NCBI RefSeq assembly: GCF_965641715.1
Contig: NZ_OZ282453.1
Length of the DNA stretch: 64,000 nucleotides
Origin: Escherichia coli
GTDB lineage: Bacteria; Pseudomonadota; Gammaproteobacteria; Enterobacterales; Enterobacteriaceae
Reading direction: 5' to 3' (one strand)
A model generated the notes under the pieces. It was not told the origin of the DNA and searched no databases. It saw only the letters and a list, made by a program, of their open reading frames with translations. How positions within the stretch are numbered: the stretch's first letter is position 1; each line of letters starts with the position of its first letter. The position numbers and the translations under genes are program-made. This document shows positions 1-64,000 of the stretch, piece after piece.

Positions 1-596
1 TAGGGGTAACCTGTAGGGATGTACCACCCACCTTAAAATAAAGGGGTAAAATCGCTTAGAATGCGTTACAGAGCGTCTGAGAAGCCATATTCACAGATTT
101 TACTAAAACCTCAGACTTCTAAGTGGTCTTTTTAACAGGAGGGTTCTTTCTCATGTATCACCCTCTCTTCCCGCCAAGTAAGCTACACAGACCTAGAGAA
201 TATGCCTTCACAGCATCTATATCAGGTCAGATTTAGAGGTCTTGATAGAATCTTCAAAGGTACTTGACAGATAACTATGAAGTTGTTAGGAAGGGGTGTT
301 TAACGGGGGAAGAGATACGATATAACCCGAAGGGGAGAGTATCATCTTAACAGTGATTGTAAGAGTAAAACTGAAAAGATACTTAACAGAACTACCAAGA
401 GGGAGCGATAAGACCAGAGGTAGTGACCTGTTAAACAGTTCGTTTCAAAGCTCTTAAGAGTCTGTTAAGTAAGGTCATGTGAACAATCATATCATTTTGT
501 CAATGCTTTTGTCTTTGACCTAAATCAATAAAATGTATCGTTTGATGTGCTTTTAAACAAAATAGTTAAAAATCTTTTTAGAGGGGCGCTTCGCTT

Positions 597-1265
597 GTGT
601 CACATCCAATAATCCATATCGGTCGTTATCATGGTGGTTCTGATGACTGGCGTACACCGTATCGTCTATTTCATAACCTGCATCGTGAGTATAGCTTCAG
701 TCTAGATGGCGCTGCAACTGAGCATGACGCATTGTTGCCACGGTTCACCGATGATATAAACCGTCAATCATGGGTTGGTGAACGGGTCTTCGTTAACCCG
801 CCGTTTAGCATGGCTGAACAGTTCCTCGCAAAAGCCCCTGAAGCTGATGTGTGTGTATGTCTGGTTCCGCACAGGTCAAAGACAACTTACTGGCTTCGGT
901 GTGTATATACAAACCCCTTCCTGCATGAGATTCGAACATTACACCGAGCGGTTAAATACCTTCCACCAGCAGGAAAGAGAGGTGTTGTAGCGCGTTCACC
1001 ATTTGCAAGCTGTGTTTTGATATACAGGAACACACCCCGTAAACCGAAGGTTGAAATTACCCAGACAATCTATTGTGGCGACACAATGCTTTTACTTGCC
1101 GTGGTTAATAGGGGTGGTTTACGTGGAAGACCTCATATACACGATGCACAGACGCTTGACAGGTTGATTAAAATGCATGACCAAGGGCAATCCGTCAAGA
1201 GTATCGCAGAATCGCTAAGAATGCCTCTAAGCACCACTTACAGGATTGTTCAAAGGTTGAGCTAA
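597..1265 (+). CDS. Phage Dam-family DNA N6-adenine methyltransferase with C-terminal HTH-like segment
   Basis: GTG start with GAGGGG RBS about 11 nt upstream; WRTP...GERVFVNPPFS motif typical of phage Dam-type MTases; C-terminal QSVKSIAESLRMPLSTTYRIVQRL resembles an HTH. Confidence 0.6.
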   Translation: MSHPIIHIGRYHGGSDDWRTPYRLFHNLHREYSFSLDGAATEHDALLPRFTDDINRQSWVGERVFVNPPFSMAEQFLAKAPEADVCVCLVPHRSKTTYWLRCVYTNPFLHEIRTLHRAVKYLPPAGKRGVVARSPFASCVLIYRNTPRKPKVEITQTIYCGDTMLLLAVVNRGGLRGRPHIHDAQTLDRLIKMHDQGQSVKSIAESLRMPLSTTYRIVQRLS

Positions 1266-1300
1266 AATTCTCATATAGAGCACTGATTATGAGAATGTTA

Positions 1301-1333
1301 AAGAGGCGATTTCCCCTTTCTGGGGTTATTCGC
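1301..1333 (+). repeat. About 30-nt element containing CCCCTTTCTGGGG hairpin followed by T-run (copy 1); possible MTase terminator
   Basis: aagaggcgatttcccctttctggggttattcgcttttt; a near copy occurs at 1521..1552. Confidence 0.4.
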
Positions 1334-1520
1334 TTTTTACTGGAAGGGTTATTTTACAGAGGTTTTTCAAACCCCCTCAATAATAAAAAACGAGCAACAA
1401 ACGAAGAGCGAGAAATAAAATATTGAGACTGGTGAACGGGGTCTGTAAAGATTGTTTAAGAAGTCGGTTTAGGGATTGGTAGATGATTCGGATGAAGCAT
1501 CCTCATAACAATACCAATTA

Positions 1521-1552
1521 GAAGGTGGCTCTCCCTTTCTGGGGATATCGCC
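1521..1552 (+). repeat. About 30-nt element containing CCCTTTCTGGGG hairpin (copy 2)
   Basis: gaaggtggctctccctttctggggatatcgcc, similar to 1301..1333. Confidence 0.4.
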
Positions 1553-1575
1553 TTGTATCTTAGTGAGTCCAGGAA

Positions 1576-1760
1576 GTTCTCTGTGAAGGGACTTGTCAGT
1601 CCTTTATATTGGCTAATTACAACTTATTGAAAAATAAGCATTTTTAGAAATCACTGTTAAGGTTACAGAGTTCTCTGTGAAGAGACTCGTCAGCTCTCTA
1701 TATTGGCTAATTACAACTCATTGAAAAATAAGCATTTTTAGAAATTGCTGTCAGAGAGGT
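1576..1760. repeat. Tandem direct repeat, 2 copies of about 94 bp (about 90 percent identical)
   Basis: gttctctgtgaag(g/a)gact(t/c)gtcag...tattggctaattacaac...ttgaaaaataagcatttttagaaat occurs at 1576 and again at 1670. Confidence 0.8.
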
Positions 1761-1833
1761 GAGTACTTGATAGATACAGCTTTCCGGTTCTGTCAAGATA
1801 TTTTTTAATAGATAGCACAAAATGCTAAAGATA

Positions 1834-1863
1834 CCCCTATACCATCACGTACAGGGGGTTTTG
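1834..1863 (+). terminator. Hairpin plus T-run (intrinsic terminator-like), between repeat region and minus-strand small genes
   Basis: cccctataccatcacgtacaggggg followed by ttttg. Confidence 0.35.
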
Positions 1864-1871
1864 AAGGGAGT

Positions 1872-2060
1872 TTAACGGGGTTCTGTGTGGTTATCTGTTC
1901 TGGTCCTGTCCTTGAGGTCAAATGACCATTCACGACCAAACAATCTGAACACGATAAACACCCGAACGATGAAATAGCGGAGCAGAAGACCTGCAATCAG
2001 CCCAACACCTCCACCAGCCCATACATCAGGTGACCCCAGCTCAGGAGGGAGATTTACCAT
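1872..2060 (-). CDS. Small predicted membrane protein (62 aa), unknown function
   Basis: Internal ATG with AGGAA RBS; single hydrophobic helix WAGGGVGLIAGLLLRYFIVRVFIVF; start overlaps the stop of the upstream 34-aa ORF (TAATG). Confidence 0.35.
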   Translation of the reverse strand: MVNLPPELGSPDVWAGGGVGLIAGLLLRYFIVRVFIVFRLFGREWSFDLKDRTRTDNHTEPR

Positions 2061-2164
2061 TAAATTTCCTGTGTGCAATGCAATACCATGTGACATACAT
2101 AGTTGATTCGGTTAGTTGGGCTTGTACCAACCCCTATCGAATAAACCTCATAGCCACGCTTCAT
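2060..2164 (-). CDS. Small ORF (34 aa) translationally coupled to the 62-aa membrane protein
   Basis: ATG preceded by GAGGGGGAA RBS immediately downstream of a minus-strand promoter; MKRGYEVYSIGVGTSPTNRINYVCHMVLHCTQEI. Confidence 0.25.
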   Translation of the reverse strand: MKRGYEVYSIGVGTSPTNRINYVCHMVLHCTQEI

Positions 2165-2186
2165 ATTTCCCCCTCTCTCATAAACC

Positions 2187-2216
2187 ATTATACCACAAAT
2201 GTTACGAAATTGTTAA
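2187..2216 (-). promoter_or_regulatory. Sigma70-like promoter (TTAACA, 18 nt spacer, TATAAT) on minus strand
   Basis: Reverse complement reads ttaacaatttcgtaacatttgtggtataat; drives the 34-aa and 62-aa ORFs. Confidence 0.45.
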
Positions 2217-2222
2217 AAATAC

Positions 2223-2251
2223 TTGACATTAGTCTTTGAAAATGCTAGTAT
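2223..2251 (+). promoter_or_regulatory. Sigma70-like promoter (TTGACA, 17 nt spacer, TAGTAT) on plus strand
   Basis: ttgacattagtctttgaaaatgctagtat, about 50 nt upstream of the 2300 operon; back to back with the minus-strand promoter. Confidence 0.45.
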
Positions 2252-2299
2252 TGTATATAAGTTAACAGAGAATTAACAATTATAAGGACTAGCTTATGA

Positions 2300-2857
2300 A
2301 TGAACGACAGAGAATTTAGAGCGATGCTTCAGGCATCGAGACAACGTAACAGATACAACTCCTACAGCTACACAGACACCCCCACCAGCTACGAACTACC
2401 CAAGCTCACCAGAGCAGAACGCAAAGGCCTTGATGAATTAATTCGTAGCATTACGCCACGAGATAGATTTATGCCAACCAGAAAGAGCACGAAGAACACT
2501 ATTAAAAATTATCTGGCTAACTTTGACAGCTACGAACAATTACCAAGTAAGCTTGATGATGTAATTATCGGATTCTGTAGAAGTGAAGGTCACCCGAAAT
2601 ACAACAAAAAACTATTTTATCTTCTAAAGAATCTTGACGAAATTAACTCAGCCACCGTGACAAATCATCTTCAGCGTCAAGCAACCAGACTTAGCCATGA
2701 ATTACCAAGCGATAAATATTGCGCTTTGCTTGCTGTAATGTGCGCAAAGTTAATTGGTGTTGTTGAGCATCATATTGCCGTTGGAAATATTGAGCCAATG
2801 GAAAACGAGCAACCAGATTTCGAGTTTGACCCGTATTTAGTTACAGAGGAATTTTAA
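2300..2857 (+). CDS. Hypothetical phage protein (185 aa)
   Basis: ORF with AAGGA RBS; first gene of a coupled operon; no recognisable motif. Confidence 0.5.
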   Translation: MNDREFRAMLQASRQRNRYNSYSYTDTPTSYELPKLTRAERKGLDELIRSITPRDRFMPTRKSTKNTIKNYLANFDSYEQLPSKLDDVIIGFCRSEGHPKYNKKLFYLLKNLDEINSATVTNHLQRQATRLSHELPSDKYCALLAVMCAKLIGVVEHHIAVGNIEPMENEQPDFEFDPYLVTEEF

Positions 2858-3136
2858 ATGAAGAAACACACTTTGACCCGTATTTCAGAAGAAGCCTTTC
2901 ACGAGCTTACCCGAATTAAACAGACAACTAACCTCCCTCATCAAACTGTTATGCAGCTTGCAATTGCTAAAGAGGTTACTGAGTCGGATTTACTGAAATA
3001 TCCAGTCTCTAAAGGTCGTAAGCACATCCGAATTACTCAGGACGCTTTAGATACTTTGAAGGCACTTAACAACTTTAAAATTGATATCGCCCGACTATTG
3101 AGTATTAAGATTCACAAGTTAGCAATGGGGGTTTAA
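2858..3136 (+). CDS. Hypothetical protein (92 aa), possible ribbon-helix-helix DNA-binding fold
   Basis: ATG directly after upstream stop; N-terminal HTLTRISEEAFHELTRIKQ...QTVMQLAIAKEV fits a strand-helix-helix pattern (inference). Confidence 0.4.
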   Translation: MKKHTLTRISEEAFHELTRIKQTTNLPHQTVMQLAIAKEVTESDLLKYPVSKGRKHIRITQDALDTLKALNNFKIDIARLLSIKIHKLAMGV

Positions 3137-3351
3137 TGCTATGCGTTACCTTTGAATACCACACGGATAAAATGATTCGCTACATCTCCGACCTCCTGAT
3201 TGAAGGAAACGGATTCGGTGACATCCATAACTCAAAAGATATTTTCATTAAAGCCATTGGCCCAAATGAAGTACTGAAAACAGCAGTTAAACCGGAATGG
3301 TTTGAGCGTCACAAGATTGAATTAGGTTATTGGGGTGAGGAGGTTTTATGA
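3136..3351 (+). CDS. Hypothetical protein (71 aa)
   Basis: TAATG overlap with upstream gene; no recognisable motif. Confidence 0.4.
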   Translation: MLCVTFEYHTDKMIRYISDLLIEGNGFGDIHNSKDIFIKAIGPNEVLKTAVKPEWFERHKIELGYWGEEVL

Positions 3352-3635
3352 AACCTTGGCATGAAGATGTTAGACGATATTTTACAGAACACCTTATCTA
3401 TGATGAATCCAGTGATTCCCTGTGCTGGTCTGATGGAGAGTCAGTCACGATAAACACCGACGACTACGGCAACAAAACATTTAATATAGGCCGATATACT
3501 TTCTACGTGAAATATGTTGTCTGGTTCCTTTATCATGGCTATCAATCCAACAAGCAAATTATCCATCGAAATGGTAACAGAGCCGATACCAGACCAAAAA
3601 ATCTTATGCAAGTCCGAGACTTTAAGAGAAATTAG
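3348..3635 (+). CDS. Small HNH-family endonuclease (95 aa)
   Basis: ATGA overlap with upstream gene, GAGGAGG RBS; motif IHRNGNRADTRPKNL resembles the HNH_3-type H-x-NGN-x-D-x-R-x-x-NL signature. Confidence 0.55.
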   Translation: MKPWHEDVRRYFTEHLIYDESSDSLCWSDGESVTINTDDYGNKTFNIGRYTFYVKYVVWFLYHGYQSNKQIIHRNGNRADTRPKNLMQVRDFKRN

Positions 3636-3642
3636 AAAAACA

Positions 3643-3766
3643 GCTTCTCAGACGCTCTCAATCGCATTCTAACGCAAAAAACTATCTTATTTTAGGGTGG
3701 GTAATACCACTGTACAGGCTACCCCTGAAAAAGACTGTTTAGCTCGTTACAGAGCGATTGAGGAGG
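3643..3766. promoter_or_regulatory. Inverted pair of operator-like 10-bp-periodic motifs flanking about 75 bp upstream of the 3792 gene
   Basis: 3643..3672 (minus orientation) reads ttagaatgcgattgagagcgtctgagaagc; 3745..3766 reads cgttacagagcgattgaggagg; both are related to 56..85. Confidence 0.4.
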
Positions 3767-3791
3767 TCTGGTAAAAAGGAGATTTTAAGAA

Positions 3792-4121
3792 ATGAGAGAA
3801 TTAAACTTCCCACTACAGATTTTTATTGATACCGACACCGCCATGATGATTCAGGCTTTCACTGATGTAGGTGTTAGCATTGACTTTGATAAGTTGTTAG
3901 AGTTAATGACTGATAATGCGGAAAGCATCTCTGACTTTATTCAGTCGGTGGAGTTTAACGAGCCTCGAATGATGCTACCAATTAAAGACAGCAACATGAA
4001 AAGATTGGTTATCGAGCAAACGAACAAATTCAGCGTTAGCCCTGAAAAATATCTCAAGGCGGCTATAGCAATTTTGTACGCTGACAATATTTTGGTGACG
4101 GATTCGAAGGTGGTGCATTAA
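3792..4121 (+). CDS. Hypothetical acidic protein (109 aa)
   Basis: AAGGAG RBS; no recognisable motif. Confidence 0.5.
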   Translation: MRELNFPLQIFIDTDTAMMIQAFTDVGVSIDFDKLLELMTDNAESISDFIQSVEFNEPRMMLPIKDSNMKRLVIEQTNKFSVSPEKYLKAAIAILYADNILVTDSKVVH

Positions 4122-4186
4122 TGGAATTGGTGATTATCTGTTTTGTATTGATTGGTATGATTGCAGGTGCATCTATTAAAGTATAA
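4121..4186 (+). CDS. Tiny hydrophobic peptide (21 aa, MELVIICFVLIGMIAGASIKV), translationally coupled
   Basis: ATG overlaps TAA of upstream gene (TAATG); entirely hydrophobic single-helix peptide. Confidence 0.25.
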   Translation: MELVIICFVLIGMIAGASIKV

Positions 4187-4211
4187 ATGTTACCAATCTG
4201 TTAAAAATCTG

Positions 4212-4240
4212 TTGACAAATAACCTTGAGCATGACATAAT
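4212..4240 (+). promoter_or_regulatory. Near-consensus sigma70 promoter (TTGACA, 17 nt spacer, CATAAT)
   Basis: ttgacaaataaccttgagcatgacataat. Confidence 0.55.
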
Positions 4241-4246
4241 TGTATA

Positions 4247-4503
4247 TATATGAGGATAGTCTTCTATCCGAAGTCTATAGGGAGAGCAATTCTCCTTGAA
4301 TTAAAATATTAATCATCTCTACATCAATGATAACTATATTCTGAGTTGGTGAGGTATGTTCTATACCGAACATTCTGAAAGGTGCAATGCTTTTCGTCAT
4401 GGCCTTTCAGTTTAGTCTGAGAGGCTATCTCAAAAAGTGCTTAATCATTCATTCATTGAATCCTTTACAGCTTTGCCCTAATCATGAGTTAGGGCGTTTC
4501 TTT
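4247..4503 (+). ncRNA. Candidate small RNA or structured leader (about 255 nt) from promoter to first intrinsic terminator
   Basis: No ORF of 60 aa or more in about 460 nt; several stable hairpins (4254..4269, 4356..4373); ends at terminator 4475..4503. Confidence 0.3.
4475..4503 (+). terminator. Intrinsic terminator (7-bp GC-containing stem plus T-run)
   Basis: gccctaatcatgagttagggc then gtttcttt. Confidence 0.5.
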
Positions 4504-4574
4504 AAGAGTTTTAAGCAGAGCTTTTAAAGAAAGTTTTTCCTGAAACTTCGTTAACGTTATAAAGCAAACCTTCA

Positions 4575-4610
4575 AAGCCCTTCACAGATTCAATGTTTAG
4601 GGCTTTTCTT
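4575..4610 (+). terminator. Second hairpin plus T-run (terminator-like)
   Basis: aagcccttcacagattcaatgtttagggctt then ttctt. Confidence 0.4.
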
Positions 4611-4707
4611 AATAGAGCATCTTTAATAAATCGTTAAGTCATCTTCTAAGTGTATTGGCGTTGAAGGTGCTCTGTTAAGAAATAAACCACACTTAGAGGA
4701 AGTTATA

Positions 4708-5418
4708 ATGACAAACGATTTATATATTAACGGTAAAAAGGTTGATAGCTTCGGTGACTGGTCGCCACAGACTGAACATCCAGCTATCACTATTCAGCGC
4801 AAAGAACACGATGAAAGAATTGCACTTGAGCAAGAAATCCGAATGTCACCAAAGGTAATTTCCTTTGTGGCTCCTGAGCCTCAAGATATGCCGGATATTT
4901 GCAAAACTGAAGCATTGCTTGAGCTTGAAAAGAAATTTTACCCAGCTTTAAAAGCACAGCGTCTTAAACTAGATGACGCTTACAGTAAAGTTACCCTGAT
5001 GCAATCAGCTATTGAGCCATCAGAATTTGAGATTCAGGATGAATTGTCACAGAAACCATTTGTCTATTACCAATATGAAGACAATGATGGTTTTGGTACT
5101 TTTCCTGAGAATATCCCAGACGTGATTAATAATCCGATGGATGGATATCGAATTGTGAAGATGGTTAAGGCATCAAGAGGTGCTGGTCAGTTTATTTACA
5201 TGACTAATAAGAGCGATGAAGAACTCGCTGAACTTGCTAGACAGAACATCTTGGCATCACGTAACAAGCAGCTTGATAATGTTAAGTTGTATCTCTCAAG
5301 AGAGCTTCAGGCTATGAAAGACCTTGTGAAAGAATATGAAGATGCTAAGAAGATTGCTATGCAAGCCGATATTGAGCAGTTAGTGAAGATTTCTAGCAAA
5401 TATGCAAAGGCTATTTAA
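4708..5418 (+). CDS. Hypothetical phage protein (236 aa), charged with coiled-coil-like C-terminus
   Basis: GAGGAAG RBS; first gene of a co-directional module ending at 8794. Confidence 0.5.
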   Translation: MTNDLYINGKKVDSFGDWSPQTEHPAITIQRKEHDERIALEQEIRMSPKVISFVAPEPQDMPDICKTEALLELEKKFYPALKAQRLKLDDAYSKVTLMQSAIEPSEFEIQDELSQKPFVYYQYEDNDGFGTFPENIPDVINNPMDGYRIVKMVKASRGAGQFIYMTNKSDEELAELARQNILASRNKQLDNVKLYLSRELQAMKDLVKEYEDAKKIAMQADIEQLVKISSKYAKAI

Positions 5419-5437
5419 TTATGATGTGAGGTGAAGA

Positions 5438-5653
5438 ATGATTGATTTAACTGAACGCTATGAAGTTATTAAGTCTGTTTGTGAGAACTTAAAGCTTCAG
5501 ACTAAACCAAAGCTACGAATTAAAAATCAGCATCAAGTTATCACCTCACACAAACCAAAGGTTAGAAGGATTCCTTCATGGTGTATTGACCGTGTTCCTG
5601 CTGATGCTCAATTAATTGGTGAGTCTGGTTCTTACACTTATATCCTTCATTAA
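5438..5653 (+). CDS. Hypothetical phage protein (71 aa)
   Basis: GAGGTGAAG RBS; immediately upstream of the tape-measure-like gene. Confidence 0.45.
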   Translation: MIDLTERYEVIKSVCENLKLQTKPKLRIKNQHQVITSHKPKVRRIPSWCIDRVPADAQLIGESGSYTYILH

Positions 5654-5734
5654 AAATTACAAAGGGGAGAGATTAGCCTTAATTGGTTAGTCTTTCCCTT
5701 TTTCGTATATGAACACTTAAGAGGTGAAACATGA

Positions 5735-28744: not shown

Positions 28745-29487
28745 ATAAATTACAGTCGTATTTCATTGCCAGCGTACTTTACGTAATGACACCCCATGCC
28801 TTTGCGCAAGGAACGGTGACTATTTATCTGCCTGGCGAACAACAGACACTTTCCGTTGGCCCCGTGGAGAATGTTGCCCAGTTGGTGACACAACCGCAAC
28901 TGCGCGATCGCCTCTGGTGGCCTGGTGCCCTGCTGACCGACTCCGCGGTGAAAGCTAAAGCGCTTAAAGACTACCAACATGTCATGGCACAGCTTGCTTC
29001 CTGGGAAGCAGAAGCTGACGACGATGTGGCGGCAACGATTAAATCCGTGCGCCAGCAGTTACTCAATCTCAATATCACTGGTCGCTTACCGGTCAAACTG
29101 GACCCTGATTTTGTACGAGTGGATGAGAACAGCAATCCCCCGCTGGTCGGGAACTATACGCTCTATACCGTACAGCGCCCGGTGACTATTACTCTTCTGG
29201 GTGCGGTTTCTGGGGCTGGGCAATTGCCCTGGCAGGCAGGCCGTAGCGTTACCGATTATCTGCAAGATCACCCCCGTCTTGCAGGCGCGGACAAGAATAA
29301 CGTTATCGTGATTACGCCTGAGGGTGAGACTGTCGTCGCCCCTGTTGCCCTGTGGAATAAAAGACATGTGGAACCACCGCCTGGCAGCCAGCTTTGGTTA
29401 GGCTTTTCTGCGCATGTACTGCCCGAAAAATATGCTGATTTAAATGACCAGATTGTGTCTGTTTTAACGCAACGTGTTCCTGACTGA
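28741..29487 (+). CDS. gfcC: Group 4 capsule protein GfcC
   Basis: Signal peptide; overlaps gfcB stop; synteny. Confidence 0.85.
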
Positions 29488-31583
29488 TGAAGAAGAATTC
29501 TTATCTTTTAAGCTGCCTGGCCATTGCCGTCTCCAGTGCCTGTCATGCTGAAGTATTAACCTACCCGGATCCGCTGGGTTCGTCGCAATCGGACTTTGGC
29601 GGCACAGGATTGTTGCAGATGCCAAATGCGCGCATCGCACCGGAAGGTGAATTCAGCGTCAACTACCGGGATAACGATCAATACCGTTTCTACTCCACCT
29701 CCGTGGCGCTGTTCCCATGGCTGGAAGGCACCATTCGTTATACGGATGTGCGCACACGTAAATATAGCCAGTGGGAAGATTTCAGCGGCGATCAGTCATA
29801 CAAAGACAAATCTTTCGATTTTAAACTTCGCTTGTGGGAAGAAGGTTACTGGCTACCGCAAGTGGCGTTTGGTAAACGTGATATTGCTGGTACGGGTCTG
29901 TTTGACGGTGAGTATCTGGTGGCCAGCAAGCAAGCGGGGCCATTTGATTTCACCCTCGGGATGGCATGGGGCTACGCCGGTAATGCGGGCAATATTACCA
30001 ACCCGTTTTGCCGGGTGAGCGATAAATATTGTCATCGCGCAGAGTCTCACGATGCGGGCGATATCAGCTTTAGCGATATCTTTCGTGGCCCGGCTTCCAT
30101 CTTTGGCGGCATTGAGTATCAAACGCCGTGGAATCCCCTGCGTCTGAAACTCGAATACGACGGCAACAATTACCAGAATGATTTCGCTGGCAAACTGCCT
30201 CAGGCAAGCCATTTCAACGTCGGTGCAGTTTATCGCGCTGCCAACTGGGCAGACCTCAACCTGAGTTATGAACGCGGTAACACGTTGATGTTTGGTTTCA
30301 CTTTACGGACCAATTTCAACGATCTGCGCCCTGCCCTGCGCGATACGCCAAAACCGGCATATCAACCTGCGCCTGAATCTGAAGGATTGCAGTACACCAC
30401 GGTAGCAAACCAACTTACCGCCCTGAAGTATAACGCGGGCTTTGACGCGCCAGAAATTCAGCTACGCGATAAGACGCTGTATATGTCTGGTCAGCAATAC
30501 AAATACCGTGACTCTCGTGAAGCGGTCGATCGTGCCAACCGGATTCTGGTGAATAACCTGCCGCAAGGCGTTGAGAAGATTAGCGTGACGCAAAAGCGCG
30601 AGCATATGGCGATGGTGACTACCGAAACCGACGTAGCCAGCCTGCGCAAACAGCTGGCTGGTACAGCGCCTGGTAAATCAGAGCAACTGCAACAACAACG
30701 TGTTGAAGCAGAAGATCTTTCTGCCTTTGGTCGGGGCTACCGTATTCGTGAAGATCGCTTTAGCTACTCTTTCAACCCAACACTTTCACAATCGCTGGGC
30801 GGCCCGGAAGATTTCTATATGTTCCAGTTGGGGCTGATGTCCAGCGCCCGCTACTGGTTTACTGACCACCTGCTGCTTGATGGCGGTATTTTCACCAATA
30901 TTTACAATAACTACGACAAGTTTAAGTCTTCGCTATTACCCGCGGACTCTACCCTGCCCCGCGTGCGCACGCATATCCGTGATTACGTTCGCAATGACGT
31001 TTATCTCAACAACTTGCAGGCGAACTACTTTGCCGACTTAGGCAATGGTTTCTATGGCCAGGTGTATGGCGGTTATCTGGAAACGATGTACGCCGGTGTC
31101 GGTTCCGAGCTGCTTTATCGCCCGCTAGATGCCAGCTGGGCGCTGGGTGTGGACGTTAACTACGTGAAGCAACGTGACTGGGACAACATGATGCGCTTCA
31201 CCGATTATTCCACGCCAACTGGTTTCGTGACGGCTTACTGGAACCCGCCGACGCTCAATGGCGTACTGATGAAACTTAGCGTTGGGCAATATCTGGCAAA
31301 AGATAAAGGCGCAACGATCGACGTCGCCAAACGCTTTGACAGCGGCGTGGCGGTAGGGGTATGGGCGGCAATCAGTAACGTATCTAAAGATGACTATGGC
31401 GAAGGCGGCTTTAGTAAAGGTTTTTATATCTCGATTCCGTTCGACTTGATGACCATTGGACCTAACCGCAACCGCGCGGTGGTTTCGTGGACACCATTGA
31501 CGCGTGATGGTGGACAAATGCTGTCACGCAAATACCAGCTCTATCCAATGACGGCAGAGCGAGAAGTACCGGTTGGACAATAA
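29487..31583 (+). CDS. gfcD: Outer membrane lipoprotein GfcD
   Basis: 698 aa, signal with Cys; synteny. Confidence 0.85.
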
Positions 31584-31628
31584 CCTGACGTAATTCATAA
31601 CATTACATTGACTGATAAATATAAACCA

Positions 31629-32768
31629 ATGAAAAAGAACATTTTTAAGTTTTCGGTACTGACATTGGCTGTTCTGTCTTTGACAGCATGTACCCTTGTT
31701 CCTGGTCAGAATTTATCGACCAGTAACAAGGATGTCATTGAACTACCTGACAATCAGTATGACCTGGACAAAATGGTCAATATCTATCCCGTCACGCCAG
31801 GATTGATTGATCAGTTGCGCGCCAAACCGATTATGTCGCAGGCTAACCCGGAGCTGGAGCAGCAAATCGCGAACTATGAATATCGTATCGGCATTGGTGA
31901 TGTGTTGATGGTTACGGTCTGGGATCACCCGGAACTAACCACCCCCGCAGGGCAATACCGTAGCGCCAGTGATACCGGCAACTGGGTTAACGCCGATGGT
32001 GCGATTTTCTACCCCTATATTGGTCGCCTGAAAGTGGCCGGGAAAACACTTACCCAGGTACGCAACGAGATTACAGCGCGTCTCGATTCAGTCATTGAAA
32101 GCCCGCAAGTCGATGTCAGCGTCGCGGCGTTCCGCTCGCAAAAAGCGTACGTCACCGGCGAAGTCAGCAAATCGGGTCAGCAGCCGATTACCAATATTCC
32201 TCTGACCATCATGGATGCGATTAACGCCGCGGGCGGTCTGACCGCAGATGCAGACTGGCGCAATGTGGTGCTCACCCAGAATGGCGTAAAGACCAAAGTG
32301 AACCTCTATGCGCTGATGCAGCGTGGCGACTTGCGCCAGAACAAACTGCTGCACCCGGGCGATATTTTATTTATTCCGCGCAACGATGATCTGAAAGTCT
32401 TCGTGATGGGTGAAGTGGGTAAACAGAGCACGCTGAAAATGGACCGCAGCGGTATGACCCTGGCGGAAGCGCTGGGTAACGCTGAGGGTATGAATCAGGA
32501 TGTCGCTGATGCGACGGGGATTTTTGTTATTCGTGCAACGCAAAACAAGCAGAATGGCAAAATCGCCAATATTTATCAGCTGAATGCGAAGGACGCATCG
32601 GCAATGATACTCGGAACGGAATTCCAGCTTGAACCTTACGACATTGTTTATGTCACTACCGCGCCTCTGGCTCGTTGGAACCGTGTGATTTCTCTGCTGG
32701 TACCGACGATTTCCGGGGTGCATGACCTGACAGAGACTTCACGGTGGATTCAAACATGGCCCAACTAA
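31629..32768 (+). CDS. gfcE: Wza-like polysaccharide export lipoprotein GfcE
   Basis: [21 protein letters not shown] lipoprotein signal; Wza family; 379 aa. Confidence 0.85.
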
Positions 32769-33202
32769 AATTTAACTCAATCCTGGTGGTTTGTACCGGC
32801 AACATTTGCCGTTCGCCCATTGGCGAGCGCTTGCTGCGTAAACGTCTGCCGGGCGTAAAAGTCAAATCGGCAGGTGTTCATGGTCTGGTAAAACACCCTG
32901 CAGATGCGACAGCGGCAGATGTTGCCGCTAATCATGGCGTATCTCTTGAAGGACATGCCGGACGTAAGCTCACTGCTGAGATGGCACGAAATTACGATCT
33001 GATTCTGGCAATGGAGTCGGAACATATTGCTCAGGTTACCGCAATCGCTCCCGAGGTCCGCGGGAAGACAATGCTGTTTGGGCAATGGCTGGAACAGAAA
33101 GAGATCCCGGATCCCTATCGTAAAAGTCAGGACGCATTTGAACATGTCTACGGTATGTTGGAGCGCGCCAGTCAGGAATGGGCGAAGCGCCTCAGCCGGT
33201 AA
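32756..33202 (+). CDS. etp: Low-molecular-weight protein-tyrosine phosphatase Etp
   Basis: CTGNICRS P-loop motif. Confidence 0.85.
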
Positions 33203-33221
33203 TTTGAGTTTATAAAATACG

Positions 33222-35402
33222 ATGACAACTAAAAATATGAATACGCCACCAGGCAGCACTCAGGAAAATGAGATCGATCTGCTTCGTCTGGTCGGCGAGT
33301 TATGGGATCACCGTAAGTTTATTATCAGCGTGACCGCGTTATTCACGCTGATCGCTGTCGCTTACTCGCTGTTAAGCACGCCAATTTATCAGGCAGACAC
33401 TCTGGTCCAGGTTGAGCAAAAACAGGGCAACGCCATTCTCAGCGGCCTGAGCGATATGATCCCTAACTCATCGCCCGAATCAGCACCGGAGATCCAACTG
33501 CTGCAATCGCGCATGATTCTCGGTAAAACCATTGCTGAACTGAATCTGCGCGACATGGTTGAGCAGAAGTATTTTCCGATTGTGGGTCGCGGCTGGGCGA
33601 GATTAACCAAAGAAAAACCAGGTGAGCTGGCGATCAGCTGGATGCATATTCCACAACTGAATGGTCAGGATCAGCAACTGACACTCACGGTTGGGGAAAA
33701 CGGCCACTATACGCTGGAAGGTGAAGAGTTCACCGTCAATGGTATGGTCGGCCAGCGTCTGGAAAAAGATGGCGTTGCGCTGACTATCGCGGACATTAAG
33801 GCCAAACCAGGAACACAGTTTGTCCTGAGCCAGCGTACCGAACTGGAAGCGATTAACGCGTTGCAGGAAACCTTTACCGTTAGCGAACGCAGTAAAGAAA
33901 GCGGGATGCTGGAACTTACCATGACTGGTGATGCTCCCCAGTTGATTACTCGTATTCTGAACAGCATCGCTAACAACTATTTGCAACAGAATATCGCTCG
34001 CCAGGCGGCGCAGGATTCACAAAGCCTTGAATTCTTACAGCGCCAGTTGCCAGAAGTGCGCAGCGAGCTGGACCAGGCGGAAGAAAAACTCAACGTTTAT
34101 CGCCAGCAGCGCGATTCGGTTGACCTTAACCTGGAAGCCAAAGCCGTTCTTGAGCAGATTGTGAACGTTGATAATCAACTCAATGAGCTGACCTTCCGCG
34201 AGGCAGAGATCTCCCAGCTGTATAAGAAAGATCACCCAACTTATCGTGCGCTGCTGGAAAAACGCCAGACGCTGGAGCAAGAACGCAAACGCCTGAATAA
34301 GCGGGTATCGGCAATGCCTTCCACCCAACAGGAAGTGTTGCGTTTAAGTCGTGACGTAGAAGCGGGCCGTGCGGTATATCTGCAATTACTTAACCGCCAG
34401 CAGGAGTTGAGTATTTCGAAATCCAGTGCCATTGGTAACGTGCGGATTATCGACCCGGCAGTCACTCAGCCGCAGCCAGTGAAACCGAAAAAAGCGTTGA
34501 ATGTGGTGCTTGGTTTTATTCTTGGCCTGTTTATTTCGGTGGGTGCCGTGCTGGCGCGTGCGATGTTGCGTCGTGGTGTAGAAGCCCCGGAACAACTGGA
34601 AGAGCACGGCATCAGCGTTTATGCCACCATCCCGATGTCCGAGTGGCTGGATAAACGTACCCGTCTGCGTAAGAAAAATTTATTTTCTAATCAGCAGCGC
34701 CATCGTACTAAAAATATCCCCTTCCTGGCGGTGGATAACCCGGCGGATTCTGCTGTGGAAGCCGTACGTGCGCTACGAACCAGTCTGCATTTCGCTATGA
34801 TGGAGACTGAGAATAACATTCTGATGATCACCGGTGCGACGCCAGACAGTGGTAAAACATTTGTCAGTTCAACTCTGGCAGCGGTGATCGCCCAGTCCGA
34901 TCAAAAAGTGTTATTTATTGATGCCGACTTACGCCGTGGTTATTCGCATAACCTGTTTACCGTGAGTAATGAACATGGCTTGTCGGAATATCTGGCAGGT
35001 AAAGATGAGCTCAACAAAGTGATCCAGCATTTTGGCAAAGGAGGCTTTGATGTGATTACTCGCGGTCAGGTGCCACCTAACCCGTCTGAACTGCTGATGC
35101 GCGATCGGATGCGTCAATTACTGGAATGGGCGAACGACCATTACGATCTGGTGATTGTCGATACGCCGCCGATGCTGGCGGTGAGCGATGCTGCGGTCGT
35201 GGGGCGCTCTGTCGGCACCAGCCTGCTGGTTGCACGTTTTGGCCTGAACACCGCCAAAGAGGTGAGTTTGTCAATGCAGCGTCTGGAACAGGCAGGCGTC
35301 AATATTAAAGGCGCTATCCTCAATGGTGTGATTAAACGCGCCAGCACCGCTTACAGTTACGGCTATAACTATTACGGTTATAGTTACTCCGAGAAAGAGT
35401 AA
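33222..35402 (+). CDS. etk: BY-kinase (tyrosine autokinase) Etk
   Basis: Wzc-like; Walker A GATPDSGKT; C-terminal Tyr cluster YSYGYNYYGYSY. Confidence 0.9.
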   Translation: MTTKNMNTPPGSTQENEIDLLRLVGELWDHRKFIISVTALFTLIAVAYSLLSTPIYQADTLVQVEQKQGNAILSGLSDMIPNSSPESAPEIQLLQSRMILGKTIAELNLRDMVEQKYFPIVGRGWARLTKEKPGELAISWMHIPQLNGQDQQLTLTVGENGHYTLEGEEFTVNGMVGQRLEKDGVALTIADIKAKPGTQFVLSQRTELEAINALQETFTVSERSKESGMLELTMTGDAPQLITRILNSIANNYLQQNIARQAAQDSQSLEFLQRQLPEVRSELDQAEEKLNVYRQQRDSVDLNLEAKAVLEQIVNVDNQLNELTFREAEISQLYKKDHPTYRALLEKRQTLEQERKRLNKRVSAMPSTQQEVLRLSRDVEAGRAVYLQLLNRQQELSISKSSAIGNVRIIDPAVTQPQPVKPKKALNVVLGFILGLFISVGAVLARAMLRRGVEAPEQLEEHGISVYATIPMSEWLDKRTRLRKKNLFSNQQRHRTKNIPFLAVDNPADSAVEAVRALRTSLHFAMMETENNILMITGATPDSGKTFVSSTLAAVIAQSDQKVLFIDADLRRGYSHNLFTVSNEHGLSEYLAGKDELNKVIQHFGKGGFDVITRGQVPPNPSELLMRDRMRQLLEWANDHYDLVIVDTPPMLAVSDAAVVGRSVGTSLLVARFGLNTAKEVSLSMQRLEQAGVNIKGAILNGVIKRASTAYSYGYNYYGYSYSEKE

Positions 35403-35417
35403 AACTGAAGGTAAAGT

Positions 35418-35452
35418 GACCGGATGCGGCGTGAACGCCTTTTCCGGTCTAC
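35418..35452. repeat. REP element
   Basis: gaccggatgcggcgtgaacgccttttccggtctac. Confidence 0.6.
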
Positions 35453-35521
35453 GCATTAGACAGTTCTTCGTTTGTCATCAGCCTCAGAGCATTCAGGTAG
35501 CTGAATGCTCTTTTTTATGCA

Positions 35522-36820
35522 TTACAAACTGCACGCCGGTATGCGTGCTTCATTCACGATTTGCGTAAAACCGGCCAACGAACACATGCCCTGCGCATTT
35601 CGCTCTTCACATCCTGCCAGGGTCAGTTTCACCTCTCCGGGCGGCGTATTTAATGACAGCGGCGTTTTATCACGCATCTGCTGTAAAGTCTGGAAGACCA
35701 GCGAAACCTGAATCCACTGGCTGTTATCGCTTAGCCGACGCCAGCGTTCAAACACCAGTTCACCACCTGGCGGCGTGTTATCCGGCTGACCTGGAAGCGT
35801 CCAGTTGAGCTCCAGTGCGCCGCCGAGATTTGCCAGATTAGTATCGTGTCCGGCGATAAACAGCACTGAAGTGGGTAATGTCACACCATACGCCTGTTTT
35901 TGCGGTGGATGGGGCGTCAACGCTGTCATGATCAAATCCAACAACGGGGTGGCGCGGCTGCGGGCAACCTCTGGCGTGCGTTGTAGTAAATAAAATTGCG
36001 CGTTATGCAAACTTAGCAACGTGTTCCACTGGTGTGAATCAGTGATCCTTCCCCACCCCGGCTCCGGCATTCCCTGTGCTTGTTGCAGGAGAAATATTTC
36101 CGTCAGCATTGATGCGAGGCTTACCGCACCGGTTAATGAGACATTGTCGGCGCTCACCTTGAGTTCCGATGGTAATGCCTGCGTTAATGAACAGCTTTCG
36201 TCCTGTTTCTCACGATTAAGGCACAAGTTTGATTGCGGGAAATTAAGCACCCGTTCCAGTTCGCGAAACGCCGTTTGCCGATGCCCGGTAAAGTCAGCAA
36301 TTGCCCCTCCTGCCCTGCTGAGGATCGCGTCAGTCACGTTCGCGTTATCCAGTTGGCAAACGCCAGTTTTTAGAGGATTAAATAACGGATCGGGACTGGA
36401 CGTATCTGCCTGGGTATGTACGGTTATTGCACAGTCAGGTGCCAGCCCGGCGGCGAAGGCTTCGCCTGTTTTACGGGTACGCTCGTCGACATCAGCAATA
36501 ATCGCGACCTGACCAGACTGCGGGCAGCCCTTTTTCGCCAGCAATCCGTCGGCTACCAGACGCTGGCGTTGGTAATGTCCGAGATAGGCGATTAGCTCAC
36601 CACCGCGCGGTGTCAGCCAACCCAGTTTTACCGGCCAGGTTGGCCATGCGTCTGGGGTGACATCCTGCATCAGTTGCGTGGCCTTGGTTGGTGCACGCAC
36701 ACCATGACGACTGACAATCACCACACTTTCCAGCTTCAGTTCCGGCTCACTCTGAGCGAATGCAGATTGTGGGGTTAACGGAATCAAAAGAGATAAAAAT
36801 GGGATTAAGATCGCTTTCAT
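35522..36820 (-). CDS. appA: Periplasmic phytase / acid phosphatase AppA
   Basis: MKAILIPFLSL... signal; RHGVRAP active-site motif; 432 aa. Confidence 0.9.
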   Translation of the reverse strand: MKAILIPFLSLLIPLTPQSAFAQSEPELKLESVVIVSRHGVRAPTKATQLMQDVTPDAWPTWPVKLGWLTPRGGELIAYLGHYQRQRLVADGLLAKKGCPQSGQVAIIADVDERTRKTGEAFAAGLAPDCAITVHTQADTSSPDPLFNPLKTGVCQLDNANVTDAILSRAGGAIADFTGHRQTAFRELERVLNFPQSNLCLNREKQDESCSLTQALPSELKVSADNVSLTGAVSLASMLTEIFLLQQAQGMPEPGWGRITDSHQWNTLLSLHNAQFYLLQRTPEVARSRATPLLDLIMTALTPHPPQKQAYGVTLPTSVLFIAGHDTNLANLGGALELNWTLPGQPDNTPPGGELVFERWRRLSDNSQWIQVSLVFQTLQQMRDKTPLSLNTPPGEVKLTLAGCEERNAQGMCSLAGFTQIVNEARIPACSL

Positions 36821-36854
36821 CGATATGTTTCCGCTTTTCATATCCGACATTATT

Positions 36855-36886
36855 GCCTGATGCGACGCTAATGCGCCGCATCAGGC
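36855..36886. repeat. REP element
   Basis: gcctgatgcgacgctaatgcgccgcatcaggc. Confidence 0.6.
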
Positions 36887-36895
36887 TTACGTTCG

Positions 36896-36988
36896 TTAAC
36901 TTTTCAGACGCGGGTCCAGCCATACCAACACAAGGGTGGAGAGCGAACACATCAACAAAATGCCGACGAACCAAAGTAAATACCACAT
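36896..36988 (-). CDS. appX: Cytochrome bd-II accessory small subunit AppX (30 aa)
   Basis: Manual translation MWYLLWFVGILLMCSLSTLVLVWLDPRLKS; below the ORF-track cutoff. Confidence 0.6.
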   Translation of the reverse strand: MWYLLWFVGILLMCSLSTLVLVWLDPRLKS

Positions 36989-37000
36989 TGTTCCTGCTCC

Positions 37001-38137
37001 TTAGTACAGCTCGTTTTCGTTACGGCGGAGAGTTTCTGTCGTCATGCGTCCCCACATTTTGTAGTAGCTCCAGAGAGTGTAGAGCAACACAATAGGCAAA
37101 AATATCAGCACGATTACCAACATAATGCTCAGCGTCAGCTGACTGGAAGTGCTGTCCCACAACGTCAGGCTGGAGATCGGACTCACGCTTGACGGCATGA
37201 CAAAGGGGAACAGCGTGATGCCTGCCGTGAAAATCACGCCAAATTGCATCAATGATGCCATCAAAAATCCCCAACCCGGGCGACCACGATAAATCGCCAT
37301 CACCGTCAGCAATGGGCAGAAGAACCCCAGCAGCGGGAAGATCCACAAAACGGGCGATTCGACAAAATTATTCATCCAGGCACCAGGTAGCACTGCCACC
37401 AGTTTCATTAACGGATTGGAAGGACCGTTAGCATCTTGGGCGAGCAGTACAAAGCCATCAATACCGACCCACAGCCAGTAACCCGCCAGCAAAAAGCACA
37501 GCATCACCAACAGTGCAGCGCGTTTAGTCGCCAGCTGTGAACGCAGATGAATCACACCAACAGTTTTCAGTTGTAACCAGACGCCACCTTGCAAAATCAC
37601 CATCCCAAGGCTGAGCAATCCGCACAATAAAGGGAATGGCGTCAGCAGTTGCCAGAAGCTGCCGAGATACTCCACGCGTAATTGCGGTGTGAAGGCAAAC
37701 GGCACGCCGAGCAGCAAGTTGCCGAAGGCGATACCGAAGACTACCGGCGGCACCAGACTGCCGATGACCAGACCGGCATCCCACATTTTACGCCAGCGTG
37801 CATCGGCGATTTTTCCGCGATAATCAAAGGCCAGCGGACGGAAGAACAGCGAGCACAGCACCAGGATCATCGCCACATAAAAGCCGGAAAACGCCGCTGC
37901 ATACACTCTGGGCCAGGCGGCAAATAATGCCCCACCTGCGAGGATCAACCAGACCTGATTGCCTTCCCAGTGCGCACCAACGCTATTAATCACTATCCGG
38001 CGTTCATCATCATTACGCGCCACCAGCGGCAGCAAACAGCCGATCCCCATGTCAAATCCGTCGGAGATCATAAAGACCACCAGGATCACGCCAATCAGCA
38101 GCCACCAGATGAAGCGCAATGTTTCATAATCAAACAT
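37001..38137 (-). CDS. appB: Cytochrome bd-II ubiquinol oxidase subunit II
   Basis: 378-aa polytopic membrane protein; synteny with appC. Confidence 0.9.
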
Positions 38138-38148
38138 GATTTTCTCCT

Positions 38149-39693
38149 TTACCCCTGTTGCTGCGTCGGTTGTTCACTCTGCATCGCGCTCGGCCCCAGA
38201 CGGGCATATTTCTGCATCAGGTAGACTTCGGCGATTAAGAACAGGGTGTAAAGGCCTACGATCATGATCAGTGAGAAAGCCAGTTGTCCTGTGGTTAAAG
38301 CGGAGTGCGCGGAGTATGTCGGTAAGATGTCCTGTATCGCCCACGGCTGACGACCAAACTCGGTCATAAACCACCCGGCTTCAATCGCAATCCACGGCAA
38401 CGGCAAACTCCAGAGCGCCATTTTCAGCACCCAGCGATGCTGGTCGATTTTGCCACGCAGCATCTGGACAAGCGCAATCAGCATCACCAGTAGCAGCAGG
38501 GAACCACAGCCCACCATGATGCGGAAACTCCAGAATACCGGCGCAACCTGAGGTATCGCGCCACGCATCGCCGCCTGGTACTGTGCGGCTGTGACATGAT
38601 TCATATCCGGCGCATAGCGGGAGAGCAACATGCCGTAGCCCAGGTCGCCTTCCAGCTCCCGGAATGACTGCAACACATGCGGCTCACGATTGCCTTGCGA
38701 TATTTCCTGCATTAACAGCCAGGCCATACGTCCGCGTTGCAAGCGTGGGTAGGTTTCAGCCATCAAATTCTTCAGACCCGGCACGGGTTTATCTAATGAG
38801 TGAGTGGCGAGGATCCCTAGCAGCGCGGGAATTTTGATGGCAAAGGCGTTACGCTCTTGATCCTGTTCCGGCCATGCAACCACATGGAACGGTGCAGGTG
38901 CAGGTTCCGTTTGCCACTCCCCTTCCATCGCCGCCAGTTTTACCGGTTGTACTTGCGCGACTTCATACGCAGAACTGTCTCCGAGTTGCAGCGTGCCAAT
39001 AATCGCCAGAGTACCGAAGACGGAACCGATGGCAAACGAGCGTAATGCGACATCGCGCTCCCGTCCGCGCAGTAAATACCAGGCGCTGATCGCCATAATA
39101 AACATGGCCCCGGTCACGTAGCCCGCCATTACGGTGTGCACAAATTTCACCTGGCTGACCGGGTTAAAGACCAGCTCGCTGAAGCTGGTCATCTCCATAC
39201 GCAGGGTGTCGATATCAAAATGCGCACCGGTCGGGTATTGCATCCAACCGTTGGCATTCAATATCCACAATGCAGAGAGATTTGAACCGAACGCCACCAG
39301 CCACGTCACCAGCAGGTGCTGGTATTTATTCAGCCGCTGCCAGCCGAAGAAGAAAAGCCCGACAAAGGTGGATTCGAGGAAGAAGGCCATTAATGCTTCC
39401 ATCGCCAGCGGTGCGCCAAAAATATCGCCCACATAGTTGGAATAGAATGACCAGTTAGTACCAAACTGAAACTCCATGGTCAGGCCGGTAGCCACGCCAA
39501 GAGCAAAGTTGATACCGAAGAGCTTACCCCAGAAGCGCGTCATATCGCGGTAGATTGTTTTGCCGGTGACCACGTAAATGGTTTCCATGATAGCCAGCAA
39601 AAAAATCAGCCCCAGGGTAAGGGGTACAAATAAAAAGTGATACAGCGCGGTCAGCGCAAACTGCCAGCGCGATAAATCAATGACATCCCACAT
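38149..39693 (-). CDS. appC: Cytochrome bd-II ubiquinol oxidase subunit I
   Basis: [28 protein letters not shown]...; 514 aa. Confidence 0.9.
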
Positions 39694-39826
39694 GCGCACT
39701 CCTGTAGGCGAAGAGAGAAAAATAACCCGATAATGGTAGATCTCCCTCTTTATCCTGAAACTCTACGACCAGAGGTATTCGCCGATTGCGATATTCATAA
39801 GACTGAAAGCGATACTTACCGTCTTT

Positions 39827-40684
39827 TTACGTCGGTGCAGCTTCCGCCAGCCACTGACATACCTCGCTAAGCCGCTGCGCAGAGTCGACCAAATCTTCTG
39901 GCGCTGCCAGCACCACTTCCGGTATTGGGCAGATTTCATAACTTTCCAGTAACGGGCCTTTTAAGGTGTCCGTACAGCGTAAATGCCAGACATGGCGTAA
40001 CCCCGTGGCGTTGATATAGCTCTCGCCATAGCCAATGGTACGAATCTGAATATTTCCCGGCCCACAGAGACGTGAGAGAAAAAGCCGATCAGCCTCGCTG
40101 ATGGGTAATTGCGTCAGATTAATGCTGTGCGGCTGCGCGTCGGGGTTACGTACATGCGCCAGTAACTCATGCGCCAACGGTAGGCCATTCATCAGGCCAT
40201 CAATGGGCGGCGGTAACAGCGAATCTGTCGGCAAGAGATTTTGCGTGGCCGCCTGCCACAACGCCAGCGGCGCGCAGCCGGCCTCCAGTTTGTCCTCCAG
40301 CAACTTTTCGCCGCGACGTCTGCGCACCCGCCATAATCCGCAGAAGATCGCCTCCTGTATTTCACTTTCGCTGTCGTCAGCCTGCTGAATGCGCACTGAC
40401 ACTTCCCCTTCCCCGAGAAGCGTATTGATAAAGTGACGATCGTCGGCGTTGAGATTTAACAGATCGACTGCCAGCACCTCGCCCAACGGCGGCTGGCGTT
40501 CGCTTAGTTGATGTTGTAACTCGTTTAACAGCGCAATCACCTGCGGGCTGTGAGCACACTGTTCCAGGGCCGCCATACTCGGTTCATCATTCACCTGACA
40601 GGTGATCGGCAGTGGATTCATGCTGAAACTGTCATCGTTCGGTTGCGTTCCTGGCCCCAGCAGATGGAAAAAAGTTTCGCTCAT
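39827..40684 (-). CDS. hyaF: Hydrogenase-1 operon protein HyaF
   Basis: [18 protein letters not shown]...; 285 aa. Confidence 0.85.
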
Positions 40685-41079
40685 GAGGCACGCTCCTGTT
40701 GTGGTTCGACAAGCCCACGCATCAGGTTTATCAGTTCCGCCCACGGGTGAATACCATTCAGCACGCCGCGATAGTTTCCGCCGGTAAACACTAAAGTGGC
40801 GGGAAAGCGAAAGACGCCAAAGCGATCGCCGATGGCTTCGCTCTGCTCAAGGTCAGCAATCGCCACCTGCCATGTATAGTCGGGAAACTCGCGCAGTAAT
40901 TCGCCAATCATTACCGGATTATCGCTGACCTCTGGCGTGCGTTTCGGGTCACTGTTTAATAACACCACGCCGTCTGGCGCTTGCGTAAGCCAGTCGTCAA
41001 GACGGGATTCACTGACCGGCGTCCAGCCGCGCGCCAGCATTCGTTGCCACAACGCATCAAATGGCGTGTCGTTGCTCAT
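40681..41079 (-). CDS. hyaE: Hydrogenase-1 operon protein HyaE
   Basis: 132 aa; ATGA overlap with hyaF. Confidence 0.85.
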
Positions 41080-41663
41080 CCCTGCTCCTCCAGTGTCATC
41101 CTGTACTGGCGCAAGCGAACGCCTTCGTAATTTTCCATCGACAGACAGTCATAATTGAGACAGCGCGATTCAATAGCCGGTTGCGGCACAATTCCCCATG
41201 CAGCCAGCTGCGCCAGCGCCGCCTGTTCCGCTGCGGGCAGTTGCTCCCGTGCCAGTTCGCTCAGGCTGCCGCCGTAGTCGTCGAGCATTGCGGGTTGCAG
41301 ACCGACGAGGGCAATATGTGCTGGCAGATGTCCGCGGATATCTGCCAGCGCCAGCACTTCGGAGAAACTGTTCTGGTGCAGGCTCATTTTCTTCGCGCTG
41401 AGATAAGCCGGAATACGTTCTCCGGCATAGGTTCGCAGCGTTCCAGGTTCCAGCCCGTAGTCAATGGCATCGAGAATCAACAGATGGCTGGCGCTTTCGA
41501 CATACCCCAGCAAGTTCAGTCCCTGAGTACCGCCATCGACAATCTCCACATACTCGGGCCAGTGGTAATGGGCATACAACCGTTCCGCCACCCGCACGCC
41601 GAAACCTTCATCGGCCCACAGCAGGTTGCCCAGCCCCATTACCACCACGCGTTGCTCGCTCAT
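41076..41663 (-). CDS. hyaD: Hydrogenase-1 maturation protease HyaD
   Basis: [22 protein letters not shown]... endopeptidase family. Confidence 0.9.
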
Positions 41664-42367
41664 GAACGCTCCTTGTTACTTATTTTGCCAAATTTGTGGC
41701 TACGGTAGCCGTTGACCATGGTGGAGATCACCGTGTCGTCGGACATGATGTCTTCACGCAGCGCCATATAGACATGACCGATCACAAACGCGCCAATCAG
41801 CCACATCCCCAGCCGATGCCAGCTGTGAATGTCCATTGAGTTGCCTCCCGTCCAGTAGAAAAATTCCACCACATAACGGAACGGCGCAAAAATAGCGTAC
41901 TGGCTGTGTTCGCTGTACAGCGCAAAGCCGGTGATGATCATAAAGACCGACATCAGGAAATAGCCGAACATCGCCGCCTGGGCGATGGGGTTATGGCCTA
42001 TATCGGCACTCGGACGTTTTGCCAGAAACAGATACCAGCGGATTTCATACCACACGCCCTGCCACCAGCTTTTACGCCATACCGGCACGATAAACAGCTC
42101 GCGGGAGTATCGATTGCCAACAAAAGCCCAGTAGATCCGCATCAGCAAGACCACGGTAAAAACCATCCCGGCGCTGAAGTGAATTAACCTGATGTAGCCC
42201 ATATAGAACAGATACGTCGCCTCGCCGCTGACGGAAGGTAGCGGCTTGCCGATAAAGTATCCGGTGACCATCAACACCGCCATGCATAACACCGTCAGCC
42301 AGTGCCAGATGCGGACTGGCGCTTCAAAGACATAGTGGCTGACAACGTTGTCGCTTTTCTGTTGCAT
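41660..42367 (-). CDS. hyaC: Ni/Fe-hydrogenase-1 b-type cytochrome subunit HyaC
   Basis: 235-aa membrane cytochrome b. Confidence 0.9.
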
Positions 42368-42385
42368 GATGATTCTCCTTCGCTG

Positions 42386-44179
42386 TTAACGCACCTGCAC
42401 GGAGATCAGCTCGCTACCGTCGTCGCCCAGCACGTGTGTTGAACAGGCGAGGCACGGGTCAAAGCTGTGCAGAGTACGCAGGATCTCCAGCGGTTGCTCG
42501 GGGATCGCCATTTTGGTGTTCATCAGCGCCGCTTCATAAGCGCCAATCTGCCCTTTGGGATCGCGCGGGCTGGCGTTCCAGGTGGTCGGCACCACGCACT
42601 GGTAGAGATCAATCTTGCCTTCGCGAATGGCGGCCCAGTGGCCTAACGCCCCGCGCGGCGCTTCGGTAAAGCCGACACCACGGCACTCTGTCGGCCAGGT
42701 TGTGGGTTCCCATTTTTCCGTGGAGGCGGTGGCAAGATTGCCGTTTTTCAGGTTGGTCATCAGCTTGTTGAAGAAATACTGCAACTTACCTGCGGCCCAC
42801 TGTGCTTCGTGCGCGCGGCACAAAATGCGGCCCAACGTTGACTGGATACCGGAAAGCGGCAGGTTCAGCGCCGACATCATGCGATCGACCGACTCAACGG
42901 TCGCAGCATCGCCTTTGTGATAAGCGATTAACGTGCGTGCCAGCGGCCCCACTTCCATCGCGTTACCGCGCCAGCGGGGCGCTTTGATCCACGAGTAGCG
43001 TTCCTGTTCATTCAGCTGCTGAATGTTGGTATCGCTGCCTTTGACATCGCCGGGGTTGTACCACGGGTCGGTAATGCCATCGAACGGATGACGCCCGACC
43101 TGATCGTTGGGATATCGATACCAGGCGTGGTCGACAAACTCCTGCACCTGCTGCGGATCAACCAAATCCACTGGCAGCACATTGTTGAAGTCGCCGTTAA
43201 TCACCGCGCCGCCAGGCATCAGCAGACTTTTCTCGCCAAAGTCGTTGGCAATATCCGGGAATGCGCCGTAGCTGAGGACACATTTATCAGAAAGACCCGT
43301 GCCGATTTCGCTCCACGGTTTGTTGAACTGACCAATGGCTAAGGCGTCGGGGATCATCACGTTGTTAATGAAATCCGCCGTGCGGGTGATAATCGACTGC
43401 ACCAGGTTCAGGCGTTCCATATTGACCGCCCCGACCGCGCCGCTTTCGTCAATGTTAATGGCGCAAGGCATCCCGCCGACAATCCAGTTTGGATGCGGGT
43501 TTTTACCGCCAAAGACCGCGTGGATTTTGACAATTTCACGCTGGAAATCGAGAGCTTCGAGATAGTGGGCAAAGCCCATCAGGTTAGCTTCTGGCGGCAG
43601 TTTGTACTGCGGGTGCCCCCAGTAGCCATTGCGGAAGATCCCCAACTGGCCGCCTTCAACGAATTTCTTCAGGCGATTTTGTACGTCGAAGAAATAGCCA
43701 GGGGATGATTTCGGCCAAGAGGAGAGACTTTGCGCCAGTTCGGAGGTTTTCCGCGGGTCGGCTTTCAGCGCATCTAACACATCGATCCAGTCCATCCCGG
43801 CAAGCTGATAGAAGTGCACCAGATGATCGTGGCACCAGAGCGTTGCCAGCATAATGTTGCGGATGATATTGGCGTTGTCCGGCACTTTAATACCGATGGC
43901 ATCTTCGATGGCGTAAACCGAAGCCAGAGCGTGTACGCCAGTACAGACGCCGCAGATACGTTCAACGAACACCCACGCATCGCGCGGGTCGCGCCCTTGC
44001 AGGATGATCTCCAGCCCGCGAAACATGGTGCCGCAGGAGACGGCATTGGTGATCACATTCTGATCGTTAATATTCACTTCGCAGCGCATGTGGCCTTCAA
44101 TGCGCGTAATCGGGTCGACCACCAGGCGGCGTCCGGCATTATTGATGGTGTATCCCTGAGTTTCGTACTGAGTGCTCAT
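42386..44179 (-). CDS. hyaB: Hydrogenase-1 large subunit HyaB
   Basis: 597 aa; N-terminal RICGVC and C-terminal DPCLAC Ni-binding motifs. Confidence 0.95.
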
Positions 44180-45294
44180 GCCTGTTTATCCTCATTGCCT
44201 GGCTGATGTTCGGTTTCTGTAGGTTGCTGGTTATGACGTCTGCGCTGGTCAACGGCGCTGGCGACTGCGTGCACACCAACAGCCGCTGCCACCACGCCAA
44301 GCGCGGTTAAACCGACGGTATCGGCGGTGGAATGAGTACCCATTTGCGGAATATCGACCACGCGGCTGTAGAACGAACCGCGATCCCAGAAACCATTTTC
44401 CGCACAGCCCAGGCAGCCGTGACCAGACTGGATTGGGAAAGAAACGCCATCATTCCAGCGTGTGGAGGAACAGGCGTTATAGGTGGTAGGCCCTTTGCAA
44501 CCCATTTTGTACAGGCAGTAACCTTTGCGGGCAGCGTCATCATCCCAACTCTGCACGAACTCTCCGGCGTCGAAGTGAGCGCGGCGATAGCATTTATCGT
44601 GGATACGCTGACCATAAAACATCAGTGGACGACCCATTCTGTCGACATCTGGCAAGCGATCAAAGGTCACCATGTAAGTAATGATGGCGCTCATCACATC
44701 CGGGATCGGCGGGCAGCCAGGTACTTTGATAATGGGTTTGTCGGTGATGACTTTGTCGATAGGCGTTGCCTGTGTCGGATTAGGTCGCGCGGCCTGCACG
44801 CAGCCCCAGGACGCGCAGGTTCCCCAGGCGATAATCGCGCTGGCTCCGGCAGCGGCACGTTTGAGTTTCTCAATAAACGGTCGACCGCTGCTGATACAGA
44901 ACATCCCCTGCTCGCCCAGCGGCGGATTACCTTCTACTGCGAGGATATATTTGCCATTGTATTGCGTGATGATGTCTTCAAAGACTTCTTCCGCCTGGGT
45001 TCCGGCGGCAGCCATCAAAGTATCGTCGTAATCGAGGGAAATCAGGGAAAGGATGACGTCCTTTGCCAGCGGGTGAGCGGAGCGGATAAAAGATTCGGTA
45101 CAGCAGGTGCATTCCAGACCGTGGATCCATACCACTGGAATGCGGGGTTTATTCTCCAGCGCCCAGGCAATCTTTGGTGCCATTCCCGCGCCTAATCCCA
45201 GCGACGTGGCAGCCAGACTACAATATTTGAGAAAGCTGCGCCGGGTAACGCCCTGACGCCGCATGGCCTGGTAAAATGTTTCCTCGTTATTCAT
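44176..45294 (-). CDS. hyaA: Hydrogenase-1 small subunit HyaA (Tat signal)
   Basis: [24 protein letters not shown] twin-arginine signal; 372 aa. Confidence 0.9.
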
Positions 45295-45719
45295 ATCGCA
45301 CGTCTCTTCTCCTTGCGACACCGGCAGGACACCGGGCGCTTATGGTCGGCAAGCGACGTCCCTGTAGCAAGGCAAACCATCGCTTCACGTGAGATGCTGA
45401 AAACGAAAGCTCATCCTTCTGCACTGGCGCACGTCGCCAGAAAGTAATGTTAATAAAGCGTAGTGAAACTTTTGCACAAAACAATACAAACTGTGTGGAT
45501 TTATCTTTTAGCGATAAAAATGGACCTATTTTTCTTTGGCAGAGCGGTGGGGATGTTTAGCCGGTTGCTAAACGAGTAAAAGAGAAGGAATTCATGGTGA
45601 TTAAATGATCAACCTGCTGTTATTTCACGCGATCAATGCACATTTGGCTGTTTTTCAGGCAAACAAACAAATTAGGGGTTTACACGCCGCATCGGGATGT
45701 TTATAGTGCGCGTCATTCC

Positions 45720-45807
45720 GGAAGTGTGGCCGAGCGGTTGAAGGCACCGGTCTTGAAAACCGGCGACCCGAAAGGGTTCCAGAGTTCGAATCTCTGCGCT
45801 TCCGCCA
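45720..45807 (+). tRNA. serT: tRNA-Ser (anticodon UGA)
   Basis: ggaagtgtggccgagcggttgaaggcaccggtcttgaaaaccggcgacccgaaagggttccagagttcgaatctctgcgcttccgcca; long variable arm, CCA end. Confidence 0.9.
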
Positions 45808-45815
45808 GATAAGAT

Positions 45816-45850
45816 AAGGGGTTAGCTAAATGCTAACCCCTTTTTCTTTT
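45816..45850 (+). terminator. serT intrinsic terminator
   Basis: aaggggttagctaaatgctaacccc then tttttctttt. Confidence 0.6.
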
Positions 45851-46013
45851 GCCTGTCGAAATTCTCAGGGCGTTATATTTGCTTAATGACCTGATAATCC
45901 GCTGTTAAACCTGTTCCAGATCAAATGCGTAAAGATGGGTAAAACTTCTGGGTGCCCTTACGCATTATCATTATGCTGCTTAATTAATTACATCTGTCAT
46001 AGAGAGTGACTCA

Positions 46014-46673
46014 ATGGATCGTATTGTTAGTTCTTCACATGACCGTACATCACTGCTTAGCACCCATAAGGTGCTGCGTAATACCTATTTTCTGCTGAGC
46101 CTGACGCTGGCCTTTTCGGCGATTACCGCAACTGCCAGTACGGTGCTGATGCTGCCATCTCCGGGTCTGATTCTGACGCTGGTGGGTATGTATGGTTTGA
46201 TGTTCCTGACCTATAAAACGGCGAATAAGCCGACCGGGATTATCTCCGCATTCGCCTTTACCGGTTTTCTGGGTTATATCCTCGGACCAATTCTGAACAC
46301 CTATCTGTCTGCCGGAATGGGTGACGTAATCGCTATGGCACTGGGCGGAACGGCGTTAGTGTTCTTCTGCTGCTCTGCATATGTGCTGACCACCCGCAAA
46401 GATATGTCGTTCCTCGGCGGTATGCTGATGGCGGGTATTGTGGTGGTGCTGATTGGTATGGTTGCTAATATCTTCCTGCAGCTGCCTGCTCTGCATCTGG
46501 CGATCAGCGCGGTCTTCATTTTGATCTCCTCTGGCGCTATTTTGTTTGAAACCAGCAACATCATTCATGGCGGTGAAACGAACTATATTCGTGCCACGGT
46601 TAGCCTGTATGTTTCGCTGTACAACATCTTCGTCAGCCTGCTGAGCATTCTGGGCTTCGCCAGCCGCGATTAA
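46014..46673 (+). CDS. yccA: FtsH modulator YccA (BI-1 family membrane protein)
   Basis: 219-aa 7-TM protein; synteny after serT. Confidence 0.9.
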
Positions 46674-46763
46674 TCTCACCCGCTAACACTGTCATAGCCT
46701 CGCTTTATGCGGGGCTTTGTTTTTTGTTACACTGCCGGCAGTCTGATTAAGGTAGTAATAATT

Positions 46764-47093
46764 ATGCTGATCTTCGAAGGTAAAGAGATAGAAACGGATA
46801 CCGAAGGCTATCTCAAAGAAAGCAGCCAGTGGAGTGAGCCGCTGGCAGTGGTGATTGCAGAGAACGAAGGGATTTCGCTGTCGCCAGAACACTGGGAAGT
46901 GGTGCGTTTTGTGCGTGATTTCTATCTGGAATTCAATACTTCTCCGGCGATTCGTATGCTGGTAAAAGCGATGGCGAATAAATTTGGCGAAGAAAAAGGT
47001 AACAGCCGCTATTTATACCGACTGTTTCCGAAAGGCCCGGCAAAGCAAGCCACCAAAATTGCTGGCCTGCCAAAACCGGTAAAATGTATTTAA
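46764..47093 (+). CDS. tusE: Sulfurtransferase TusE
   Basis: [20 protein letters not shown]...; 109 aa. Confidence 0.85.
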
Positions 47094-47368
47094 CGGATAC
47101 GAAAATCGGCTAATTCCCCCGAGGGATGATGCGGCTCGCTAAGCACCCGTTCCACACGCGCAGAACGCGGGCCGCCACTCTTTAACCACTGCATTAATTT
47201 TTCCACCTGCCCTTCTTCACCGCAGGCAACCACTTCCACGCTGCCATCGTCAAGATTTTTGGCGTACCCGGTTAAGCCCAGTTTTTTCGCTTCGTACTGC
47301 GTGGTGTAGCGAAATCCTACGCCCTGAACTCGCCCGTAAACCCAGGCAATTATGCAGACTTTCGACAT
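47090..47368 (-). CDS. yccX: Acylphosphatase YccX
   Basis: [21 protein letters not shown] acylphosphatase signature; 92 aa. Confidence 0.85.
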
Positions 47369-47462
47369 TGCTGCTCTCCTTATCCTTAATGGACGCGTTG
47401 CAAATCCATGGAAAACTCCGGACAATGACGCCCATTTCTTTGCATCGACAGAAAAGTAAATT

Positions 47463-48653
47463 ATGAGTGTACGTTTAGTGTTAGCCAAAGGGCGCGAAAA
47501 ATCATTACTTCGTCGCCATCCGTGGGTCTTTTCCGGGGCCGTTGCCCGCATGGAAGGTAAAGCCAGCCTCGGTGAAACCATCGATATTGTTGATCATCAG
47601 GGAAAATGGTTAGCACGCGGCGCTTATTCACCAGCTTCGCAAATCCGGGCGCGCGTCTGGACGTTTGACCCGTCTGAGTCTATCGACATTGCTTTTTTTT
47701 CCCGCCGTTTGCAACAAGCACAAAAATGGCGTGACTGGCTGGCGCAAAAAGATGGCCTCGACAGCTATCGTTTAATCGCAGGTGAATCTGATGGCCTGCC
47801 GGGTATTACTATCGATCGTTTCGGTAATTTTCTGGTGCTGCAACTGCTGAGTGCTGGCGCAGAATATCAGCGCGCGGCATTAATTAGTGCCCTGCAAACG
47901 CTGTACCCGGAATGTGCGATTTACGATCGCAGCGATGTTGCGGTACGTAAAAAAGAAGGGATGGAGCTGACCCAGGGCCTCGTCACCGGCGAGTTGCCGC
48001 CTGCCCTGCTGCCGATTGAAGAACATGGCATGAAGCTGCTGGTGGACATACAGCACGGACACAAAACGGGCTACTACCTGGACCAGCGTGACAGCCGCCT
48101 GGCTACCCGCCGCTACGTTGAAAATAAACGCGTACTGAACTGTTTCTCCTATACCGGTGGTTTCGCCGTATCGGCACTGATGGGCGGTTGCAGCCAGGTT
48201 GTCAGCGTTGATACCTCCCAGGAAGCGCTGGATATTGCACGGCAGAACGTTGAGCTGAACAAACTGGATCTGAGCAAGGCTGAGTTTGTCCGTGATGATG
48301 TCTTTAAATTGCTGCGTACTTATCGCGATCGCGGTGAAAAATTTGACGTTATCGTGATGGACCCGCCGAAGTTTGTTGAGAATAAAAGCCAGTTGATGGG
48401 CGCGTGTCGTGGCTATAAAGACATCAACATGCTGGCGATTCAGTTGCTGAATGAAGGCGGTATTCTCCTGACTTTCTCCTGTTCCGGTCTGATGACCAGC
48501 GATTTATTTCAGAAAATCATCGCGGATGCCGCAATTGATGCCGGTCGTGATGTACAATTTATAGAGCAGTTCCGTCAGGCGGCCGATCATCCGGTGATCG
48601 CTACCTATCCGGAAGGGCTATATCTGAAAGGGTTTGCCTGTCGCGTCATGTAA
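47463..48653 (+). CDS. rlmI: 23S rRNA m5C1962 methyltransferase RlmI
   Basis: 396 aa; PUA and SAM-MTase domains. Confidence 0.9.
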
Positions 48654-49028
<375 letters not shown>

Positions 49029-49037
49029 TCCCTGAAC

Positions 49038-49075
49038 AAATCCCCGGAAGGTTTTTGCCTTCCGGGGATTTTTTA
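49038..49075. terminator. Bidirectional terminator between hspQ and yccU
   Basis: aaatccccggaaggtttttgccttccggggatttttt. Confidence 0.55.
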
Positions 49076-49486
49076 TTTGGCCAGGCCCAGGCGAGGGATC
49101 TCAATAGCCGGGCAGCGATCCATCACCACATTCAACCCGGCATCCCGTGCCAGTACTGCCGCTTGCTCATTAATCACCCCCAGTTGCATCCAGAGGGTTT
49201 TCGCGCCAATGGCAATAGCTTCCTGTGCCACGCCCCACGCCGCTTCTGAATTACGGAAAACATCGACCATATCGACCTTTTCCGGAACGTCTGCCAGCGT
49301 GCCATACCCCTGCTGGCCTAGCAGCGTTTTGCCGGCAACTTTTGGCGAAACCGGAATGACGTGATACCCCTGGTCGAGTAGATATTTCATCACGCGATAG
49401 CTGGGACGATCGGGTTTGTCGCTTGCCCCCACCAGCGCAATGGTATGAGTGGACGTTAAAATGCCTGCAATATCGGTTTCTTTCAT
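49073..49486 (-). CDS. yccU: CoA-binding protein YccU
   Basis: [25 protein letters not shown]...; 137 aa. Confidence 0.85.
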
Positions 49487-49658
49487 TATTTCCTCCAGAC
49501 TGTTTCACAAAGTGTACGACAAAGCCGACATGCCAACCATGCAGCTAATACGAATGAATGAGAGCAAAAGCGGGAAATATGTCTATATGTTAGTAAGTAT
49601 GATTAAAGAAAAATTTTGACACATTATTATTCGGGCGGTCTTTTGACAGGAGCTACCT

Positions 49659-50321
49659 ATGAAAACCGGCATCGTGACCACCTTGATTGCATTATGTTTG
49701 CCGGTATCCGTTTTTGCCACCACGCTGCGGCTTTCAACCGATGTCGATCTTCTGGTACTCGACGGCAAGAAGGTTTCCAGCTCTCTGCTGCGCGGTGCGG
49801 ACAGCATTGAACTGGATAATGGACCGCATCAGTTAGTGTTTCGCGTTGAGAAGACGATTCATCTTTCCAATAGTGAAGAACGGCTGTATATCTCACCACC
49901 GCTGGTGGTCAGTTTTAATACCCAGCTCATCAACCAGGTCAATTTTCGCCTGCCTCGCCTGGAGAATGAGCGGGAAGCTAACCATTTTGATGCCGCGCCG
50001 CGCCTTGAATTATTGGATGGCGATGCGACGCCGATTCCGGTAAAGCTGGATATTCTCGCCATTACCTCAACGGCAAAAACGATTGATTATGAGGTCGAGG
50101 TTGAACGCTATAACAAATCCGCGAAACGCGCTTCACTACCGCAATTTGCCACGATGATGGCAGATGACAGTACGCTGCTTTCGGGTGTTTCCGAGCTGGA
50201 TGCTATTCCACCGCAGTCTCAGGTGCTCACAGAACAACGGCTGAAGTATTGGTTTAAACTGGCTGACCCACAAACGCGAAATACTTTCCTGCAGTGGGCG
50301 GAAAAACAACCATCTTCCTGA
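49659..50321 (+). CDS. yccT: UPF0319 periplasmic protein YccT
   Basis: 220 aa with signal peptide; synteny. Confidence 0.85.
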
Positions 50322-50416
50322 GATTTTTGTGCCTGTGCGCAGGCTTTTTCGGTCTTTAACTTGCAGCGATAAGTGCTTACAGTAATCTGTAGGAAAGTTA
50401 ACTACGGATGTACATT

Positions 50417-50875
50417 ATGGAACTGACGACTCGCACTTTACCTGCGCGGAAACATATTGCGCTGGTGGCACACGATCACTGCAAACAAATGCTGATGAGC
50501 TGGGTGGAACGGCATCAACCGTTACTGGAACAACACGTACTGTATGCAACAGGCACTACCGGTAACTTAATTTCCCGCGCGACCGGCATGAACGTCAACG
50601 CGATGTTGAGTGGCCCAATGGGGGGTGACCAGCAGGTTGGCGCATTGATCTCAGAAGGGAAAATTGATGTATTGATTTTCTTCTGGGATCCACTAAATGC
50701 CGTGCCGCACGATCCTGACGTGAAAGCCTTGCTGCGTCTGGCGACGGTATGGAACATTCCGGTCGCCACCAACGTGGCAACGGCAGACTTCATTATCCAG
50801 TCGCCGCATTTCAACGACGCGGTCGATATTCTGATCCCCGATTATCAGCGTTATCTCGCGGACCGTCTGAAGTAA
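50417..50875 (+). CDS. mgsA: Methylglyoxal synthase
   Basis: [23 protein letters not shown]...; 152 aa. Confidence 0.9.
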
Positions 50876-50906
50876 TATTGCACAGGTGGCAAACGCCACC
50901 TGTTTC

Positions 50907-52961
50907 TTACGGTTTTCTCGCCACCGGCACATCCAGATTTTTCAGTATTTCGACAAAGGGAGAGGGATTTTCTTTGTTAAACAGTGCCCATACCCGATGG
51001 CGTGCCCGGGTCAGCGCCACGTACATTAACCGCCGTTCTTCCGCGTCCGGGAAATCCTCAACCGGTGGCAGTAGCGCCTCTTCCATAATCGATTCCCGCG
51101 CCGCAGCCGGAAAACCATCACTCCCCTCCTGCAAGCCAACGATGATGACGTAATCCGCCTGTTGCCCTTTGCTGGCATGAATGGTCATAAAGTCGATTTG
51201 CAACTTCGGCCAGCGTGTTGCCGCTTTTTCCAGGCTGGCAGGCCTCATGTGATGGTAACGCGCCAGGATCAGAATGCGCTCTTCCGGTTTGGCATAACCA
51301 GAGAGCTTATCCAGCAAAGCGTCAAGTTGACTCTCATCCAATAACGTGACGGCTTTTTTGTCTCCATTGGTTAAGCTGTTTAGCAGCTTTTTCAGCTGGC
51401 CTGGGTTCTGCTGAATAAACCGGTTTGCCACCTCACCGATACGACTGTTAAAACGGTAGGTCGTGTCTAAATCACAGCGATCGCCTTCACCAAAGTTTTC
51501 ATGGAAAGCGGTGGTGAGCGACATTTGCGCACCGCTGAATCGGTAAATCGCCTGCCAGTCATCACCAACGGCGAACAACGTCGTCTGACTGTTTTGCTTG
51601 CGTAATGCCGCTAACAACGCTGCCCGCTGCGGCGAGATATCCTGAAATTCATCAACCAGAATATGCTTCCACGGGCTGATAAAGCGACCTTTCTCCAGAA
51701 TCACAATCGCCTGATGAATAAGGCCCGAAAAATCGACAGCGTTTTCTGCCTTCAGCGCACCTTTCCAGGCTTTTAATAACGGGGCCATCAACTTGATACG
51801 TTTACTGAACAGATCGCGAATCTCTTCGGGTGCACTGGCAATCATTTCTGCCTGTGCACCACCGTGCATCCGCATCAGACTTACCCAACGATCGAGGCGT
51901 GAGGCAAGACGACGCTGTAATTTTTCATCATCCCAGAAGTTACCTTCTGGCACTGACCACTGCATTTCTTCCGTCAGCCATTGCCGCCAGCCCTTCGCCT
52001 GCGCTTTCTTTTCGCTGCATTGCTTGCGCCACTCAGCAATAAAGAGTTCATGACGGGCAGCGGTATCATTTTCCAGTTTGCTGACTATCGGAACTTTTTT
52101 GCTGCCCTGCTGAATAATATGCAGCGCCAGCGCATGAAACGTGCGTGCGGTAATGTCTTCGGTATGTAGCCGTTCGCGAATACGCTCGTCCATCTCTTCA
52201 GCGGCTTTGCGACCAAACGCCAGCAATAAAATTTGCTCAGGGGACGCTTCACCACGCGCCAGCAACCAGCCTGCACGGGCCACCAGCACCGACGTTTTTC
52301 CGCTTCCTGCACCTGCCAGCACTAACAGAGAATGCTCGCCATTAACGACTGCCCGGGCCTGCGCCGGATTCAGCGGTGAAGACTCGACCTGGCGGAAAAA
52401 ATCCGCATATTCGGTAAGCATGGCTTCGGTATACGCCTGGTTATGCTGCAACCGAGCGCTTTCAATATCTTTCAACCAGGCCTGACATTTACGCCACGCC
52501 TCACGGCAGTTATCGAATTCTTCCAGTCGGTTAACCGGCAACGGCAACGCCGACAAAGCCTGGCGGATTTGTTGCTGAACGCCAGAGGTTTGCTCACGCG
52601 TCAGCCATTTATTTTCTCCAGTGCGCGTGGCAATCAAATCCAGTTGCTGGCGTAAAACACCAGACGCAATTTCGCTCATCTCGCCACTCCACCGCCGCCA
52701 GTGAGCATCAAGATGATGGTAAAAACGCTGCGTCTCGCCCCATTCGGTGCCGTGCAGACGCACCACTTTTTCGTCCGGCAGTACAAATTCCAGCTCGCCC
52801 CATACCAGACCGCGCTTACAGTGAATCGCCAGTAATTGATTGAAAGGAATAAGGTATTCGTGGCGATCGCCGGAGACTTTAATCCCGGCATTGAGGATCA
52901 CCGCCCGATCGTAAGGGTGCTGTGCCAGACGTTTTCCAAGCGTTGTCGCTTTCAGTTCCAT
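50907..52961 (-). CDS. helD: DNA helicase IV
   Basis: MELKATTLGKRLAQ...; UvrD-like helicase with Walker A GAGSGKT; 684 aa. Confidence 0.9.
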   Translation of the reverse strand: MELKATTLGKRLAQHPYDRAVILNAGIKVSGDRHEYLIPFNQLLAIHCKRGLVWGELEFVLPDEKVVRLHGTEWGETQRFYHHLDAHWRRWSGEMSEIASGVLRQQLDLIATRTGENKWLTREQTSGVQQQIRQALSALPLPVNRLEEFDNCREAWRKCQAWLKDIESARLQHNQAYTEAMLTEYADFFRQVESSPLNPAQARAVVNGEHSLLVLAGAGSGKTSVLVARAGWLLARGEASPEQILLLAFGRKAAEEMDERIRERLHTEDITARTFHALALHIIQQGSKKVPIVSKLENDTAARHELFIAEWRKQCSEKKAQAKGWRQWLTEEMQWSVPEGNFWDDEKLQRRLASRLDRWVSLMRMHGGAQAEMIASAPEEIRDLFSKRIKLMAPLLKAWKGALKAENAVDFSGLIHQAIVILEKGRFISPWKHILVDEFQDISPQRAALLAALRKQNSQTTLFAVGDDWQAIYRFSGAQMSLTTAFHENFGEGDRCDLDTTYRFNSRIGEVANRFIQQNPGQLKKLLNSLTNGDKKAVTLLDESQLDALLDKLSGYAKPEERILILARYHHMRPASLEKAATRWPKLQIDFMTIHASKGQQADYVIIVGLQEGSDGFPAAARESIMEEALLPPVEDFPDAEERRLMYVALTRARHRVWALFNKENPSPFVEILKNLDVPVARKP

Positions 52962-53083
52962 GACTCTGTAGATCCACACGAAATTATTTCTTATCAGTGT
53001 AACCGTCAGAGAAAACGTGCTCCAGCCCAAAAAAACGTTACAATTGCCGCCCATTACTGAAAACCACAGTAAAGCGAGGTTTT

Positions 53084-53530
53084 ATGCGTACCGTTTTGAA
53101 CATTCTGAACTTTGTGCTTGGCGGATTTGCCACCACTCTGGGCTGGCTGTTGGCGACTCTGGTCAGTATTGTGCTGATTTTTACCTTACCGCTGACACGA
53201 TCCTGCTGGGAGATCACTAAACTGTCTCTGGTGCCTTATGGCAATGAAGCTATTCATGTCGATGAACTGAACCCGGCTGGCAAAAATGTGCTGCTGAATA
53301 CTGGCGGTACGGTATTGAATATTTTCTGGCTGATTTTCTTTGGCTGGTGGTTATGCCTGATGCACATTGCAACGGGCATCGCACAATGTATTTCAATCAT
53401 TGGCATTCCTGTCGGCATTGCGAACTTTAAAATTGCCGCTATTGCACTATGGCCGGTTGGTCGTCGCGTGGTATCGGTAGAAACAGCGCAAGCTGCGCGT
53501 GAAGCCAATGCACGTCGTCGTTTTGAATAA
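53084..53530 (+). CDS. yccF: Inner membrane protein YccF
   Basis: 148-aa hydrophobic protein; synteny. Confidence 0.85.
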   Translation: MRTVLNILNFVLGGFATTLGWLLATLVSIVLIFTLPLTRSCWEITKLSLVPYGNEAIHVDELNPAGKNVLLNTGGTVLNIFWLIFFGWWLCLMHIATGIAQCISIIGIPVGIANFKIAAIALWPVGRRVVSVETAQAAREANARRRFE

Positions 53531-53548
53531 TCCACTAATATGGCCTTT

Positions 53549-64000: not shown

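What the first reader, a model, noticed from the sequence alone, without database searches (positions are those of the whole stretch)
56..85. 30-nt motif with 10-bp periodicity recurring in three places (operator-like sites)
ttagaatgcgttacagagcgtctgagaagc at 56..85 recurs almost exactly in inverted orientation at 3643..3672 and partially in direct orientation at 3745..3766. The latter two bracket the region just upstream of the 3792 gene. The 10-bp sub-repeats suggest cooperative binding sites for a dimeric DNA-binding protein, possibly the putative ribbon-helix-helix protein at 2858..3136.
Basis: seen in the sequence. Interest (0 to 1): 0.5.

Follow-up and report, generated by a model that had tools for sequence, protein, structure and literature searches.

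The report
Phage T5-type repeat in coliphage satellite
The repeated 30-base motif is real and is this E. coli satellite-like element's copy of a roughly 45-base element, also found in phage T5's "injection stop" region, many large lytic phages and IncX plasmids, that most likely acts as a protein docking site, though what binds it is unknown.

Summary
Observation confirmed. 56-85 recurs inverted at 3643-3672 (27/30; none expected by chance), and a significant partial copy lies at 3742-3771. The true repeat is about 115 nt (1-118 vs 3610-3730).

Copies 2 and 3 form a roughly 130-nt imperfect palindrome that fills the HNH-orf3792 spacer. This spacer is nearly invariant in the relatives examined, while the flanking genes drift or are replaced.

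The window's first 10.5 kb is an AT-rich integrated element at wrbA. It carries a serine recombinase and Felixounavirus-like tape-measure and baseplate genes.

The motif core is three phased 10-bp units (TTAGAATGCG-WTNNAGAGCG-TYTNAGAG). It is homologous to the T5 IRD/IRD' repeats in the "injection stop signal" region. It also occurs in Ounavirinae, KVP40-like and jumbo phages, and next to the IncX plasmid origin. It is almost absent from bacterial chromosomes.

Best reading: a cis-acting, cooperatively bound DNA site. It cannot explain the motif in the phages and plasmids, where no homologue was found.

Rivals: an RNA hairpin that hides the orf3792 ribosome-binding site; a conserved MRxRAF mini-ORF; an origin or packaging signal.

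The parts
1..118 (+). Copy 1 of the long repeat, cut by the window start. Relatives continue upstream with ...TTTTAGGGGTAG.
   Evidence: Found in 99 of 5426 complete E. coli genomes.
47..85 (+). Core of copy 1: an A-tract, CGC, then three 10-bp units TTAGAATGCG / TTACAGAGCG / TCTGAGAAGC.
   Evidence: nhmmer hit at 47-82, E 3e-8, with a profile built from phage copies.
3610..3730 (-). Copy 2 of the long repeat, inverted. Its distal 26 nt overlap the 3' end of the HNH gene.
3643..3676 (-). Core of copy 2: TTAGAATGCG / ATTGAGAGCG / TCTGAGAAGC.
   Evidence: 3 mismatches; E 3.5e-6.
3742..3771 (+). Partial copy 3 (GCTCGTTACAGAGCGATTGAGGAGGTCTGG). It is the 3' arm of the palindrome.
3644..3781 (+). 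Imperfect palindrome / long hairpin formed by copies 2 and 3, centred on CTGTACAG (3710-3717). Its base pairs GCUUC (3644-3648) with the AGGAG ribosome-binding site of orf3792 (3777-3781).
   Evidence: RNA fold -49.4 kcal/mol, z -5.15; DNA fold z -4.6. Nearly invariant in 10 aligned relatives. At least 95% identical in 251 of the 292 complete E. coli genomes that carry it.
2858..3136 (+). 92-aa predicted tandem ribbon-helix-helix protein, the candidate ligand.
   Evidence: AlphaFold2 pLDDT 91, beta-alpha-alpha twice. Foldseek best matches are F relaxosome chains, DndE and AvtR. No Pfam or PHROG match. The family is limited to enterobacterial relatives of this element.
2223..2251 (+). Promoter-like site (TTGACA-17-TAGTAT) that probably drives the operon 2300-3635 and reads through the palindrome into orf3792.
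   Evidence: No terminator-like site is predicted between 2300 and 3792 on the + strand.
3348..3635 (+). HNH endonuclease gene that abuts copy 2. It is replaced by other DNA in relatives L012 and L020, with the junction at the edge of the motif.
3792..4121 (+). orf3792 (109 aa, no family match), the gene immediately downstream of the palindrome. It is present in the relatives whose sequence covers this region.
86..596 (.). Left non-coding region rich in TTAACAG/CTGTTAA repeats. It shares short stretches with the 1.65-kb non-coding repeat region of Felixounavirus phages.
8814..10457 (-). Large serine recombinase at the right end of the element, next to wrbA (10509-11114). It sets the context as an integrated mobile element.

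Best explanation
The motif is a cis-acting DNA site made of three 10-bp units on one face of the helix. I propose it is bound cooperatively by a small DNA-bending protein.

It belongs to a roughly 45-bp element that is conserved across mobile DNA: the T5 IRD/IRD' repeats, Ounavirinae, KVP40-like and jumbo phages, and IncX plasmids. The satellite-like element in window 1-10457 has built it into a roughly 115-bp repeat. One copy lies at the element's left end. A second, inverted copy 3.5 kb away combines with a partial third copy to form a roughly 130-bp palindrome in front of orf3792.

In this element the most likely ligand is its own 92-aa TraY/AvtR-like tandem ribbon-helix-helix protein, encoded about 500 bp upstream in the same operon. 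Occupancy of the palindrome, and possibly bridging to the distal copy, would gate read-through into orf3792. Once transcribed, the palindrome folds as RNA and hides the orf3792 ribosome-binding site, which adds a second layer of control.

Shown: the repeats, their periodicity, their conservation, their homology to the phage and plasmid copies, the predicted fold of the protein, its co-occurrence with the site, and the predicted hairpin.

Inferred: that a protein binds, which protein it is, and the regulatory outcome.
For: - The repeats are statistically real.
- The core has 10-bp units with consensus TTWNARWGCG in 27 distinct copies.
- It matches T5-like phages inside the terminal repeat. In T5 it lies at 9343-9382, within the annotated injection stop signal. 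That position falls within Davison's IRD'spacerIRC' (9332-9462), which has an inverted partner 3180 bp away.
- The core is also present in an IMG/VR contig whose length matches KVP40, in 121Q-type and other jumbo phages, and in Ounavirinae.
- It is present in IncX plasmids beside the pir origin.
- In the Kolesnikvirus SeKF_13, TTAGAA occurs 12 times on one strand against 1.7 expected, in clusters spaced 10-12 bp.
- In six phage contexts read by eye, the motif sits between an intrinsic terminator and the next promoter-like site.
- The palindrome is almost invariant in 10 aligned relatives, while flanking genes are 74-90% identical or replaced. It is at least 95% identical in 251 of 292 E. coli genomes, whereas most matches to the 4.2-kb region are 80-95% identical.
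- The 92-aa protein has a high-confidence tandem RHH model with TraY-, DndE- and AvtR-like fold matches.
- In L012 a 36%-identical homologue keeps the strand residues HT.TR and IRIT and lies upstream of the unchanged site.
- The protein gene is present in the six other loci whose sequence reaches that far upstream (L001, L012, L017, L019, L022, L045).
Against: - No binding data exist.
- The core motif is conserved in phages and plasmids where no homologue of the 92-aa protein was found. The element-encoded protein therefore cannot be the general ligand, and a shared host or helper factor, or a function that does not involve protein binding, may apply here too.
- The motif is essentially absent from bacterial chromosomes: only 5 loci among the representative genomes of about 100,000 species. 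A host transcription factor with chromosomal targets of the same sequence is therefore unlikely.
- The Foldseek E-values are weak (0.015 at best).
- Copy 1 is missing from L017 and L019 and is found in only 99 genomes against 292 for the palindrome. Long-range pairing of the copies is therefore not essential.
- No conserved promoter overlaps the sites.
- The substitution pattern in the core is also compatible with a tiny ORF.
Confidence: 0.45

Rival explanations
1. Same DNA site, different ligand. The core is recognised by a factor supplied by the incoming helper phage or by general host machinery, and it works in DNA that has just entered a cell. The satellite copies it to sense or exploit helper infection.
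For: - Nearly identical cores occur in unrelated replicons whose flanks are not homologous.
- In T5 the core lies in the first-step-transfer DNA.
- In the jumbo phage fEgEco12 it lies 6.7 kb into a 20,993-bp terminal repeat.
- In an IncX4 plasmid it lies upstream of the operon that runs towards taxA, in what I take to be the leading region.
- The satellite's tail genes and left non-coding region resemble Felixounavirus, and Ounavirinae carry the motif within TTAGAA arrays.
Against: - No candidate factor was identified.
- The motif is virtually absent from host chromosomes.
- KVP40-type phages are not known to me to have terminal repeats (from memory).
- The position of oriT and the leading-strand polarity in IncX were inferred, not shown.
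Confidence: 0.3
2. RNA-level element. The copy 2 / copy 3 palindrome matters mainly as an intercistronic RNA hairpin that sequesters the ribosome-binding site of orf3792, or serves as a processing site, so that orf3792 is translated only after the hairpin is cleaved or melted.
For: - The RNA fold is -49.4 kcal/mol with z -5.15, and no shuffle folds as well. AGGAG 3777-3781 pairs with 3644-3648.
- No terminator is predicted between the upstream operon and orf3792.
- The spacer is extremely conserved.
- The apical hairpin is re-shaped, not lost, in L012 and L020.
Against: - The stem is invariant among relatives, so covariation cannot be tested.
- Copy 1 and the phage and plasmid copies have no such partner arm.
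- There is no Rfam match.
- A DNA palindrome gives the same fold score.
Confidence: 0.25
3. The conserved core is a miniature coding gene or leader peptide, ATG CGN TNN AGR GCG TTY TAR = M-R-[F/L/Y/S]-R-[A/S/T]-F-stop. Its translation, or the peptide itself, is the function.
For: - The frame is kept in about 20 of 33 distinct copies, with TAG and TAA alternating.
- CGT/CGA, AGA/AGG and TTT/TTC changes are silent.
- Diverged copies (AGG AGC TTC TAG) keep both the frame and the stop.
- Conservation falls immediately after the stop.
- Third codon positions carry less information: 1.16 bits against 1.57 and 1.48.
Against: - No Shine-Dalgarno sequence or conserved promoter lies upstream.
- The five bases before the ATG are conserved more strongly than the codons.
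- TGA is never used as the stop.
- One IncX1 copy lacks the ATG.
- Both satellite copies lose the stop (24-aa and 11-aa ORFs), and copy 2 is antisense to its operon.
- The Ounavirinae TTAGAA arrays are not coding.
Confidence: 0.1
4. The repeats are part of a replication-origin, priming or packaging signal borrowed from the helper, which lets a satellite with no recognisable replication or terminase genes be copied and packaged.
For: - No replication initiator, capsid or terminase family was found among ten of the element's proteins.
- The motif neighbours origin-type features elsewhere: iterons, DnaA boxes and a sequence I recall as primosome-assembly-like in IncX, and DnaA boxes in T5.
- The element's left non-coding region resembles the iteron-rich non-coding region of Felixounavirus, which are terminal-repeat phages.
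Against: - There is no DnaA box with one mismatch or fewer anywhere in the element.
- The best-conserved copy lies inside an operon, not beside the repeat-rich left end.
- In T5 and fEgEco12 the motif is kilobases from the terminal-repeat boundaries.
- According to Davison, T5 origins map near the genome centre.
- I could not place the Felixounavirus termini relative to the repeat region.
Confidence: 0.15

Closest known systems
IRD / IRD' inverted repeats of phage T5 Repeat Regions 2 and 3 (first-step-transfer DNA, 'injection stop signal'), as described by Wang et al. 2005 and Davison (bioRxiv 10.1101/866236)
   Same: The core sequence is homologous: T5 9343-9382 is cgcgTTAGAATGCGATCTAGGACGTTTTAGG. 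Both occur as an inverted pair a few kb apart (3180 bp in T5, 1851-4258 bp in relatives, 3.5 kb here). Both lie in non-coding DNA after a terminator. An HNH endonuclease gene is inserted beside the repeats in both.
   Different: Here the repeat is in an integrated chromosomal element, not in a virion terminal repeat. The paired DnaA boxes, the 52-bp spacer to IRC and the LexA-type palindrome that accompany IRD in T5 are absent. The third 10-bp unit is changed (TCTGAGAAGC instead of TTTTAGAG). A partial third copy creates a local palindrome. The function of IRD in T5 is itself unknown.
Binding-site arrays of ribbon-helix-helix proteins (F TraY at sbyA/oriT, Arc/Mnt, CopG, ParR-parC, AvtR)
   Same: A small RHH protein is encoded next to short sub-sites repeated about one helical turn apart, in direct and inverted arrangement. 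The predicted fold is a single-chain tandem RHH, as I recall for TraY and AvtR. From memory, TraY sub-sites are GA(G/T)A, and the satellite units contain GAGA-N6-GAGA.
   Different: No sequence homology to any of these proteins. Binding is untested. The site is not at an oriT and does not demonstrably overlap a promoter. The core site also exists where this protein family was not found.
Mobile regulatory cassettes of T4-type phages (PeSL, Arbiol et al. 2010; recalled from memory)
   Same: A short conserved non-coding module recurs between genes in early, plastic regions of large lytic phages, with non-homologous flanks.
   Different: PeSLs are described as an early promoter plus a stem-loop. 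This core has no conserved sigma-70 hexamers or terminator hairpin, and it extends to plasmids and satellites.
Single-stranded-DNA promoters and priming signals of plasmid leading regions (Frpo/ssi type; recalled from memory)
   Same: In IncX plasmids the motif lies in a hairpin-prone stretch next to a sequence I recall as primosome-assembly-like, in what I infer to be the leading region. In the satellite it forms a long imperfect hairpin directly upstream of a gene.
   Different: I could not place -35 and -10 elements on the correct arm. The IncX4 fold is not significant (z -1.6). The phages and the satellite are double-stranded DNA elements.

Membership tests
T5 IRD/IRD' repeat | Sequence homology of the repeat core | tested here: met
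   BLAST of window 1-130 hits T5-like phages at 84-88% over 42-45 nt. T5 itself has the core at 9343-9382.
T5 IRD/IRD' repeat | Two copies in inverted orientation, kilobases apart | tested here: met
   56-85 (+) and 3643-3672 (-). T5 has 3180 bp between partners. L023 has copies at 655-695 (-) and 4060-4083 (+).
T5 IRD/IRD' repeat | Located in the long terminal repeat (pre-early region) of a Demerecviridae genome | tested here: not met
   The window copy is in an integrated element beside wrbA that carries a serine recombinase and Felixounavirus-like tail genes.
T5 IRD/IRD' repeat | Paired DnaA boxes and an IRC partner at a fixed 52-bp spacing | tested here: not met
   No TTATCCACA with one mismatch or fewer anywhere in 1-10500. 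No CTGT-N8-ACAG palindrome near the motif.
Ribbon-helix-helix operator array | An RHH protein is encoded by the element | tested here: met
   Prediction only: pLDDT 91, E4-10/H/H and E54-60/H/H. Fold matches to F relaxosome chains, DndE and AvtR, with probability up to 1.0 and E 0.015.
Ribbon-helix-helix operator array | Two or more sub-sites about one helical turn apart | tested here: met
   Three 10-bp units per copy. TTAGAA clusters at 10-12 bp spacing in Ounavirinae.
Ribbon-helix-helix operator array | Protein and site co-occur and co-vary | tested here: inconclusive
   They co-occur in the window and in the six other loci that reach far enough upstream, and the strand residues are kept at 36% identity. 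However, the core site also occurs in phages and plasmids where no homologue was found.
Ribbon-helix-helix operator array | Demonstrated sequence-specific binding and repression | not testable with these tools
   Needs EMSA or footprinting and reporter assays.
Described structured RNA (Rfam 15) | Match to a covariance model | tested here: not met
   No hit at the motif in window 1-14000 at E<=1, nor in the T5, IncX, KVP40-like, L031 or L033 loci.
Sigma-70 promoter | -35 and -10 hexamers at 16-18 bp, conserved among copies | tested here: inconclusive
   The scan gives 33-62 TTAAAA-18-TAGAAT (9/12) and, on the minus strand, 3716-3689 TGTACA-16-TAAAAT (9/12). Reading the aligned phage and plasmid copies by eye, I found no -35 at the same place.
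Leader peptide / minigene | Start codon, fixed short frame and stop conserved; ribosome-binding site present | tested here: not met
   The frame MRxRAF-stop is kept in about 20 of 33 copies elsewhere. Both window copies lack the stop at codon 7, and no copy has a Shine-Dalgarno sequence.
Iteron-type replication origin | Array of same-orientation repeats next to an initiator gene, with DnaA boxes or an AT-rich unwinding region | tested here: not met
   Only three units per copy. No initiator family was found among ten proteins. No DnaA box.

The most novel reading that the evidence does not exclude
The T5 'IRD' core is not a T5-specific injection-stop feature. It is a mobilome-wide establishment element, either a docking site for one conserved cellular machine or the smallest conserved phage/plasmid gene (the hexapeptide MRxRAF). 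It sits in DNA that enters the cell first: T5 first-step-transfer DNA, the long terminal repeats of jumbo phages, and the IncX leading region. A previously undescribed family of E. coli satellites of Felixounavirus-type lytic phages has captured it as its control switch.
Probability: 0.15. Interest if true: 0.85.

Novelty: new variant of a known kind. Interest (0 to 1): 0.6.

Why it matters
The repeats of the T5 injection-stop region have been discussed since 1987 without an assigned function. The one comparative study I read (Davison's preprint) covers 25 T5-like phages only.

The IRD core is conserved by itself in Ounavirinae, KVP40-like and 350-kb jumbo phages, IncX plasmids and a widespread E. 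coli integrated element, without the DnaA boxes. This separates it from the DnaA-anchoring model. It argues for a general function, and it provides simpler systems (a 33-kb plasmid, a 10-kb satellite) in which to test that function.

For the satellite, the motif marks the most strongly constrained non-coding DNA of the element. It is the obvious place to look for the switch that couples the element to its helper. The element has no recognisable capsid, terminase or replication genes, yet it carries Felixounavirus-like tape-measure and baseplate genes.

Tried and rejected
**Database and annotation searches with no result**
- Rfam on the window and on six phage and plasmid loci: nothing.
- tRNA and tmRNA scan: none.
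- Full-text search for the motif strings found only chance primer matches.
- Literature searches for satellites of Felix O1 / Ounavirinae found nothing relevant.

**Readings considered and dropped**
- Invertible or excisable segment bounded by the inverted copies. The arms are only about 75% identical, the orientation is the same in L001 and L045, and copy 1 is absent from L017 and L019.
- Methyltransferase HTH as the ligand. The gene is absent from L017, L019 and L045, which keep the motif.
- Host transcription-factor site. The motif is virtually absent from chromosomes. By-eye comparisons from memory with Lrp, RcsB, OmpR, PmrA, IHF, Fis, DnaA, Tus/Ter and boxA consensus sequences gave no convincing fit. 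These were leads, not tests.
- Sigma-70 promoter with TAGAAT as the -10 element. I found no conserved -35 (and the alignments).
- Terminase recognition site. I could not locate the Felixounavirus termini relative to the repeat region, and the motif is far from the repeat boundaries in T5 and fEgEco12.
- Frpo-type single-stranded-DNA promoter. The hexamers fall on the wrong arm, and the IncX4 fold is not significant.

Full report
**1. The observation**

The 30-mer at 56-85 recurs at 3643-3672 on the other strand with three mismatches. None of 100 dinucleotide-preserving shuffles of the window gave a match.

The third site shares an exact 11-mer, GTTACAGAGCG, at 65-75 and 3746-3756. Its wider similarity to copies 1 and 2 was reached in 0 and 5 of 2000 shuffles.

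Alignment shows a repeat of about 115 nt, 1-118 (+) against 3610-3730 (-), roughly 73-75% identical and cut by the window start. In relatives it continues a few bases further upstream.

Copies 2 and 3 point away from each other around CTGTACAG (3710-3717). Together they fill the 156-nt spacer between the HNH gene (stop at 3635) and orf3792 (ATG at 3792).

**2. The context**

Window 1-10457 is about 40% G+C, against about 52% for the rest. It ends with a 547-aa serine recombinase gene next to wrbA, yccJ and agp, identified by my reading of the translations.

The element encodes:
- a Dam-type methyltransferase fused to a resolvase-type HTH;
- an HNH endonuclease;
- a tape-measure protein;
- a Dit-like baseplate protein.

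The remaining proteins match no family. No capsid, terminase or replication family was found among the ten proteins scanned.

The tape-measure and baseplate genes are 88-94% identical in DNA to Felixounavirus phages. Parts of the first 4.2 kb occur in 511 of 5426 complete E. coli genomes. In one genome a relative lies in yecE, so the family uses several integration sites.

The left non-coding region (86-596) is rich in TTAACAG. It shares stretches such as GATAAGACCAGAG.TAGTGACC..TGTTAA with the 1.65-kb gene-free, repeat-filled region of Felixounavirus.

I read the element as a satellite-like island of Felix O1-type lytic phages. I found no paper describing it.

**3. Conservation within the family**

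In ten aligned relatives the spacer from 3647 to 3791 is almost invariant. The neighbouring genes are 74-90% identical, and in L012 and L020 the upstream HNH gene is replaced, with the junction exactly at the motif edge.

Across complete E. coli genomes the 156-nt spacer is found in 292. It is full-length in 291 and at least 95% identical in 251. Most matches to the whole 4.2 kb are only 80-95% identical.

Copy 1 is found in 99 genomes and is absent from L017 and L019. An E. albertii relative (L045) has both copies in the same arrangement.

The palindrome is therefore the constrained part, and the distal copy is optional.

**4. Homology outside the family**

The core matches T5-like phages inside their terminal repeats. 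In T5 it lies at 9343-9382, about 50 nt after a terminator and inside the annotated injection stop signal.

This position falls within the 131-bp IRD'spacerIRC' that Davison places at 9332-9462. Its inverted partner is 3180 bp away in T5 and 1851-4258 bp away in relatives. That parallels the 3.5 kb seen here.

A pattern scan of IMG/VR and further BLAST searches found the same core, with unrelated flanks, in:
- a 244,834-bp contig whose length matches KVP40;
- 121Q-type Asteriusvirus, where it lies 6.7 kb into a 20,993-bp terminal repeat;
- other phages of 220-250 kb;
- Ounavirinae.

It also occurs in about 1500 plasmid records, judged to be mostly IncX from the examples I inspected. There it lies in the non-coding stretch beside the pir origin and upstream of the operon that runs towards taxA.

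A scan of one genome per species for about 100,000 species found only five loci. Two are E. albertii satellites, one lies next to another serine recombinase, and two are tiny contigs. The element is therefore specific to mobile DNA.

The satellite lacks the DnaA boxes and the LexA-type palindrome that flank IRD in T5. The core therefore stands on its own.

**5. Anatomy of the core**

Twenty-seven distinct copies give the consensus AAAA.CGC TTAGAATGCG WTNNAGAGCG TTTTAG. This is three 10-bp units of the form TTWNARWGCG, and conservation collapses after the last TAG or TAA.

In the Kolesnikvirus SeKF_13 the core is one of five clusters of two or three TTAGAA boxes spaced 10-12 bp apart. All are on one strand: 12 copies against 1.7 expected. 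They lie within a 1.2-kb gene-free region that also holds 24 TTAACA boxes at multiples of about 10.5 bp. This is the signature of proteins binding along one face of the DNA.

In six phage contexts read by eye, the core lies between an intrinsic terminator and the next promoter-like site.

The same 21 bases also read as ATG CGN TNN AGR GCG TTY TAR, which is MR[FLYS]R[AST]F-stop. Silent changes occur, and the frame is kept in diverged copies.

I rank this reading lower for these reasons:
- there is no ribosome-binding site;
- the bases before the ATG are the most conserved of all;
- TGA never occurs as the stop;
- the satellite copies lose the stop;
- the Ounavirinae arrays are not coding.

**6. 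The nominated protein**

The 92-aa product of 2858-3136 has no Pfam, PHROG or PDB sequence match. With 19 homologues it models at pLDDT 91 as beta-alpha-alpha twice.

Its best fold matches are chains of the F-plasmid relaxosome, DndE and AvtR. I take the relaxosome chains to be TraY, a single-chain double RHH.

The family is restricted to Escherichia, Citrobacter and Salmonella. In L012 a 36%-identical homologue keeps the strand residues HT.TR and IRIT and lies about 460 nt upstream of the unchanged palindrome. No homologue was detected near the motif in the phage and plasmid loci held.

It cannot explain the element at large.

The methyltransferase HTH is dispensable.

**7. RNA-level reading**

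Region 3636-3795 folds as one long hairpin: RNA -49.4 kcal/mol with z -5.15, and DNA with z -4.6. The AGGAG of orf3792 pairs with 3644-3648. No terminator is predicted between the promoter-like site at 2223-2251 and orf3792.

The palindrome would therefore be transcribed and could mask the ribosome-binding site. The stem is invariant among relatives, so covariation cannot decide between the DNA and RNA readings. The two may coexist.

**8. Verdict**

I commit to a cooperatively bound DNA site, with the element's RHH protein as the most likely local ligand, at confidence 0.45.

The rivals are:
- a shared helper or host ligand (0.3);
- an RNA hairpin (0.25, not exclusive);
- an origin or packaging signal (0.15);
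- a mini-ORF (0.1).

The kind of thing is known, namely the T5 IRD repeats and RHH site arrays. Its presence in a satellite and its breadth across mobile DNA did not appear in the literature I could search.

Noticed in passing
window 1-10457: AT-rich integrated element at wrbA. It has a large serine recombinase, a Dam methyltransferase-HTH fusion, an HNH endonuclease, and tape-measure and Dit-like baseplate genes 88-94% identical in DNA to Felixounavirus phages. No capsid, terminase or replication family was found. Parts of it occur in 511 of 5426 complete E. coli genomes, and relatives sit at other sites (yecE). It looks like an undescribed satellite family of Felix O1-type lytic phages that carries its own tail-length and baseplate genes.
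   Followed up: partly
window 61-81 and 3666-3646 (-); L033 4784-4804; L004 9357-9377: The motif core reads as a mini-ORF, MR[FLYS]R[AST]F-stop, in about 20 of 33 distinct copies from phages and plasmids. Changes are silent and TAG alternates with TAA. The two window copies extend to 24 and 11 codons.
   Followed up: partly
window 1575-1657 and 1669-1751: Two tandem 83-nt direct repeats, 90% identical, in the non-coding stretch between the methyltransferase gene and the 2223 promoter. Their function is unknown.
   Followed up: no
window 2187-2220 and 4175-4208: Both strong promoter-like sites (TTGACA at 2223 and at 4212) are preceded by the same 34-nt box, AAATGTTAC-N5-TGTTAAAAAT. This gives TGTTA direct repeats 11 bp apart. 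From memory this resembles ArcA-type sites and the CTGTTAA arrays of Felixounavirus.
   Followed up: no
window 4212-4496: A promoter-like site (TTGACA-17-CATAAT, with TG) is followed by about 250 nt without an ORF and then a terminator-like hairpin at 4474-4496. This is a candidate small RNA gene.
   Followed up: no
window 1834-2216 (-): A divergent promoter-like site (TTAACA-18-TATAAT, 11/12), a 74-aa ORF that looks hydrophobic (1872-2096) and a terminator-like hairpin (1857-1834) on the minus strand. This may be a small membrane protein gene.
   Followed up: no
L004 (T5) 9400-9720: Next to the IRD' core, the T5 injection-stop region carries CTGTATAAATATACAG, which matches the LexA-box pattern, and repeats of the type AATGAGAATCATTATCATT, which resemble Fur boxes. 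Both readings are by eye and from memory. They sit alongside the published DnaA boxes.
   Followed up: no
L041 3001-3034; L042 about 3000-3045 and 3185-3230; L043 15239-15272: IncX plasmids carry one or two copies of the core between the pir origin (iterons, DnaA boxes, and a sequence I recall as primosome-assembly-like) and the operon leading towards taxA and oriT. In IncX1 the flank folds with the motif into a long single-strand hairpin (z -4.2).
   Followed up: partly
L035 2887-4315; L037 864-2526: Ounavirinae have a 1.2-1.65-kb gene-free region between convergent operons. It is packed with phased TTAACA/TGTTAA boxes and with TTAGAA boxes (mainly in L035) or TTGTTAG, CTTAAAAG and CTATAAAG boxes (L037). 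I found no description of it.
   Followed up: partly
window 15718-15750 and 35420-35452: A 33-nt inverted pair, 91% complementary (GCCGGATAAGGCGTT...). It looks like an ordinary E. coli REP element.
   Followed up: no

What the first reader, a model, noticed from the sequence alone, without database searches (positions are those of the whole stretch)
1..596. About 600 bp with no ORF of 60 aa or more, rich in TTAACAG-like and GAGG-type motifs
The first 596 bp lack any sizeable ORF in six frames but contain at least six copies of (c)ttaacag-like words, several purine-rich GAGGGG/GAAGGGG tracts, and a possible 27-aa ORF with an AGGAGG RBS at 153..236. It may be a regulatory or origin region, or a cluster of micro-ORFs; more upstream context is needed.
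Basis: seen in the sequence. Interest (0 to 1): 0.35.

Follow-up and report, generated by a model that had tools for sequence, protein, structure and literature searches.

The report
Hairpin-rich gene-free arm of phage satellite
The 596 bases are a conserved, gene-free, hairpin-forming stretch inside a small island in the E. coli chromosome that looks like a parasite ("satellite") of Felix-O1-type phages, and part of it copies the non-coding end region of those phages, so it is probably a signal the island uses to exploit the phage rather than a gene or a cluster of tiny genes.

Summary
Window 1-596 has no ORF above 37 aa. It holds five exact TTAACAG words against 0.15 expected (0 of 3000 shuffles), plus one TTAACGG.

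The stretch is neither a UTR nor a micro-ORF cluster. It lies inside the gene-free left arm of a ~11.5 kb, 40% GC island inserted into the 5' end of wrbA by a large serine recombinase. The arm is about 1.6 kb here and up to 2.9 kb in relatives. The island carries close copies of two Felixounavirus tail genes and no recognisable capsid or terminase gene, so it is a putative satellite. About 8% of complete E. coli genomes have one.

The 596 bp are four mosaic non-coding modules. In module 293-477 two hairpins are kept by compensatory changes: 96% of cells pair, against 36-49% in slid controls. Four of the six words form their stems. The 27-aa ORF is not conserved, and its "AGGAGG" is the 5' arm of a third hairpin.

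The 3' half of the long hairpin is homologous to the terminal-repeat region of Felix-O1-like phages, where the same word family forms dense one-strand arrays.

My best reading (0.4) is a helper-derived DNA signal. A structured regulatory RNA (0.3) is the main rival. Function is untested.

The parts
1..128 (+). Non-coding module M1, cut at its left by the window edge. It contains a sigma-70-like TTAAAA-N18-TAGAAT (33-62) and a predicted stem GTCTGAGA / TCTCAGAC.
   Evidence: It is 95% identical to L003, while the next module is only 64%. It is present in only a subset of relatives, with a BLAST breakpoint at ~130. An inverted paralogue of ~73-76% identity lies at 3603-3728. Promoter-like match. 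The stem shows no double compensatory changes.
132..167 (+). TTAACAG word (132-138) followed directly by hairpin C: GGAGGGT 139-145 pairs with ACCCTCT 161-167.
   Evidence: The hairpin is kept in all variants although the loop is replaced; GGAGGGG/CCCCTCT is the alternative form. The 'AGGAGG RBS' of the finding is its 5' arm.
153..236 (+). 27-aa ORF named in the finding; not a conserved gene.
   Evidence: The reading frame and length are not kept in relatives (9 aa in the L001 type). No CDS is annotated under the listed E. coli matches.
129..292 (.). Variable non-coding module M2 (mosaic breakpoints at ~130, ~164 and ~290). It includes TTGACA-N17-TAGGAA at 264-292.
   Evidence: It is 64% identical to L003, against 94-95% for the flanking modules. 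Breakpoints. The -10-like hexamer lacks the final T and is not conserved, so no promoter is claimed.
299..306 (+). TTTAACGG word, invariant in the 18 distinct family sequences aligned in A3 (one has TTTAACAG).
   Evidence: Alignments A3 and A6. RNAalifold offers an alternative pairing of this word with 462-469.
314..343 (.). Hairpin A: GATAC 314-318 pairs with GTATC 339-343. An inner stem pairs CCC 326-328 with GGG 333-335.
   Evidence: Three of the five outer pairs change on both sides: GATAC/GTATC, GAACC/GGTTC and GTAAC/GTTAC. 97.8% of cells are paired.
346..469 (.). Hairpin B, a ~125-nt bulged hairpin. B1 346-353 / 462-469 (CTTAACAG / CTGTTAAG, nearly invariant). B2 360-365 / 451-456. B3 372-376 / 443-447. 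B4 383-389 / 428-434 (TTAACAG / CTGTTAA). B5 391-396 / 419-424.
   Evidence: Helices B3, B4 and B5 have 3, 2 and 3 pairs changed on both sides and are 100%, 100% and 92% paired. For the whole A+B structure, 96.1% of cells pair against 36-49% with the partners slid, and 11 pairs have double changes against 1-3. The model was built from the window-type sequences only, and the alternative type fitted it. There is one copy per element.
398..494 (+). Segment homologous to the terminal-repeat region of Ounavirinae phages. It covers the loop and 3' arm of hairpin B plus ~25 nt.
   Evidence: blastn against the IMG/VR Felixounavirus-like contig L160 gives E 9e-6; Mijalis gives 5e-4 and SUSP2 0.004. The same segment of relative L013 gives 1e-9, 2e-8 and 2e-7. 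Covariance-model hit in L160: 22.6 bits. Exact 16-mer 454-469 = NBEco005 534-549; 382-394 = reverse complement of NBEco005 526-538.
478..597 (.). Nearly invariant AT-rich block ending in AGAGGGGCGCTTCGCTTG (580-597). This is the junction after which the optional Dam cassette is inserted.
   Evidence: It is 94% identical to L003 and almost every column is invariant in 14 sequences. The 18-mer is kept in elements with and without Dam. Among 100,044 species genomes it matched only Escherichia (E. albertii) besides chance hits. No convincing sigma-70 promoter was found; the only match is AAGACA-N18-TATGAT on the - strand, 515 to 486.
597..1265 (+). Optional cassette: orphan Dam-type N6-adenine methyltransferase fused to a C-terminal HTH. 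It is context only, not part of the non-coding element.
   Evidence: Pfam PF05869 at 5.7e-13 plus HTH_7. PADLOC orphan MTase. Absent in L004, L005, L007-L010 and L013.
8814..10457 (-). Large serine recombinase at the right end of the island (context).
   Evidence: Pfam Resolvase + Recombinase + Zn_ribbon_recom. It sits at the same position in all relatives.
10533..10539 (.). attR crossover core GTGCTTT, inside the 5' end of wrbA. The island supplies a substitute start of wrbA at 10509.
   Evidence: The attL of the same-site relative L033 reads ATGGCTAAAGTTCTGGTGCTTT|TACATAG. The attR in the window reads ...ACTAGTGCTTT|ATTATTCC.

Best explanation
What it is (shown). Window 1-596 is the inner part of the gene-free left arm of a ~11.5 kb island. 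A large serine recombinase inserted the island into the 5' end of wrbA. The island carries copies of the tape-measure gene and the next tail gene of Felix-O1-like myoviruses (Felixounavirus), and no recognisable capsid or terminase gene. I read it as a satellite of those phages. The 596 bp are a mosaic of four conserved non-coding modules. In the central module (293-477) two hairpins are preserved by compensatory substitutions. Four of the six TTAAC[AG]G words are paired stem arms of the long hairpin. The loop and 3' arm of that hairpin, plus the next ~25 nt, are homologous to the terminal-repeat region of the helper phages. There the same word family (YTGTTAR) forms dense arrays on one strand. 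The 5' arm of the hairpin is an inverted copy of that phage-like sequence.

How it probably works (inferred). The arm is the island's copy of a cis-acting signal from the helper's genome end. The conserved words would be bound by the helper protein(s) that act on the phage's terminal repeat, in concatemer processing and packaging or in replication of the ends. The selected self-complementarity would let the DNA extrude or fold back as a hairpin during that processing. This would let the island be handled as if it were a phage genome end.

The helper protein, the strand that folds and the step involved are not shown.
For: Island and helper link. GC is 0.36-0.45 in window 1-10500 against 0.50-0.56 in the conserved chromosomal genes beyond. 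The genes are Dam+HTH, hypotheticals, an HNH protein, tape measure, a Dit-like protein and a large serine recombinase. The Dit-like protein is 75% identical at the amino-acid level to the gene next to the tape-measure gene in 301 phage records, mostly Felix-O1-like. A 519-nt stretch is 92% identical to NBEco005. The same architecture sits at four chromosomal sites and in 440-476 of 5426 complete E. coli genomes.

Gene-free arm. Nothing is annotated there and there are no long ORFs. The region extends ~980 nt upstream of window position 1, to attL.

Structure. 96.1% of cells are paired against 36-49% in slid controls. 11 pairs change on both sides against 1-3. The covariation score is 0.261 against at most 0.076, and 0 of 500 shuffles reach it. 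Structure is kept although this module is only 66% identical between types while its neighbours are 94-95%.

Near absence of wobble. There are 680 Watson-Crick cells, 5 G-U and 14 A-C out of 713, and no consistent strand preference in folding energy. Both fit DNA pairing better than a one-strand RNA.

Helper homology.. GTGACCATGTTAA is conserved in Felix O1, Mijalis, SUSP2, L160 and NBEco005, and matched by GTGACCTGTTAA in the satellite.

Phage word arrays. In NBEco005, 37 YTGTTAR lie on one strand in 2358 terminal nt against 45 in the other 85.9 kb. The one-strand bias recurs in Felix O1 (23 v 3), Mijalis (14 v 3) and SUSP2 (19 v 4). The NBEco005 record carries an exact 651-bp terminal repeat. 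The terminal region is conserved, and unannotated in most of the listed rows, across 256 phage records.

Shared exact words of 10 nt or more between window 1-2300 and the phage junction region: 25 against 8.9 in shuffles, maximum 20.
Against: Nothing here shows that the island is induced, replicated or packaged by any phage, or where its DNA ends would be.

The function of the word arrays in Felix-O1-like phages is unknown. Whichard et al. 2010 (PMC3185647) only infer short terminal repeats.

The alternative sequence type of hairpin B (8 of 18 distinct sequences) shows no detectable homology to the phage terminal region. It gives only weak hits (E 0.004-0.03) to another phage intergenic region near 50.5 kb.

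Some features suggest an RNA read from the + strand. G tracts occur only on the + strand. GC and AT skew are positive. R-U wobble pairs occur at the base of hairpin C and in an optional extension of hairpin A.

The covariation rests on about three sequence lineages, and the pair counts were made on an alignment fitted to the model.

The weak hairpin-B-like hit inside the phage terminal region (17.3 bits) is not convincing on its own.
Confidence: 0.4

Rival explanations
1. Structured regulatory RNA. Module 293-477, perhaps with hairpin C, is transcribed. It would act as a cis-leader or as an antisense 'immunity' RNA, in the manner of P4 CI RNA, P1 c4 RNA or plasmid copy-control RNAs. The repeated complementary words (UUAACAG / CUGUUAA) would pair with each other, with copies in the 5' regions of island genes (2262, 4672, 7937), or with the helper's CUGUUAAG-rich transcripts. 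This would keep the island silent until infection, or interfere with the phage.
For: Long bulged hairpins are kept by compensatory changes while the sequence diverges into discrete types. That pattern is typical of antisense-RNA specificity types (my own knowledge). There are three TTAAC[AG]G copies and two CUGUUAA copies, with alternative pairings predicted. The words are 5.5 times denser in the island's intergenic DNA than in its genes: 13 of 20 lie in ~25% of the sequence. G tracts and purine skew are on the + strand. R-U wobble variation occurs in hairpin C and in the hairpin A extension. If both strands were transcribed, the lack of wobble pairs would also be explained.
Against: No conserved sigma-70 promoter or intrinsic terminator brackets the structure on either strand. 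Rfam has no match at E up to 1. The folding-energy z-scores are modest, -1.2 to -3.9, and the favoured strand differs between types. G-U pairs make up 0.7% of cells. No expression data were available.
Confidence: 0.3
2. Recombination scaffold without a function of its own. The arm would be an accessory-cassette hotspot holding Dam, a small serine recombinase, HNH-AP2 and HTH genes. The conserved non-coding blocks would be only the homology anchors at which cassettes and phage DNA are exchanged. The inverted repeats would be kept complementary by template-switch (quasi-palindrome) correction rather than by selection.
For: Mosaic breakpoints at ~130, ~164, ~290 and ~516 lie next to the conserved words. 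The Dam cassette is inserted exactly after AGAGGGGCGCTTCGCTTG and is bounded by similar motifs. The left-arm genes differ between relatives. A 51-nt piece, window 1470-1520, is shared with only three phage records and one IMG/VR contig. It sits at different places and orientations, which shows exchange between island and phage.
Against: Bulges and internal loops are kept instead of being corrected to a perfect palindrome. Helices with no word content also covary (B3, B5, hairpin A). Block 478-596 and three of the words are invariant across types that differ by a third elsewhere. There is exactly one copy per element, at a fixed position.
Confidence: 0.12
3. Replication origin of the island. 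The words would be initiator-binding sites and the AT-rich block 478-580 the unwinding region.
For: The block is AT-rich, nearly invariant and carries a repeated TTTTGTC. Satellites such as PLE have non-coding origins (my own knowledge). Some relatives carry an HTH_36 protein nearby, a domain I recall as common in replication initiators.
Against: The words are inverted and paired, not direct iterons. Most family members, including this window, have no recognisable initiator. The only tandem repeats of the arm lie at 1573-1760.
Confidence: 0.08
4. Cluster of micro-ORFs.
For: An ATG with an AGGAGG 8 nt upstream lies at 153. In another sequence type a GGAGG-N9-ATG occurs near position 320.
Against: Neither the reading frames nor the peptides are conserved between types. 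Substitutions follow base-pairing, not codon structure. The SD-like tracts are hairpin arms.
Confidence: 0.03

Closest known systems
Helper packaging-site mimicry by phage satellites (P4 carrying the P2 cos site; cos-type SaPIs such as SaPIbov5 carrying the helper's cos) - from my own knowledge
   Same: An integrated element without its own terminase carries, in non-coding DNA, a short stretch homologous to the helper's genome-end signal.
   Different: The helper here is a virulent myovirus with a short direct terminal repeat, not a cos phage. The similarity is ~70-80% over ~100-120 nt plus shared words, not a near-identical site. The satellite has folded the sequence into a hairpin with an inverted copy. 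Packaging has not been shown.
T7-type concatemer junction: short repeat arrays (SRL/SRR) beside the terminal repeat, and a hairpin intermediate proposed for duplicating the repeat (Chung and Hinkle 1990) - from my own knowledge, not checked in the library
   Same: A phage with direct terminal repeats whose end region is gene-free and packed with one-strand arrays of a 7-nt word. It offers a DNA-level reason for a hairpin next to such words.
   Different: Felix-O1-like phages are unrelated to T7, and their packaging signals are unmapped. The hairpin with good support is in the satellite, not in the phage.
P4 CI RNA with seqA/seqC, and P1/P7 c4 antisense RNA (immunity by a processed RNA that pairs with repeated complementary sites in the same leader) - from my own knowledge
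   Same: Repeated mutually complementary short sequences in an untranslated region of a satellite or phage, with structure conserved by covariation.
   Different: No sequence or structure match to any Rfam family. No promoter or terminator was identified, no expression data exist, and G-U pairs are nearly absent.
PLE of Vibrio cholerae (satellite of the virulent myovirus ICP1)
   Same: A chromosomal island with a large serine recombinase, associated with a virulent myovirus, with sizeable non-coding regions (abstracts listed).
   Different: This island is ~11.5 kb and lives in Escherichia. No protein homology to PLE was sought or seen. It carries helper-like tape-measure and Dit-like genes, which PLE is not known to do (my own knowledge). 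Induction has not been tested.

Membership tests
Any described RNA family (Rfam 15) | Covariance-model match at or near the gathering score | tested here: not met
   No match at E up to 1 in window 1-12000 or in the island parts of L002, L008 and L010. No tRNA or tmRNA.
Conserved structured nucleic-acid element (generic) | Base pairs maintained by compensatory substitutions above controls | tested here: met
   96.1% of cells paired against 36-49% slid. 11 double-change pairs against 1-3. 0 of 500 shuffles reach the score. Caveats: about three lineages, and a model-fitted alignment.
Antisense / immunity RNA of the P4 CI or P1 c4 type | A discrete small transcript with its own promoter or processing sites and a terminator | tested here: inconclusive
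   Only weak, non-conserved sigma-70-like matches and no terminator flank 293-477. Expression cannot be tested with these tools.
Antisense / immunity RNA of the P4 CI or P1 c4 type | Repeated complementary target sequences in the same untranslated region or in 5' UTRs | tested here: met
   TTAAC[AG]G at 132, 300, 347, 383 and 2262; CTGTTAA at 428, 462, 1654, 4198 and 4672. This resemblance alone does not establish membership.
Phage satellite | Integrated element with its own integrase and att sites | tested here: met
   Large serine recombinase at 8814-10457. attL and attR share the core GTGCTTT in wrbA. Other insertion sites are yecE, yciI/tonB and yegS/yegR.
Phage satellite | Lacks a full set of virion and packaging genes but is genetically tied to a specific helper | tested here: met
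   Only tape-measure and Dit-like tail genes were recognised. They are 75% identical (aa) to Felixounavirus genes, with 92% nt identity over 519 nt. No capsid or terminase match was found in Pfam, PHROGs or NCBIfam.
Phage satellite | Induced, replicated and packaged by the helper | not testable with these tools
   The six IMG/VR contigs with the family's 18-mer are 20-55 kb; four also match the hairpin model, and their gene context was not examined. The metagenome contigs are integrated copies with chromosomal flanks. The Dam protein has no IMG/VR relative.
Helper packaging / terminal-signal mimic | Sequence homology to the helper's genome-end region | tested here: met
   Window 398-494 against the L160, Mijalis and SUSP2 terminal regions gives E 9e-6 to 4e-3; relative L013 gives 1e-9 to 2e-7. 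There are exact 16-mer and 13-mer matches. Met for the window type only, not for the alternative type.
Helper packaging / terminal-signal mimic | Recognised and cut or bound by helper terminase or an end-binding protein | not testable with these tools
   Needs experiments. The packaging signals of Felix-O1-like phages are not described in the papers I could read.
Iteron-type replication origin | Several direct repeats next to an AT-rich stretch, plus a cognate initiator gene | tested here: not met
   The words in 1-596 lie in both orientations and pair with each other. There is no initiator in this island. The tandem repeats lie at 1573-1760 instead.
Small protein genes (micro-ORFs) | Reading frame and peptide conserved among relatives | tested here: not met
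   the ORF at 153-236 is 9 aa in the L001 type. The SD-like tract is a hairpin arm.

The most novel reading that the evidence does not exclude
The island is a member of an undescribed family of satellites of virulent Felix-O1-like phages, present in about one in twelve E. coli genomes. The hairpin module at 293-477 would be its helper-recognition switch. It is a fold-back copy of the phage's terminal-repeat word array, and the phage's end-processing or packaging proteins would mistake it for a genome end. Alternatively, the helper's own CUGUUAAG-rich nucleic acid would open it. If so, it would give a first handle on the unmapped packaging signals of the Ounavirinae.
Probability: 0.3. Interest if true: 0.7.

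Novelty: new variant of a known kind. Interest (0 to 1): 0.55.

Why it matters
Felix-O1-like phages are widely used for Salmonella and E. coli typing, biocontrol and therapy. No satellite of them turned up in the literature I could search.

An island present in ~8% of complete E. coli genomes carries copies of their tail genes and a fold-back copy of their genome-end sequence. It could affect how well such phages work. It could also move chromosomal DNA.

Its conserved hairpin and word arrays point to the cis-acting signals at the ends of Ounavirinae genomes, whose function is unknown.

For annotation, the result shows that 1.6-2.9 kb of "empty" DNA in these islands is under structural constraint and should not be filled with micro-ORFs.

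Tried and rejected
Known RNA families: Rfam found nothing. tRNA and tmRNA: none.

TTAACAG as a -35 hexamer (TTAACA): none of the six sites in 1-596 has a usable -10 hexamer 16-18 nt downstream (read). Only sites outside the region do, at 1660 and 2216 on the - strand.

Homology of the 'word + G-rich hairpin' units to the helper's early-gene intergenic promoter modules: an nhmmer profile of 11 phage modules found nothing in the islands, best E 0.36. The idea was dropped.

Calling the RNA strand from wobble pairs or folding energy: inconclusive.

Searching for more diverse relatives. The IMG/VR protein scan with Dam found none. The genome-contig scan with the invariant 18-mer found only E. albertii plus chance hits. 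My metagenome pattern was too degenerate: 120 mostly chance loci and 3 true relatives, all integrated copies.

Function of the island's unknown proteins (185 aa, 236 aa 'transposase', 109 aa, 92 aa, 71 aa): no Pfam, PHROGs, NCBIfam, PADLOC, PDB or phage tblastn match.

The 51-nt phage-identical piece at 1470-1520 as the universal helper pac site: rejected. Only three of ~300 Felix-O1-like records and one IMG/VR contig carry it, and at different positions and orientations.

The ~11.9 kb metagenome contigs as free circular island DNA: rejected, because their ends carry tonB/yciI or ymdF/wrbA flanks.
Full report
**Observation.** Window 1-596 has no ORF longer than 37 aa. TTAACAG occurs exactly at 132, 347 and 383 on the + strand and at 428 and 462 on the - strand, with TTAACGG at 300. 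Dinucleotide-preserving shuffles of the 596 bp give 0.15 copies on average, and none of 3000 reaches five. The G-rich purine tracts are real and all lie on the + strand, but they are only marginally enriched: 4 against 0.96, and 66 of 3000 shuffles reach 4. The ATG at 153 behind AGGAGG exists.

**Where the window lies.** From about 10.5 kb onwards the window is E. coli chromosome: wrbA, yccJ, agp, yccE, cbpAM, torDAC, torR, torT, torS. It is 98-99% identical to many E. coli genomes. The first 10.5 kb are a 36-45% GC island, against 50-56% in the conserved chromosomal genes beyond.

Its genes, in order:
- a Dam-type methyltransferase with a C-terminal HTH (597-1265);
- about 1 kb without genes;
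- five small genes, including an HNH protein;
- a 236-aa protein that NCBI's pipeline calls 'transposase' without any family match;
- a tape-measure protein (5735-7864);
- a Dit-like tail protein (8000-8794);
- a large serine recombinase on the other strand (8814-10457).

The attR crossover lies inside the 5' end of wrbA. The core is GTGCTTT at 10533-10539, and the island supplies a substitute start codon.

**The island family.** The same gene order occurs in the E. coli chromosome at yecE, between yciI and tonB, between yegS and yegR, and at ymdF/wrbA. In each case the copy is ~11-12 kb and ends with the recombinase. Sequence similar to window 1-596 is found in 440 of 5426 complete E. coli genomes. 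It is always chromosomal and has no annotated feature under the listed matches. Outside E. coli I found it only in E. albertii, in three metagenome contigs and in four IMG/VR contigs.

**Link to a helper phage.** The Dit-like protein is 75% identical to the protein encoded next to the tape-measure gene of Felixounavirus phages; 301 phage records match. A 519-nt stretch of that gene is 92% identical at the DNA level to phage NBEco005. No capsid, portal or terminase gene is recognisable in the island. This is the profile of a phage satellite or a comparable parasite of Felix-O1-like virulent myoviruses. Four literature searches found no description of such an element. That is a limit of the library, not proof of novelty.

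In strain ECNB21-M121 a related island sits at the same wrbA site. There attL lies ~980 nt upstream of the base that corresponds to window position 1, and nothing is annotated between ymdF and the Dam gene. In relatives that lack the Dam cassette the gene-free stretch reaches 2.6-2.9 kb, with no ORF above 72 aa. So the 596 bp are not a 3' UTR. They are the middle of a long, conserved, gene-free arm.

**Anatomy of the 596 bp.** BLAST matches break at ~130, ~164, ~290 and ~516. Against the collinear relative L003, identity by module is as follows:
- 1-128: 95%
- 129-292: 64%
- 293-477: 66%
- 478-596: 94%

The region is therefore a mosaic of modules.

Module 1-128 has an inverted paralogue (~73-76% identity) at 3603-3728, downstream of the HNH gene. 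That paralogue is also present in most of the relatives compared (7 of 13 loci), including some that lack module 1-128.

Block 478-597 is almost invariant. It ends in AGAGGGGCGCTTCGCTTG, and the optional Dam cassette is inserted directly after this sequence.

**Hairpins.** TTAACAG(132) is followed directly by a hairpin, GGAGGGT/ACCCTCT. It is kept as GGAGGGG/CCCCTCT in other types although the loop is replaced.

Module 293-477 holds two hairpins. Hairpin A spans 314-343. Hairpin B spans 346-469, is ~125 nt long and bulged, and consists of helices B1 to B5.

I built a covariance model from the ten window-type sequences only. It found exactly one copy in every island, including the divergent type that was not used to build it. 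It found none elsewhere in the islands.

On the resulting alignment of 18 distinct sequences:
- 96.1% of cells form standard pairs, against 36-49% when the 3' partners are slid by 1-3 columns;
- 11 of 40 pairs change on both sides, against 1-3 in the slid controls;
- the covariation score is 0.261 against at most 0.076;
- no shuffle of 500 reaches the observed pairing or score.

Examples of the paired changes:
- GATAC/GTATC, GAACC/GGTTC and GTAAC/GTTAC in hairpin A;
- TGAAA/TTTCA and TGAGA/TCTCA in helix B3;
- TTAACAG/CTGTTAA and TAAACA/TGTTTA in helix B4;
- CTACC/GGTAG and CTCTT/AAGAG in helix B5.

Four of the six words are thus the arms of helices. The outer pair (347/462) and the word at 300 are nearly or fully invariant, and the inner pair (383/428) covaries.

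Caveats: the variation comes from about three sequence lineages, and the alignment was fitted to the model.

**Which strand, DNA or RNA?** This remains open.
- Of 713 paired cells, 680 are Watson-Crick, 5 are G-U and 14 are A-C.
- Folding energies favour the + strand in one type and the - strand in the other, with z-scores of only -1.2 to -3.9.
- No conserved promoter or terminator brackets the structure.
- For a + strand RNA: the one-strand G tracts, the purine skew, and R-U variation in hairpin C and in an optional extension of hairpin A.
- The near absence of wobble pairs is unusual for an RNA that functions from one strand. It fits DNA pairing, or constraint on both strands.

**The helper's genome end.** The NBEco005 record carries an exact 651-bp repeat at both ends. 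It is gene-free from 87155 through the repeat to 1240. That region is packed with YTGTTAR words on one strand: 37 in 2358 nt against 45 in the remaining 85.9 kb. The region is conserved, and mostly unannotated in the listed rows, across 256 phage records. The one-strand bias recurs in Felix O1 (23 v 3), Mooglevirus Mijalis (14 v 3) and Suspvirus SUSP2 (19 v 4). Whichard et al. inferred short terminal repeats for Felix O1 and found no function for this region (PMC3185647).

**Direct homology between island and phage end.**
- Window 454-469 (TTAAGAGTCTGTTAAG) equals NBEco005 534-549.
- Window 382-394 is the reverse complement of NBEco005 526-538.
- Overall there are 25 shared exact words of 10 nt or more, against 8.9 in shuffles (maximum 20).
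- With sensitive scoring, window 398-494 aligns to the terminal region of a Felixounavirus-like IMG/VR contig (E 9e-6), to Mijalis (5e-4) and to SUSP2 (0.004).
- The same segment of relative L013 gives 1e-9 to 2e-7.
- The 5' arm (341-399) aligns to the phage word array in reverse orientation (E 0.001-0.009).
- The covariance model also hits that phage contig at 22.6 bits.
- GTGACCATGTTAA is conserved in all five phages examined and corresponds to GTGACCTGTTAA in the island.

So the loop and 3' arm of hairpin B are a compressed copy of phage terminal-repeat sequence, and the 5' arm is its inverted copy. The alternative hairpin type shows no such homology. It gives only weak hits to another phage intergenic region near 50.5 kb.

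**Interpretation.** Shown:
- the region is a conserved non-coding mosaic;
- the hairpins are kept by compensation;
- the words serve as stem arms;
- the island belongs to a Felixounavirus-related family;
- part of the region is homologous to the helper's terminal-repeat region.

Inferred: the module is a helper-derived cis-acting signal that works as DNA in helper-dependent end processing, packaging or replication (confidence 0.4). The analogies are the cos or pac mimicry of known satellites, and the repeat arrays and proposed hairpin intermediate at T7 concatemer junctions. Both come from my own knowledge.

The main rival is a structured regulatory or antisense RNA of the P4 CI / P1 c4 kind (0.3). 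The others are a functionless recombination scaffold (0.12), an origin (0.08) and micro-ORFs (0.03).

**Verdict.** The finding is real and more interesting than a generic intergenic region, but its function is untested. It is best filed as a new variant of a known kind: a satellite's helper-mimicking non-coding signal.

Noticed in passing
window 1-10539: The whole island is a putative satellite of Felix-O1-like phages. It is ~11.5 kb, has a large serine recombinase, carries helper-like tape-measure and Dit-like genes, and has no recognisable capsid or terminase genes. It occurs in ~8% of complete E. coli genomes at four or more insertion sites. I found no description of it in the searchable literature.
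   Followed up: partly
window 1470-1520: A 51-nt piece with nested inverted repeats (ATTGGTA...GGATG-AAG-CATCC...TACCAAT) is identical to NBEco005 257-307, inside the phage's terminal repeat. Only three phage records and one IMG/VR contig carry it. In that contig it sits at another position and in the opposite orientation. In some islands a second copy lies ~27 nt from attL. It looks like a tiny mobile insert, or a footprint of phage-island recombination.
   Followed up: partly
window 1573-1760: Two tandem copies of a ~95-nt unit (1575-1657 and 1669-1751), conserved in relatives and containing an AT-rich stretch. This is a better candidate than 1-596 for a replication origin with iterons.
   Followed up: no
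window 1303-1340 and 1525-1555: The motif CCCTTTCTGGGG(T/A)TATCGC is repeated. The first copy, after the Dam gene, forms a GCGA..CCCC-loop-GGGG..TCGC stem followed by TTTTT, which looks like a terminator. A 19-mer of it occurs, inverted, in the phage's right-end non-coding region at 87340-87358.
   Followed up: partly
window 2187-2251: A back-to-back pair of strong sigma-70-like promoters: + strand TTGACA-17-TAGTAT (10/12, TG-extended) facing the 185-aa gene operon, and - strand TTAACA-18-TATAAT (11/12). The - strand one faces a small ORF that is annotated as a 62-aa protein in relatives, followed by a terminator-like hairpin at 1857-1834. This may be the island's genetic switch.
   Followed up: no
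window 3603-3728 (- strand): An inverted paralogue of window 1-128 overlaps the 3' end of the HNH gene and the following intergenic region. It is present in most of the relatives compared (7 of 13 loci), including some that lack module 1-128. It shares the blocks AGGGGTA, ACCCACC-TAAAATAA, TTAGAATGCG and AGAGCGTCTGAGAAGC.
   Followed up: partly
window 10509-11114: wrbA is kept intact by the insertion. The island replaces its first codons, giving [13 protein letters not shown]... instead of the native MAKVLVLYYS... The attP arms carry GTGTTAAG / GTGTTTAG-like half-sites.
   Followed up: partly
window 509-521 and 873-885: A perfect 13-nt inverted repeat (TTGTCTTTGACCT / AGGTCAAAGACAA) links the invariant block upstream of Dam with the inside of the Dam coding sequence. 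It may be chance.
   Followed up: no
L031+L032 (phage NBEco005) 81.4-86.9 kb: Each small early gene of the phage is preceded by one of two ~90-nt intergenic modules. Each combines a sigma-70-like promoter with a G-rich hairpin: TTTACA..GGGGCTTA-loop-TAAGCCCC, or TAAATT-ACTAATCAAC-GGGGAGGG..CCCC. They are not homologous to the island's modules.
   Followed up: partly
L006 13342-14286 and L029 3832-4782: In some islands the ~1 kb gene-free stretch after Dam, together with the 185-aa gene, is replaced by a 314-316-aa HTH_36 protein. This could be a replication initiator, and it suggests alternative replication modules within the family.
   Followed up: no

What the first reader, a model, noticed from the sequence alone, without database searches (positions are those of the whole stretch)
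597..1265. Phage Dam-family adenine methyltransferase with a C-terminal HTH-like extension
The N-terminal about 150 aa carry the phage Dam-type NPPF motif; the last about 50 aa look like a helix-turn-helix. An orphan methyltransferase fused to a DNA-binding domain could act as anti-restriction cargo and as a methylation-dependent regulator.
Basis: partly seen in the sequence, partly recalled or inferred. Interest (0 to 1): 0.4.

Follow-up and report, generated by a model that had tools for sequence, protein, structure and literature searches.

The report
Methyltransferase-HTH cassette in a phage-satellite-like island
The gene is real: a small adenine DNA methyltransferase fused to a resolvase-type DNA-binding domain. 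It is not in a prophage but is an optional cassette in an 11-12 kb E. coli island that looks like a parasite of Felix O1-type phages.

Summary

The gene is an orphan methyltransferase, but it is not prophage cargo. It is a discrete ORF-plus-terminator cassette (597-1353) in the conserved non-coding left arm of an island of about 11-12 kb with a serine recombinase, here next to wrbA. The island backbone matches in 493 of 5426 complete E. coli genomes (about 9%). The cassette is full-length in 210 genomes, roughly 40% of island copies.

The island encodes relatives of the Felixounavirus tape-measure and tube-initiator proteins. It shares a 50-bp non-coding element with those phages. Like them, it has no GATC (0 observed, about 38-41 expected). 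GATC therefore cannot be a target on the island or on the sampled helper DNA, so the "Dam" name probably misleads.

Most likely it is an active DNA methyltransferase that the HTH targets or tethers, giving protective methylation. Its specificity and any regulatory role are untested.

The parts
597..1265 (+). Methyltransferase-HTH gene (222 aa, GTG start, stop at 1263-1265)
   Evidence: ORF list; Pfam Dam plus HTH_7; exact match to WP_332246132.1; dN/dS about 0.2
639..1028 (+). Catalytic core, aa 15-144: gamma-class-like N6-adenine methyltransferase Rossmann domain
705..716 (+). D37-G-A-A, the motif I-like AdoMet-binding segment
   Evidence: D37 invariant, A39 and A40 at least 90% conserved in alignment A1
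795..806 (+). N67-P68-P69-F70, catalytic motif IV
   Evidence: Sequence aacccgccgttt; N67, P68 and P69 invariant
1059..1112 (+). Beta-hairpin extension, aa 155-172, between the core and the HTH
   Evidence: AF2 strands 155-160 and 166-172; the 'aDT.L.L' segment is conserved in all fused homologues and in P0135
1125..1262 (+). Resolvase-type DNA-binding domain, aa 177-222: GRP arm plus a three-helix HTH
1301..1343 (+). Terminator-like hairpin followed by a U5 run, the 3' end of the cassette
   Evidence: RNA fold -18.3 kcal/mol, z -3.8
597..1353 (+). The optional cassette (ORF plus terminator), absent from many islands of the same family
   Evidence: Islands L001, L010, L011 and L012 keep window 1-597/603 and resume at about 1354 or 1453
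1..596 (.). Conserved non-coding scaffold upstream of the gene, with short matches to Felixounavirus non-coding DNA at 371-434
   Evidence: 83-93% identical in islands with or without the gene; matches to EC106
1354..2299 (.). Conserved non-coding scaffold downstream, including two 83-nt tandem copies at 1575-1657 and 1669-1751
1472..1521 (+). 50-bp element 96-100% identical to non-coding DNA of Felixounaviruses NBEco005 and EC106
2300..5418 (+). Island genes of unknown function (185, 92, 71, 109 and 236 aa) and an HNH_3 endonuclease (3348-3635)
5735..7864 (+). Island tape-measure protein (709 aa)
   Evidence: PF20155, phrog_4036; about 32% identity to Felixounavirus tape-measure proteins
8000..8794 (+). 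Homologue of the Felixounavirus tube-initiator / Dit-like baseplate-hub protein (264 aa)
   Evidence: phrog_3721 at 2e-133, PF21821; 75% identity to the Bas63 gp18 locus; gp18 is the tube initiator (PMC12609058)
8814..10457 (-). Large serine recombinase (547 aa) at the right end of the island, next to wrbA (10509-11114)
   Evidence: Resolvase, Recombinase and Zn_ribbon_recom domains; synteny in E. coli 26561 and T2

Best explanation
The gene encodes an active, orphan N6-adenine DNA methyltransferase. It has a minimal gamma-class-like core (AdoMet motif D-G-A-A, then the catalytic NPPF). Its C-terminus, where gamma-class enzymes such as M.TaqI carry their target-recognition domain, is a resolvase/invertase-type DNA-binding module: a G-R-P arm followed by a three-helix HTH. 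I infer that this module binds DNA sequence-specifically and so sets or narrows where the core methylates. The gene with its own terminator is an optional, moron-like cassette. It sits in the variable, largely non-coding left arm of a serine-recombinase island of about 11-12 kb that bears the marks of a satellite of virulent Felix O1-type phages. The most likely role is protective (anti-restriction) methylation of the island's DNA before it moves to a new host. The target is not GATC. Shown here: domain identities, intact motifs, purifying selection, cassette structure, island context and GATC absence. Inferred: enzymatic activity, DNA as the substrate, the HTH as a targeting module, and protection as the benefit.
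For: Both domains are identified by sequence and by fold. Catalytic residues are invariant across 52 homologues. dN/dS is 0.17-0.24 in the core and 0.21-0.27 in the HTH between alleles with saturated dS. In a 40-row spread sample of the matching genomes, 37 copies are annotated as a single intact CDS. The closest relatives that have only the methyltransferase domain (40-46% identity) end right after the core, so the hairpin and HTH are an added module. The cassette has sharp boundaries and its own terminator, and islands exist with and without it. Other cargo occupies the same arm in other islands. No restriction enzyme is linked to it, and the island's HNH gene does not co-occur with it. The element is visibly shaped by restriction pressure. 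It has 0 GATC against about 38-41 expected, and many 6-bp palindromes are missing, the same pattern as in Felixounavirus Bas63. Bas63 is reported as remarkably sensitive to several restriction-modification systems (PMC8594841). The same methyltransferase-HTH sits at the same position in an island with the same gene order in a Pluralibacter-like contig.
Against: No methylation data exist, so activity and specificity are unproven. The HTH recognition helix is the most conserved part of the C-domain across E. coli alleles. Resolvase-type HTHs usually read long sites. That would give few methylated positions and fits site-specific regulation better than broad protection. One specificity protects against few restriction systems. 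Roughly 60% of island copies do without the gene. The HTH_7 score is only just above threshold. I could not inspect the model coordinates to see whether the HTH faces the catalytic pocket.
Confidence: 0.5

Rival explanations
1. It is a site-specific epigenetic or transcriptional regulator of the island. The HTH tethers the protein to one or a few operator-like sites in the island's long non-coding scaffold, or on helper DNA. Occupancy, local methylation or both then control island transcription, replication or packaging. The precedent is the HTH-bearing autoregulatory C5 methyltransferases such as M.SsoII.
For: The gene always lies inside about 3 kb of conserved non-coding DNA that carries repeats and helper-like sequence. 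The recognition helix and the GRP arm are the most conserved parts of the C-domain. In the Erwinia typographi homologue, five tandem 24-bp repeats begin 75 bp after the stop codon. Distant homologues in another island type also sit between non-coding stretches of about 0.8-1 kb. M.SsoII is a documented precedent (PMC3978073, listed).
Against: Islands lacking the gene keep the same scaffold, so the function is dispensable. The only candidate motif, GGGGTGTTTAACGGGG, is present in islands without the gene and absent from islands L008, L009 and L019 that have it. The upstream promoter region belongs to the scaffold, not to the cassette. Catalytic residues are strictly conserved, which a pure repressor would not need.
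Confidence: 0.25
2. It is an arms-race module directed at the helper phage. It would methylate island DNA to shield it from helper-encoded nucleases, or methylate helper DNA to disturb the helper's replication or packaging, in the way PLE-ICP1 conflicts use nucleases and counter-measures.
For: The cassette occupies a variable arm where other islands carry an HNH_3+AP2 endonuclease-like gene or an unknown 221-aa gene. Short stretches upstream of the gene match Felixounavirus non-coding DNA, which would allow helper-dependent expression. Felixounaviruses carry homing-endonuclease genes (annotation).
Against: There is no direct evidence. No helper nuclease or target is identified. The helper relationship of the island is itself inferred.
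Confidence: 0.15
3. It is a catalytically silent DNA-binding protein, or an RNA methyltransferase, that merely keeps a methyltransferase fold.
Against: D37 and N67-P68-P69 are invariant and under purifying selection. The fused domain is a DNA-binding HTH. The closest sequence relatives are phage proteins annotated as DNA N6-adenine methyltransferases.
Confidence: 0.07

Closest known systems
Small phage 'Dam' orphan methyltransferases (Pfam PF05869 / TIGR01712), about 130-190 aa in the phage records matched here; I recall the phage T1, HP1 and VT2-Sa Dam enzymes as members, which I did not check
   Same: Same catalytic domain, with the D-x-A-A then NPPY/F order and no linked restriction enzyme. 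The sequence match is above the Pfam cut-off. The structural match covers the core only (TMq up to 0.56).
   Different: None of the 147 matching phage records covers 80% of the query, and no BFVD model matches full length. The query is far below the TIGR01712 equivalog cut-off (37.8 against 97 bits). It has an added beta-hairpin and HTH. It lies in a GATC-free element, so the GATC specificity I recall for T1 Dam would have no target there.
Gamma-class N6-adenine DNA methyltransferases with a C-terminal target-recognition domain (M.TaqI, M.BseCI, CamA)
   Different: Their recognition domains are large (about 150-300 aa) and dedicated folds. Here it is a 46-aa resolvase-type HTH with a GRP arm. 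Sequence identity is only 13-15%.
M.SsoII / M.EcoRII-type methyltransferases with an autoregulatory HTH
   Same: One polypeptide combines a DNA methyltransferase with an HTH that binds a site other than the methylation site (PMC3978073, listed).
   Different: Those are C5-cytosine enzymes with an N-terminal HTH, and they are part of restriction-modification operons whose promoter they repress. Here the enzyme is an N6-adenine type with a C-terminal HTH, there is no restriction enzyme, and no operator was identified.
C-terminal DNA-binding domain of small serine recombinases (Hin, gamma-delta resolvase, Tn552 Bin3)
   Different: It is attached to a methyltransferase, not to a recombinase catalytic domain. 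Pairwise similarity to the neighbouring resolvase is not significant (26% identity, E 0.14).
Phage satellites of virulent phages (PLE of Vibrio cholerae, PICMI), as the context of the gene
   Same: A small island of about 11-12 kb with a large serine recombinase, sequence and genes shared with a virulent phage family, and a variable cargo arm.
   Different: No excision, replication or packaging has been shown. No capsid-remodelling or replication genes are recognisable. It encodes its own tape-measure and tube-initiator proteins, which I did not find described for any satellite.

Membership tests
Pfam PF05869 'DNA N-6-adenine-methyltransferase (Dam)' | HMM score above the gathering cut-off | tested here: met
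   49.3 bits against 28.1, aa 15-144
Pfam PF05869 'DNA N-6-adenine-methyltransferase (Dam)' | Catalytic (D/N)PP(Y/F) motif, with an upstream D-x-A-A AdoMet motif | tested here: met
   N67-P68-P69-F70 and D37-G-A-A; invariant or nearly invariant in A1
Pfam PF05869 'DNA N-6-adenine-methyltransferase (Dam)' | Class I Rossmann methyltransferase fold of the gamma / M.TaqI-EcoKI group | tested here: met
Pfam PF05869 'DNA N-6-adenine-methyltransferase (Dam)' | m6A formation in DNA | not testable with these tools
   Needs a methylome or an enzyme assay
TIGR01712 phage_N6A_met (equivalog of phage Dam) | Score above the curated equivalog cut-off | tested here: not met
   37.8 bits against 97.05; only aa 15-82 align
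GATC-specific 'Dam' enzymes (function implied by the name) | GATC is the biologically relevant target | tested here: inconclusive
   Specificity cannot be computed. However, the island has 0 GATC (about 38-41 expected) and so do 50 kb of Bas63, and the host already has Dam. GATC methylation would therefore have no target on the element.
Pfam PF02796 HTH_7 (resolvase DNA-binding domain) | HMM score above the gathering cut-off | tested here: met
   23.9 against 23.8 in the full protein (marginal); 27.4 for the isolated C-terminus. Precomputed PF02796 hits are present on only part of the homologues.
Pfam PF02796 HTH_7 (resolvase DNA-binding domain) | Three-helix HTH preceded by a G-R-P type arm | tested here: met
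Pfam PF02796 HTH_7 (resolvase DNA-binding domain) | Sequence-specific DNA binding | not testable with these tools
   Needs EMSA, DAP-seq or ChIP
Orphan (solitary) methyltransferase | No cognate restriction endonuclease in the same unit | tested here: met
   No restriction enzyme in the island. The HNH_3 gene does not co-occur: L008 and L009 have the methyltransferase without HNH; L001 and L011 have HNH without it. PADLOC oMTase match.
M.SsoII-type autoregulatory methyltransferase | HTH represses the promoter of its own restriction-modification operon through an operator | tested here: not met
   No operon with a restriction enzyme. The upstream region belongs to the scaffold and is kept in islands without the gene. 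The candidate motif does not co-vary with the gene.
   The island is about 11-12 kb. Its recognisable phage-like genes are a tape-measure protein, a tube initiator, an HNH endonuclease and a recombinase.
Phage satellite (context) | Integrase, small size, and genes or cis-elements shared with a specific helper | tested here: met
   Large serine recombinase; about 32% and 75% identity to Felixounavirus proteins; shared 50-bp element; shared GATC and palindrome avoidance
Phage satellite (context) | Helper-induced excision, replication and packaging | not testable with these tools
   Needs infection experiments

The most novel reading that the evidence does not exclude
The methyltransferase-HTH is a site-directed epigenetic writer belonging to a previously undescribed family of satellites of virulent Felix O1-type phages. 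The resolvase-type HTH would dock it at defined sites on satellite or helper DNA, and the local m6A mark would serve as a self/non-self or timing signal for packaging, replication or escape from helper nucleases, rather than as generic anti-restriction. In an element that has purged every GATC, this would be a second adenine-methylation code independent of Dam.
Probability: 0.12. Interest if true: 0.75.

Novelty: new variant of a known kind. Interest (0 to 1): 0.5.

Why it matters
The protein itself is a compact, natural example of a minimal adenine methyltransferase core fused to a modular HTH. Only about seven clusters at 50% identity, out of 1.84 billion representatives, show this architecture. 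If the HTH sets the target, it would be a simple scaffold for studying how specificity is added to a minimal methyltransferase. It could also be a scaffold for engineering directed m6A writers.

The context matters more. The cassette marks an island family whose backbone matches in about 9% of complete E. coli genomes and that appears to parasitise Felix O1-type virulent phages. The island has its own tape-measure and tube-initiator genes, and it avoids GATC and palindromes as its putative helper does. I found no description of such a satellite in the searchable literature. Felixounaviruses are used in diagnostics and therapy, so a resident element that exploits them or interferes with them would have practical relevance.

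Tried and rejected
- **Restriction-modification pairing with the island's HNH endonuclease:** rejected. The two genes occur independently in different islands.
- **Binding site for the HTH:** the 16-mer GGGGTGTTTAACGGGG flanks the gene at 293 and 1865 and resembles the tandem repeats in the Erwinia locus. It is present in islands without the gene and absent from L008, L009 and L019, which have it. It is therefore not specific to this protein.
- **Small-terminase-like role:** the only support is a weak, generic HTH match to phrog_1482 (E 0.006). The gene is dispensable for the island, so I rejected this.
- **The 221-aa ORF that replaces the cassette region in L010 and L012:** it is unrelated, not a divergent allele, and has no Pfam or PADLOC match.
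- **Non-specific adenine methyltransferases (Hia5 and relatives):** they have DPPY and FxGxG motifs and a Hia5 segment at about residues 80-170 that corresponds to a target-recognition domain (PMC3299994). I did not pursue them as relatives.
- **PDB searches by sequence:** nothing usable for the full protein or for the family profile.
- **Rfam scan of window 1-11000:** no hit.
- **Literature searches** for a Felixounavirus satellite, for PF05869 specificity and for GATC avoidance in Felixounavirus: nothing relevant.
- **The afdb50 fold library** was unavailable.

Full report
**1. The observation**

- Pfam Dam (PF05869) matches residues 15-144 at E 5.7e-13 (49.3 bits against a gathering cut-off of 28.1).
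- The resolvase HTH_7 domain matches residues 177-217. The score is just above its cut-off in the full protein (23.9 against 23.8) and 27.4 bits when the C-terminus is scanned alone.
- PHROG 111 (DNA methyltransferase, 2e-24) and the PADLOC 'orphan methyltransferase' model agree.
- The NCBIfam phage Dam equivalog TIGR01712 scores only 37.8 bits against a 97-bit cut-off.
- NPPF is at residues 67-70 (window 795-806).
- In a 52-sequence alignment reaching about 30% identity, F34, D37, N67, P68 and P69 are invariant. W18, T20, P21, A39, A40 and W59 are nearly so.

**2. Structure**

AlphaFold2 with that alignment gives mean pLDDT 89 and pTM 0.86. The model has a Rossmann core, a beta-hairpin (155-172) and three helices (184-195, 200-207, 211-221).

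- By sequence, nothing in the PDB is related.
- This agrees with the published placement of the PCIF1/DIRS1 clade in the M.EcoKI/M.TaqI group (PMC4738411).
- The C-terminus matches small DNA-binding three-helix domains: GcrA DBD 7.4, Tn552 Bin3 7.0, IstA 6.8, Tc3 6.7, Cbp1 6.0. By sequence it matches Cbp1, Sleeping Beauty and Bin3 HTHs.
- The segment 'NRGGLRGRP' before helix 1 is invariant in E. coli alleles, and helix 3 is the best conserved helix. The layout 'G-x-x-G-R-P, then HTH' is that of small serine recombinases. The resolvase encoded beside the homologue in L019 aligns in register, although not significantly.
- The HTH stands where gamma-class enzymes carry their target-recognition domain.

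**3. Is it a functional gene?**

- The identical protein is WP_332246132.1 (E. coli), in a 90%-identity cluster of 2298 sequences.
- Homologues at 67-91% identity are almost all 220-222 aa.
- Between alleles whose synonymous sites are saturated, dN/dS is 0.17-0.24 for the core and 0.21-0.27 for the HTH.
- In a 40-row spread sample of E. coli hits, 37 copies are annotated as single intact genes, two are split and one is truncated. The copy in strain T2 is frameshifted.

**4. How common is the architecture?**

- A search of 1.84 billion representatives found 2346 relatives. Only about seven clusters match over both domains; the rest match residues about 15-150 only.
- The closest methyltransferase-only relatives end right after the core.
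- No phage record covers 80% of the protein. No BFVD model matches beyond the core (TMq up to 0.56).
- Named members come from Escherichia, Shigella, Pluralibacter, Erwinia typographi, Franconibacter and Raoultella.

**5. Context**

The window is an E. coli chromosome. Positions 1-10457 are a low-GC (0.40) island ending at a large serine recombinase next to wrbA. About 1.4 kb of the island lies left of the window, judged from L003.

- The same gene order recurs between yciI and tonB, inside yecE, and in a Pluralibacter-like contig.
- The order is: methyltransferase-HTH, small unknown genes with or without an HNH endonuclease, a 236-aa protein, a tape-measure protein, a Dit-like protein, and the recombinase.
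- The tape-measure protein is about 32% identical to Felixounavirus tape-measure proteins.
- The Dit-like protein is 75% identical to the product of the gene downstream of theirs. In Bas63 that product is gp18, the tube initiator of the baseplate hub (PMC12609058).
- A 50-bp non-coding element (1472-1521) is 96-100% identical to non-coding DNA of Felixounaviruses NBEco005 and EC106.
- The island backbone matches in 493 of 5426 complete E. coli genomes (563 places). The gene is full-length in 210 genomes (229 places). That is roughly 40% of island copies, within the limits of BLAST sensitivity.

**6. A cassette**

- Islands without the gene (L001, L010, L011, L012) keep the flanking non-coding DNA up to window 597-603, which is the start codon. 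L001, L010 and L012 resume at about 1354; L011 resumes only at about 1453.
- The missing piece is the ORF plus a terminator-like hairpin (1301-1338, -18.3 kcal/mol, z -3.8, followed by U5).
- Other cargo sits in the same arm elsewhere: an unrelated 221-aa ORF, or an HNH_3+AP2 protein.

**7. GATC**

- The island has no GATC at all (about 38-41 expected).
- Five other E. coli islands have 0-3 (39-51 expected). The Pluralibacter-like island has 0 (about 42 expected).
- The first 50 kb of Felixounavirus Bas63 have 0 (about 171-177 expected).
- The rest of the window has 226.
- Many 6-bp palindromes are also missing from both the islands and the phage.
- The islands differ from one another by 10-30%, so this absence must be actively maintained.
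- It ties the islands to the phage's way of life. It also means that a 'Dam' methyltransferase in this element has no GATC to act on there.
- Bas63 is reported as remarkably sensitive to several restriction systems (PMC8594841).

**8. Mechanism**

I judge an active orphan DNA adenine methyltransferase, with the HTH as a targeting or tethering module and protection of the mobile DNA as the benefit, to be the most likely reading (confidence about 0.5).

- A site-specific regulatory role is the main rival. It fits the conserved recognition helix and the setting in non-coding DNA. However, the gene is dispensable and the one candidate motif does not co-vary with it.
- Pairing with the HNH gene is rejected, because the two do not co-occur.
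- Activity, specificity, DNA binding and the satellite behaviour of the island are all untested.

**9. Verdict**

The protein is a new variant of a known kind: a PF05869 core with a resolvase-type HTH, annotated in databases but not characterised in any paper I found. The island context is the more interesting result and deserves its own follow-up.

Noticed in passing
window 1-10457 (plus about 1.4 kb left of the window); L001, L002, L003, L008-L012, L019: A family of low-GC islands of about 11-12 kb with a large serine recombinase. It sits at three or more E. coli sites (ymdF/wrbA, yciI/tonB, inside yecE), and its backbone matches in 493 of 5426 complete genomes. It encodes its own tape-measure protein and a 75%-identical copy of the Felixounavirus tube-initiator (Bas63 gp18). 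It looks like an undescribed satellite of Felix O1-type virulent phages.
   Followed up: partly
window 1-10457; L016 (Bas63 1-50000); L019 8047-19308: GATC is completely absent: 0 observed against about 38-41, 171-177 and 42 expected. Many 6-bp palindromes (PstI, PvuII, EcoRI, KpnI, NcoI, SacI sites) are also missing, in both the islands and the Felixounavirus. The flanking chromosome has normal counts.
   Followed up: yes
window 1472-1521; L011 1632-1667 and 3899-3948; L009 10902-10943; L004 259-307; L005 2506-2555: A 50-bp element with nested inverted repeats is 96-100% identical between the islands and the long non-coding region of Felixounaviruses NBEco005 and EC106. Some islands carry a second copy beside attL. 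It could be a packaging, replication or promoter signal borrowed from the helper.
   Followed up: partly
window 1-596 and 1266-2299: About 3 kb of the island (counting the part left of the window) is conserved DNA with no convincing ORF. It includes two 83-nt tandem copies (1575-1657, 1669-1751) and enrichment of CTGTTAA/TTAACAG (7 copies). There is no Rfam match. Its function is unknown.
   Followed up: partly
L010 1931-2596; L012 1943-2608; L011 2632-3156: Islands lacking the methyltransferase carry other cargo in the same left arm: an unknown 221-aa protein with no Pfam or PADLOC match, or an HNH_3+AP2 endonuclease-like protein. The arm behaves like a cargo hotspot.
   Followed up: partly
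L007 10779-10897; L015 9296; L010 4683; L011 4305; L012 4670: Five tandem 24-bp repeats (AGGGGGTGTATTAACGGTGATAC) lie 75 bp after the Erwinia typographi homologue. A related GGGG-TTTAAC-GGGG motif recurs in the non-coding DNA of two different island types. It looks iteron-like, but it does not correlate with the methyltransferase.
   Followed up: partly
L015 5465-19200; L007 5099-10957: Distant methyltransferase-HTH homologues (43-46% identity; Raoultella and Erwinia) lie in a different island type. That type has tyrosine integrases, a DEAD-like helicase and a Phage_cap_E capsid gene, and it is not GATC-free. It is possibly another satellite family that uses the same cassette.
   Followed up: no
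window 597-1265 compared with L008 12001-12663: Alleles are mosaic. The L008 protein matches the window's at 74 of the first 75 residues and then switches to the divergent allele class, which points to recombination within the gene.
   Followed up: no
L017 7777-13718 (Franconibacter helveticus): Here the homologue starts 29 bp after a flagellin plus FljA-like repressor pair, and is followed by IS1 and a large serine recombinase. It may be a decayed island beside a phase-variation-like flagellin locus.
   Followed up: no
window 45720-45807: The only tRNA gene in the window, tRNA-Ser (TGA). I did not examine it further.
   Followed up: no

What the first reader, a model, noticed from the sequence alone, without database searches (positions are those of the whole stretch)
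1266..1560. Duplicated 30-nt hairpin element flanking an ORF-free stretch
Near-identical elements containing a CCCTTTCTGGGG hairpin preceded by a GAGG-type purine tract occur at 1301..1333 and 1521..1552. The first could terminate the methyltransferase gene, but the duplication 220 bp away suggests a repeated regulatory or processing signal.
Basis: seen in the sequence. Interest (0 to 1): 0.35.

Follow-up and report, generated by a model that had tools for sequence, protein, structure and literature searches.

The report
Paired terminator hairpins shared with Felixounavirus
The two look-alike hairpins are real and most likely transcription stop signals, but the same hairpin also sits next to the end-repeat of Felix O1-like phages, which marks the surrounding 11-kb E. 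coli island as a possible parasite of those phages.

Summary
Two same-strand hairpins, H1 (1301-1338) and H2 (1522-1554), share an exact 12-nt core. Overall they are only 71% identical, not near-identical.

- **Structure:** each has a CCC(C)/GGG(G) inner stem and a purine-rich/U-rich outer stem.
- **Copy number:** a structure model built from H1 alone finds only H1 and H2 in the 64-kb window.
- **Conservation:** H1 follows the methyltransferase stop in all 8 gene-carrying relatives with separate hairpins. H2 is in all 16 relatives with separate hairpins, in three sequence types with compensatory stem changes.
- **Recombination:** a 17th relative (L010) has an H1/H2 fusion with the interval deleted.

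The best reading is paralogous Rho-independent terminators. H2 is the ancestral end of the unit, in front of a convergent small gene. H1 travels with the methyltransferase cassette.

The surprise is the context.

- **Same hairpin in phages:** it occurs once per Felixounavirus genome, 265 nt outside the 581-bp terminal repeat.
- **The island:** it has a large serine recombinase and lies next to wrbA. It shares its tape-measure gene, the gene after it (74-76% aa) and repeat-like DNA blocks with these phages.
- **Mini-hairpin:** the 49-nt insertion between H1 and H2 is 98-100% identical to copies in three such phages.

A satellite-like island is plausible but untested.

The parts
597..1265 (+). 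DNA N6-adenine methyltransferase with a C-terminal resolvase-type HTH. This is the gene that H1 follows. It is present or absent as a cassette among relatives.
   Evidence: Pfam Dam PF05869 (E 5.7e-13) and HTH_7; phrog_111. Absent, together with H1, from L011, L012 and L014-L019.
1267..1296 (+). A+T-rich stem-loop straight after the stop codon (ATTCTCATA...TATGAGAAT).
   Evidence: Inverted repeat I13. Folded together with H1 it gives -27.1 kcal/mol, z -4.3. Some relatives have a mismatch in it.
1301..1338 (+). Hairpin 1 (H1). Two-tier stem-loop AAGAGGCGA/UCGCUUUUU around CCCC-UUUCU-GGGG, ending in a run of five U.
   Evidence: Fold -18.3 kcal/mol on the + strand versus -11.5 on the - strand. 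Conserved in all 8 MTase-carrying relatives with separate hairpins. 96% identical over 26 nt to the phage EC6 hairpin.
1423..1466 (+). Conserved block between the hairpins (GTGAAC...CTGTAAAGAT...GTTTAAGAAGTCGG). It includes GGTCTGTAAAGAT, also found in Felixounavirus non-coding DNA, and the first copy of a 13-nt GTTAAGAAGGTCG-type tandem repeat.
   Evidence: Alignment of divergent relatives. Exact 13-nt match to L001, L002 and L013. No sigma-70 consensus hit on the + strand.
1473..1521 (+). 49-nt mini-hairpin insertion. It is GGATTGGTA[26-nt inner hairpin GATGATTCGGATGAAGCATCCTCATA]ACAATACCAATTAG, placed after TTAG (1469-1472).
   Evidence: 98-100% identical to phages NBEco004/005 and 94-96% to EC106. 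Present, short (23 nt) or absent among relatives, at several sites and in both orientations.
1522..1563 (+). Hairpin 2 (H2). Two-tier stem-loop AAGGUGG/UCGCCUU around UCCCU-UUCU-GGGGA, with the tail GUAUCUUAG.
   Evidence: Fold -16.4 kcal/mol on + versus -11.3 on -. Present in all 16 relatives with separate hairpins, in three sequence types. Second-best hit of the H1 model in the window.
1575..1751 (+). Two tandem copies of a 94-nt unit (83 nt aligned, 90% identical). Each contains the small hairpin CTTATTGAAAAATAAG. Relatives have one or two copies.
   Evidence: Family D1; copy-number differences in L004, L009 and L012.
1834..1857 (-). Terminator-like hairpin of the convergent small gene.
   Evidence: The only hit of the terminator scan in 1-3000.
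1872..2096 (-). Convergent small ORF (up to 74 aa, with a hydrophobic segment). Transcription passing H2 would run antisense into it.
   Evidence: ORF list. Annotated as a 58-62-aa hypothetical protein in L004, L007 and L009. No family hit.
5735..8794 (+). Tape-measure gene (5735-7864) and the Dit-like gene after it (8000-8794). Both are homologous to the same adjacent gene pair of Felixounavirus. These are context that ties the island to those phages.
   Evidence: All 25 listed TMP hits are Felixounavirus-type phages, at 30-32% identity, E 2e-49 to 1e-62. The Dit-like protein is 74-76% identical over its full length. Pfam TMP_3 and Dit_like.
8814..10457 (-). Large serine recombinase at the right end of the island, next to wrbA (10509-11114).
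   Evidence: phrog_95 integrase E 2e-78; the wrbA-like ORF right after it. Relatives are inserted in yecE.

Best explanation
H1 and H2 are two paralogous copies of one conserved hairpin family. They most likely act in the + strand RNA as Rho-independent (intrinsic) terminators.

- **H2** is the ancestral copy. It closes the leftward non-coding and methyltransferase transcription unit, about 280 nt before the 3' end of a convergent small gene. It would stop sense transcription from running antisense into that gene.
- **H1** belongs to the methyltransferase cassette and ends that gene.
- **A side effect:** the two copies share a 16-nt core in direct orientation, so they also serve as a substrate for recombination that deletes the interval between them.
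- **Origin:** the family was not invented here. It is homologous to a single-copy hairpin in the convergent non-coding region of Felixounavirus genomes, next to the terminal repeat.

**Shown:** the structure, its conservation, the compensatory changes, the strand bias, the copy number, the fusion variant and the phage homology.

**Inferred:** that transcripts actually end at these hairpins.
For: 1. **Terminator anatomy.** H1 has a G+C-rich stem base (GCGA/UCGC), UUUUU straight after it, and an upstream A-rich tract that pairs with the U run. It starts 36 nt after the MTase stop.
2. **Structure is kept while sequence changes.** Outer stems are AAGAGGCGA/UCGCUUUUU (H1), AAGGUGG/UCGCCUU (H2 type A), AGGAGC/GCUCUU (type B), GCCC/GGGC and GGCCA/UGGCU (phage types). 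All fold the same way.
3. **Covariation on the model-fitted alignment A7.**
   - 94.4% of cells pair, against 85.9% in shuffles (0/500).
   - 7 of 13 pairs have double-sided changes (2/500).
   - Slid controls pair at only 37-59%.
4. **Strand bias.** There are 43 G.U cells against 4 A.C cells, and the + strand fold is 5-7 kcal/mol more stable for H1 and H2 type A. So the + strand is the folding strand.
5. **Loop sequences vary** (UUUCU, UGUCU, UCUCU, UUUC). This argues for a structural role rather than a sequence-specific one.
6. **Same layout in island and phage.** In both, the hairpin faces a convergent gene that has its own terminator on the other strand. In the window that is 1857-1834. 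In Felix O1 it is t23.
7. **Distribution among relatives.** H1 is in all 8 MTase-carrying relatives with separate hairpins, and H2 is in all 16 relatives with separate hairpins.
8. **The fusion.** L010 carries an exact H1-left/H2-right hybrid.
Against: - **Weak U-tracts.** H2's tail is interrupted (UUGUAUCUU). In H2 types B and C it is poor (UCUUCUCCCGCUU), and their stability shows no strand preference.
- **Atypical stem.** It is interrupted by an asymmetric internal loop, and the simple terminator scan reports neither hairpin.
- **No promoter found.** No sigma-70-like promoter lies between H1 and H2 on the + strand, so H2 would only be a back-up terminator.
- **Phage copy does not behave like a generic terminator.** It is unique in the genome and lies about 1.5 kb downstream of the nearest same-strand gene, which has its own terminator.
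- **Tandem repeats abut the hairpin.** 13-nt repeats in the island and GTTATAGAGC repeats in the phage sit on its 5' side. That looks more like a protein-binding DNA site.
- **Alignment bias and missing data.** The covariation alignment was fitted to the model's structure. No transcript data were available.
Confidence: 0.55

Rival explanations
1. The hairpins are part of a DNA-level (or coupled transcription/DNA) cis module copied from the Felixounavirus terminal region. The module would be the hairpin, the short tandem repeats beside it and the repeat-like blocks. A phage protein would recognise it for replication, concatemer processing or packaging. The island would use it to be handled by an infecting Felixounavirus.
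For: - The hairpin occurs once per phage genome, in the convergent non-coding region. In phage D4 it lies 265 nt outside the 581-bp terminal repeat.
- All but one of the other short blocks shared by island and phage non-coding DNA map inside that terminal repeat.
- Tandem short repeats of variable copy number abut the hairpin in both.
- The island carries Felixounavirus tail-gene homologues and a serine recombinase.
- From my own recollection, not checked here: T7-type phages need a pause or termination signal and a hairpin-forming region near the concatemer junction for packaging.
Against: - The hairpin lies outside the repeat, not at its boundary.
- The strong G.U over A.C bias fits RNA better than duplex or cruciform DNA.
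- Loop and stem sequences drift freely, so there is no invariant recognition sequence apart from CCC/GGG and UUAU.
- No terminase cut site or origin has been mapped in these phages in the papers read.
- The island has two copies where the phage has one.
Confidence: 0.2
2. The hairpins are RNA elements other than terminators. They could be a binding or processing site (for example for RNase III or a phage or island RNA-binding protein) or a 3' stabiliser. They would set the stability or processing of the methyltransferase mRNA and of the non-coding RNA between them.
For: - The conserved asymmetric internal loop (UUAU on the 3' side) and the CCC/GGG inner stem are nearly invariant across island and phage copies, while the outer stems change.
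- H2 types B and C lack a good U-tract.
- The folding strand is the + strand.
Against: - No Rfam family matches the region even at E up to 10.
- Loops vary in sequence and length.
- H1 and both phage types have textbook U-rich tails.
- No candidate RNA-binding protein was identified in the island.
Confidence: 0.12
3. The duplication has no function of its own. H1 would be a by-product of the illegitimate or homologous recombination that moved the methyltransferase cassette in or out next to a pre-existing hairpin. Only one copy, or neither, would matter.
For: - MTase-less relatives have only H2.
- The L010 fusion shows that the copies recombine and that the interval is dispensable.
- The two copies share only a 16-nt core.
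Against: - H1 is kept intact in all 8 MTase-carrying relatives with separate hairpins. One of them has a C-to-U change that keeps the pair as G.U.
- H1 has the best terminator anatomy of the whole family.
- H1 resembles phage type ii (96% over 26 nt) more than it resembles H2. So it is not a simple local copy of H2.
Confidence: 0.1

Closest known systems
Rho-independent (intrinsic) terminators of enterobacteria and their phages, including those with an upstream A-tract
   Same: A G+C-rich stem base directly followed by a U-rich tail. An upstream purine or A tract can pair with the U run. The hairpin sits after a gene and in front of a convergent gene. Structure is conserved while sequence drifts.
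   Different: The stem is two-tiered with a conserved asymmetric internal loop. H2 has an interrupted or weak U-tract. The family is shared between a chromosomal island and one unique site in a virulent phage genome, rather than being a generic gene-end signal.
PeSL (promoter-early stem-loop) mobile regulatory cassettes of T4-type phages
   Same: Repeated stem-loops flank a variable gene cassette. Recombination between the copies gains or loses the cassette or the interval (L010 fusion; MTase presence or absence).
   Different: No early promoter is attached to the hairpins. There are only two copies, not dozens. The repeat is 16 nt of identity, not a roughly 50-nt conserved promoter-plus-stem-loop.
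Concatemer-junction signals of T7-type terminal-repeat phages, i.e. a pause or termination site and a hairpin-forming region near the repeat
   Same: A terminator-like element lies close to a short exact terminal repeat in a phage that packages unit-length DNA.
   Different: Felixounavirus uses the host RNA polymerase (PMC3185647). The hairpin is 265 nt outside the repeat. No functional data exist.
PLE of Vibrio cholerae, a satellite of the virulent myovirus ICP1 (abstracts of PMC9410903 and PMC9638900, listed; details from my own recollection). This comparison is for the surrounding island.
   Same: A roughly 11-18-kb chromosomal island with a large serine recombinase, long repeat-rich non-coding regions and a specific link to one virulent myovirus lineage.
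   Different: No replication gene, capsid-remodelling gene or helper-triggered excision is known here. This island carries helper-like tail genes, which PLE does not. Nothing has been tested experimentally.
REP/BIME and MITE-type small palindromic repeats. This comparison is for the 49-nt mini-hairpin.
   Same: A tiny hairpin-forming unit that is present or absent at several sites, in both orientations, always after (T)TAG and ending in TTAG or TTAAG.
   Different: It is 23 or 49 nt long, with 1-3 copies per genome, and is confined to this island family and a few Felixounavirus genomes. No transposase has been linked to it.

Membership tests
Rho-independent terminator | Stable G+C-rich stem-loop in the transcribed strand | tested here: met
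   H1 folds at -18.3 and H2 at -16.4 kcal/mol on the + strand, with z -3.1 and -2.3. All variants fold alike. Covariation supports the stems.
Rho-independent terminator | U-rich tract immediately 3' of the stem | tested here: inconclusive
   H1 has UUUUU. The phage types have UUAUAUUUA and UUUUAUUUA. H2 type A has UUGUAUCUU. H2 types B and C have UCUUCUCCCGCUU, which is poor.
Rho-independent terminator | Lies downstream of, and in the same orientation as, a transcription unit | tested here: met
   H1 starts 36 nt after the MTase stop and H2 starts 257 nt after it, on the same strand. In the phage, the hairpin faces the gene 40-24 transcripton.
Rho-independent terminator | RNA 3' ends map to the U-tract, with reduced read-through | not testable with these tools
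   No transcript data are available. This needs Term-seq, 3' RACE or a reporter assay.
Dispersed repeated palindromes (REP/BIME, MITE) - for H1 and H2 | Many dispersed copies per genome | tested here: not met
   Two copies in 64 kb by pattern search and by covariance model. One copy in the 86-kb EC6 genome.
PeSL-like recombination cassettes | Repeats flank variable genes, and recombination between them is seen | tested here: met
   L010 carries the H1/H2 fusion with the interval deleted. The MTase and H1 are present or absent together.
PeSL-like recombination cassettes | Conserved promoter attached to each stem-loop | tested here: not met
   No + strand promoter-like site lies next to either hairpin.
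Phage packaging or terminal cis site | Lies at or in the terminal repeat of the phage | tested here: inconclusive
   In phage D4 the repeat is 581 bp, and the hairpin lies 265 nt outside it. The other shared blocks lie inside the repeat.
Phage packaging or terminal cis site | Needed for, or cut during, packaging | not testable with these tools
   Needs genetics or biochemistry.
Phage satellite (PLE- or PICI-like) - for the island | Integrated element of about 10-18 kb with its own integrase, lacking a full set of virion genes | tested here: met
   A serine recombinase. The only virion-type genes are the TMP and the Dit-like gene. The span is about 11.5 kb, judged from L003 and L004.
Phage satellite (PLE- or PICI-like) - for the island | Specific sequence link to a helper phage | tested here: met
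   TMP at 30-32% and the Dit-like protein at 74-76% aa identity to Felixounavirus. Repeat-like blocks and the hairpin are shared. A shared 49-nt insertion is 98-100% identical.
Phage satellite (PLE- or PICI-like) - for the island | Helper-dependent excision, replication and packaging | not testable with these tools
   Needs infection experiments. No paper in the library links Felixounavirus to any satellite or island.

The most novel reading that the evidence does not exclude
The hairpins, the tandem 13-nt repeats beside H2, the terminal-repeat-like blocks and the shared mini-hairpin would together form a cis-acting module borrowed from the terminal region of Felixounavirus. The roughly 11.5-kb serine-recombinase island that carries them, along with helper-like tape-measure and baseplate genes, would be a PLE-like satellite or parasite of these virulent E. 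coli/Salmonella myoviruses. Through this module the island would be transcribed, replicated or packaged by the infecting phage.
Probability: 0.2. Interest if true: 0.8.

Novelty: new member of a known kind. Interest (0 to 1): 0.5.

Why it matters
Taken alone, the two hairpins are ordinary gene-end signals. They show how a duplicated terminator can drive small deletions and cassette turnover.

They matter more as a marker. The same hairpin marks a single site next to the terminal repeat of Felix O1-like phages, which are widely used for Salmonella and E. coli typing and biocontrol. It therefore exposed an unannotated island family, with DNA matches in about 8-9% of complete E. coli genomes. That family shares tail genes, terminal-repeat-like DNA and a recently exchanged 49-nt insertion with those phages.

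If the island interferes with these phages or rides on them, two things follow. It would be a new satellite or defence type for a virulent coliphage group. It would also bear on phage-therapy host range.

Tried and rejected
- **Known RNA families.** An Rfam scan of 1-3000 at E up to 10 gave only two chance-level hits, neither in the hairpins. No tRNA or tmRNA lies nearby.
- **Coding potential.** The 45-aa ORF over H1 is frameshifted in relatives. A 12-codon reading frame through H2 is not kept between H2 types A and B, whose lengths differ by 2 nt.
- **Dispersed repeat or MITE reading of H1 and H2.** Rejected on copy number.
- **Plasmid origin.** No plasmid match.
- **MAFFT alignments for pair counting.** Alignments of all hairpin types (A1-A4) put the outer stems out of register. 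RNAalifold on A1 gave only 5 pairs. I therefore used a covariance-model alignment (A7) and single-sequence folds. A3 contained artificially padded sequences and was not used for any claim.
- **Convergent small genes.** The one in the window and the one in the phage are not homologous.
- **Terminal repeat position.** Phage Z31's record has no end duplication. Phage D4's record has one.
- **sigma-70 promoter between H1 and H2.** None on the + strand. A TTGAGA-18-AAAGAT candidate seen by eye is weak.
- **A conserved TTTCAAA-loop hairpin at 1357-1378.** It pairs in some relatives but not in L016 and L017, so I dropped it.
- **Literature.** Searches for a Felixounavirus satellite or island found nothing.

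Full report
**1. The observation**

The window holds exactly two copies of CCCTTTCTGGGG, at 1314-1325 and 1533-1544, both on the + strand. The repeat finder extends them to 16 nt at 15/16 (family D11). Each copy is the centre of a two-tier hairpin.

- H1 is 1301-1338: AAGAGGCGA-UUU-CCCC-UUUCU-GGGG-UUAU-UCGCUUUUU. Its energy is -18.3 kcal/mol.
- H2 is 1522-1554: AAGGUGG-CUC-UCCCU-UUCU-GGGGA-UA-UCGCCUU. Its energy is -16.4 kcal/mol.

It pairs with the U-rich 3' arm.

Over 38 aligned columns the two copies are 27/38 identical. So they are near-identical only in the core.

I built a covariance model from H1 homologues alone and ran it with filters off over all 64 kb, both strands. H1 scores 82 bits and H2 scores 16.3 bits (E 0.12). 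Everything else is noise.

The stretch between them is effectively ORF-free.
- Its 45-aa ORF is frameshifted in relatives.
- No relative carries an annotated feature under 1266-1870, apart from one weak partial hit (H121).

**2. Where the window comes from**

Positions 1 to about 10,500 belong to an integrated island, not to a free phage. The gene order is as follows.

| Position | Feature |
|---|---|
| 1-596 | Repeat-rich non-coding DNA |
| 597-1265 | N6-adenine methyltransferase with a resolvase-type HTH |
| 1266-2299 | The non-coding gap studied here |
| 2300-5418 | Several unknown genes and a small HNH endonuclease |
| 5735-7864 | Tape-measure protein |
| 8000-8794 | Dit-like tail protein |
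| 8814-10457 (-) | Large serine recombinase |
| 10509-11114 | wrbA |

The rest of the window is ordinary E. coli-type chromosome (agp, cbpA, torC and torT).

Parts of window 1-4000 match 508 of 5,426 complete E. coli genomes, and 22 genomes cover at least 80% of it. The 1266-1870 stretch matches 439 genomes. There is no match on plasmids. In the two relatives examined in full, the island is inserted in yecE. The window starts about 1,070 nt inside the island.

**3. Conservation of the hairpins**

I compared 11 E. coli loci, 4 IMG/VR loci and 2 E. albertii contigs.

- H1 follows the methyltransferase stop in all 8 relatives that carry the gene and have separate hairpins. Its loop is UUUCU or UGUCU.
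- Relatives without the gene also lack H1.
- H2 is in all 16 relatives with separate hairpins. It comes in three sequence types (A, B, C) whose outer stems differ but still pair.
- The 17th relative, L010, has a hybrid hairpin made of the left half of H1 and the right half of H2. The interval is gone. So the two copies recombine.

So H2 is the universal copy, and H1 travels with the methyltransferase cassette.

**4. Structure and strand**

On the model-fitted alignment A7 (26 hits, 22 distinct rows):
- 94.4% of cells form standard pairs, against 85.9% in shuffles (0 of 500 reach it);
- 7 of 13 pairs show changes on both sides (2 of 500);
- sliding the partners by 1-3 columns drops pairing to 37-59%.

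The alignment was fitted to the structure, so these numbers lean towards it. The single-sequence folds agree independently.

Stem cells contain 43 G.U wobbles against 4 A.C. H1 and H2 type A are 5-7 kcal/mol more stable on the + strand. The + strand, most simply as RNA, is what folds.

**5. The same hairpin in Felixounavirus**

The only nucleotide match of window 1-4000 to the phage collection was a piece of about 54 nt (roughly 1468-1523). It is 98-100% identical to NBEco004 and NBEco005, and 94-96% identical to EC106.

Reading those loci showed a homologous hairpin next to it. The surrounding 261 nt of EC106 matches 251 phage records, nearly all Felixounavirus-type. Two hairpin types occur.
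- Type i is GCCC-UU-CCC-UUUC-GGG-UUAU-GGGC-UUAUAUUUA.
- Type ii is GGCCA-U-CCCC-UUUCU-GGGG-UUAU-UGGCU-UUUAUUUA.

Type ii matches H1 at 25 of 26 positions. The one mismatch in that stretch is the 3' half of a compensatory G:C to C:G swap.

In the complete EC6 genome the family occurs once, at 31.4 bits. It lies in the non-coding region between convergent transcription units. According to the Felix O1 paper, those units are genes 1-23 and genes 40-24 (PMC3185647).

Phage D4's record carries an exact 581-bp terminal repeat at both ends. The hairpin lies 265 nt outside the right-hand copy.

**6. What the hairpins most likely do**

The anatomy fits Rho-independent terminators acting in the + strand RNA. 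The supporting points are:
- a G+C-rich stem base with a U-rich tail directly after it, and an A-rich tract before it;
- position after a gene;
- loops that vary while the structure is kept;
- the strand bias;
- the shared layout, in which the hairpin faces a convergent gene that has its own opposite-strand terminator. In the window that terminator is at 1857-1834, for the small ORF 2096-1872.

I put this reading at about 0.55.

The weak points are these.
- H2's U-tract is interrupted. It is poor in types B and C.
- The stem has an internal loop, and the simple terminator scan reports neither hairpin.
- No + strand promoter lies between H1 and H2.
- The phage copy is unique and sits far from any same-strand gene.
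- Short tandem repeats of variable copy number abut the hairpin in both island and phage.

These points keep a DNA-level or packaging-linked role alive, at about 0.2. A non-terminator RNA role and a functionless by-product each stand near 0.1.

**7. The wider context**

The island is tied to Felixounavirus in four independent ways.
1. All 25 listed phage hits of its tape-measure protein are Felixounavirus-type phages, at 30-32% identity and E 2e-49 to 1e-62.
2. The next gene is 74-76% identical over its full length to the phage gene that follows the tape measure.
3. All but one of the other short blocks shared by island and phage non-coding DNA map inside the phage terminal repeat.
4. The 49-nt mini-hairpin between H1 and H2 is 98-100% identical to a copy inside the terminal repeat of NBEco005. 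That implies recent DNA exchange.

No other island protein matches the EC6 genome. No paper in the searchable library links Felixounavirus to a satellite or island.

A PLE-like satellite, or a tail-interference defence island, is a reasonable hypothesis. Nothing here tests mobilisation.

**8. The mini-hairpin**

Its sequence is GGATTGGTA-ACAA-TACCAATTAG (23 nt). It can carry a 26-nt inner hairpin inserted after GGTA, which gives 49 nt.

It is present, short or absent at homologous sites. It also occurs at several different sites and in both orientations, always after (T)TAG and ending in TTAG or TTAAG.

The long form is in 188 of 5,426 E. coli genomes, at 1-3 copies each, always on the chromosome. 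It is in one IMG/VR contig. It behaves like a very small mobile insertion. How it moves is unknown.

**9. Verdict**

The finding is real. Its core interpretation, a terminator plus a second related signal, is largely right. The hairpins themselves are a new member of a known kind. The interest lies in what they point to.

Noticed in passing
window 1-10457 (island); tape measure 5735-7864, Dit-like 8000-8794, recombinase 8814-10457: The window begins inside an island of about 11.5 kb with a serine recombinase, next to wrbA (relatives sit in yecE). Its tape-measure gene and the gene after it are homologous to the same gene pair of Felixounavirus (30-32% and 74-76% aa). Its non-coding DNA shares blocks with the phage's 581-bp terminal repeat. 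It is a candidate satellite or defence island for a virulent coliphage group, and no paper was found.
   Followed up: partly
window 1473-1521; also L003 6005-6050 and 6850-6877, L019 3250-3275, L001 257-311, L002 1777-1800 and 2504-2554: A 23-nt hairpin unit (GGATTGGTAACAATACCAATTAG), optionally carrying a 26-nt inner hairpin. It is present or absent at several sites and in both orientations, always after (T)TAG. The window copy is 98-100% identical to the copies in phages NBEco004 and NBEco005. It looks like a tiny mobile insertion.
   Followed up: partly
window 1575-1751: Two tandem 94-nt units (90% identical), each with a small A+T-rich hairpin (CTTATTGAAAAATAAG). Relatives have one or two units. 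Function unknown.
   Followed up: no
window 1454-1530; L018 1020-1063; L019 3160-3220: A 13-nt unit, GGTTAAGAAGGTC-like, is repeated 2-4 times directly upstream of H2, and the last copy forms H2's 5' arm. In Felixounavirus a different 10-nt unit (GTTATAGAGC, about ten copies in phiWec172) occupies the same position beside the hairpin.
   Followed up: partly
window 49-91: A 43-nt stretch is about 91% identical to a non-coding site a few hundred bases from the record start of many T5-like Salmonella phages (S113, SE24, rokbiter and others). The match was found with the L003 homologue.
   Followed up: no
window 1872-2096 (- strand), promoter-like site 2216-2187 (-), divergent promoter-like site 2223-2251 (+): A convergent small ORF with a hydrophobic segment, its own terminator (1857-1834) and a near-consensus promoter. 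It matches no family. Transcription past H2 would be antisense to it.
   Followed up: no
L010 (E. coli O177:H21) 831-877: A hybrid hairpin, H1 left half plus H2 right half, with the 170-219-bp interval deleted. It has the most stable stem of all variants (-22 kcal/mol).
   Followed up: yes
window 597-1265 compared with L011, L012, L014-L019: The methyltransferase-HTH gene is missing from many relatives. L014 and L017 keep what looks like its first 15-20 nt, which suggests loss rather than gain. A different hairpin (TCTCTCCCGTTAAGAGGGGAG) sits at the H1 position.
   Followed up: partly
window 238-469 and 2200-2279: TTAACAG/CTGTTAA-type motifs and blocks of 17-32 nt (up to 49 nt in the L003 and L014 homologues) match the Felixounavirus terminal repeat, which is itself packed with CTTGTTA/CTGTTAAGA motifs. 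One block lies between the divergent promoter-like sites and the start of the 2300 operon.
   Followed up: partly

What the first reader, a model, noticed from the sequence alone, without database searches (positions are those of the whole stretch)
1576..1760. Two tandem 94-bp direct repeats in an ORF-free kilobase
Two about 90 percent identical 94-bp units sit head to tail in a region with no credible plus-strand ORF. Each unit has AT-rich tracts and a short internal hairpin. Iteron-type origin, packaging or recombination site, or a repeat-containing ncRNA are all plausible; the unit length does not fit CRISPR or type III ToxI repeats.
Basis: seen in the sequence. Interest (0 to 1): 0.5.

Follow-up and report, generated by a model that had tools for sequence, protein, structure and literature searches.

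The report
IHF-centred DNA repeats in phage satellite
The two 94-bp repeats are real, conserved, non-coding DNA modules, each built around a likely IHF bending site, in the control region of an apparently undescribed E. coli mobile island that looks like a parasite (satellite) of Felix-O1-type phages; they are most likely a protein-docking site for replication or packaging, not an RNA gene.

Summary
Units at 1575-1668 and 1669-1762 are about 90-92% identical and sit head to tail, with no plus-strand ORF.

The window is E. coli chromosome. Positions 1 to about 10539 are most of an ~11.2-kb, 39%-GC integrative element in wrbA. It carries a large serine recombinase, an HNH gene, and tape-measure and Dit-like tail genes related to Felixounavirus. 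It has no capsid, terminase or recognisable replicase gene. A metagenome contig shows the excised circle.

The repeat region occurs in 419 of 5426 complete E. coli genomes and in E. albertii. Copy number is 1 (30 loci), 2 (54) or 3 (1).

Across 105 unique units about 75% of columns are near-invariant. The centre reads, on the minus strand, A4-6, 8-9 nt, TTTCAA, N4, TTG. This is the layout of an IHF site, and variation falls on the N positions. The arms carry CTGTNAAG, a word 25-fold enriched in the element's ORF-free region and crowded in the helper's terminal-repeat region.

The units show no RNA structure signal, no Rfam hit, no coding potential and no homolog in a helper genome.

Best reading: an IHF-bent protein-docking module, most likely the origin or a replication enhancer. 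Packaging and regulatory roles remain open.

The parts
1575..1668 (.). 94-bp repeat unit 1 ('first' type; ends ...ACTGTTAAGGTTACAG)
1669..1762 (.). 94-bp repeat unit 2 ('last' type; ends ...GCTGTCAGAGAGGTGA)
1620..1645 (-). IHF-type site of unit 1: AAAAA-TGCTTATT-TTTCAA-TAAG-TTG (A-tract, 8 nt, WATCAR-like hexamer, N4, TTR)
   Evidence: The pattern hits 3 times in 64 kb against 0.21 expected. It is kept in 105 of 108 unique units, with 10 different N4 sequences and 17 different spacers. Consensus taken from bioRxiv 10.1101/382655.
1714..1739 (-). IHF-type site of unit 2: AAAAA-TGCTTATT-TTTCAA-TGAG-TTG
1581..1588 (+). CTGTGAAG, invariant left-arm word of unit 1 (CTGTNAAG family)
1586..1604 (.). 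Variable mini-palindrome of unit 1 (AAGGGACT TGTC AGTCCTTT). Only CT..CAG is invariant across the family.
1654..1661 (+). CTGTTAAG, right-arm word of unit 1. It also reads as a -35-like TTAACA on the minus strand.
1675..1682 (+). CTGTGAAG, left-arm word of unit 2
1680..1698 (.). Variable mini-palindrome of unit 2 (AGAGACT CGTC AGCTCTCT, bulged)
1748..1755 (+). CTGTCAGA, degenerate right-arm word of unit 2
1763..1870 (.). Conserved 108-bp flank with three hairpins: inverted word pair CTTGATAG/CTGTCAAG (1766-1797), TAGCA/TGCTA (1813-1827), and a bidirectional terminator (1834-1857)
   Evidence: z = -3.05 (+ strand) and -3.81 (- strand). Terminator. Conservation.
1524..1555 (+). Terminator-like hairpin (GGTGGCTCTCCCTTTCTGGGGATATCGCC + TTGTATCTT) just upstream of the repeats. 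A related hairpin occurs in the helper's non-coding region.
   Evidence: Read from the sequence
1470..1523 (.). 54-bp stem-loop 98% identical to the terminal non-coding region of Felixounavirus phages NBEco004/005 (94.5% to EC106)
206..469 (.). Left cluster of the same word in opposite orientation (CTTNACAG at 206, 263, 346, 382; flip near 430; CTGTTAAG at 462). It includes 399-432, which is homologous to the interior of the helper terminal repeat.
1872..2060 (-). Small conserved membrane-protein gene (62 aa from MVNLPPELG...). Promoter at 2216-2187, terminator at 1857-1834.
2187..2251 (.). Divergent sigma-70-type promoters (minus: TTAACA-18-TATAAT; plus: TTGACA-17-TAGTAT), flanked by TGTTAC/TGTTAA (2200, 2211) and TTAACA (2262, 2273)
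1..10539 (.). The part of the ~11.2-kb wrbA-integrated satellite-like element that lies in the window. Its left ~1 kb is outside the window; the attR core GTGCTTT is at 10533-10539.

Best explanation
Each 94-bp unit is a cis-acting, protein-binding DNA module. It is not a gene for a protein or a structured RNA.

The modules lie in the ~2.5-3-kb non-coding control region of an ~11.2-kb integrative element. That element has the hallmarks of a satellite of Felix-O1-like virulent myoviruses and resembles the Vibrio satellite PLE in layout.

Proposed mechanism:
1. The host protein IHF binds the centre of each unit, which reads A-tract, 8-9 nt, TTTCAA, N4, TTG on the minus strand, and bends the DNA sharply.
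2. The bend brings the left arm (CTGTGAAG, a CT..CAG mini-palindrome, TATAT(AT)GG) next to the right arm (CTGTTAAG or CTGTCAGAG).
3. A protein that recognises the CTGTNAAG word then assembles on both arms. The same word family crowds the helper phage's terminal-repeat region, so this protein could be helper-encoded.
4. The most likely purpose of the complex is to act as the element's replication origin or replication enhancer during helper infection. Close analogies are the repeat-bearing non-coding region that holds the PLE origin, and the two ~120-bp direct repeats of the P4 crr.

What is shown:
- The repeat, its conservation and its variation in copy number.
- The IHF-type sequence layout and the selection pattern on it.
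- The enrichment of the word and its sharing with the helper region.
- The mobile, excising, phage-related nature of the element.

What is inferred:
- That IHF binds.
- That a CTGTNAAG-binding protein exists.
- Satellite status and helper identity.
- The origin role.

My probabilities are about 0.65 for 'IHF-centred protein-docking DNA module' and about 0.35 for the origin or replication-enhancer role specifically.
For: Conservation and copy number
- The units are conserved as head-to-tail repeats in at least 85 loci: 2 copies in 54, 1 in 30, 3 in 1.
- The region occurs in 419 of 5426 complete E. coli genomes, always unannotated in the 60 records listed.
- Among 105 unique units about three quarters of columns are at least 98% invariant. 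Variation is confined to the mini-palindrome arms, three positions inside CAAC-NNN-TTG, and 3 nt between AAG and TTTT.

IHF-type site
- The variable positions are the non-contacted positions of an IHF site. 105 of 108 units keep A4-6, N8-9, xxTCAA, N4, TTR, with 10 different N4 sequences and 17 different spacer sequences.
- Diverged units move towards the consensus: L028 has AATCAA-CGCA-TTA and L024 has CATCAA-TTGG-TTG.
- The composite pattern hits only 3 times in the 64-kb window against 0.21 expected, and two of the hits are the units.
- Consensus and A-tract role: bioRxiv 10.1101/382655. The lambda H' sequence strings were found in the literature.

The CTGTNAAG word
- CTGTNAAG/CTTNACAG occurs 11 times in 1-2300 against 0.4 +/- 0.6 in shuffles, and 14 of 19 copies in the element are intergenic.
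- The related word CTTAACA has 13 of its 35 forward copies in the phage EC106 genome inside its 1.7-kb terminal non-coding region. That region holds the 581-bp terminal repeat (PMC8303462).

Satellite context
- The element carries tape-measure and Dit-like genes homologous to EC106 (30% and 75% amino-acid identity), a large serine recombinase, and no capsid or terminase gene.
- GC content is 39%.
- It shares a 54-bp stem-loop 98% identical to the helper non-coding region.
- A 160-200-bp stretch is homologous to the helper terminal-repeat boundary.
- A circular junction was assembled from a metagenome.

Origin-type features and precedent
- The PLE origin is formed by repeats in a 2.7-kb non-coding region (PMC7145576).
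- The units lie in the second least stable 200-bp duplex window of the element.

Against an RNA reading
- No Rfam hit.
- Unit z-scores of -0.05 to -0.8 on both strands.
Against: - No experiment supports this, and IHF binding is inferred from sequence only. The hexamer is TTTCAA, not WATCAA, so position 2 mismatches.
- No replication initiator was recognised in the element with Pfam, PHROGs, NCBIfam or PADLOC.
- The units are not classical short iterons.
- The variable arms do not co-vary with any element protein.
- The helper's word-rich region may serve packaging or transcription rather than replication, so the shared word does not point specifically to an origin.
- The helper non-coding region has no IHF-type site and no unit homolog.
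- AT-rich promoter regions in the element are as easily melted as the units.
- Each unit also reads as a weak minus-strand promoter, TTAACA-18-TATTTT, so a transcriptional role is not excluded.
- Satellite status is itself unproven.
Confidence: 0.4

Rival explanations
1. Packaging-recognition module, like lambda cosB. The helper's terminase or a terminal-repeat-binding packaging protein binds the CTGTNAAG words on both sides of an IHF bend, and the helper's packaging machinery is thereby recruited to the element's DNA.
For: - The word family is concentrated in the helper's terminal-repeat region, where packaging recognition is expected.
- The layout 'repeat, IHF site, repeat' matches cosB R3-I1-R2 (established knowledge of lambda, recalled from memory).
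- The IHF-type site is strongly conserved.
- The element needs some way to be packaged and has no terminase gene.
Against: - The only stretch with real homology to the helper's terminal-repeat boundary lies about 1.6-2 kb to the left of the repeats, outside the window. That stretch is the better packaging candidate.
- The helper has no IHF-type site or unit homolog in its own terminal region.
- No small terminase subunit is identified in Felix O1 (PMC3185647).
Confidence: 0.2
2. Regulatory operator or enhancer cluster. A repressor or activator, from the element or the helper, binds the CTGTNAAG/TGTTAA words. With IHF-assisted looping it controls the divergent promoters about 450-600 bp away, keeping the element silent until helper infection, as with the IHF-assisted operator of phage Mu.
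For: - TGTTAC/TGTTAA words flank the main promoter on both sides (2200, 2211, 2262, 2273).
- The same upstream box recurs at a second promoter (2187-2220 against 4175-4208).
- Most copies of the word are intergenic.
- The element encodes a small, possibly ribbon-helix-helix-like protein (92 aa; weak DndE hit, E = 0.0013).
Against: - No regulator has been identified.
- The unit arms do not co-vary with any element protein.
- The words in the units (CTGTGAAG) differ from those at the promoters (TGTTAA).
- The distance to the promoters, and the terminator lying between them, argue against a simple operator.
Confidence: 0.2
3. Small-RNA genes. Each unit is transcribed from its minus-strand promoter-like site (TTAACA or CTGACA, 18 nt, TATTTT), or the pair is transcribed from TTGACA-18-TATCAA at 1798-1769. 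The product would be a largely unstructured regulatory RNA, as SviR is in the PLE non-coding region.
For: - Promoter-like hexamers are conserved in every unit.
- Satellites are known to encode regulatory RNAs (P4 CI RNA and PLE SviR, from memory).
- The plus strand of 1560-1870 folds better than shuffles, z = -2.8.
Against: - That z-score comes from the 108-nt flank, not the units. The units score z = -0.05 to -0.8 on both strands.
- No Rfam match.
- There is no terminator inside or directly after a unit on the minus strand.
- The hairpin is weak and inconsistent, and in one unit it is inverted.
- No complementarity longer than 13 nt to a helper genome or to the rest of the element, which is the chance level.
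- Diverged units keep the IHF pattern but lose the -10-like T (L024 has TATTCA).
Confidence: 0.1
4. Functionless duplication. A neutral tandem duplication of non-coding DNA is carried along by a successful mobile element.
For: Copy number varies from 1 to 3, and single-copy elements are common, so two copies are not required.
Against: - At least one unit is always retained where the element is intact.
- About 75% of columns are near-invariant over 105 unique variants, while the neighbouring non-coding DNA is mosaic.
- The two copies form distinct, separately conserved lineages.
- The substitution pattern is that of a constrained binding site.
Confidence: 0.05

Closest known systems
Non-coding region and origin of the Vibrio cholerae satellite PLE (helper: virulent myovirus ICP1)
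   Same: - An integrative satellite with a multi-kilobase ORF-free region that holds several repeat types, one of which is the origin (PMC7145576).
- Dependence on a helper with a T7-like polymerase and primase-helicase. Phage EC106 encodes such genes.
- A large serine recombinase as integrase. This feature of PLE is from my memory.
   Different: - PLE encodes its own RepA_N initiator, and its iterons are semi-palindromes converging on a poly-A tract. No initiator was found here.
- The units here are 94 bp and centred on an IHF-type site.
- No similarity to PLE is known; none was tested here.
- This element carries tape-measure and Dit-like tail genes.
crr (cis replication region) of satellite phage P4
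   Same: - From memory, not verified here: two direct repeats of about 120 bp.
- Each repeat carries copies of the short word that also clusters at the separate origin.
- One repeat is sufficient.
- Here: two 94-bp direct repeats carry CTGTNAAG, which also clusters at 206-469, and natural single-copy variants exist.
   Different: - P4 has the alpha primase-helicase, which binds those words. No such protein is encoded here.
- P4 repeats are separated by about 60 bp; here they abut.
- An IHF-type core is not a known crr feature.
Lambda cosB (R3-I1-R2-R1) and P1 parS
   Same: An IHF bend site flanked by repeated recognition words, so that one protein contacts both arms within roughly 90-120 bp (established knowledge). 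The unit has the same logic.
   Different: - The units are not adjacent to a known cleavage site. The terminal-repeat boundary mimic lies 1.6-2 kb away.
- No small terminase subunit or ParB homolog is present.
- The module is duplicated in tandem.
Lambda attP H' IHF site
   Same: The same three elements in the same register: an A-tract, 8 nt, a WATCAA-type hexamer, N4, TTG. Compare AAAAAAGCATTGCTTATCAATTTGTTG with TAAAAATGCTTATTTTTCAATAAGTTG.
   Different: - The hexamer is TTTCAA (position 2 is T, not A).
- The context is not an attachment site. The element uses a serine recombinase, and its att core is at 10533-10539.

Membership tests
IHF binding site | Core WATCAR-N4-TTR | tested here: inconclusive
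   The units have TTTCAA-N4-TTG, which matches 8 of the 9 specified positions; position 2 mismatches. Diverged units have AATCAA-CGCA-TTA (9 of 9) and CATCAA-TTGG-TTG.
IHF binding site | Optional A-tract of 4-6 A in the other half-site, in register as in lambda H' | tested here: met
   An A4-6 tract lies 8-9 nt upstream of the hexamer in 105 of 108 unique units. The rule is from bioRxiv 10.1101/382655.
IHF binding site | Sequence freedom at non-contacted positions, with contacted positions conserved | tested here: met
   There are 10 different N4 sequences and 17 different spacer sequences, against near-invariant TCAA and TTG.
IHF binding site | IHF actually binds and bends the DNA | not testable with these tools
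   Needs EMSA, footprinting or ChIP.
Iteron-type replication origin | Several direct repeats of about 17-22 bp bound by a cognate initiator | tested here: not met
   The units are 94 bp. The only short recurrent word is the 8-mer CTGTNAAG, with irregular spacing (138, 73, 21, 73, 42 bp).
Iteron-type replication origin | An initiator gene in the same element | tested here: inconclusive
   Pfam, PHROGs, NCBIfam and PADLOC gave no hit. ORF185 has no structural match. Several ORFs remain of unknown function.
Iteron-type replication origin | An adjacent AT-rich unwinding element and host-factor (IHF or DnaA) sites | tested here: inconclusive
   An IHF-type site is present. Positions 1614-1813 are the second least stable 200-bp window, but the promoter regions are similar. 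No conserved DnaA box was seen.
Iteron-type replication origin | Supports replication | not testable with these tools
   Needs cloning and infection assays.
Phage satellite (PLE-like) | An integrative element with its own integrase that excises precisely | tested here: met
   A large serine recombinase is encoded at 8814-10457. Contig L031 assembles as a circle with the junction ACTAGTGCTTT|TACATAGC.
Phage satellite (PLE-like) | Lacks a full set of virion and replication genes and depends on a helper | tested here: inconclusive
   The only phage-like genes are the tape-measure, Dit-like and HNH genes. Helper dependence was not tested.
Phage satellite (PLE-like) | Carries sequences that mimic the helper's cis-acting sites | tested here: met
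   A 54-bp stretch is 98% identical to the helper non-coding region. A 160-200-bp stretch is homologous to the terminal-repeat boundary, E = 1e-6 to 1e-12. The CTTAACAG word family is shared.
Phage satellite (PLE-like) | Induced, replicated and packaged by the helper | not testable with these tools
   No experimental data, and no paper was found.
Structured or repeat ncRNA (sRNA, ToxI-like) | Promoter plus terminator bounding the unit, with a conserved structure or covariation | tested here: not met
   Only weak promoter-like sites were found, and no terminator lies within the units. z-scores are -0.05 to -0.8. The hairpin is weak and variable. No Rfam hit.
Structured or repeat ncRNA (sRNA, ToxI-like) | For ToxI-type: repeats of about 36 nt next to an endoribonuclease toxin gene | tested here: not met
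   The period is 94 and the copy number is 1-3. The neighbouring gene is a 62-aa membrane protein with its own terminator.
CRISPR array | Short repeats separated by unique spacers | tested here: not met
   The units abut with no spacers.
Attachment (att) site of the element | Lies at the element's junction with the chromosome or at the circle junction | tested here: not met
   The junction core is at 10533-10539 and at L001 ~11010. The repeats are more than 2 kb away from it.

The most novel reading that the evidence does not exclude
The 94-bp units are the IHF-assisted docking site through which a previously undescribed family of enterobacterial satellites captures a DNA-binding protein of Felix-O1-type virulent phages. 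That protein would be the one that normally reads the CTTAACAG word arrays in the phage's terminal-repeat region. Capturing it would let the satellite get itself replicated or packaged, and might also titrate the protein away from the helper.

If so, this would be the first satellite-helper system for Felixounavirus. It would also be a satellite that brings its own tape-measure and baseplate-hub genes.
Probability: 0.3. Interest if true: 0.8.

Novelty: new variant of a known kind. Interest (0 to 1): 0.6.

Why it matters
Felix-O1-like phages are widely used for Salmonella and E. coli typing, biocontrol and therapy. No satellite of them was found in the searched literature.

The repeat region occurs in about 8% of complete E. 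coli genomes, and proteins of the element also occur in Shigella, Salmonella, E. albertii and E. fergusonii. If the element is such a satellite, three things follow.
- It could affect the efficacy of these phages and their host range.
- It could mobilise cargo, such as the methyltransferase carried by this copy.
- It would give a tractable E. coli counterpart to the Vibrio PLE-ICP1 system.

The repeats offer a defined, small and testable cis element: one IHF site plus one 8-mer word. They could be used to find the helper or element protein that drives satellite replication or packaging, and to learn what the unexplained word arrays in the Felixounavirus terminal repeat do.

Tried and rejected
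1. Homology of the unit to known RNAs. An Rfam E-value scan of 1-6000 gave nothing.
2. Homology to phages. BLAST of 1540-1870 against 50,697 phage records gave only chance hits. An nhmmer profile of 107 units against the whole EC106 genome gave a best E of 0.26.
3. RNA structure. RNAalifold on 48 two-copy and 16 one-copy regions gave no consistent unit structure. Per-unit z-scores were not significant. Hairpin energies are weak, and the plus strand is only slightly better, 19 against 8.
4. Antisense targets. No complementary or shared k-mer longer than 13 nt was found with EC106 or with the rest of the element, which is the chance level.
5. Coding. Frames through the unit carry stop variants, for example ACTAATTG in several units, and RefSeq has no CDS there.
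6. Search for an initiator or regulator.
   - Pfam, PHROGs, NCBIfam and PADLOC scans of 10-11 ORFs.
   - A deep search for ORF185 found a narrow family: 22 representatives at 50% identity.
7. Distant ORF185 homologs sit after large non-coding regions in phage-like contigs, but those regions have no tandem repeats.
8. Co-variation of unit arm type with alleles of 12 element proteins gave differences of about zero.
9. GC skew follows gene orientation only.
10. Rejected by eye: LexA box (CTGT-N7-ACAG, not N8); CRP (only one TGTGA half-site); conserved DnaA box (absent in the window); a res site for the small resolvase (that gene is absent from many elements that keep the units).
11. A profile-based related-loci search failed because the alignment had no conserved block.
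12. The P4 crr description could not be verified in the held library.
Full report
**1. Observation**

The repeat is real. Tandem Repeats Finder gives 1575-1745, period 94, 1.8 copies, 92% matches, no indels, score 300. The repeat finder gives 1575-1657 against 1669-1751, 90% identical, spacing 94. A profile built from the two copies places them at 1575-1666 and 1669-1761.

No plus-strand ORF of 30 aa or more crosses them. The stretch 1266-2299 is not entirely gene-free, however. A small minus-strand gene lies at 1872-2060 (62 aa from MVNLPPELG..., hydrophobic). It has a strong promoter (2216-2187, 11 of 12 consensus positions with an extended -10) and a terminator (1857-1834). It is conserved and annotated in relatives.

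**2. Where we are**

The window is E. coli chromosome. Positions 1 to about 10539 are the larger part of an ~11.2-kb island inserted in the 5' end of wrbA, between ymdF and wrbA.

- The island's left ~1 kb lies outside the window.
- The attR core GTGCTTT is at 10533-10539, and the island supplies a new N-terminus for WrbA.
- GC content is about 39%, as in Felix O1 (PMC3185647).

Genes in the window, in order:

| Position | Strand | Gene |
|---|---|---|
| 597-1265 | + | Accessory Dam-like methyltransferase with a resolvase-type HTH; absent from relatives L001 and L002 |
| 1872-2060 | - | Small membrane-protein gene |
| 2187-2251 | both | Divergent promoters |
| 2300-2857 | + | ORF of 185 aa |
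| 2858-3136 | + | ORF of 92 aa |
| 3136-3351 | + | ORF of 71 aa |
| 3348-3635 | + | ORF of 95 aa (HNH) |
| 3792-4121 | + | ORF of 109 aa |
| 4122-4707 | . | Second ORF-free stretch |
| 4708-5418 | + | ORF of 236 aa |
| 5438-5653 | + | ORF of 71 aa |
| 5735-7864 | + | Tape-measure protein |
| 8000-8794 | + | Dit-like tail/baseplate protein |
| 8814-10457 | - | Large serine recombinase |

Only the tape-measure protein (30% amino-acid identity) and the Dit-like protein (75%) have homologs in the Felixounavirus EC106. They are in the same order there as in the phage. There is no capsid, terminase or recognisable replication gene.

A metagenome contig (L031, 11,233 bp) has a 55-bp terminal overlap, and it joins the island's right end directly to its left end (...ACTAGTGCTTT|TACATAGC...). 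The island therefore exists as an excised circle or concatemer of 11,178 bp. Relatives sit at other sites (yciI-tonB, lafU) with other recombinases.

**3. Link to Felix-O1-like phages**

- A 54-bp stem-loop at 1470-1523 is 98% identical to the terminal non-coding region of phages NBEco004/005 (94.5% to EC106).
- In phage vB_EcoM_D4 the record's first 581 bp recur at its right end, which is the direct terminal repeat. A 581-bp repeat was also reported for another Felixounavirus (PMC8303462).
- This repeat lies inside a ~1.7-kb gene-free region packed with CTTAACAG/CTGTTAAG-type words. In EC106, 13 of 35 forward CTTAACA copies fall in that 2% of the genome, with a strong orientation bias.
- Island relatives carry a 160-200-bp stretch homologous to the right boundary of the phage terminal repeat (about 60% identity, E = 1e-6 to 1e-12).
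- Window 399-432 matches the interior of the repeat.

Together with the gene content, this makes the island look like a satellite of Felix-O1-like virulent phages. It resembles the Vibrio satellite PLE in architecture, with a large repeat-bearing non-coding region (PMC7145576); PLE's serine-recombinase integrase is from my memory. I found no paper linking Felixounavirus to any satellite. Satellite status is inferred, not shown.

**4. The repeat family**

The 331-bp region around the repeats occurs in 419 of 5426 complete E. coli genomes, always on chromosomes, and no feature is annotated under the match in any of the 60 records listed. Pattern scans added E. albertii, IMG/VR contigs and about 80 metagenome loci.

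- Copy number is 2 in 54 loci, 1 in 30 and 3 in 1. The units are always head to tail, with a period of 93-95.
- Single-copy units are first/last hybrids, as unequal crossing-over would produce.
- 'First' and 'last' units form separate, conserved lineages, so the duplication is old and both copies are maintained when present.
- Many E. coli alignments break exactly at 1573-1575. The unit is thus a boundary between a mosaic left part and a conserved right part.

**5. Anatomy from 105 unique units**

Near-invariant blocks, in order:

- CTGTGAAG
- CT..CAG
- TATAT(AT)TGG
- ATTACAAC
- ATTGAAAAATAAG
- TTTTAGAA
- TTACTGT

Variable positions:

- the arms of the small palindrome between CTGTGAAG and TATAT;
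- a GCTAA/GGTGA dimorphism;
- three positions in CAAC-NNN-TTG;
- 3 nt between AAG and TTTT.

Read on the minus strand, the centre is TAAAA(A), 8-9 nt, TTTCAA, N4, TTG. That is the layout of an IHF site: the consensus WATCARnnnnTTR, with an A-tract of 4-6 A in the other half-site of some sites (bioRxiv 10.1101/382655). It is in the same register as lambda H' (AAAAAAGCATTGCTTATCAATTTGTTG; these strings were confirmed to occur in the literature).

- 105 of 108 unique units keep this composite, with 10 different N4 sequences and 17 different spacer sequences, while TCAA and TTG are almost invariant.
- The most diverged units keep or improve the match: L028 has AATCAA-CGCA-TTA, and L024 and L120 have CATCAA-TTGG-TTG.
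- The composite pattern occurs 3 times in the 64-kb window against 0.21 expected. Two hits are the units. The third, at 7946-7970, directly follows a CTTAACAG between the tape-measure and Dit-like genes.

This is the substitution pattern of a constrained IHF site. Binding itself is inferred.

**6. The arms**

The word CTGTNAAG/CTTNACAG occurs 11 times in 1-2300, against 0.4 +/- 0.6 in dinucleotide shuffles (maximum 3).

- It is seven-fold denser in the rest of the island than in the flanking chromosome.
- 14 of 19 copies are intergenic.
- Its orientation flips near position 430.
- Each unit starts with CTGTGAAG and ends with CTGTTAAG, or with CTGTCAGAG in the last unit.
- The conserved flank adds an inverted pair, CTTGATAG...CTGTCAAG (1766-1797).
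- Related TGTTAC/TGTTAA words bracket the main promoter, and a second promoter at about 4213 has a similar upstream box.

The word family is the one that fills the helper's terminal-repeat region (section 3).

It is weak, from -0.1 to -8.7 kcal/mol. Some natural recombinants nearly abolish it, and one unit (L114, middle) carries it inverted. It is therefore not a strongly selected structure.

**7. What it is not**

Not coding:
- Stop-containing variants occur in the reading frames through the unit.
- No CDS is annotated there.

Not a known or structured RNA:
- There is no Rfam hit.
- Unit z-scores are -0.05 to -0.8 on both strands.
- The plus-strand z of -2.8 for 1560-1870 comes from the 108-nt flank with three hairpins, including the small gene's bidirectional terminator (z = -3.0 and -3.8).
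- There is no antisense match to a helper genome or to the island beyond chance.

Not other repeat or site classes:
- It is not the att site (section 2).
- It is not CRISPR or ToxI.
- It has no homolog in the helper genome, and the helper's non-coding region has no IHF-type site. The module is therefore the island's own invention, even though its arm words are shared with the helper.

**8. Mechanism**

The best-supported statement is that each unit is an IHF-bent DNA module. Its two arms present CTGTNAAG words to a DNA-binding protein. This is the same logic as lambda cosB (R3-I1-R2), P1 parS, the pSC101 and R6K origins, and the Mu operator, all from established knowledge. I give this about 0.65.

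For the purpose of the complex I commit to a replication origin or replication enhancer fired during helper infection, at about 0.35. The reasons are:

- The island must replicate, and the origin has no other candidate, while the packaging function has a better one: the terminal-repeat boundary mimic 1.6-2 kb to the left.
- PLE's origin is formed by repeats in its non-coding region.
- P4's crr is, from my memory, two ~120-bp direct repeats that carry the origin's word, and either repeat suffices. That matches the natural 1-3-copy variation here.
- The units sit in one of the least stable duplex windows of the island.

The weaknesses are:

- No initiator was found.
- ORF185 has no structural match.
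- The unit arms do not co-vary with any island protein.
- The shared word does not say 'replication' rather than 'packaging' or 'transcription'.

Rivals and my probabilities:

| Reading | Probability |
|---|---|
| cosB-like packaging module | 0.2 |
| Operator or enhancer for the island's promoters | 0.2 |
| Unstructured sRNA from the weak minus-strand promoter-like sites | 0.1 |
| Neutral duplication | 0.05 |

**9. Comparison and novelty**

Functionally the closest known systems are the PLE non-coding region and origin, and the P4 crr. Architecturally the closest are cosB and parS-type 'word, IHF site, word' modules.

The units are not a member of any of these families:
- They are not classical iterons.
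- There is no RepA_N or alpha-type initiator.
- They are not next to a cleavage site.

I rate the finding as a new variant of a known kind, namely a cis-acting repeat module in a satellite control region. It sits in what appears to be a new family of a known kind, namely phage satellites.

The repeat alone is of moderate interest. The context raises it:
- the element is a widespread, apparently undescribed satellite;
- its putative helper is a therapeutically used phage genus;
- it carries its own tape-measure and baseplate genes;
- it carries mimics of the helper's terminal repeat.

Overall interest: 0.6.

Noticed in passing
window 1-10539 (with L001 11000-22000; L031): The repeats sit in an ~11.2-kb, 39%-GC island integrated in the 5' end of wrbA. 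The island carries tape-measure and Dit-like genes homologous to Felixounavirus, an HNH gene and a large serine recombinase, but no capsid, terminase or replicase gene. It looks like an undescribed satellite family of Felix-O1-like phages. The repeat region is present in about 8% of complete E. coli genomes, and no paper on it was found.
   Followed up: partly
L031 (metagenome contig ERZ506742 NODE-633), junction at about 5453-5462: The contig has a 55-bp terminal overlap and joins the island's right end to its left end (ACTAGTGCTTT|TACATAGC). This is an excised circle or concatemer of 11,178 bp. Eight copies make 89.4 kb, close to the helper genome with its terminal repeat (D4, 89,439 bp).
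   Followed up: partly
window 1470-1523; L003 2266-2295 and 3001-3055; L002 6040-6080: A 54-bp stem-loop is 98% identical between the island and the terminal non-coding region of some Felixounavirus phages. 'Empty-site' versions (gggattggtaacaataccaattag) occur in phage EC106 and in island L013, and a copy in the opposite orientation occurs elsewhere in island L002. It may be a small mobile hairpin insert exchanged between helper and island.
   Followed up: partly
L002 6832-6990, L001 11763-11960 (left of the window); window 399-432: The islands carry a 160-200-bp stretch homologous to the right boundary of the helper's 581-bp direct terminal repeat, for example GGGTACTTAGCAGGTATACAT against the phage's GGGCTACC|AAGCAGATATACAT. 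They also carry a short match to the interior of the repeat. This is a candidate packaging or terminus mimic.
   Followed up: partly
phage loci L003 1455-3191, L005 1-1100, L006 1950-3040: Felixounavirus genomes have a ~1.7-kb gene-free region around the terminal repeat. It is packed with CTTAACAG/CTGTTAAG/CTAACAAG words at roughly 10-12-bp spacing, with strong orientation bias and a flip near the left terminus. I found no description of this or of its function.
   Followed up: partly
window 1872-2060 (-): A conserved 62-aa hydrophobic protein gene with its own strong promoter and terminator lies between the repeats and the main operon. Its function is unknown (possibly exclusion, a toxin, or holin-like). 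It is replaced by a different small gene in island L028.
   Followed up: no
window 597-1265 (+): A Dam-like N6-adenine methyltransferase is fused to a resolvase-type HTH (PF05869 plus PF02796). It is absent from L001 and L002 and is therefore accessory cargo. Other islands carry a small serine recombinase (resolvase or invertase) in this region.
   Followed up: partly
window 2187-2220 and 4175-4208; 4122-4707: A second ORF-free stretch of 585 bp holds a strong promoter-like site. Its upstream box (AATGTTAC-N5-TGTTAAAAAT-N3-TTGACA) is 79% identical to the box upstream of the main promoter. This is a candidate shared operator or UP element.
   Followed up: no
window 7936-7970 (+): A third A-tract plus ATCAA-N4-TTG (IHF-type) site directly follows a CTTAACAG word, between the tape-measure and Dit-like genes.
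   Followed up: no
window 10509-11114: The insertion replaces the first codons of wrb[13 protein letters not shown]... instead of MAKVLVLYY... The gene stays intact, and the original start remains at attL.
   Followed up: partly
L128 3104-3742; L129 4265-5125: Distant homologs of the island's 185-aa first-operon protein are the first gene after a ~1-1.6-kb non-coding region in phage-like contigs, one of which has a terminase and an SU10-type portal. The island protein ends in an acidic tail, ...PDFEFDPYLVTEEF. It has no structural match in the PDB.
   Followed up: partly
window 22002-22250: This stretch is 98% identical to the 'duplication due to insertion' ends of Stx1a-converting phages, that is, the torS-torT phage attachment site. 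It is unoccupied here.
   Followed up: no

Follow-up and report, generated by a model that had tools for sequence, protein, structure and literature searches.

The window analysed here is a 64,000-nucleotide stretch of an Escherichia coli genome (contig NZ_OZ282453.1), in which an integrative, phage-derived element of 11-13 kb adjoins wrbA. Within the element, a gene for a 62-aa membrane protein runs against all of its neighbours and lies beside a pair of divergent promoters, P_L (leftward) and P_R (rightward). The features of this part of the element are listed below, with positions counted from the first nucleotide of the window.

1834..1857, no strand assigned: hairpin terminator (CCCCUGUAC-loop-GUAUAGGGG) downstream of the 62-aa ORF, with T-runs on both sides
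1872..2060, minus strand: gene for the 62-aa single-helix membrane protein, with AGGA at 2067-2070 as its Shine-Dalgarno sequence
2061..2180, minus strand: P_L mRNA 5' leader; its length is about 120 nt in this element, 79-231 nt in relatives
2072..2083, minus strand: invariant leader block 5'-UUGCAUUGCACA-3', stopping 2 nt before the Shine-Dalgarno sequence
2090..2157, minus strand: leader hairpin with stem P1 (GUGGC...GUCAC) and an optional 51-nt module A in its loop
2060..2164, minus strand: 34-aa upstream ORF (MKRGYEV...TQEI), whose TAA overlaps the ATG of the 62-aa gene
2169..2179, minus strand: 5'-end purine tract of the leader (GAGAGAGGGGG), with a predicted partner, CUCCCUCC, at 2044-2051 in codons 4-6
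2216..2187, minus strand: P_L, TTAACA-18-TGgTATAAT, 11 of 12 matches, with a TG extension
2200..2215, minus strand: O1, operator-like direct repeat overlapping the P_L -35 and spacer, just upstream of the P_R -35
2223..2251, plus strand: P_R, TTGACA-17-TGcTAGTAT, 10 of 12 matches, with a TG extension
2263..2278, plus strand: O2, operator-like direct repeat covering about +5 to +20 in the P_R transcript
2300..3136, plus strand: the first two genes of the P_R operon, encoding 185-aa and 92-aa proteins

The element was present in 420 of 5,426 complete E. coli genomes (~8%), and it occurs in Citrobacter, Kluyvera, Salmonella, and E. albertii as well; a scan of species-representative genomes returned one locus only, in E. 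albertii. It is inserted at yecE, at wrbA, or near yciI, and the first two of these are integration sites in the Stx-phage literature as well. It codes for only a few proteins, among them one tape-measure and one Dit-like tail protein, and kilobases of the element are conserved non-coding DNA. We found no description of the element in the literature searched. None of 50,697 phage genomes matched positions 1500-2900 by megablast, nor the 62-aa or 185-aa protein by tblastn, and Rfam returned no RNA family over positions 1..8000 at E <= 1. Comparison of related loci, which were drawn from Escherichia, Citrobacter, Kluyvera, and Salmonella, identifies this region as the conserved control region of a previously undescribed island in E. 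coli and its relatives. One of these loci (L030) is an IS-disrupted remnant without the O1 region, in which the small gene alone survives. A pair of 94-nt repeats to the left of these features (1575-1751) had been considered as inverted copies of P_R plus the leader, an argument that was dropped because the identity in MAFFT alignments was about 50% and blastn-short found no copy of this kind in any homologue.

An initial annotation of this DNA had placed two sigma70-like promoters on opposite strands within about 65 bp, and the same pair emerged from our scan of 6 kb, in which P_L and P_R were two of the three best sigma-70 matches. The number of promoters in the scanned region was itself ordinary (22 found versus 15 +/- 4.2 expected). 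The pair spans 65 bp, with -35 hexamers 6 bp apart here and 6-8 bp apart among loci, and the predicted transcription starts (about 2180 for P_L and 2258 for P_R) are about 78 bp from each other. In all 29 homologous loci compared, the hexamers, the spacers (18 and 17 bp), and the TG extensions of both promoters are kept while the flanks vary; at P_R the -35, spacer, and TG are invariant and the -10 is TAGTAT, TAGGAT, or TAAGAT.

P_R, judged by its position, heads the main operon of the element. The genes for the 185-aa and 92-aa proteins are followed by an HNH nuclease gene and, further on, by the tape-measure and Dit-like genes. Neither the 185-aa nor the 92-aa protein matched an HTH or Cro family, and searches of PHROGs, NCBIfam, PADLOC, Pfam, and PDB with these two and with a 236-aa protein encoded further downstream gave nothing usable. 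The two halves of the 92-aa protein have weak mutual similarity and repeat a beta-alpha-alpha pattern in an AlphaFold model of low confidence (mean pLDDT 49; E4-9 H11-24 H28-36 / E55-60 H61-70 H77-89). This protein is thus a possible tandem ribbon-helix-helix DNA binder.

The sequence TAACA-N6-TAACA occurs three times in the 64 kb, where 0.19 copies are expected. Of 30 related loci searched, 29 keep O1 in place, all but the remnant L030. Its distance to O2 is 63-68 bp among loci, and the two repeats flank P_R in opposite orientations. The third copy, O3, lies about 2 kb away at a second promoter, P2, and is kept in all loci that reach it; in every locus spanning all three repeats, their positions are the same. 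The P2 module is paralogous to the divergent region, as its alignment to positions 2180-2290 indicates, and consists of the following.

4188..4240, plus strand: second promoter module, O3 then P2 (TTGACA-17-TGa-CATAAT, 4212..4240)
4188-4203, minus strand: O3, operator-like direct repeat upstream of P2
4247..4610, plus strand: structured leader or RNA of P2, comprising a 5' hairpin, the invariant block GUGCAAUGC (4382-4390), a sequence-variable hairpin, and terminator-like hairpins

The terminator-like hairpins lie at 4474-4496 and about 4573-4610, and the gene for the 236-aa protein follows at 4708. The core of UUGCAUUGCACA, the longest invariant run of the P_L leader, is complementary to positions 4382-4390, so that the invariant blocks of the two leaders could pair over 9 nt. 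In the DNA, this relationship appears as GTGCAATGC, of which each locus has exactly two same-strand copies, placed identically wherever a locus spans both, and the pair could equally be read as a direct repeat acting at the DNA level. As paired invariant RNA blocks, the two sites would offer a directly testable case of cross-talk between two leaders.

The TAACA repeats are operator-like, and the resemblance to a genetic switch that the initial annotation proposed is plausible, with some support from the conservation of repeats over P_L and over the start of the P_R transcript. Its remark that no classic cI/cro repressor is visible was borne out, since the P_L product is a membrane helix and no helix-turn-helix match was found rightward. 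The arrangement is similar to the PRM/PR region of lambdoid phages in having back-to-back sigma-70 promoters with operator-like repeats overlapping them. In lambda the PRM and PR starts are about 82 bp apart, close to the spacing found here. One arm would be the main lytic or early operon, and the other a short transcript running leftward, which is expected to be active in the integrated element. It differs in that the product of the leftward gene is a 62-aa membrane protein rather than a DNA-binding repressor, and there is no homologue of cI or cro. The repeats are direct, whereas lambdoid operators are dyad-symmetric 17-mers, and the three operators between the promoters have no equivalent; the third repeat copy instead serves the paralogous promoter 2 kb away.

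The 62-aa ORF is a real gene, judging from how it has evolved. It is under purifying selection (dN/dS 0.08-0.21, with dS up to 1.3), its variable columns fall at codon positions one, two, and three in a ratio of 26/8/38, and the family alignment has an in-frame 12-nt indel. Members have 58-63 aa in Escherichia, Citrobacter, and Kluyvera, and the gene is also found in Salmonella; Salmonella relatives had been considered as a control lacking the small gene but were unsuitable, as they retain it. An alternative 74-aa start at 2096 was likewise rejected, the extension being closed or without an ATG in relatives. The gene has its own Shine-Dalgarno sequence in every leader variant and was present in all 31 related elements examined, a sample that is biased because most loci were found with this region or the small protein as the query; one (L031) was reached through the 92-aa protein and has the gene too. 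RefSeq annotates it in some genomes and misses it in most of those examined. Positions 2005-2018 of the small ORF and 2376-2389 of the 185-aa gene are complementary over 14 nt, a match taken as chance because it is not conserved in Citrobacter.

The product had been described as a single-helix membrane protein, and our results agree: the best 19-residue Kyte-Doolittle window scores 2.2, hydrophobic enough for a membrane span, and the AlphaFold model has a single helix, at residues 11-56. The charge distribution suggests that the N-terminus is outside and the C-terminus inside, which would place the invariant tail FGREWSFDLKD in the cytoplasm. No profile in Pfam, PHROGs, NCBIfam, PADLOC, or PDB and no phage genome matched the protein, and it resembles no superinfection-exclusion, defence, or holin family in these collections. 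Downstream of the gene, the hairpin at 1834..1857 is probably a bidirectional terminator since it has T-runs on both sides. Its conservation extends over the E. coli and Salmonella lineage; in L005, L007, and L010 it is flipped, while the Citrobacter/Kluyvera-type loci L016-L023 and the E. coli locus L013 have other downstream sequence without it.

The leader of the P_L mRNA is made of constant parts and optional hairpin modules, as comparison of the leaders shows. Stem P1 was paired in 100% of 20 distinct sequences, against 18-44% for shifted registers, and four of its six pairs vary on one side only; a column-based pairing count found no both-sided changes and did not exceed the shuffle controls. 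Module A, in the loop of this hairpin, is missing or truncated in relatives. The purine tract is paired with codons 4-6 in most individual minimum-energy folds. Across 22 variants these duplexes have energies of -10 to -17 kcal/mol, with a median z of only -1.8 relative to shuffled sequences, and the z of the whole-leader fold (-1.4) is not significant. No cis-antisense promoter was found within the leader at >= 9/12 matches. Predictions of long-range duplexes between the leader and the P_R mRNA were set aside, as they gave meaningless full-length duplexes.

We favour the reading, with a probability of roughly 55%, that this region is the regulatory hub of an integrative element, in which divergent promoters form a repeat-coupled switch and the leftward arm produces a moron-like membrane protein tuned by its leader. 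A single DNA-binding factor would read the TAACA repeats and couple P_L, P_R, and P2; when on O1 it would have to occlude P_L while touching P_R, and this would make the arrangement a switch. The leader would tune translation of the small protein through pairing of the purine tract with codons 4-6, and the invariant block may add to this by pairing with the P2 RNA. Understanding this switch would show how so minimal an element can remain silent when it has no classical repressor.

In the same reading, the small protein would be a product of the maintenance state, expressed from a cassette that resembles a moron in having a promoter and a terminator to itself; a membrane protein of the moron type is its most likely identity. 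The closest comparison is with prophage morons of the HK97 gp15 superinfection-exclusion type, which share with it a small inner-membrane protein gene, a promoter and terminator of its own, and a place in a phage-derived element; transcription of the cassette would, from its layout, be independent of the neighbouring operon. By this analogy the protein may act in exclusion. Morons are optional, whereas this cassette is fixed in the control region of every family member, and it differs further in its long conserved leader and in that its product resembles no known exclusion protein in sequence. The invariant cytoplasmic tail suggests a specific partner, and for this reason phage exclusion or modulation of a host membrane protein would fit better than unspecific membrane damage. 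The protein is a candidate new exclusion factor or toxin. Should it turn out to be just another moron, the result would be an ordinary one, and the annotation would still be corrected because RefSeq misses the gene in most genomes examined.

Expression of a membrane protein from a strong, constitutive-looking promoter would also be in keeping with a toxin that is checked post-transcriptionally. The corresponding alternative is a type-I-like toxin-antitoxin system that stabilises the element, with the 62-aa protein as a membrane toxin restrained by its leader and the P2 RNA as an antitoxin acting in trans. This RNA would bind the invariant leader block beside the ribosome-binding site, in the way that IstR-1 acts on tisB and OrzO on zorO. 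The initial annotation had raised a small toxin or exclusion module, and several features recall tisB/istR-1, zorO/orzO, and shoB/ohsC, in which a small hydrophobic protein is combined with a long structured 5' UTR, a non-conserved uORF, and a candidate sRNA. At 58-63 aa, the family has the size (usually <60 aa) and hydrophobicity of type I toxins, and the protein combines a single hydrophobic helix with a charged tail. Its leader is long and structured, with a 5' end able to pair with the start region, and the non-conserved upstream ORF is reminiscent of tisA. The conserved 9-nt link joins the two most conserved leader blocks and, where the leader is short, ends 12 nt upstream of the AUG; the P2 RNA, in its exposed block, hairpins, and terminator, is laid out like a typical small RNA. 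Described type-I pairs that act in trans have 18-30 nt of complementarity, however, against 9 nt here, and in relatives with leader module B the AUG is about 110 nt away from the target. The gene for the candidate RNA is found inside the main operon, 2 kb off and not beside the toxin gene, and no cis-antisense promoter takes its place in the leader. The toxin promoter would be near-consensus and constitutive-looking, not stress-controlled, and so strong a conservation of the cytoplasmic tail would be unusual for a generic pore-former. With these objections, we consider a type I system possible but unlikely.

The 9-nt complementarity also raises an RNA-based form of immunity, in which the leftward RNA would itself be the repressor, pairing with the P2 leader and so causing termination before the 236-aa, tape-measure, and Dit-like genes; the membrane protein would then be a second function of the leftward transcript. 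Precedents would be the CI RNA of P4 and the c4 RNA of P1/P7, with which the element shares its small size and integrative, phage-related nature, the lack of a classical repressor at the switch, and conserved complementary leader blocks, one of them upstream of terminators. The leftward RNA lies where lambdoid phages encode cI, and no protein repressor is found there. In addition, conservation is higher in the leader blocks than at synonymous sites within the ORF (dS up to 1.3), the complementary block of the P2 leader precedes two terminator-like hairpins, and GTGCAATGC keeps its two copies at constant positions in each element. In P4 and P1, however, regulator and targets are on the same transcript and the complementarity is longer and repeated, while here the transcripts come from opposite strands, with no sequence similarity and no Rfam family match. 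The complementarity is limited to 9 nt, no covariation is possible because both sites are invariant, and we estimate the chance of some 9-nt complementarity between the leaders at ~0.15 in a single genome. Terminator T1 is missing in L026-L029, and P_R itself would be left uncontrolled. We therefore regard RNA-based immunity as quite improbable.

A broader version would make the element a phage satellite or minimal prophage of a new kind, in which a decision of the lysis-lysogeny type depends largely on RNA. Its strongly transcribed leftward mRNA would be bifunctional, gating the tail genes and encoding an excluder or sensor of a helper phage, while a factor binding TAACA couples the promoters. 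Here the invariant GCAUUGCAC would pair with the leader of the paralogous promoter and thereby gate the tape-measure/Dit-like block. This proposal is speculative and, in our judgement, has a low probability, similar to that of RNA-based immunity.

The remaining alternative concerns the 34-aa upstream ORF, which the initial annotation had combined with the 62-aa gene in a peptide and membrane-protein mini-operon. The overlap of its stop with the 62-aa start as TAATG was confirmed, and in 13 of 14 leader types the stop overlaps or abuts the main ATG (TAATG, TGAATG, CTAATG); in the 64-kb window the upstream ORF also has a good Shine-Dalgarno sequence (GGGGGAAATATG). The conservation that would be expected of a small coding unit in homologous elements was found for the 62-aa ORF but not for its neighbour. 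In relatives the upstream ORF encodes 35, 34, 24, 19, 17, 10, 9, 7, or 6 aa in differing frames, its start and sequence vary as well, a 1-nt indel abolishes the start in many, and it is absent in L020. A translationally coupled two-gene operon, with the peptide as partner or regulator of the 62-aa protein, is thus very unlikely, given a peptide that varies in sequence, length, start codon, and frame and a main ORF that keeps a Shine-Dalgarno sequence of its own throughout. The mini-operon fails because the 34-aa ORF is no conserved coding unit. On this comparison, the upstream ORF is an accident of the leader and no gene, and P_L therefore yields a monocistronic mRNA with a long structured leader.

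The initial annotation had proposed a pair of opposite-strand promoters, and this pair was borne out. The leftward promoter P_L, which serves the 62-aa gene, and the rightward promoter P_R, which serves the main operon, are two of the top three promoter matches in a 6-kb scan; the region's total of 22 promoter-like sites (15 ± 4 expected) is in itself unremarkable. Both promoters keep their -35 and -10 hexamers, spacers (18 and 17), and TG extension in 29 of 29 homologous loci, where the P_R -35 is invariably TTGACA and that of P_L is TTAACA, GTAACA, or ATAACA. The gap between the two -35 hexamers is 6-8 bp in all 29 loci, and the inferred start sites lie ~78 bp apart. The two minus-strand ORFs and their TAATG overlap are likewise present as claimed. 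The features discussed here are as follows:

1857..1834, hairpin terminator downstream of the 62-aa ORF
1872..2060, minus, 62-aa ORF (small gene)
2060..2164, minus, 34-aa ORF
2216..2187, minus, P_L: TTAACA-18-TATAAT, TG extension, 11/12 matches
2223..2251, plus, P_R: TTGACA-17-TAGTAT, TG extension, 10/12 matches
2200-2215, minus, operator-like repeat O1: covers the P_L -35 and spacer, immediately upstream of the P_R -35
2263-2278, plus, operator-like repeat O2: at ~+5 to +20 of P_R
4188-4203, minus, operator-like repeat O3: immediately upstream of the P2 -35
4212..4240, plus, P2: sole other near-consensus rightward promoter besides P_R
8814..10457, minus, 547-aa large serine recombinase: right end of the element, abutting wrbA and agp

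The operator-like direct repeat TAACA-N6-TAACA occurs three times in 64 kb (0.19 expected), and exactly these three copies are found in every homologous locus spanning the positions, Salmonella included. Region 4166-4276 is paralogous to 2180-2290, and the promoter module has thus been duplicated. A hypothetical factor on O1 would stand in the way of RNA polymerase at P_L and occupy ~-45 of P_R, an arrangement that would amount to switch geometry. One candidate for this factor is the 92-aa protein encoded second in the operon, for which AlphaFold predicts a beta-alpha-alpha pattern twice (pLDDT 49) that would fit a tandem ribbon-helix-helix; its halves align weakly with each other, and family searches returned no match.

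Judged from its conservation, the 62-aa ORF is a gene, as had been expected. Fifteen E. coli homologues keep the same ATG and frame, pairwise dN/dS is 0.08-0.21 (at dS 0.1-1.3), and variable columns are distributed 26/8/38 over the codon positions. Two alleles (62 and 58 aa) differ by an in-frame 12-nt indel. The wider family (58-63 residues; Escherichia, Citrobacter, Kluyvera) has no Pfam domain but shares invariant residues P5, L8, D12, G20, R28, R33, and V37 and the almost invariant stretch LLRYFVVRLFVVFRLFGREWSFDLKD. The proposed single helix also held: the best 19-residue hydropathy window is 2.2, and AlphaFold predicts one helix at residues 11-56 (pLDDT ~90 at residues 21-40). Because the N-terminal segment is acidic and the net charge after the hydrophobic core is +4, an N-out/C-in topology is likely. 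RefSeq annotates the gene in some genomes only. A 74-aa extended reading of the ORF was rejected as not conserved.

By the same kind of comparison, the 34-aa ORF is not a gene. The ORF ending at the main ATG has 35, 34, 24, 19, 17, 10, 9, 7, or 6 codons depending on leader type, starts with ATG, GTG, or TTG at differing places, and is absent from one locus (L020). A 1-nt indel removes its start in many E. coli copies, and in Citrobacter a different frame runs through the conserved nucleotide block (MFCIAHRRRI vs. MFLHCTQKVH). Often a stop overlaps or adjoins the main ATG (TAATG or TGAATG); translational coupling is nevertheless not required, since the main ORF always has its own Shine-Dalgarno sequence. 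The expected conservation of the peptide therefore failed, and the coupled two-gene operon is largely refuted.

The stretch containing this ORF is better described as the leader of the small gene, 79-231 nt long across loci. A 5' purine tract, GGCGUGGCUA, and GGUCACAUG-UUUUGCAUUGCACA are its constant elements, and the Shine-Dalgarno sequence comes after the last of them. Two further modules are optional and give the leader the look of a hairpin-module hot spot: A, a 51-nt hairpin within the loop closed by stem P1 (some copies lack the top of module A), and B, a structured insert of ~100 nt that separates the invariant block from the Shine-Dalgarno sequence. Module B, with a T-run, is present in L003, L024, L025, L027-L029, and L031 and absent from the window, where the equivalent insertion point lies between 2066 and 2072. 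Across 20 distinct sequences, pairing in stem P1 (GUGGCU...GGUCAC) is 100%, against 18-44% in shifted registers, with one-sided changes at four of six pairs (GU/AU/GC, UA/UG) and, by direct reading, a seventh pair that changes from A:U to G:C in Citrobacter; the data agree with the stem without proving it, because the shuffle control was not exceeded. Most of the individual folds predict that the purine tract binds CUCCCUC at codons 4-6 of the small ORF (-10 to -17 kcal/mol in 22/22 variants, with a median z of only -1.8), and this predicted pairing is a plausible translational brake.

The O3 and P2 module is followed by a conserved, highly structured non-coding leader before the 236-aa gene (4166-4707). 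This predicted P2 leader (~250-370 nt) carries a 5' hairpin, the invariant block GGUGCAAUGCU, a strong hairpin of variable sequence among relatives, a long perfect hairpin, and two terminator-like hairpins (4474-4496, missing from four loci, and ~4573-4610). Indels do not fall in it as they would in a coding region, and it could be a regulatory RNA or attenuator. Its invariant block GUGCAAUGC is perfectly complementary to GCAUUGCAC, which forms the core of the small-gene leader's longest invariant block. In any one genome, 9 nt of complementarity between two leaders is no rarity (estimated chance ~0.15); this one carries weight because each partner is the most conserved stretch of its own leader. 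GTGCAATGC has just two copies in the window (at 2073 and 4382), and each locus spanning both sites likewise has exactly two, on one strand. Since the P_L and P2 transcripts come from opposite strands, the 9-mers may serve RNA-RNA pairing; a direct DNA repeat bound by protein is the other candidate reading, and no covariation separates the two.

By analogy, we favor a moron-type membrane protein as the product of the small gene, which is equipped with a promoter and terminator of its own and encodes a very strongly conserved cytoplasmic tail. Such a protein would be produced while the element is integrated and would target incoming phage or a host membrane partner. Its main rivals are a type-I-like toxin controlled by the leader and the P2 RNA, and RNA immunity, in which repression would be exerted by the leftward transcript itself. 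The original observation is real and conserved and its interpretation half right. Control regions that combine divergent promoters with a small accessory membrane protein are a known kind; what makes this one a new variant is its operator design together with the modular leader, the duplication of the promoter module, and the paired invariant blocks of the two RNAs.

The first ~10.5 kb of the window is part of an integrated element. Its G+C is ~40%, against ~51% in the remainder, and 16.4-19 kb is E. coli torCAD (5,420/5,426 complete genomes, 95-99.6% identity). Related elements occur in ~420 of the 5,426 complete E. coli genomes (73-95% identity) and in Citrobacter, Kluyvera, E. albertii, and Salmonella, inserted at yecE, near yciI, at wrbA, or beside a molybdopterin-oxidoreductase/ferric-reductase gene pair (apparently msrPQ). 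Gene order is constant: integrase (large serine recombinase or tyrosine integrase); Dit-like and tape-measure proteins; ~70-aa and ~236-aa proteins and a ~500-bp gap; several small proteins, in many relatives including an HNH nuclease; 92-aa and 185-aa proteins; the divergent promoters; the ~60-aa gene; a 1-3 kb stretch in which no genes are annotated; and a variable end (small resolvase, AP2/HNH, or methyltransferase). Neither its DNA (1500-2900, by megablast) nor its proteins (62-aa and 185-aa, by tblastn) matched any of 50,697 phage genomes, no description was found in the literature searched, and the family appears undescribed.

Several minor observations concern this element. One core is combined with either integrase type (window 8000-10457; L016, L022), and endolysin PHROGs are a further match (E = 2e-22) of the 264-aa "baseplate/Dit-like" protein. 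Along the left 1.7-3 kb of the family no genes are annotated (L029 2622-5598; L001 6457-8128, where a long ORF is likewise absent), and the window starts ~1.4 kb inside the region equivalent to that of L029. TTRACAG motifs cluster at this left end: six lie within 132-468, and the first 10 kb has 21 of the 38 present in the window. The DNA N6-adenine methyltransferase (597-1265), replaced in other members by a small resolvase/invertase or AP2/HNH protein, has a C-terminal segment resembling a resolvase-type helix-turn-helix (...GRPHIHDAQTLDRLIKMHDQGQSVKSIAESLRMPLSTTYRIVQRLS). Two tandem 94-nt direct repeats (1575-1751; 83 nt aligned, 90% identical) each carry a minus-strand promoter-like site and the motif ACAGAGAA, of which the window has seven copies (1.6 expected), four within 1577-2314; the repeats weakly resemble P_R, a resemblance not found in homologues. 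The terminator hairpin (1834-1857) is the exact reverse complement in L005, L007, and L010, a 24-nt hairpin inversion. Matches in the O111 strains sampled (O111:H- 11128, several O111:H8 isolates) are limited to the small gene and terminator region; in 11128, the one locus of this group examined (L030, 5094-6643), an IS1203 immediately precedes the small gene, and lambdoid prophage genes lie on its far side.

What the first reader, a model, noticed from the sequence alone, without database searches (positions are those of the whole stretch)
2300..4186. Coupled operon of small unknown proteins with an HNH endonuclease and a terminal 21-aa hydrophobic peptide
Four genes (185, 92, 71 and 95 aa) are joined by overlapping stop/start codons, followed after an inverted-repeat region by a 109-aa acidic protein coupled to a 21-aa fully hydrophobic peptide. 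Only the 95-aa HNH nuclease and a possible ribbon-helix-helix fold in the 92-aa protein are recognisable. The combination of a nuclease, a putative DNA-binding protein and a toxin-like micro-peptide is the kind of architecture seen in defence, anti-defence or toxin-antitoxin cargo.
Basis: partly seen in the sequence, partly recalled or inferred. Interest (0 to 1): 0.65.

Follow-up and report, generated by a model that had tools for sequence, protein, structure and literature searches.

The report
Early operon of a phage-satellite-like island
The six small genes are real, and they form the conserved front-end operon of a roughly 11.6-kb mobile island in E. coli and Salmonella that carries tail genes borrowed from virulent FelixO1-like phages, so it is most likely an undescribed phage satellite rather than a toxin-antitoxin or known defence cassette.

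Summary
All six ORFs are at the stated coordinates, and their junctions are abutting or overlapping. A structured inverted repeat separates the HNH gene from the 109-aa gene. The 21-aa hydrophobic ORF is conserved in 14 of 14 related loci.

The operon belongs to an integrative island of about 11.6 kb and 40% GC. A large serine recombinase has inserted it into the 5' end of wrbA. The same architecture occurs at two other chromosomal sites, in Salmonella, and in 8-10% of complete E. coli genomes. Besides the operon, the island carries a diverged tape-measure gene and a baseplate (Dit-like) gene from strictly virulent Felixounavirus. Part of the baseplate gene is 92% identical to the phage at the nucleotide level. 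The island has no capsid or terminase genes.

In a sister island, the 185-aa and HNH part is replaced by a Rep protein with intragenic iterons plus another small HNH-like protein. This slot therefore looks like the replicon module.

My best reading is that the operon is the early replication, regulation and nuclease module of a PLE-like satellite of FelixO1-like phages. This is inferred from sequence only. No toxin-antitoxin or known defence system is supported. I found no description of this island family in the searchable literature.

The parts
1..596 (.). Right part of the island's non-coding left arm. The arm is about 1.6 kb and starts about 1 kb before the window. It is rich in TTAACAG/CTGTTAA, CTATACAG and GCGTTACAGAGCG motifs.
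   Evidence: Strain T2 shows attL about 1 kb left of window position 1. Sharing of 10-mers with the phage 80.7-82.4 kb non-coding region is 75-106 observed against 23-32 expected.
597..1265 (+). Dam-like N6-adenine methyltransferase fused to a C-terminal HTH (222 aa). This is a variable left-end gene; another island has an AP2-HNH endonuclease here instead.
   Evidence: phrog_111 at 2.2e-24, PADLOC orphan MTase at 7e-9, TIGR01712. The L007 variant is shown.
1470..1520 (.). Split copy of the palindromic site TAGGGATTGGTAACAATACCAATTA that also occurs once in the phage's non-coding region. The copy is intact at this position in strain T2.
1575..1751 (.). Two tandem 83-nt repeats, 90% identical, spaced 94 nt apart. 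Candidate origin or binding array for the 185-aa module.
   Evidence: The function is inferred only.
1872..2096 (-). Leftward small membrane-protein gene (62-74 aa, one hydrophobic segment). It is driven by a divergent promoter (TTAACA-18-TATAAT, 2216-2187) and followed by a terminator-like hairpin at 1857-1834.
   Evidence: RefSeq annotates the homolog WP_069914444.1.
2223..2251 (+). Promoter P1 (TTGACA-17-TAGTAT). Downstream lies TTAACAGAGAATTAACAA (2262-2279), which matches a phage non-coding site at 17 of 18 positions.
   Evidence: The core is invariant in four islands, at two integration sites and in two genera.
2300..2857 (+). p185, the first gene of the operon. It belongs to a narrow family of unknown fold and occupies the slot that holds Rep in a sister island. 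It has an acidic aromatic C-terminal tail (DFEFDPYLVTEEF).
2858..3136 (+). p92, a basic protein (pI 10) and putative DNA-binding regulator. It is conserved family-wide (37% identity to the L009 homolog).
   Evidence: The RHH assignment is inconclusive.
3136..3351 (+). p71, a small protein of unknown function.
   Evidence: It is 97% identical in L007. No family hits.
3348..3635 (+). Minimal HNH_3 endonuclease (95 aa).
   Evidence: Pfam HNH_3 at 2.6e-8, phrog_99 at 2.7e-8. There is no close phage homolog; the best is a Sulfitobacter phage at 2e-4.
3640..3785 (+). Long imperfect hairpin between the HNH and p109 genes. Sequence-divergent versions in other islands also fold into long hairpins.
   Evidence: z = -4.9, -2.2 and -3.3.
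3792..4121 (+). p109, an acidic protein and the most conserved operon protein in the family (73-94% identity).
   Evidence: No Pfam, PHROG, PDB or phage homolog. The AF2 model is poor (pLDDT 55), with secondary structure beta-alpha-alpha twice.
4121..4186 (+). 21-aa single-span hydrophobic peptide, translationally coupled to p109 (TAATG).
   Evidence: Conserved in 14 of 14 loci in two alleles.
4212..4240 (+). Promoter P2 (TTGACA-17-CATAAT), whose upstream sequence resembles that of P1.
   Evidence: D4. Near-invariant in 14 loci.
4241..4707 (+). Highly conserved non-coding leader, a candidate ncRNA or attenuator, with a terminator-like hairpin at 4474-4496.
   Evidence: No Rfam match.
4708..5653 (+). 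p236 and p71b, unknown proteins sitting where a phage would have tail assembly chaperones. RefSeq calls the p236 homolog a 'transposase', which nothing here supports.
5735..7864 (+). Island tape measure protein (709 aa). It is about 31% identical to Felixounavirus TMPs overall; the N-terminal 81 aa are 48% identical, and 12 of the last 17 aa match.
   Evidence: phrog_4036 at 1.7e-82.. Pfam TMP_3 in the Salmonella copy.
8000..8794 (+). Baseplate / Dit-like protein. It is 75% identical at the protein level to the Felixounavirus gene next to the TMP gene, and 92% identical at the nucleotide level over 8036-8554.
8793..8812 (.). Perfect 20-nt copy of a palindromic site from the phage non-coding region (GATTGGTAACAATACCAATT).
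   Evidence: 0 matches in 100 shuffles.
8814..10457 (-). Large serine recombinase (547 aa), the island integrase.
   Evidence: phrog_95 at 2.3e-78. Pfam Resolvase + Recombinase in the Salmonella copy.
10509..10532 (+). Island-supplied replacement 5' end of wrbA (MSVKARIL... in place of MAKVL...). The attR crossover lies at GTGCTTT.

Best explanation
The operon at 2300-4186 is the early module of an integrative island of about 11.6 kb. I read the island as a satellite, or parasite, of virulent FelixO1-like myoviruses (Felixounavirus), built on the same plan as the Vibrio cholerae PLEs.

Shown by the data:
- The island is inserted by a large serine recombinase into codon ~7 of wrbA and rebuilds the gene.
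- The same gene order is found at three chromosomal sites, with recombinases only 28% identical, and in Salmonella.
- Two near-consensus promoters with related upstream sequence drive the island's two rightward operons. P1 drives p185-p92-p71-HNH, then a hairpin, then p109 and the TM peptide. P2 drives a conserved leader, then p236, p71b, the TMP and the baseplate protein.
- The two tail genes are homologs of adjacent Felixounavirus genes. One carries a recent nucleotide-level exchange with the phage.
- The island has no capsid or terminase genes.
- Its non-coding DNA shares short sites and motif vocabulary specifically with one non-coding repeat region of the phage.
- In a sister island, the p185/HNH half of the operon is replaced by a wHTH Rep protein with intragenic 23-nt iterons plus another small HNH-like protein. 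The p92 and p109 genes and the peptide ORF stay.

Inferred:
- After phage infection the island is derepressed, excises and replicates. p185 would act as the initiator or as a recruiter of the replisome, possibly at the 83-nt repeats upstream.
- p92, and perhaps p109, would be DNA-binding regulators of P1 and P2.
- The HNH enzyme would nick or cut DNA, either island DNA to start or process replication, or helper DNA as interference in the way PLE NixI does.
- The tail operon would yield chimeric tails with the island's own TMP and hub.
- The membrane peptide would act on the envelope, for lysis timing or exclusion.

Packaging into helper capsids is assumed, not shown.
For: -
- These show one architecture at wrbA, at yecE and at yciI-tonB. 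They also show a precise attB and presence in 439-558 of 5426 E. coli genomes.
- Phage link: the baseplate gene is 75% identical at the protein level to about 250 Felixounavirus genomes and 92% at the nucleotide level over 519 nt.
- The TMP's best matches are Felixounavirus at about 31%, with conserved ends. Other islands carry alleles 71-74% identical to the same phage, so exchange is mosaic.
- GC content is 40.1% for the island, 39.2% for the phage and 51.0% for the host.
- Shared cis elements: a perfect 20-nt palindrome, a 17-of-18 match at the P1 leader, and 10-mer sharing of 106 observed against 32 +/- 11 expected. All map to phage positions 80.7-82.4 kb.
- Replicon slot: the L009 Rep matches PHROG replication-initiation families at 1.7e-7 and Pfam HTH_36 weakly, and has iterons inside its gene. 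p92 and p109 are conserved across both module types.
- The operon proteins are absent from 50,697 phage records, so they are island-specific.
- Promoters and the peptide ORF are under clear constraint.
- Precedent: PLEs use a large serine recombinase and encode their own TMP, tail chaperone and sometimes a baseplate hub, at 19-41% identity to the ICP1 proteins (PMC11838301). Putative E. coli satellites with a TMP and a baseplate gene have been predicted for phi92-like phages (PMC10055350).
Against: - There is no direct evidence of induction, excision, replication or packaging.
- p185 has no detectable similarity to any replication protein. Its AF2 model matches no solved fold.
- Sitting in the Rep slot is only positional evidence.
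- No helper-type pac site or terminal repeat has been mapped, so the 'cis-element mimicry' could reflect shared regulators or shared ancestry instead.
- P1 and P2 look like strong constitutive host promoters, and no repressor was identified.
- Several genomes carry IS insertions in the island TMP, which shows that many copies are decaying or are selected against.
- The virome-collection hits are prophage-style predictions in bacterial genomes, not free particles.
Confidence: 0.5

Rival explanations
1. The island is a non-transmissible anti-phage defence island. The diverged TMP and baseplate proteins act as decoys that poison Felixounavirus tail assembly. The HNH nuclease and the membrane peptide are abortive-infection effectors, and the element spreads only by its recombinase and ordinary gene transfer.
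For: The tail genes are partial and diverged. An HNH nuclease and a hydrophobic peptide are present. The island is widespread in E. coli. PLE11's Rta shows that tail-targeting defence exists (PMC11838301).
Against: No PADLOC model matches. A sister island carries a Rep-plus-iteron replicon, which a static defence locus does not need. The long non-coding arm shares its vocabulary with the phage. This reading overlaps the satellite reading, because satellites also defend.
Confidence: 0.2
2. The island is a decayed remnant of an unknown temperate phage. The operon is a leftover early operon, and the HNH gene is a selfish homing endonuclease with no role for the host or the element.
For: RefSeq names look prophage-like. 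IS insertions occur in the TMP in several genomes. An AP2-HNH homing-type endonuclease sits at the left end of one variant. A distant p185 homolog sits next to an HNH gene at the start of a phage-like contig.
Against: The same compact gene set is kept at three integration sites with different recombinases and in two genera. The only phage relatives of the tail genes are strictly virulent Felixounavirus with no integrase. Promoters, the leader and the micro-ORF are under strong constraint. No longer, complete version was seen among 558 matching genomes.
Confidence: 0.1
3. The p109 and 21-aa genes form a toxin-antitoxin or addiction pair, with a membrane-toxic peptide and an acidic antidote. The pair stabilises the island, and the rest of the operon is unrelated.
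For: The peptide is short, fully hydrophobic and conserved. p109 is acidic. The pair is the most conserved part of the operon.
Against: There is no homology to any TA family in NCBIfam, Pfam or PADLOC. The peptide depends on translational coupling to p109, not on its own promoter. A candidate antisense promoter is not conserved in the second allele. Known hydrophobic-peptide toxins (hok, ldr, tisB, ibs) are controlled by antisense RNAs, a point that rests on my own knowledge.
Confidence: 0.1

Closest known systems
PLE (phage-inducible chromosomal island-like elements) of Vibrio cholerae, satellites of the virulent myovirus ICP1
   Same: Both are compact chromosomal islands integrated by a large serine recombinase. 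Both are linked to a strictly virulent myovirus. Both lack capsid and terminase genes. Both carry their own diverged TMP and a baseplate protein related to the helper's adjacent genes. PLE also has a swappable replication-initiator module, a nuclease effector (NixI) and a small membrane protein (LidI) (PMC11838301, PMC10055350; NixI and LidI from my own knowledge).
   Different: The host and helper lineages differ. No sequence homology to PLE proteins was tested. The window's island has no RepA_N protein. It is about 11.6 kb against about 18 kb for PLE. It integrates into wrbA, yecE or yciI-tonB rather than into integron repeats. Nothing about it has been shown experimentally.
Putative E. coli satellites of phi92-like phages (Inny, Muut, Mt1B1_P17) predicted by Barth et al. 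2023 (PMC10055350)
   Same: Both are found in E. coli. Both encode a TMP and a baseplate component but lack most tail genes. Both show modular replication-initiator swapping.
   Different: Those elements carry major capsid and decoration genes, mostly use tyrosine integrases next to tRNAs, and have RepA_N initiators. They are tied to Justusliebigvirus. This island has none of those features, and its tail genes are Felixounavirus-like. None of four genome accessions carrying this island family appears in the supplementary text held for that paper.
PICI / cf-PICI and P4-like satellites of Enterobacteria
   Same: All are small integrative elements in E. coli that depend on a helper phage.
   Different: Those satellites exploit temperate helpers, use tyrosine integrases and carry AlpA, Pri-Rep, capsid/terS or Psu/Sid/Delta genes. 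None of these was detected here.
HNH_3 family endonucleases (PF13392), typically free-standing phage homing endonucleases
   Same: The 95-aa protein matches the domain with an intact catalytic motif.
   Different: It is minimal, with no NUMOD or AP2 DNA-binding domain. It sits inside a coupled operon rather than as a free-standing insertion. It has no close relative among 50,697 phage records.

Membership tests
PLE-like satellites | Large serine recombinase as integrase | tested here: met
   The 547-aa protein at 8814-10457 matches phrog_95 at 2.3e-78. The Salmonella copy has Resolvase + Recombinase Pfam domains. The attB in wrbA is precise.
PLE-like satellites | Own TMP and baseplate protein related to the helper's, with no capsid or terminase genes | tested here: met
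   The ORFs picked at a 90-aa cut-off (smaller ones in 1-8000) were scanned and none hit a capsid or terminase family.
PLE-like satellites | RepA_N replication initiator with cognate iteron origin | tested here: not met
   p185 has no Pfam, NCBIfam or replication PHROG match. A sister island has a different wHTH Rep with iterons, but it is not RepA_N.
PLE-like satellites | Sequence homology to PLE proteins; Vibrio cholerae host and ICP1 helper | not tested
   No PLE sequences were available in the tools used. The host here is E. coli or Salmonella, so at most this is an analogous family.
PLE-like satellites | Helper-induced excision, replication and transduction in helper-derived particles | not testable with these tools
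   This needs infection experiments.
Barth et al. E. coli TMP-carrying satellites | Major capsid and decoration genes, tyrosine integrase next to a tRNA, RepA_N initiator | tested here: not met
   No such hits. The integrase is a serine recombinase, and the sites are wrbA, yecE and yciI-tonB.
HNH_3 endonucleases (PF13392) | Profile match with the catalytic His and Asn residues | tested here: met
   E 2.6e-8 over residues 53-89. The motif IIHRNGNRADTRPKNL is present.
Ribbon-helix-helix (MetJ/Arc) DNA-binding proteins (p92) | Detectable profile similarity or a beta-alpha-alpha fold | tested here: inconclusive
   Weak DndE-like hits only. Nothing against PDB profiles or Arc, CopG and Mnt. No structure model was made for p92.
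Known anti-phage defence systems (PADLOC-DB v2) | Match of any component to a defence-system model | tested here: not met
   Only the methyltransferase matches, and it matches 'orphan MTase'. No operon protein matches.
Type I toxin-antitoxin (hydrophobic peptide plus antisense RNA) | Peptide with its own mRNA and a conserved antisense RNA promoter | tested here: inconclusive
   The peptide is coupled to p109 by TAATG in all loci. The promoter scan finds no minus-strand promoter there. A weak candidate (TTAACA-18-TTTAAT) is not conserved in the second allele.

The most novel reading that the evidence does not exclude
This is a previously undescribed family of PLE-like satellites that parasitise virulent FelixO1-like phages. 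It is present in roughly one in ten E. coli genomes and in Salmonella. The operon would encode a new type of replication or regulatory module: a p185 initiator of novel fold, small DNA-binding proteins, a minimal HNH nuclease and a membrane micro-peptide. That module would work alongside a highly conserved non-coding RNA and a chimeric-tail module.
Probability: 0.4. Interest if true: 0.85.

Novelty: new variant of a known kind. Interest (0 to 1): 0.7.

Why it matters
Satellites of strictly virulent phages are known in depth only for the Vibrio cholerae PLE and ICP1 pair.

A comparable system in E. coli and Salmonella would sit in the best genetic model organisms. Its helper would be Felix O1-type phages, which are classic typing phages and common components of therapeutic and biocontrol cocktails.

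Such a system would make satellite biology directly testable: induction, replication hijacking, chimeric tail assembly and phage interference.

It could also explain strain-level resistance to these phages in about 8-10% of E. coli.

The operon holds five proteins and a micro-peptide with no known relatives. These are the obvious candidates for the replication and interference functions.

Tried and rejected
- Direct repeat as att site. The repeat 118-141 / 10476-10499 looked like an att pair at first. Comparison with K-12 and strain T2 rejected this. The crossover is at GTGCTTT inside wrbA, and the island starts about 1 kb before the window.
- Promoter mimicry. I considered that P1 and P2 copy Felixounavirus promoters. 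The phage's strong promoters lack the doubled TGTTA element. At P1 the upstream TGTTAA is better explained as the -35 of a divergent leftward promoter.
- Homology of operon proteins to the helper phage. There is none in phage Andreotti or in 50,697 phage records.
- p109 structure. The AF2 model was too poor (pLDDT 55) to justify a fold search.
- RHH test of p92 and p109 by hhalign: negative.
- Rfam on the island: nothing.
- Virome evidence. The IMG/VR hits are prophage-style regions and say nothing about packaging.
- Literature. Six searches found no description of this island. A seventh returned the PLE11 paper.
Full report
**1. The observation**

ORF listing and direct reading of the sequence confirm six ORFs on the + strand:

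| ORF | Coordinates | Length |
|---|---|---|
| p185 | 2300-2857 | 185 aa |
| p92 | 2858-3136 | 92 aa |
| p71 | 3136-3351 | 71 aa |
| HNH | 3348-3635 | 95 aa |
| p109 | 3792-4121 | 109 aa |
| peptide | 4121-4186 | 21 aa |

The junctions are TAAATG, TAATG, ATGA and, for the last pair, TAATG. The first junction therefore abuts rather than overlaps.

The 95-aa protein matches Pfam HNH_3 (E 2.6e-8) and several PHROG HNH families, and it has an intact H-N-N motif.

The 156-nt gap between the HNH and p109 genes folds into one long imperfect hairpin, with z = -4.9 against shuffles.

p109 is acidic (pI 4.5). The 21-aa product is almost entirely hydrophobic.

A megablast search finds this stretch in 439 of 5426 complete E. 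coli genomes, always on the chromosome. RefSeq annotates the five larger genes as hypothetical proteins plus 'HNH endonuclease'.

The micro-ORF is not annotated, yet it is present in all 14 related loci I aligned. The TAATG junction is invariant, and there are two hydrophobic alleles of 21 and 25 aa that differ by synonymous and conservative changes.

**2.

The first 10.5 kb of the window has 40% GC, against 51% for the rest.

In strain T2 the homologous region lies between ymdF and wrbA. It ends in a 547-aa large serine recombinase next to wrbA.

Comparison with E. coli K-12 shows that the element is inserted inside the 5' end of wrbA. K-12 reads ...GTTCTGGTGCTTTATTATTCC.... In strain T2 the left junction reads ...GTTCTGGTGCTTT|TACATAG.... 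In the window the right junction reads ...ATACTAGTGCTTT|ATTATTCC..., and the island supplies a new ribosome-binding site and N-terminus (MSVKARIL...).

The island is therefore about 11.6 kb, and its leftmost ~1 kb lies before window position 1. A direct repeat that I first took for att sites is not the junction.

**3. Gene content**

From left to right the island holds:

- A non-coding arm of about 1.6 kb.
- A Dam-type methyltransferase fused to an HTH.
- About 1 kb of non-coding DNA with two tandem 83-nt repeats and a leftward small membrane-protein gene.
- The operon of the finding, behind promoter P1.
- A second promoter, P2, with a 450-nt leader.
- Two unknown genes (236 and 71 aa).
- A 709-aa tape measure protein (TMP).
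- A 264-aa baseplate / Dit-like protein.
- The recombinase.

No capsid, portal, terminase, sheath or tube genes are present.

PADLOC models match nothing except 'orphan methyltransferase'.

**4. Link to a virulent phage**

The 264-aa protein is about 75% identical to a protein encoded directly downstream of the TMP gene in roughly 250 Felixounavirus genomes. These are FelixO1-like, strictly lytic myoviruses of about 86 kb that infect Escherichia, Salmonella, Shigella and Citrobacter.

I compared the island with the complete genome of phage Andreotti:

- The island gene is 92% identical at the nucleotide level over 519 nt.
- Homology extends across both gene boundaries.
- The TMP shares its first 81 aa (48% identity) and 12 of its last 17 aa with the phage TMP. 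Its best database matches overall are Felixounavirus TMPs at about 31%.
- Other islands carry baseplate alleles that are 92%, 74% or 71% identical to the same phage, a mosaic pattern that indicates repeated exchange.
- The island's GC content (40.1%) matches the phage (39.2%).
- None of the operon proteins has a homolog in that phage or in 50,697 phage records.

**5. Shared cis elements**

The island's non-coding DNA shares short sequences with one particular phage region. This is a 1.65-kb non-coding repeat region at 80.7-82.4 kb of Andreotti, which lies between convergent transcription units.

- A perfect 20-nt palindromic site (window 8793-8812) occurs once in the phage. A second copy lies at window ~1470-1520. 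It is split by a 24-nt insert in the window but intact in strain T2.
- The P1 leader sequence TTAACAGAGAATTAACAA matches a phage site at 17 of 18 positions.
- TGTTAA/TTAACA motifs reach 19 per kb in that phage region, against about 0.8 per 500 nt elsewhere in the phage. They are also enriched at the island's left end.
- Shared 10-mers between island non-coding DNA and that phage region number 106. Dinucleotide shuffles give 32 +/- 11, and any other phage segment of equal length gives at most 58.

Felixounavirus genomes are reported to have direct terminal repeats (PMC11737134). Whether this region is the packaging region, a replication region or a regulatory region is not known to me.

**6. 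The island is a family of mobile elements**

The same gene order occurs in three further settings:

- Inserted in yecE, with an AP2-HNH endonuclease in place of the methyltransferase.
- Between yciI and tonB, with a recombinase only 28% identical.
- At wrbA in Salmonella enterica.

Homologs of p185 come from E. coli, Shigella, Salmonella, E. albertii and E. fergusonii. Homologs of the alternative module come also from Citrobacter.

In total, 558 of 5426 E. coli genomes match some part of the island. Several copies have IS elements in the TMP gene.

**7. What the operon is**

In the yciI-tonB island the first part of the operon is different:

- A 322-aa protein matches PHROG 'replication initiation' families (best E 1.7e-7) and, weakly, Pfam HTH_36. 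Three to four tandem 23-nt iterons lie inside its own gene, as in lambda O.
- It is followed by a 96-aa protein with an HNH_3-like motif (HQLRLKDGDPNNL; my reading, not a profile hit).
- Next come a 96-aa homolog of p92 (37% identity), a 141-aa protein, a homolog of p109 (75% identity) and the micro-ORF.

So p92, p109 and the peptide are the family-wide core. The combination 'p185 + HNH + upstream ~1 kb with repeats' is an alternative cassette occupying the replicon position.

This is positional evidence that the operon is the island's replication and regulation module. It does not prove that p185 is an initiator.

Both p185 and the Rep protein end in acidic aromatic motifs (DFEFDPY and DPFDD...DDDDFSF). 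This is reminiscent of partner-recruiting tails, but that is my inference.

One distant homolog sits first in a long operon of a phage-like contig, directly before an HNH gene.

The RHH assignment for p92 is undecided. The AF2 model of p109 is poor, but it shows beta-alpha-alpha twice.

**8. Regulatory layout**

P1 (2223-2251) and P2 (4212-4240) are the two best sigma-70 matches in the island and share upstream sequence.

The P1 core is invariant in four islands from two sites and two genera. P2 is nearly invariant in 14 loci.

The leader downstream of P2 is more conserved than the protein genes around it:

- Its core (4377-4590) is almost invariant, even in the island whose p236 homolog is only 25% identical.
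- It folds with z = -3.75 and contains a terminator-like hairpin.
- It has no Rfam match.
- It is found in 378 genomes, 193 of them at 95% identity or more, and it is never annotated.

**9. Comparison with known systems**

The closest parallel is the PLE family of Vibrio cholerae. PLEs integrate by a large serine recombinase and parasitise the virulent myovirus ICP1.

PLEs were recently shown to encode their own TMP, tail chaperone and in some cases a baseplate hub, at 19-41% identity to the ICP1 proteins. These are built into chimeric tails (PMC11838301).

Barth et al. predicted E. coli satellites of phi92-like phages that also carry TMP and baseplate genes. Those elements have capsid genes, tyrosine integrases and RepA_N initiators (PMC10055350), and their phages are Justusliebigvirus.

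The island here shares the plan but fails several membership features of both families. It is linked to a different phage genus.

Literature searches found no description of this island. The library is incomplete, so prior description elsewhere cannot be excluded.

**10. Verdict**

This is phage-conflict biology, but it is not cargo, not a known defence system, and not demonstrably a toxin-antitoxin pair.

The best-supported reading is that the operon is the early replication, regulation and nuclease module of a PLE-like satellite of FelixO1-like phages. My confidence is about 0.5.

- Shown: element structure, mobility across sites, phage relationship, module swapping and sequence constraint.
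- Inferred: induction, the roles of p185 and HNH, packaging, and the role of the peptide.

Noticed in passing
window 4241-4707 (core 4377-4590): The non-coding leader downstream of promoter P2 is more conserved than the neighbouring protein genes, even in the most divergent island and in Salmonella. It is structured (z = -3.75) and contains a terminator-like hairpin at 4474-4496. It has no Rfam match and is unannotated in 378 E. coli genomes. It is a candidate small RNA or attenuator controlling the tail operon.
   Followed up: partly
window 10509-10532, with L001 11740-11770 and L012 1486-1520: The island integrates inside the wrbA coding sequence at about codon 7. It supplies a replacement ribosome-binding site and N-terminus ([12 protein letters not shown]... 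in place of MAKVLVLYY...), so wrbA probably stays functional but under island-derived upstream sequence.
   Followed up: yes
window 1575-1751: Two tandem 83-nt repeats (90% identical, 94-nt spacing), each with an internal hairpin, lie in the 1-kb non-coding stretch upstream of the operon. They could be an origin or a binding array for the p185-type module.
   Followed up: no
window 1872-2096 (-), promoter 2216-2187, hairpin 1857-1834: A leftward 62-74-aa protein with one hydrophobic segment is transcribed divergently from P1 and is conserved in strain T2. It has no family match in PHROGs or PADLOC.
   Followed up: partly
window 8793-8812 and ~1470-1520; L001 14231-14246; phage Andreotti ~81.6 kb (L005 9620-9639): The same 20-nt palindromic site occurs once in the phage's non-coding repeat region and at varying places in different islands. 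In the window, one copy is split by a 24-nt hairpin-like insert.
   Followed up: partly
L009 6867-6935: A sister island at yciI-tonB has 3-4 tandem 23-nt iterons (ACCCAACCAAAAATTGGTTACCT) inside its Rep-like gene. This is a lambda-O-style intragenic origin.
   Followed up: yes
L007 17622-18850, and hits H101, H108, H118: The island's TMP gene is interrupted by different IS elements (IS2, IS100, ISKpn26) in several genomes. This may mean that TMP expression is costly, or that many copies are decaying.
   Followed up: no
window 4513-4529 versus phage Andreotti vWFA gene (L004 557-573): The P2 leader has a perfect 17-nt antisense match to the 3' part of a phage vWFA-protein gene (about 0.005 expected by chance). 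In the other islands aligned one or two of these bases differ, so it may be chance.
   Followed up: no
window 4708-5418: RefSeq names the homolog of the 236-aa protein 'transposase' (WP_106485560.1). No Pfam-independent library used here (PHROGs, NCBIfam, PADLOC, PDB sequences) supports that name.
   Followed up: partly
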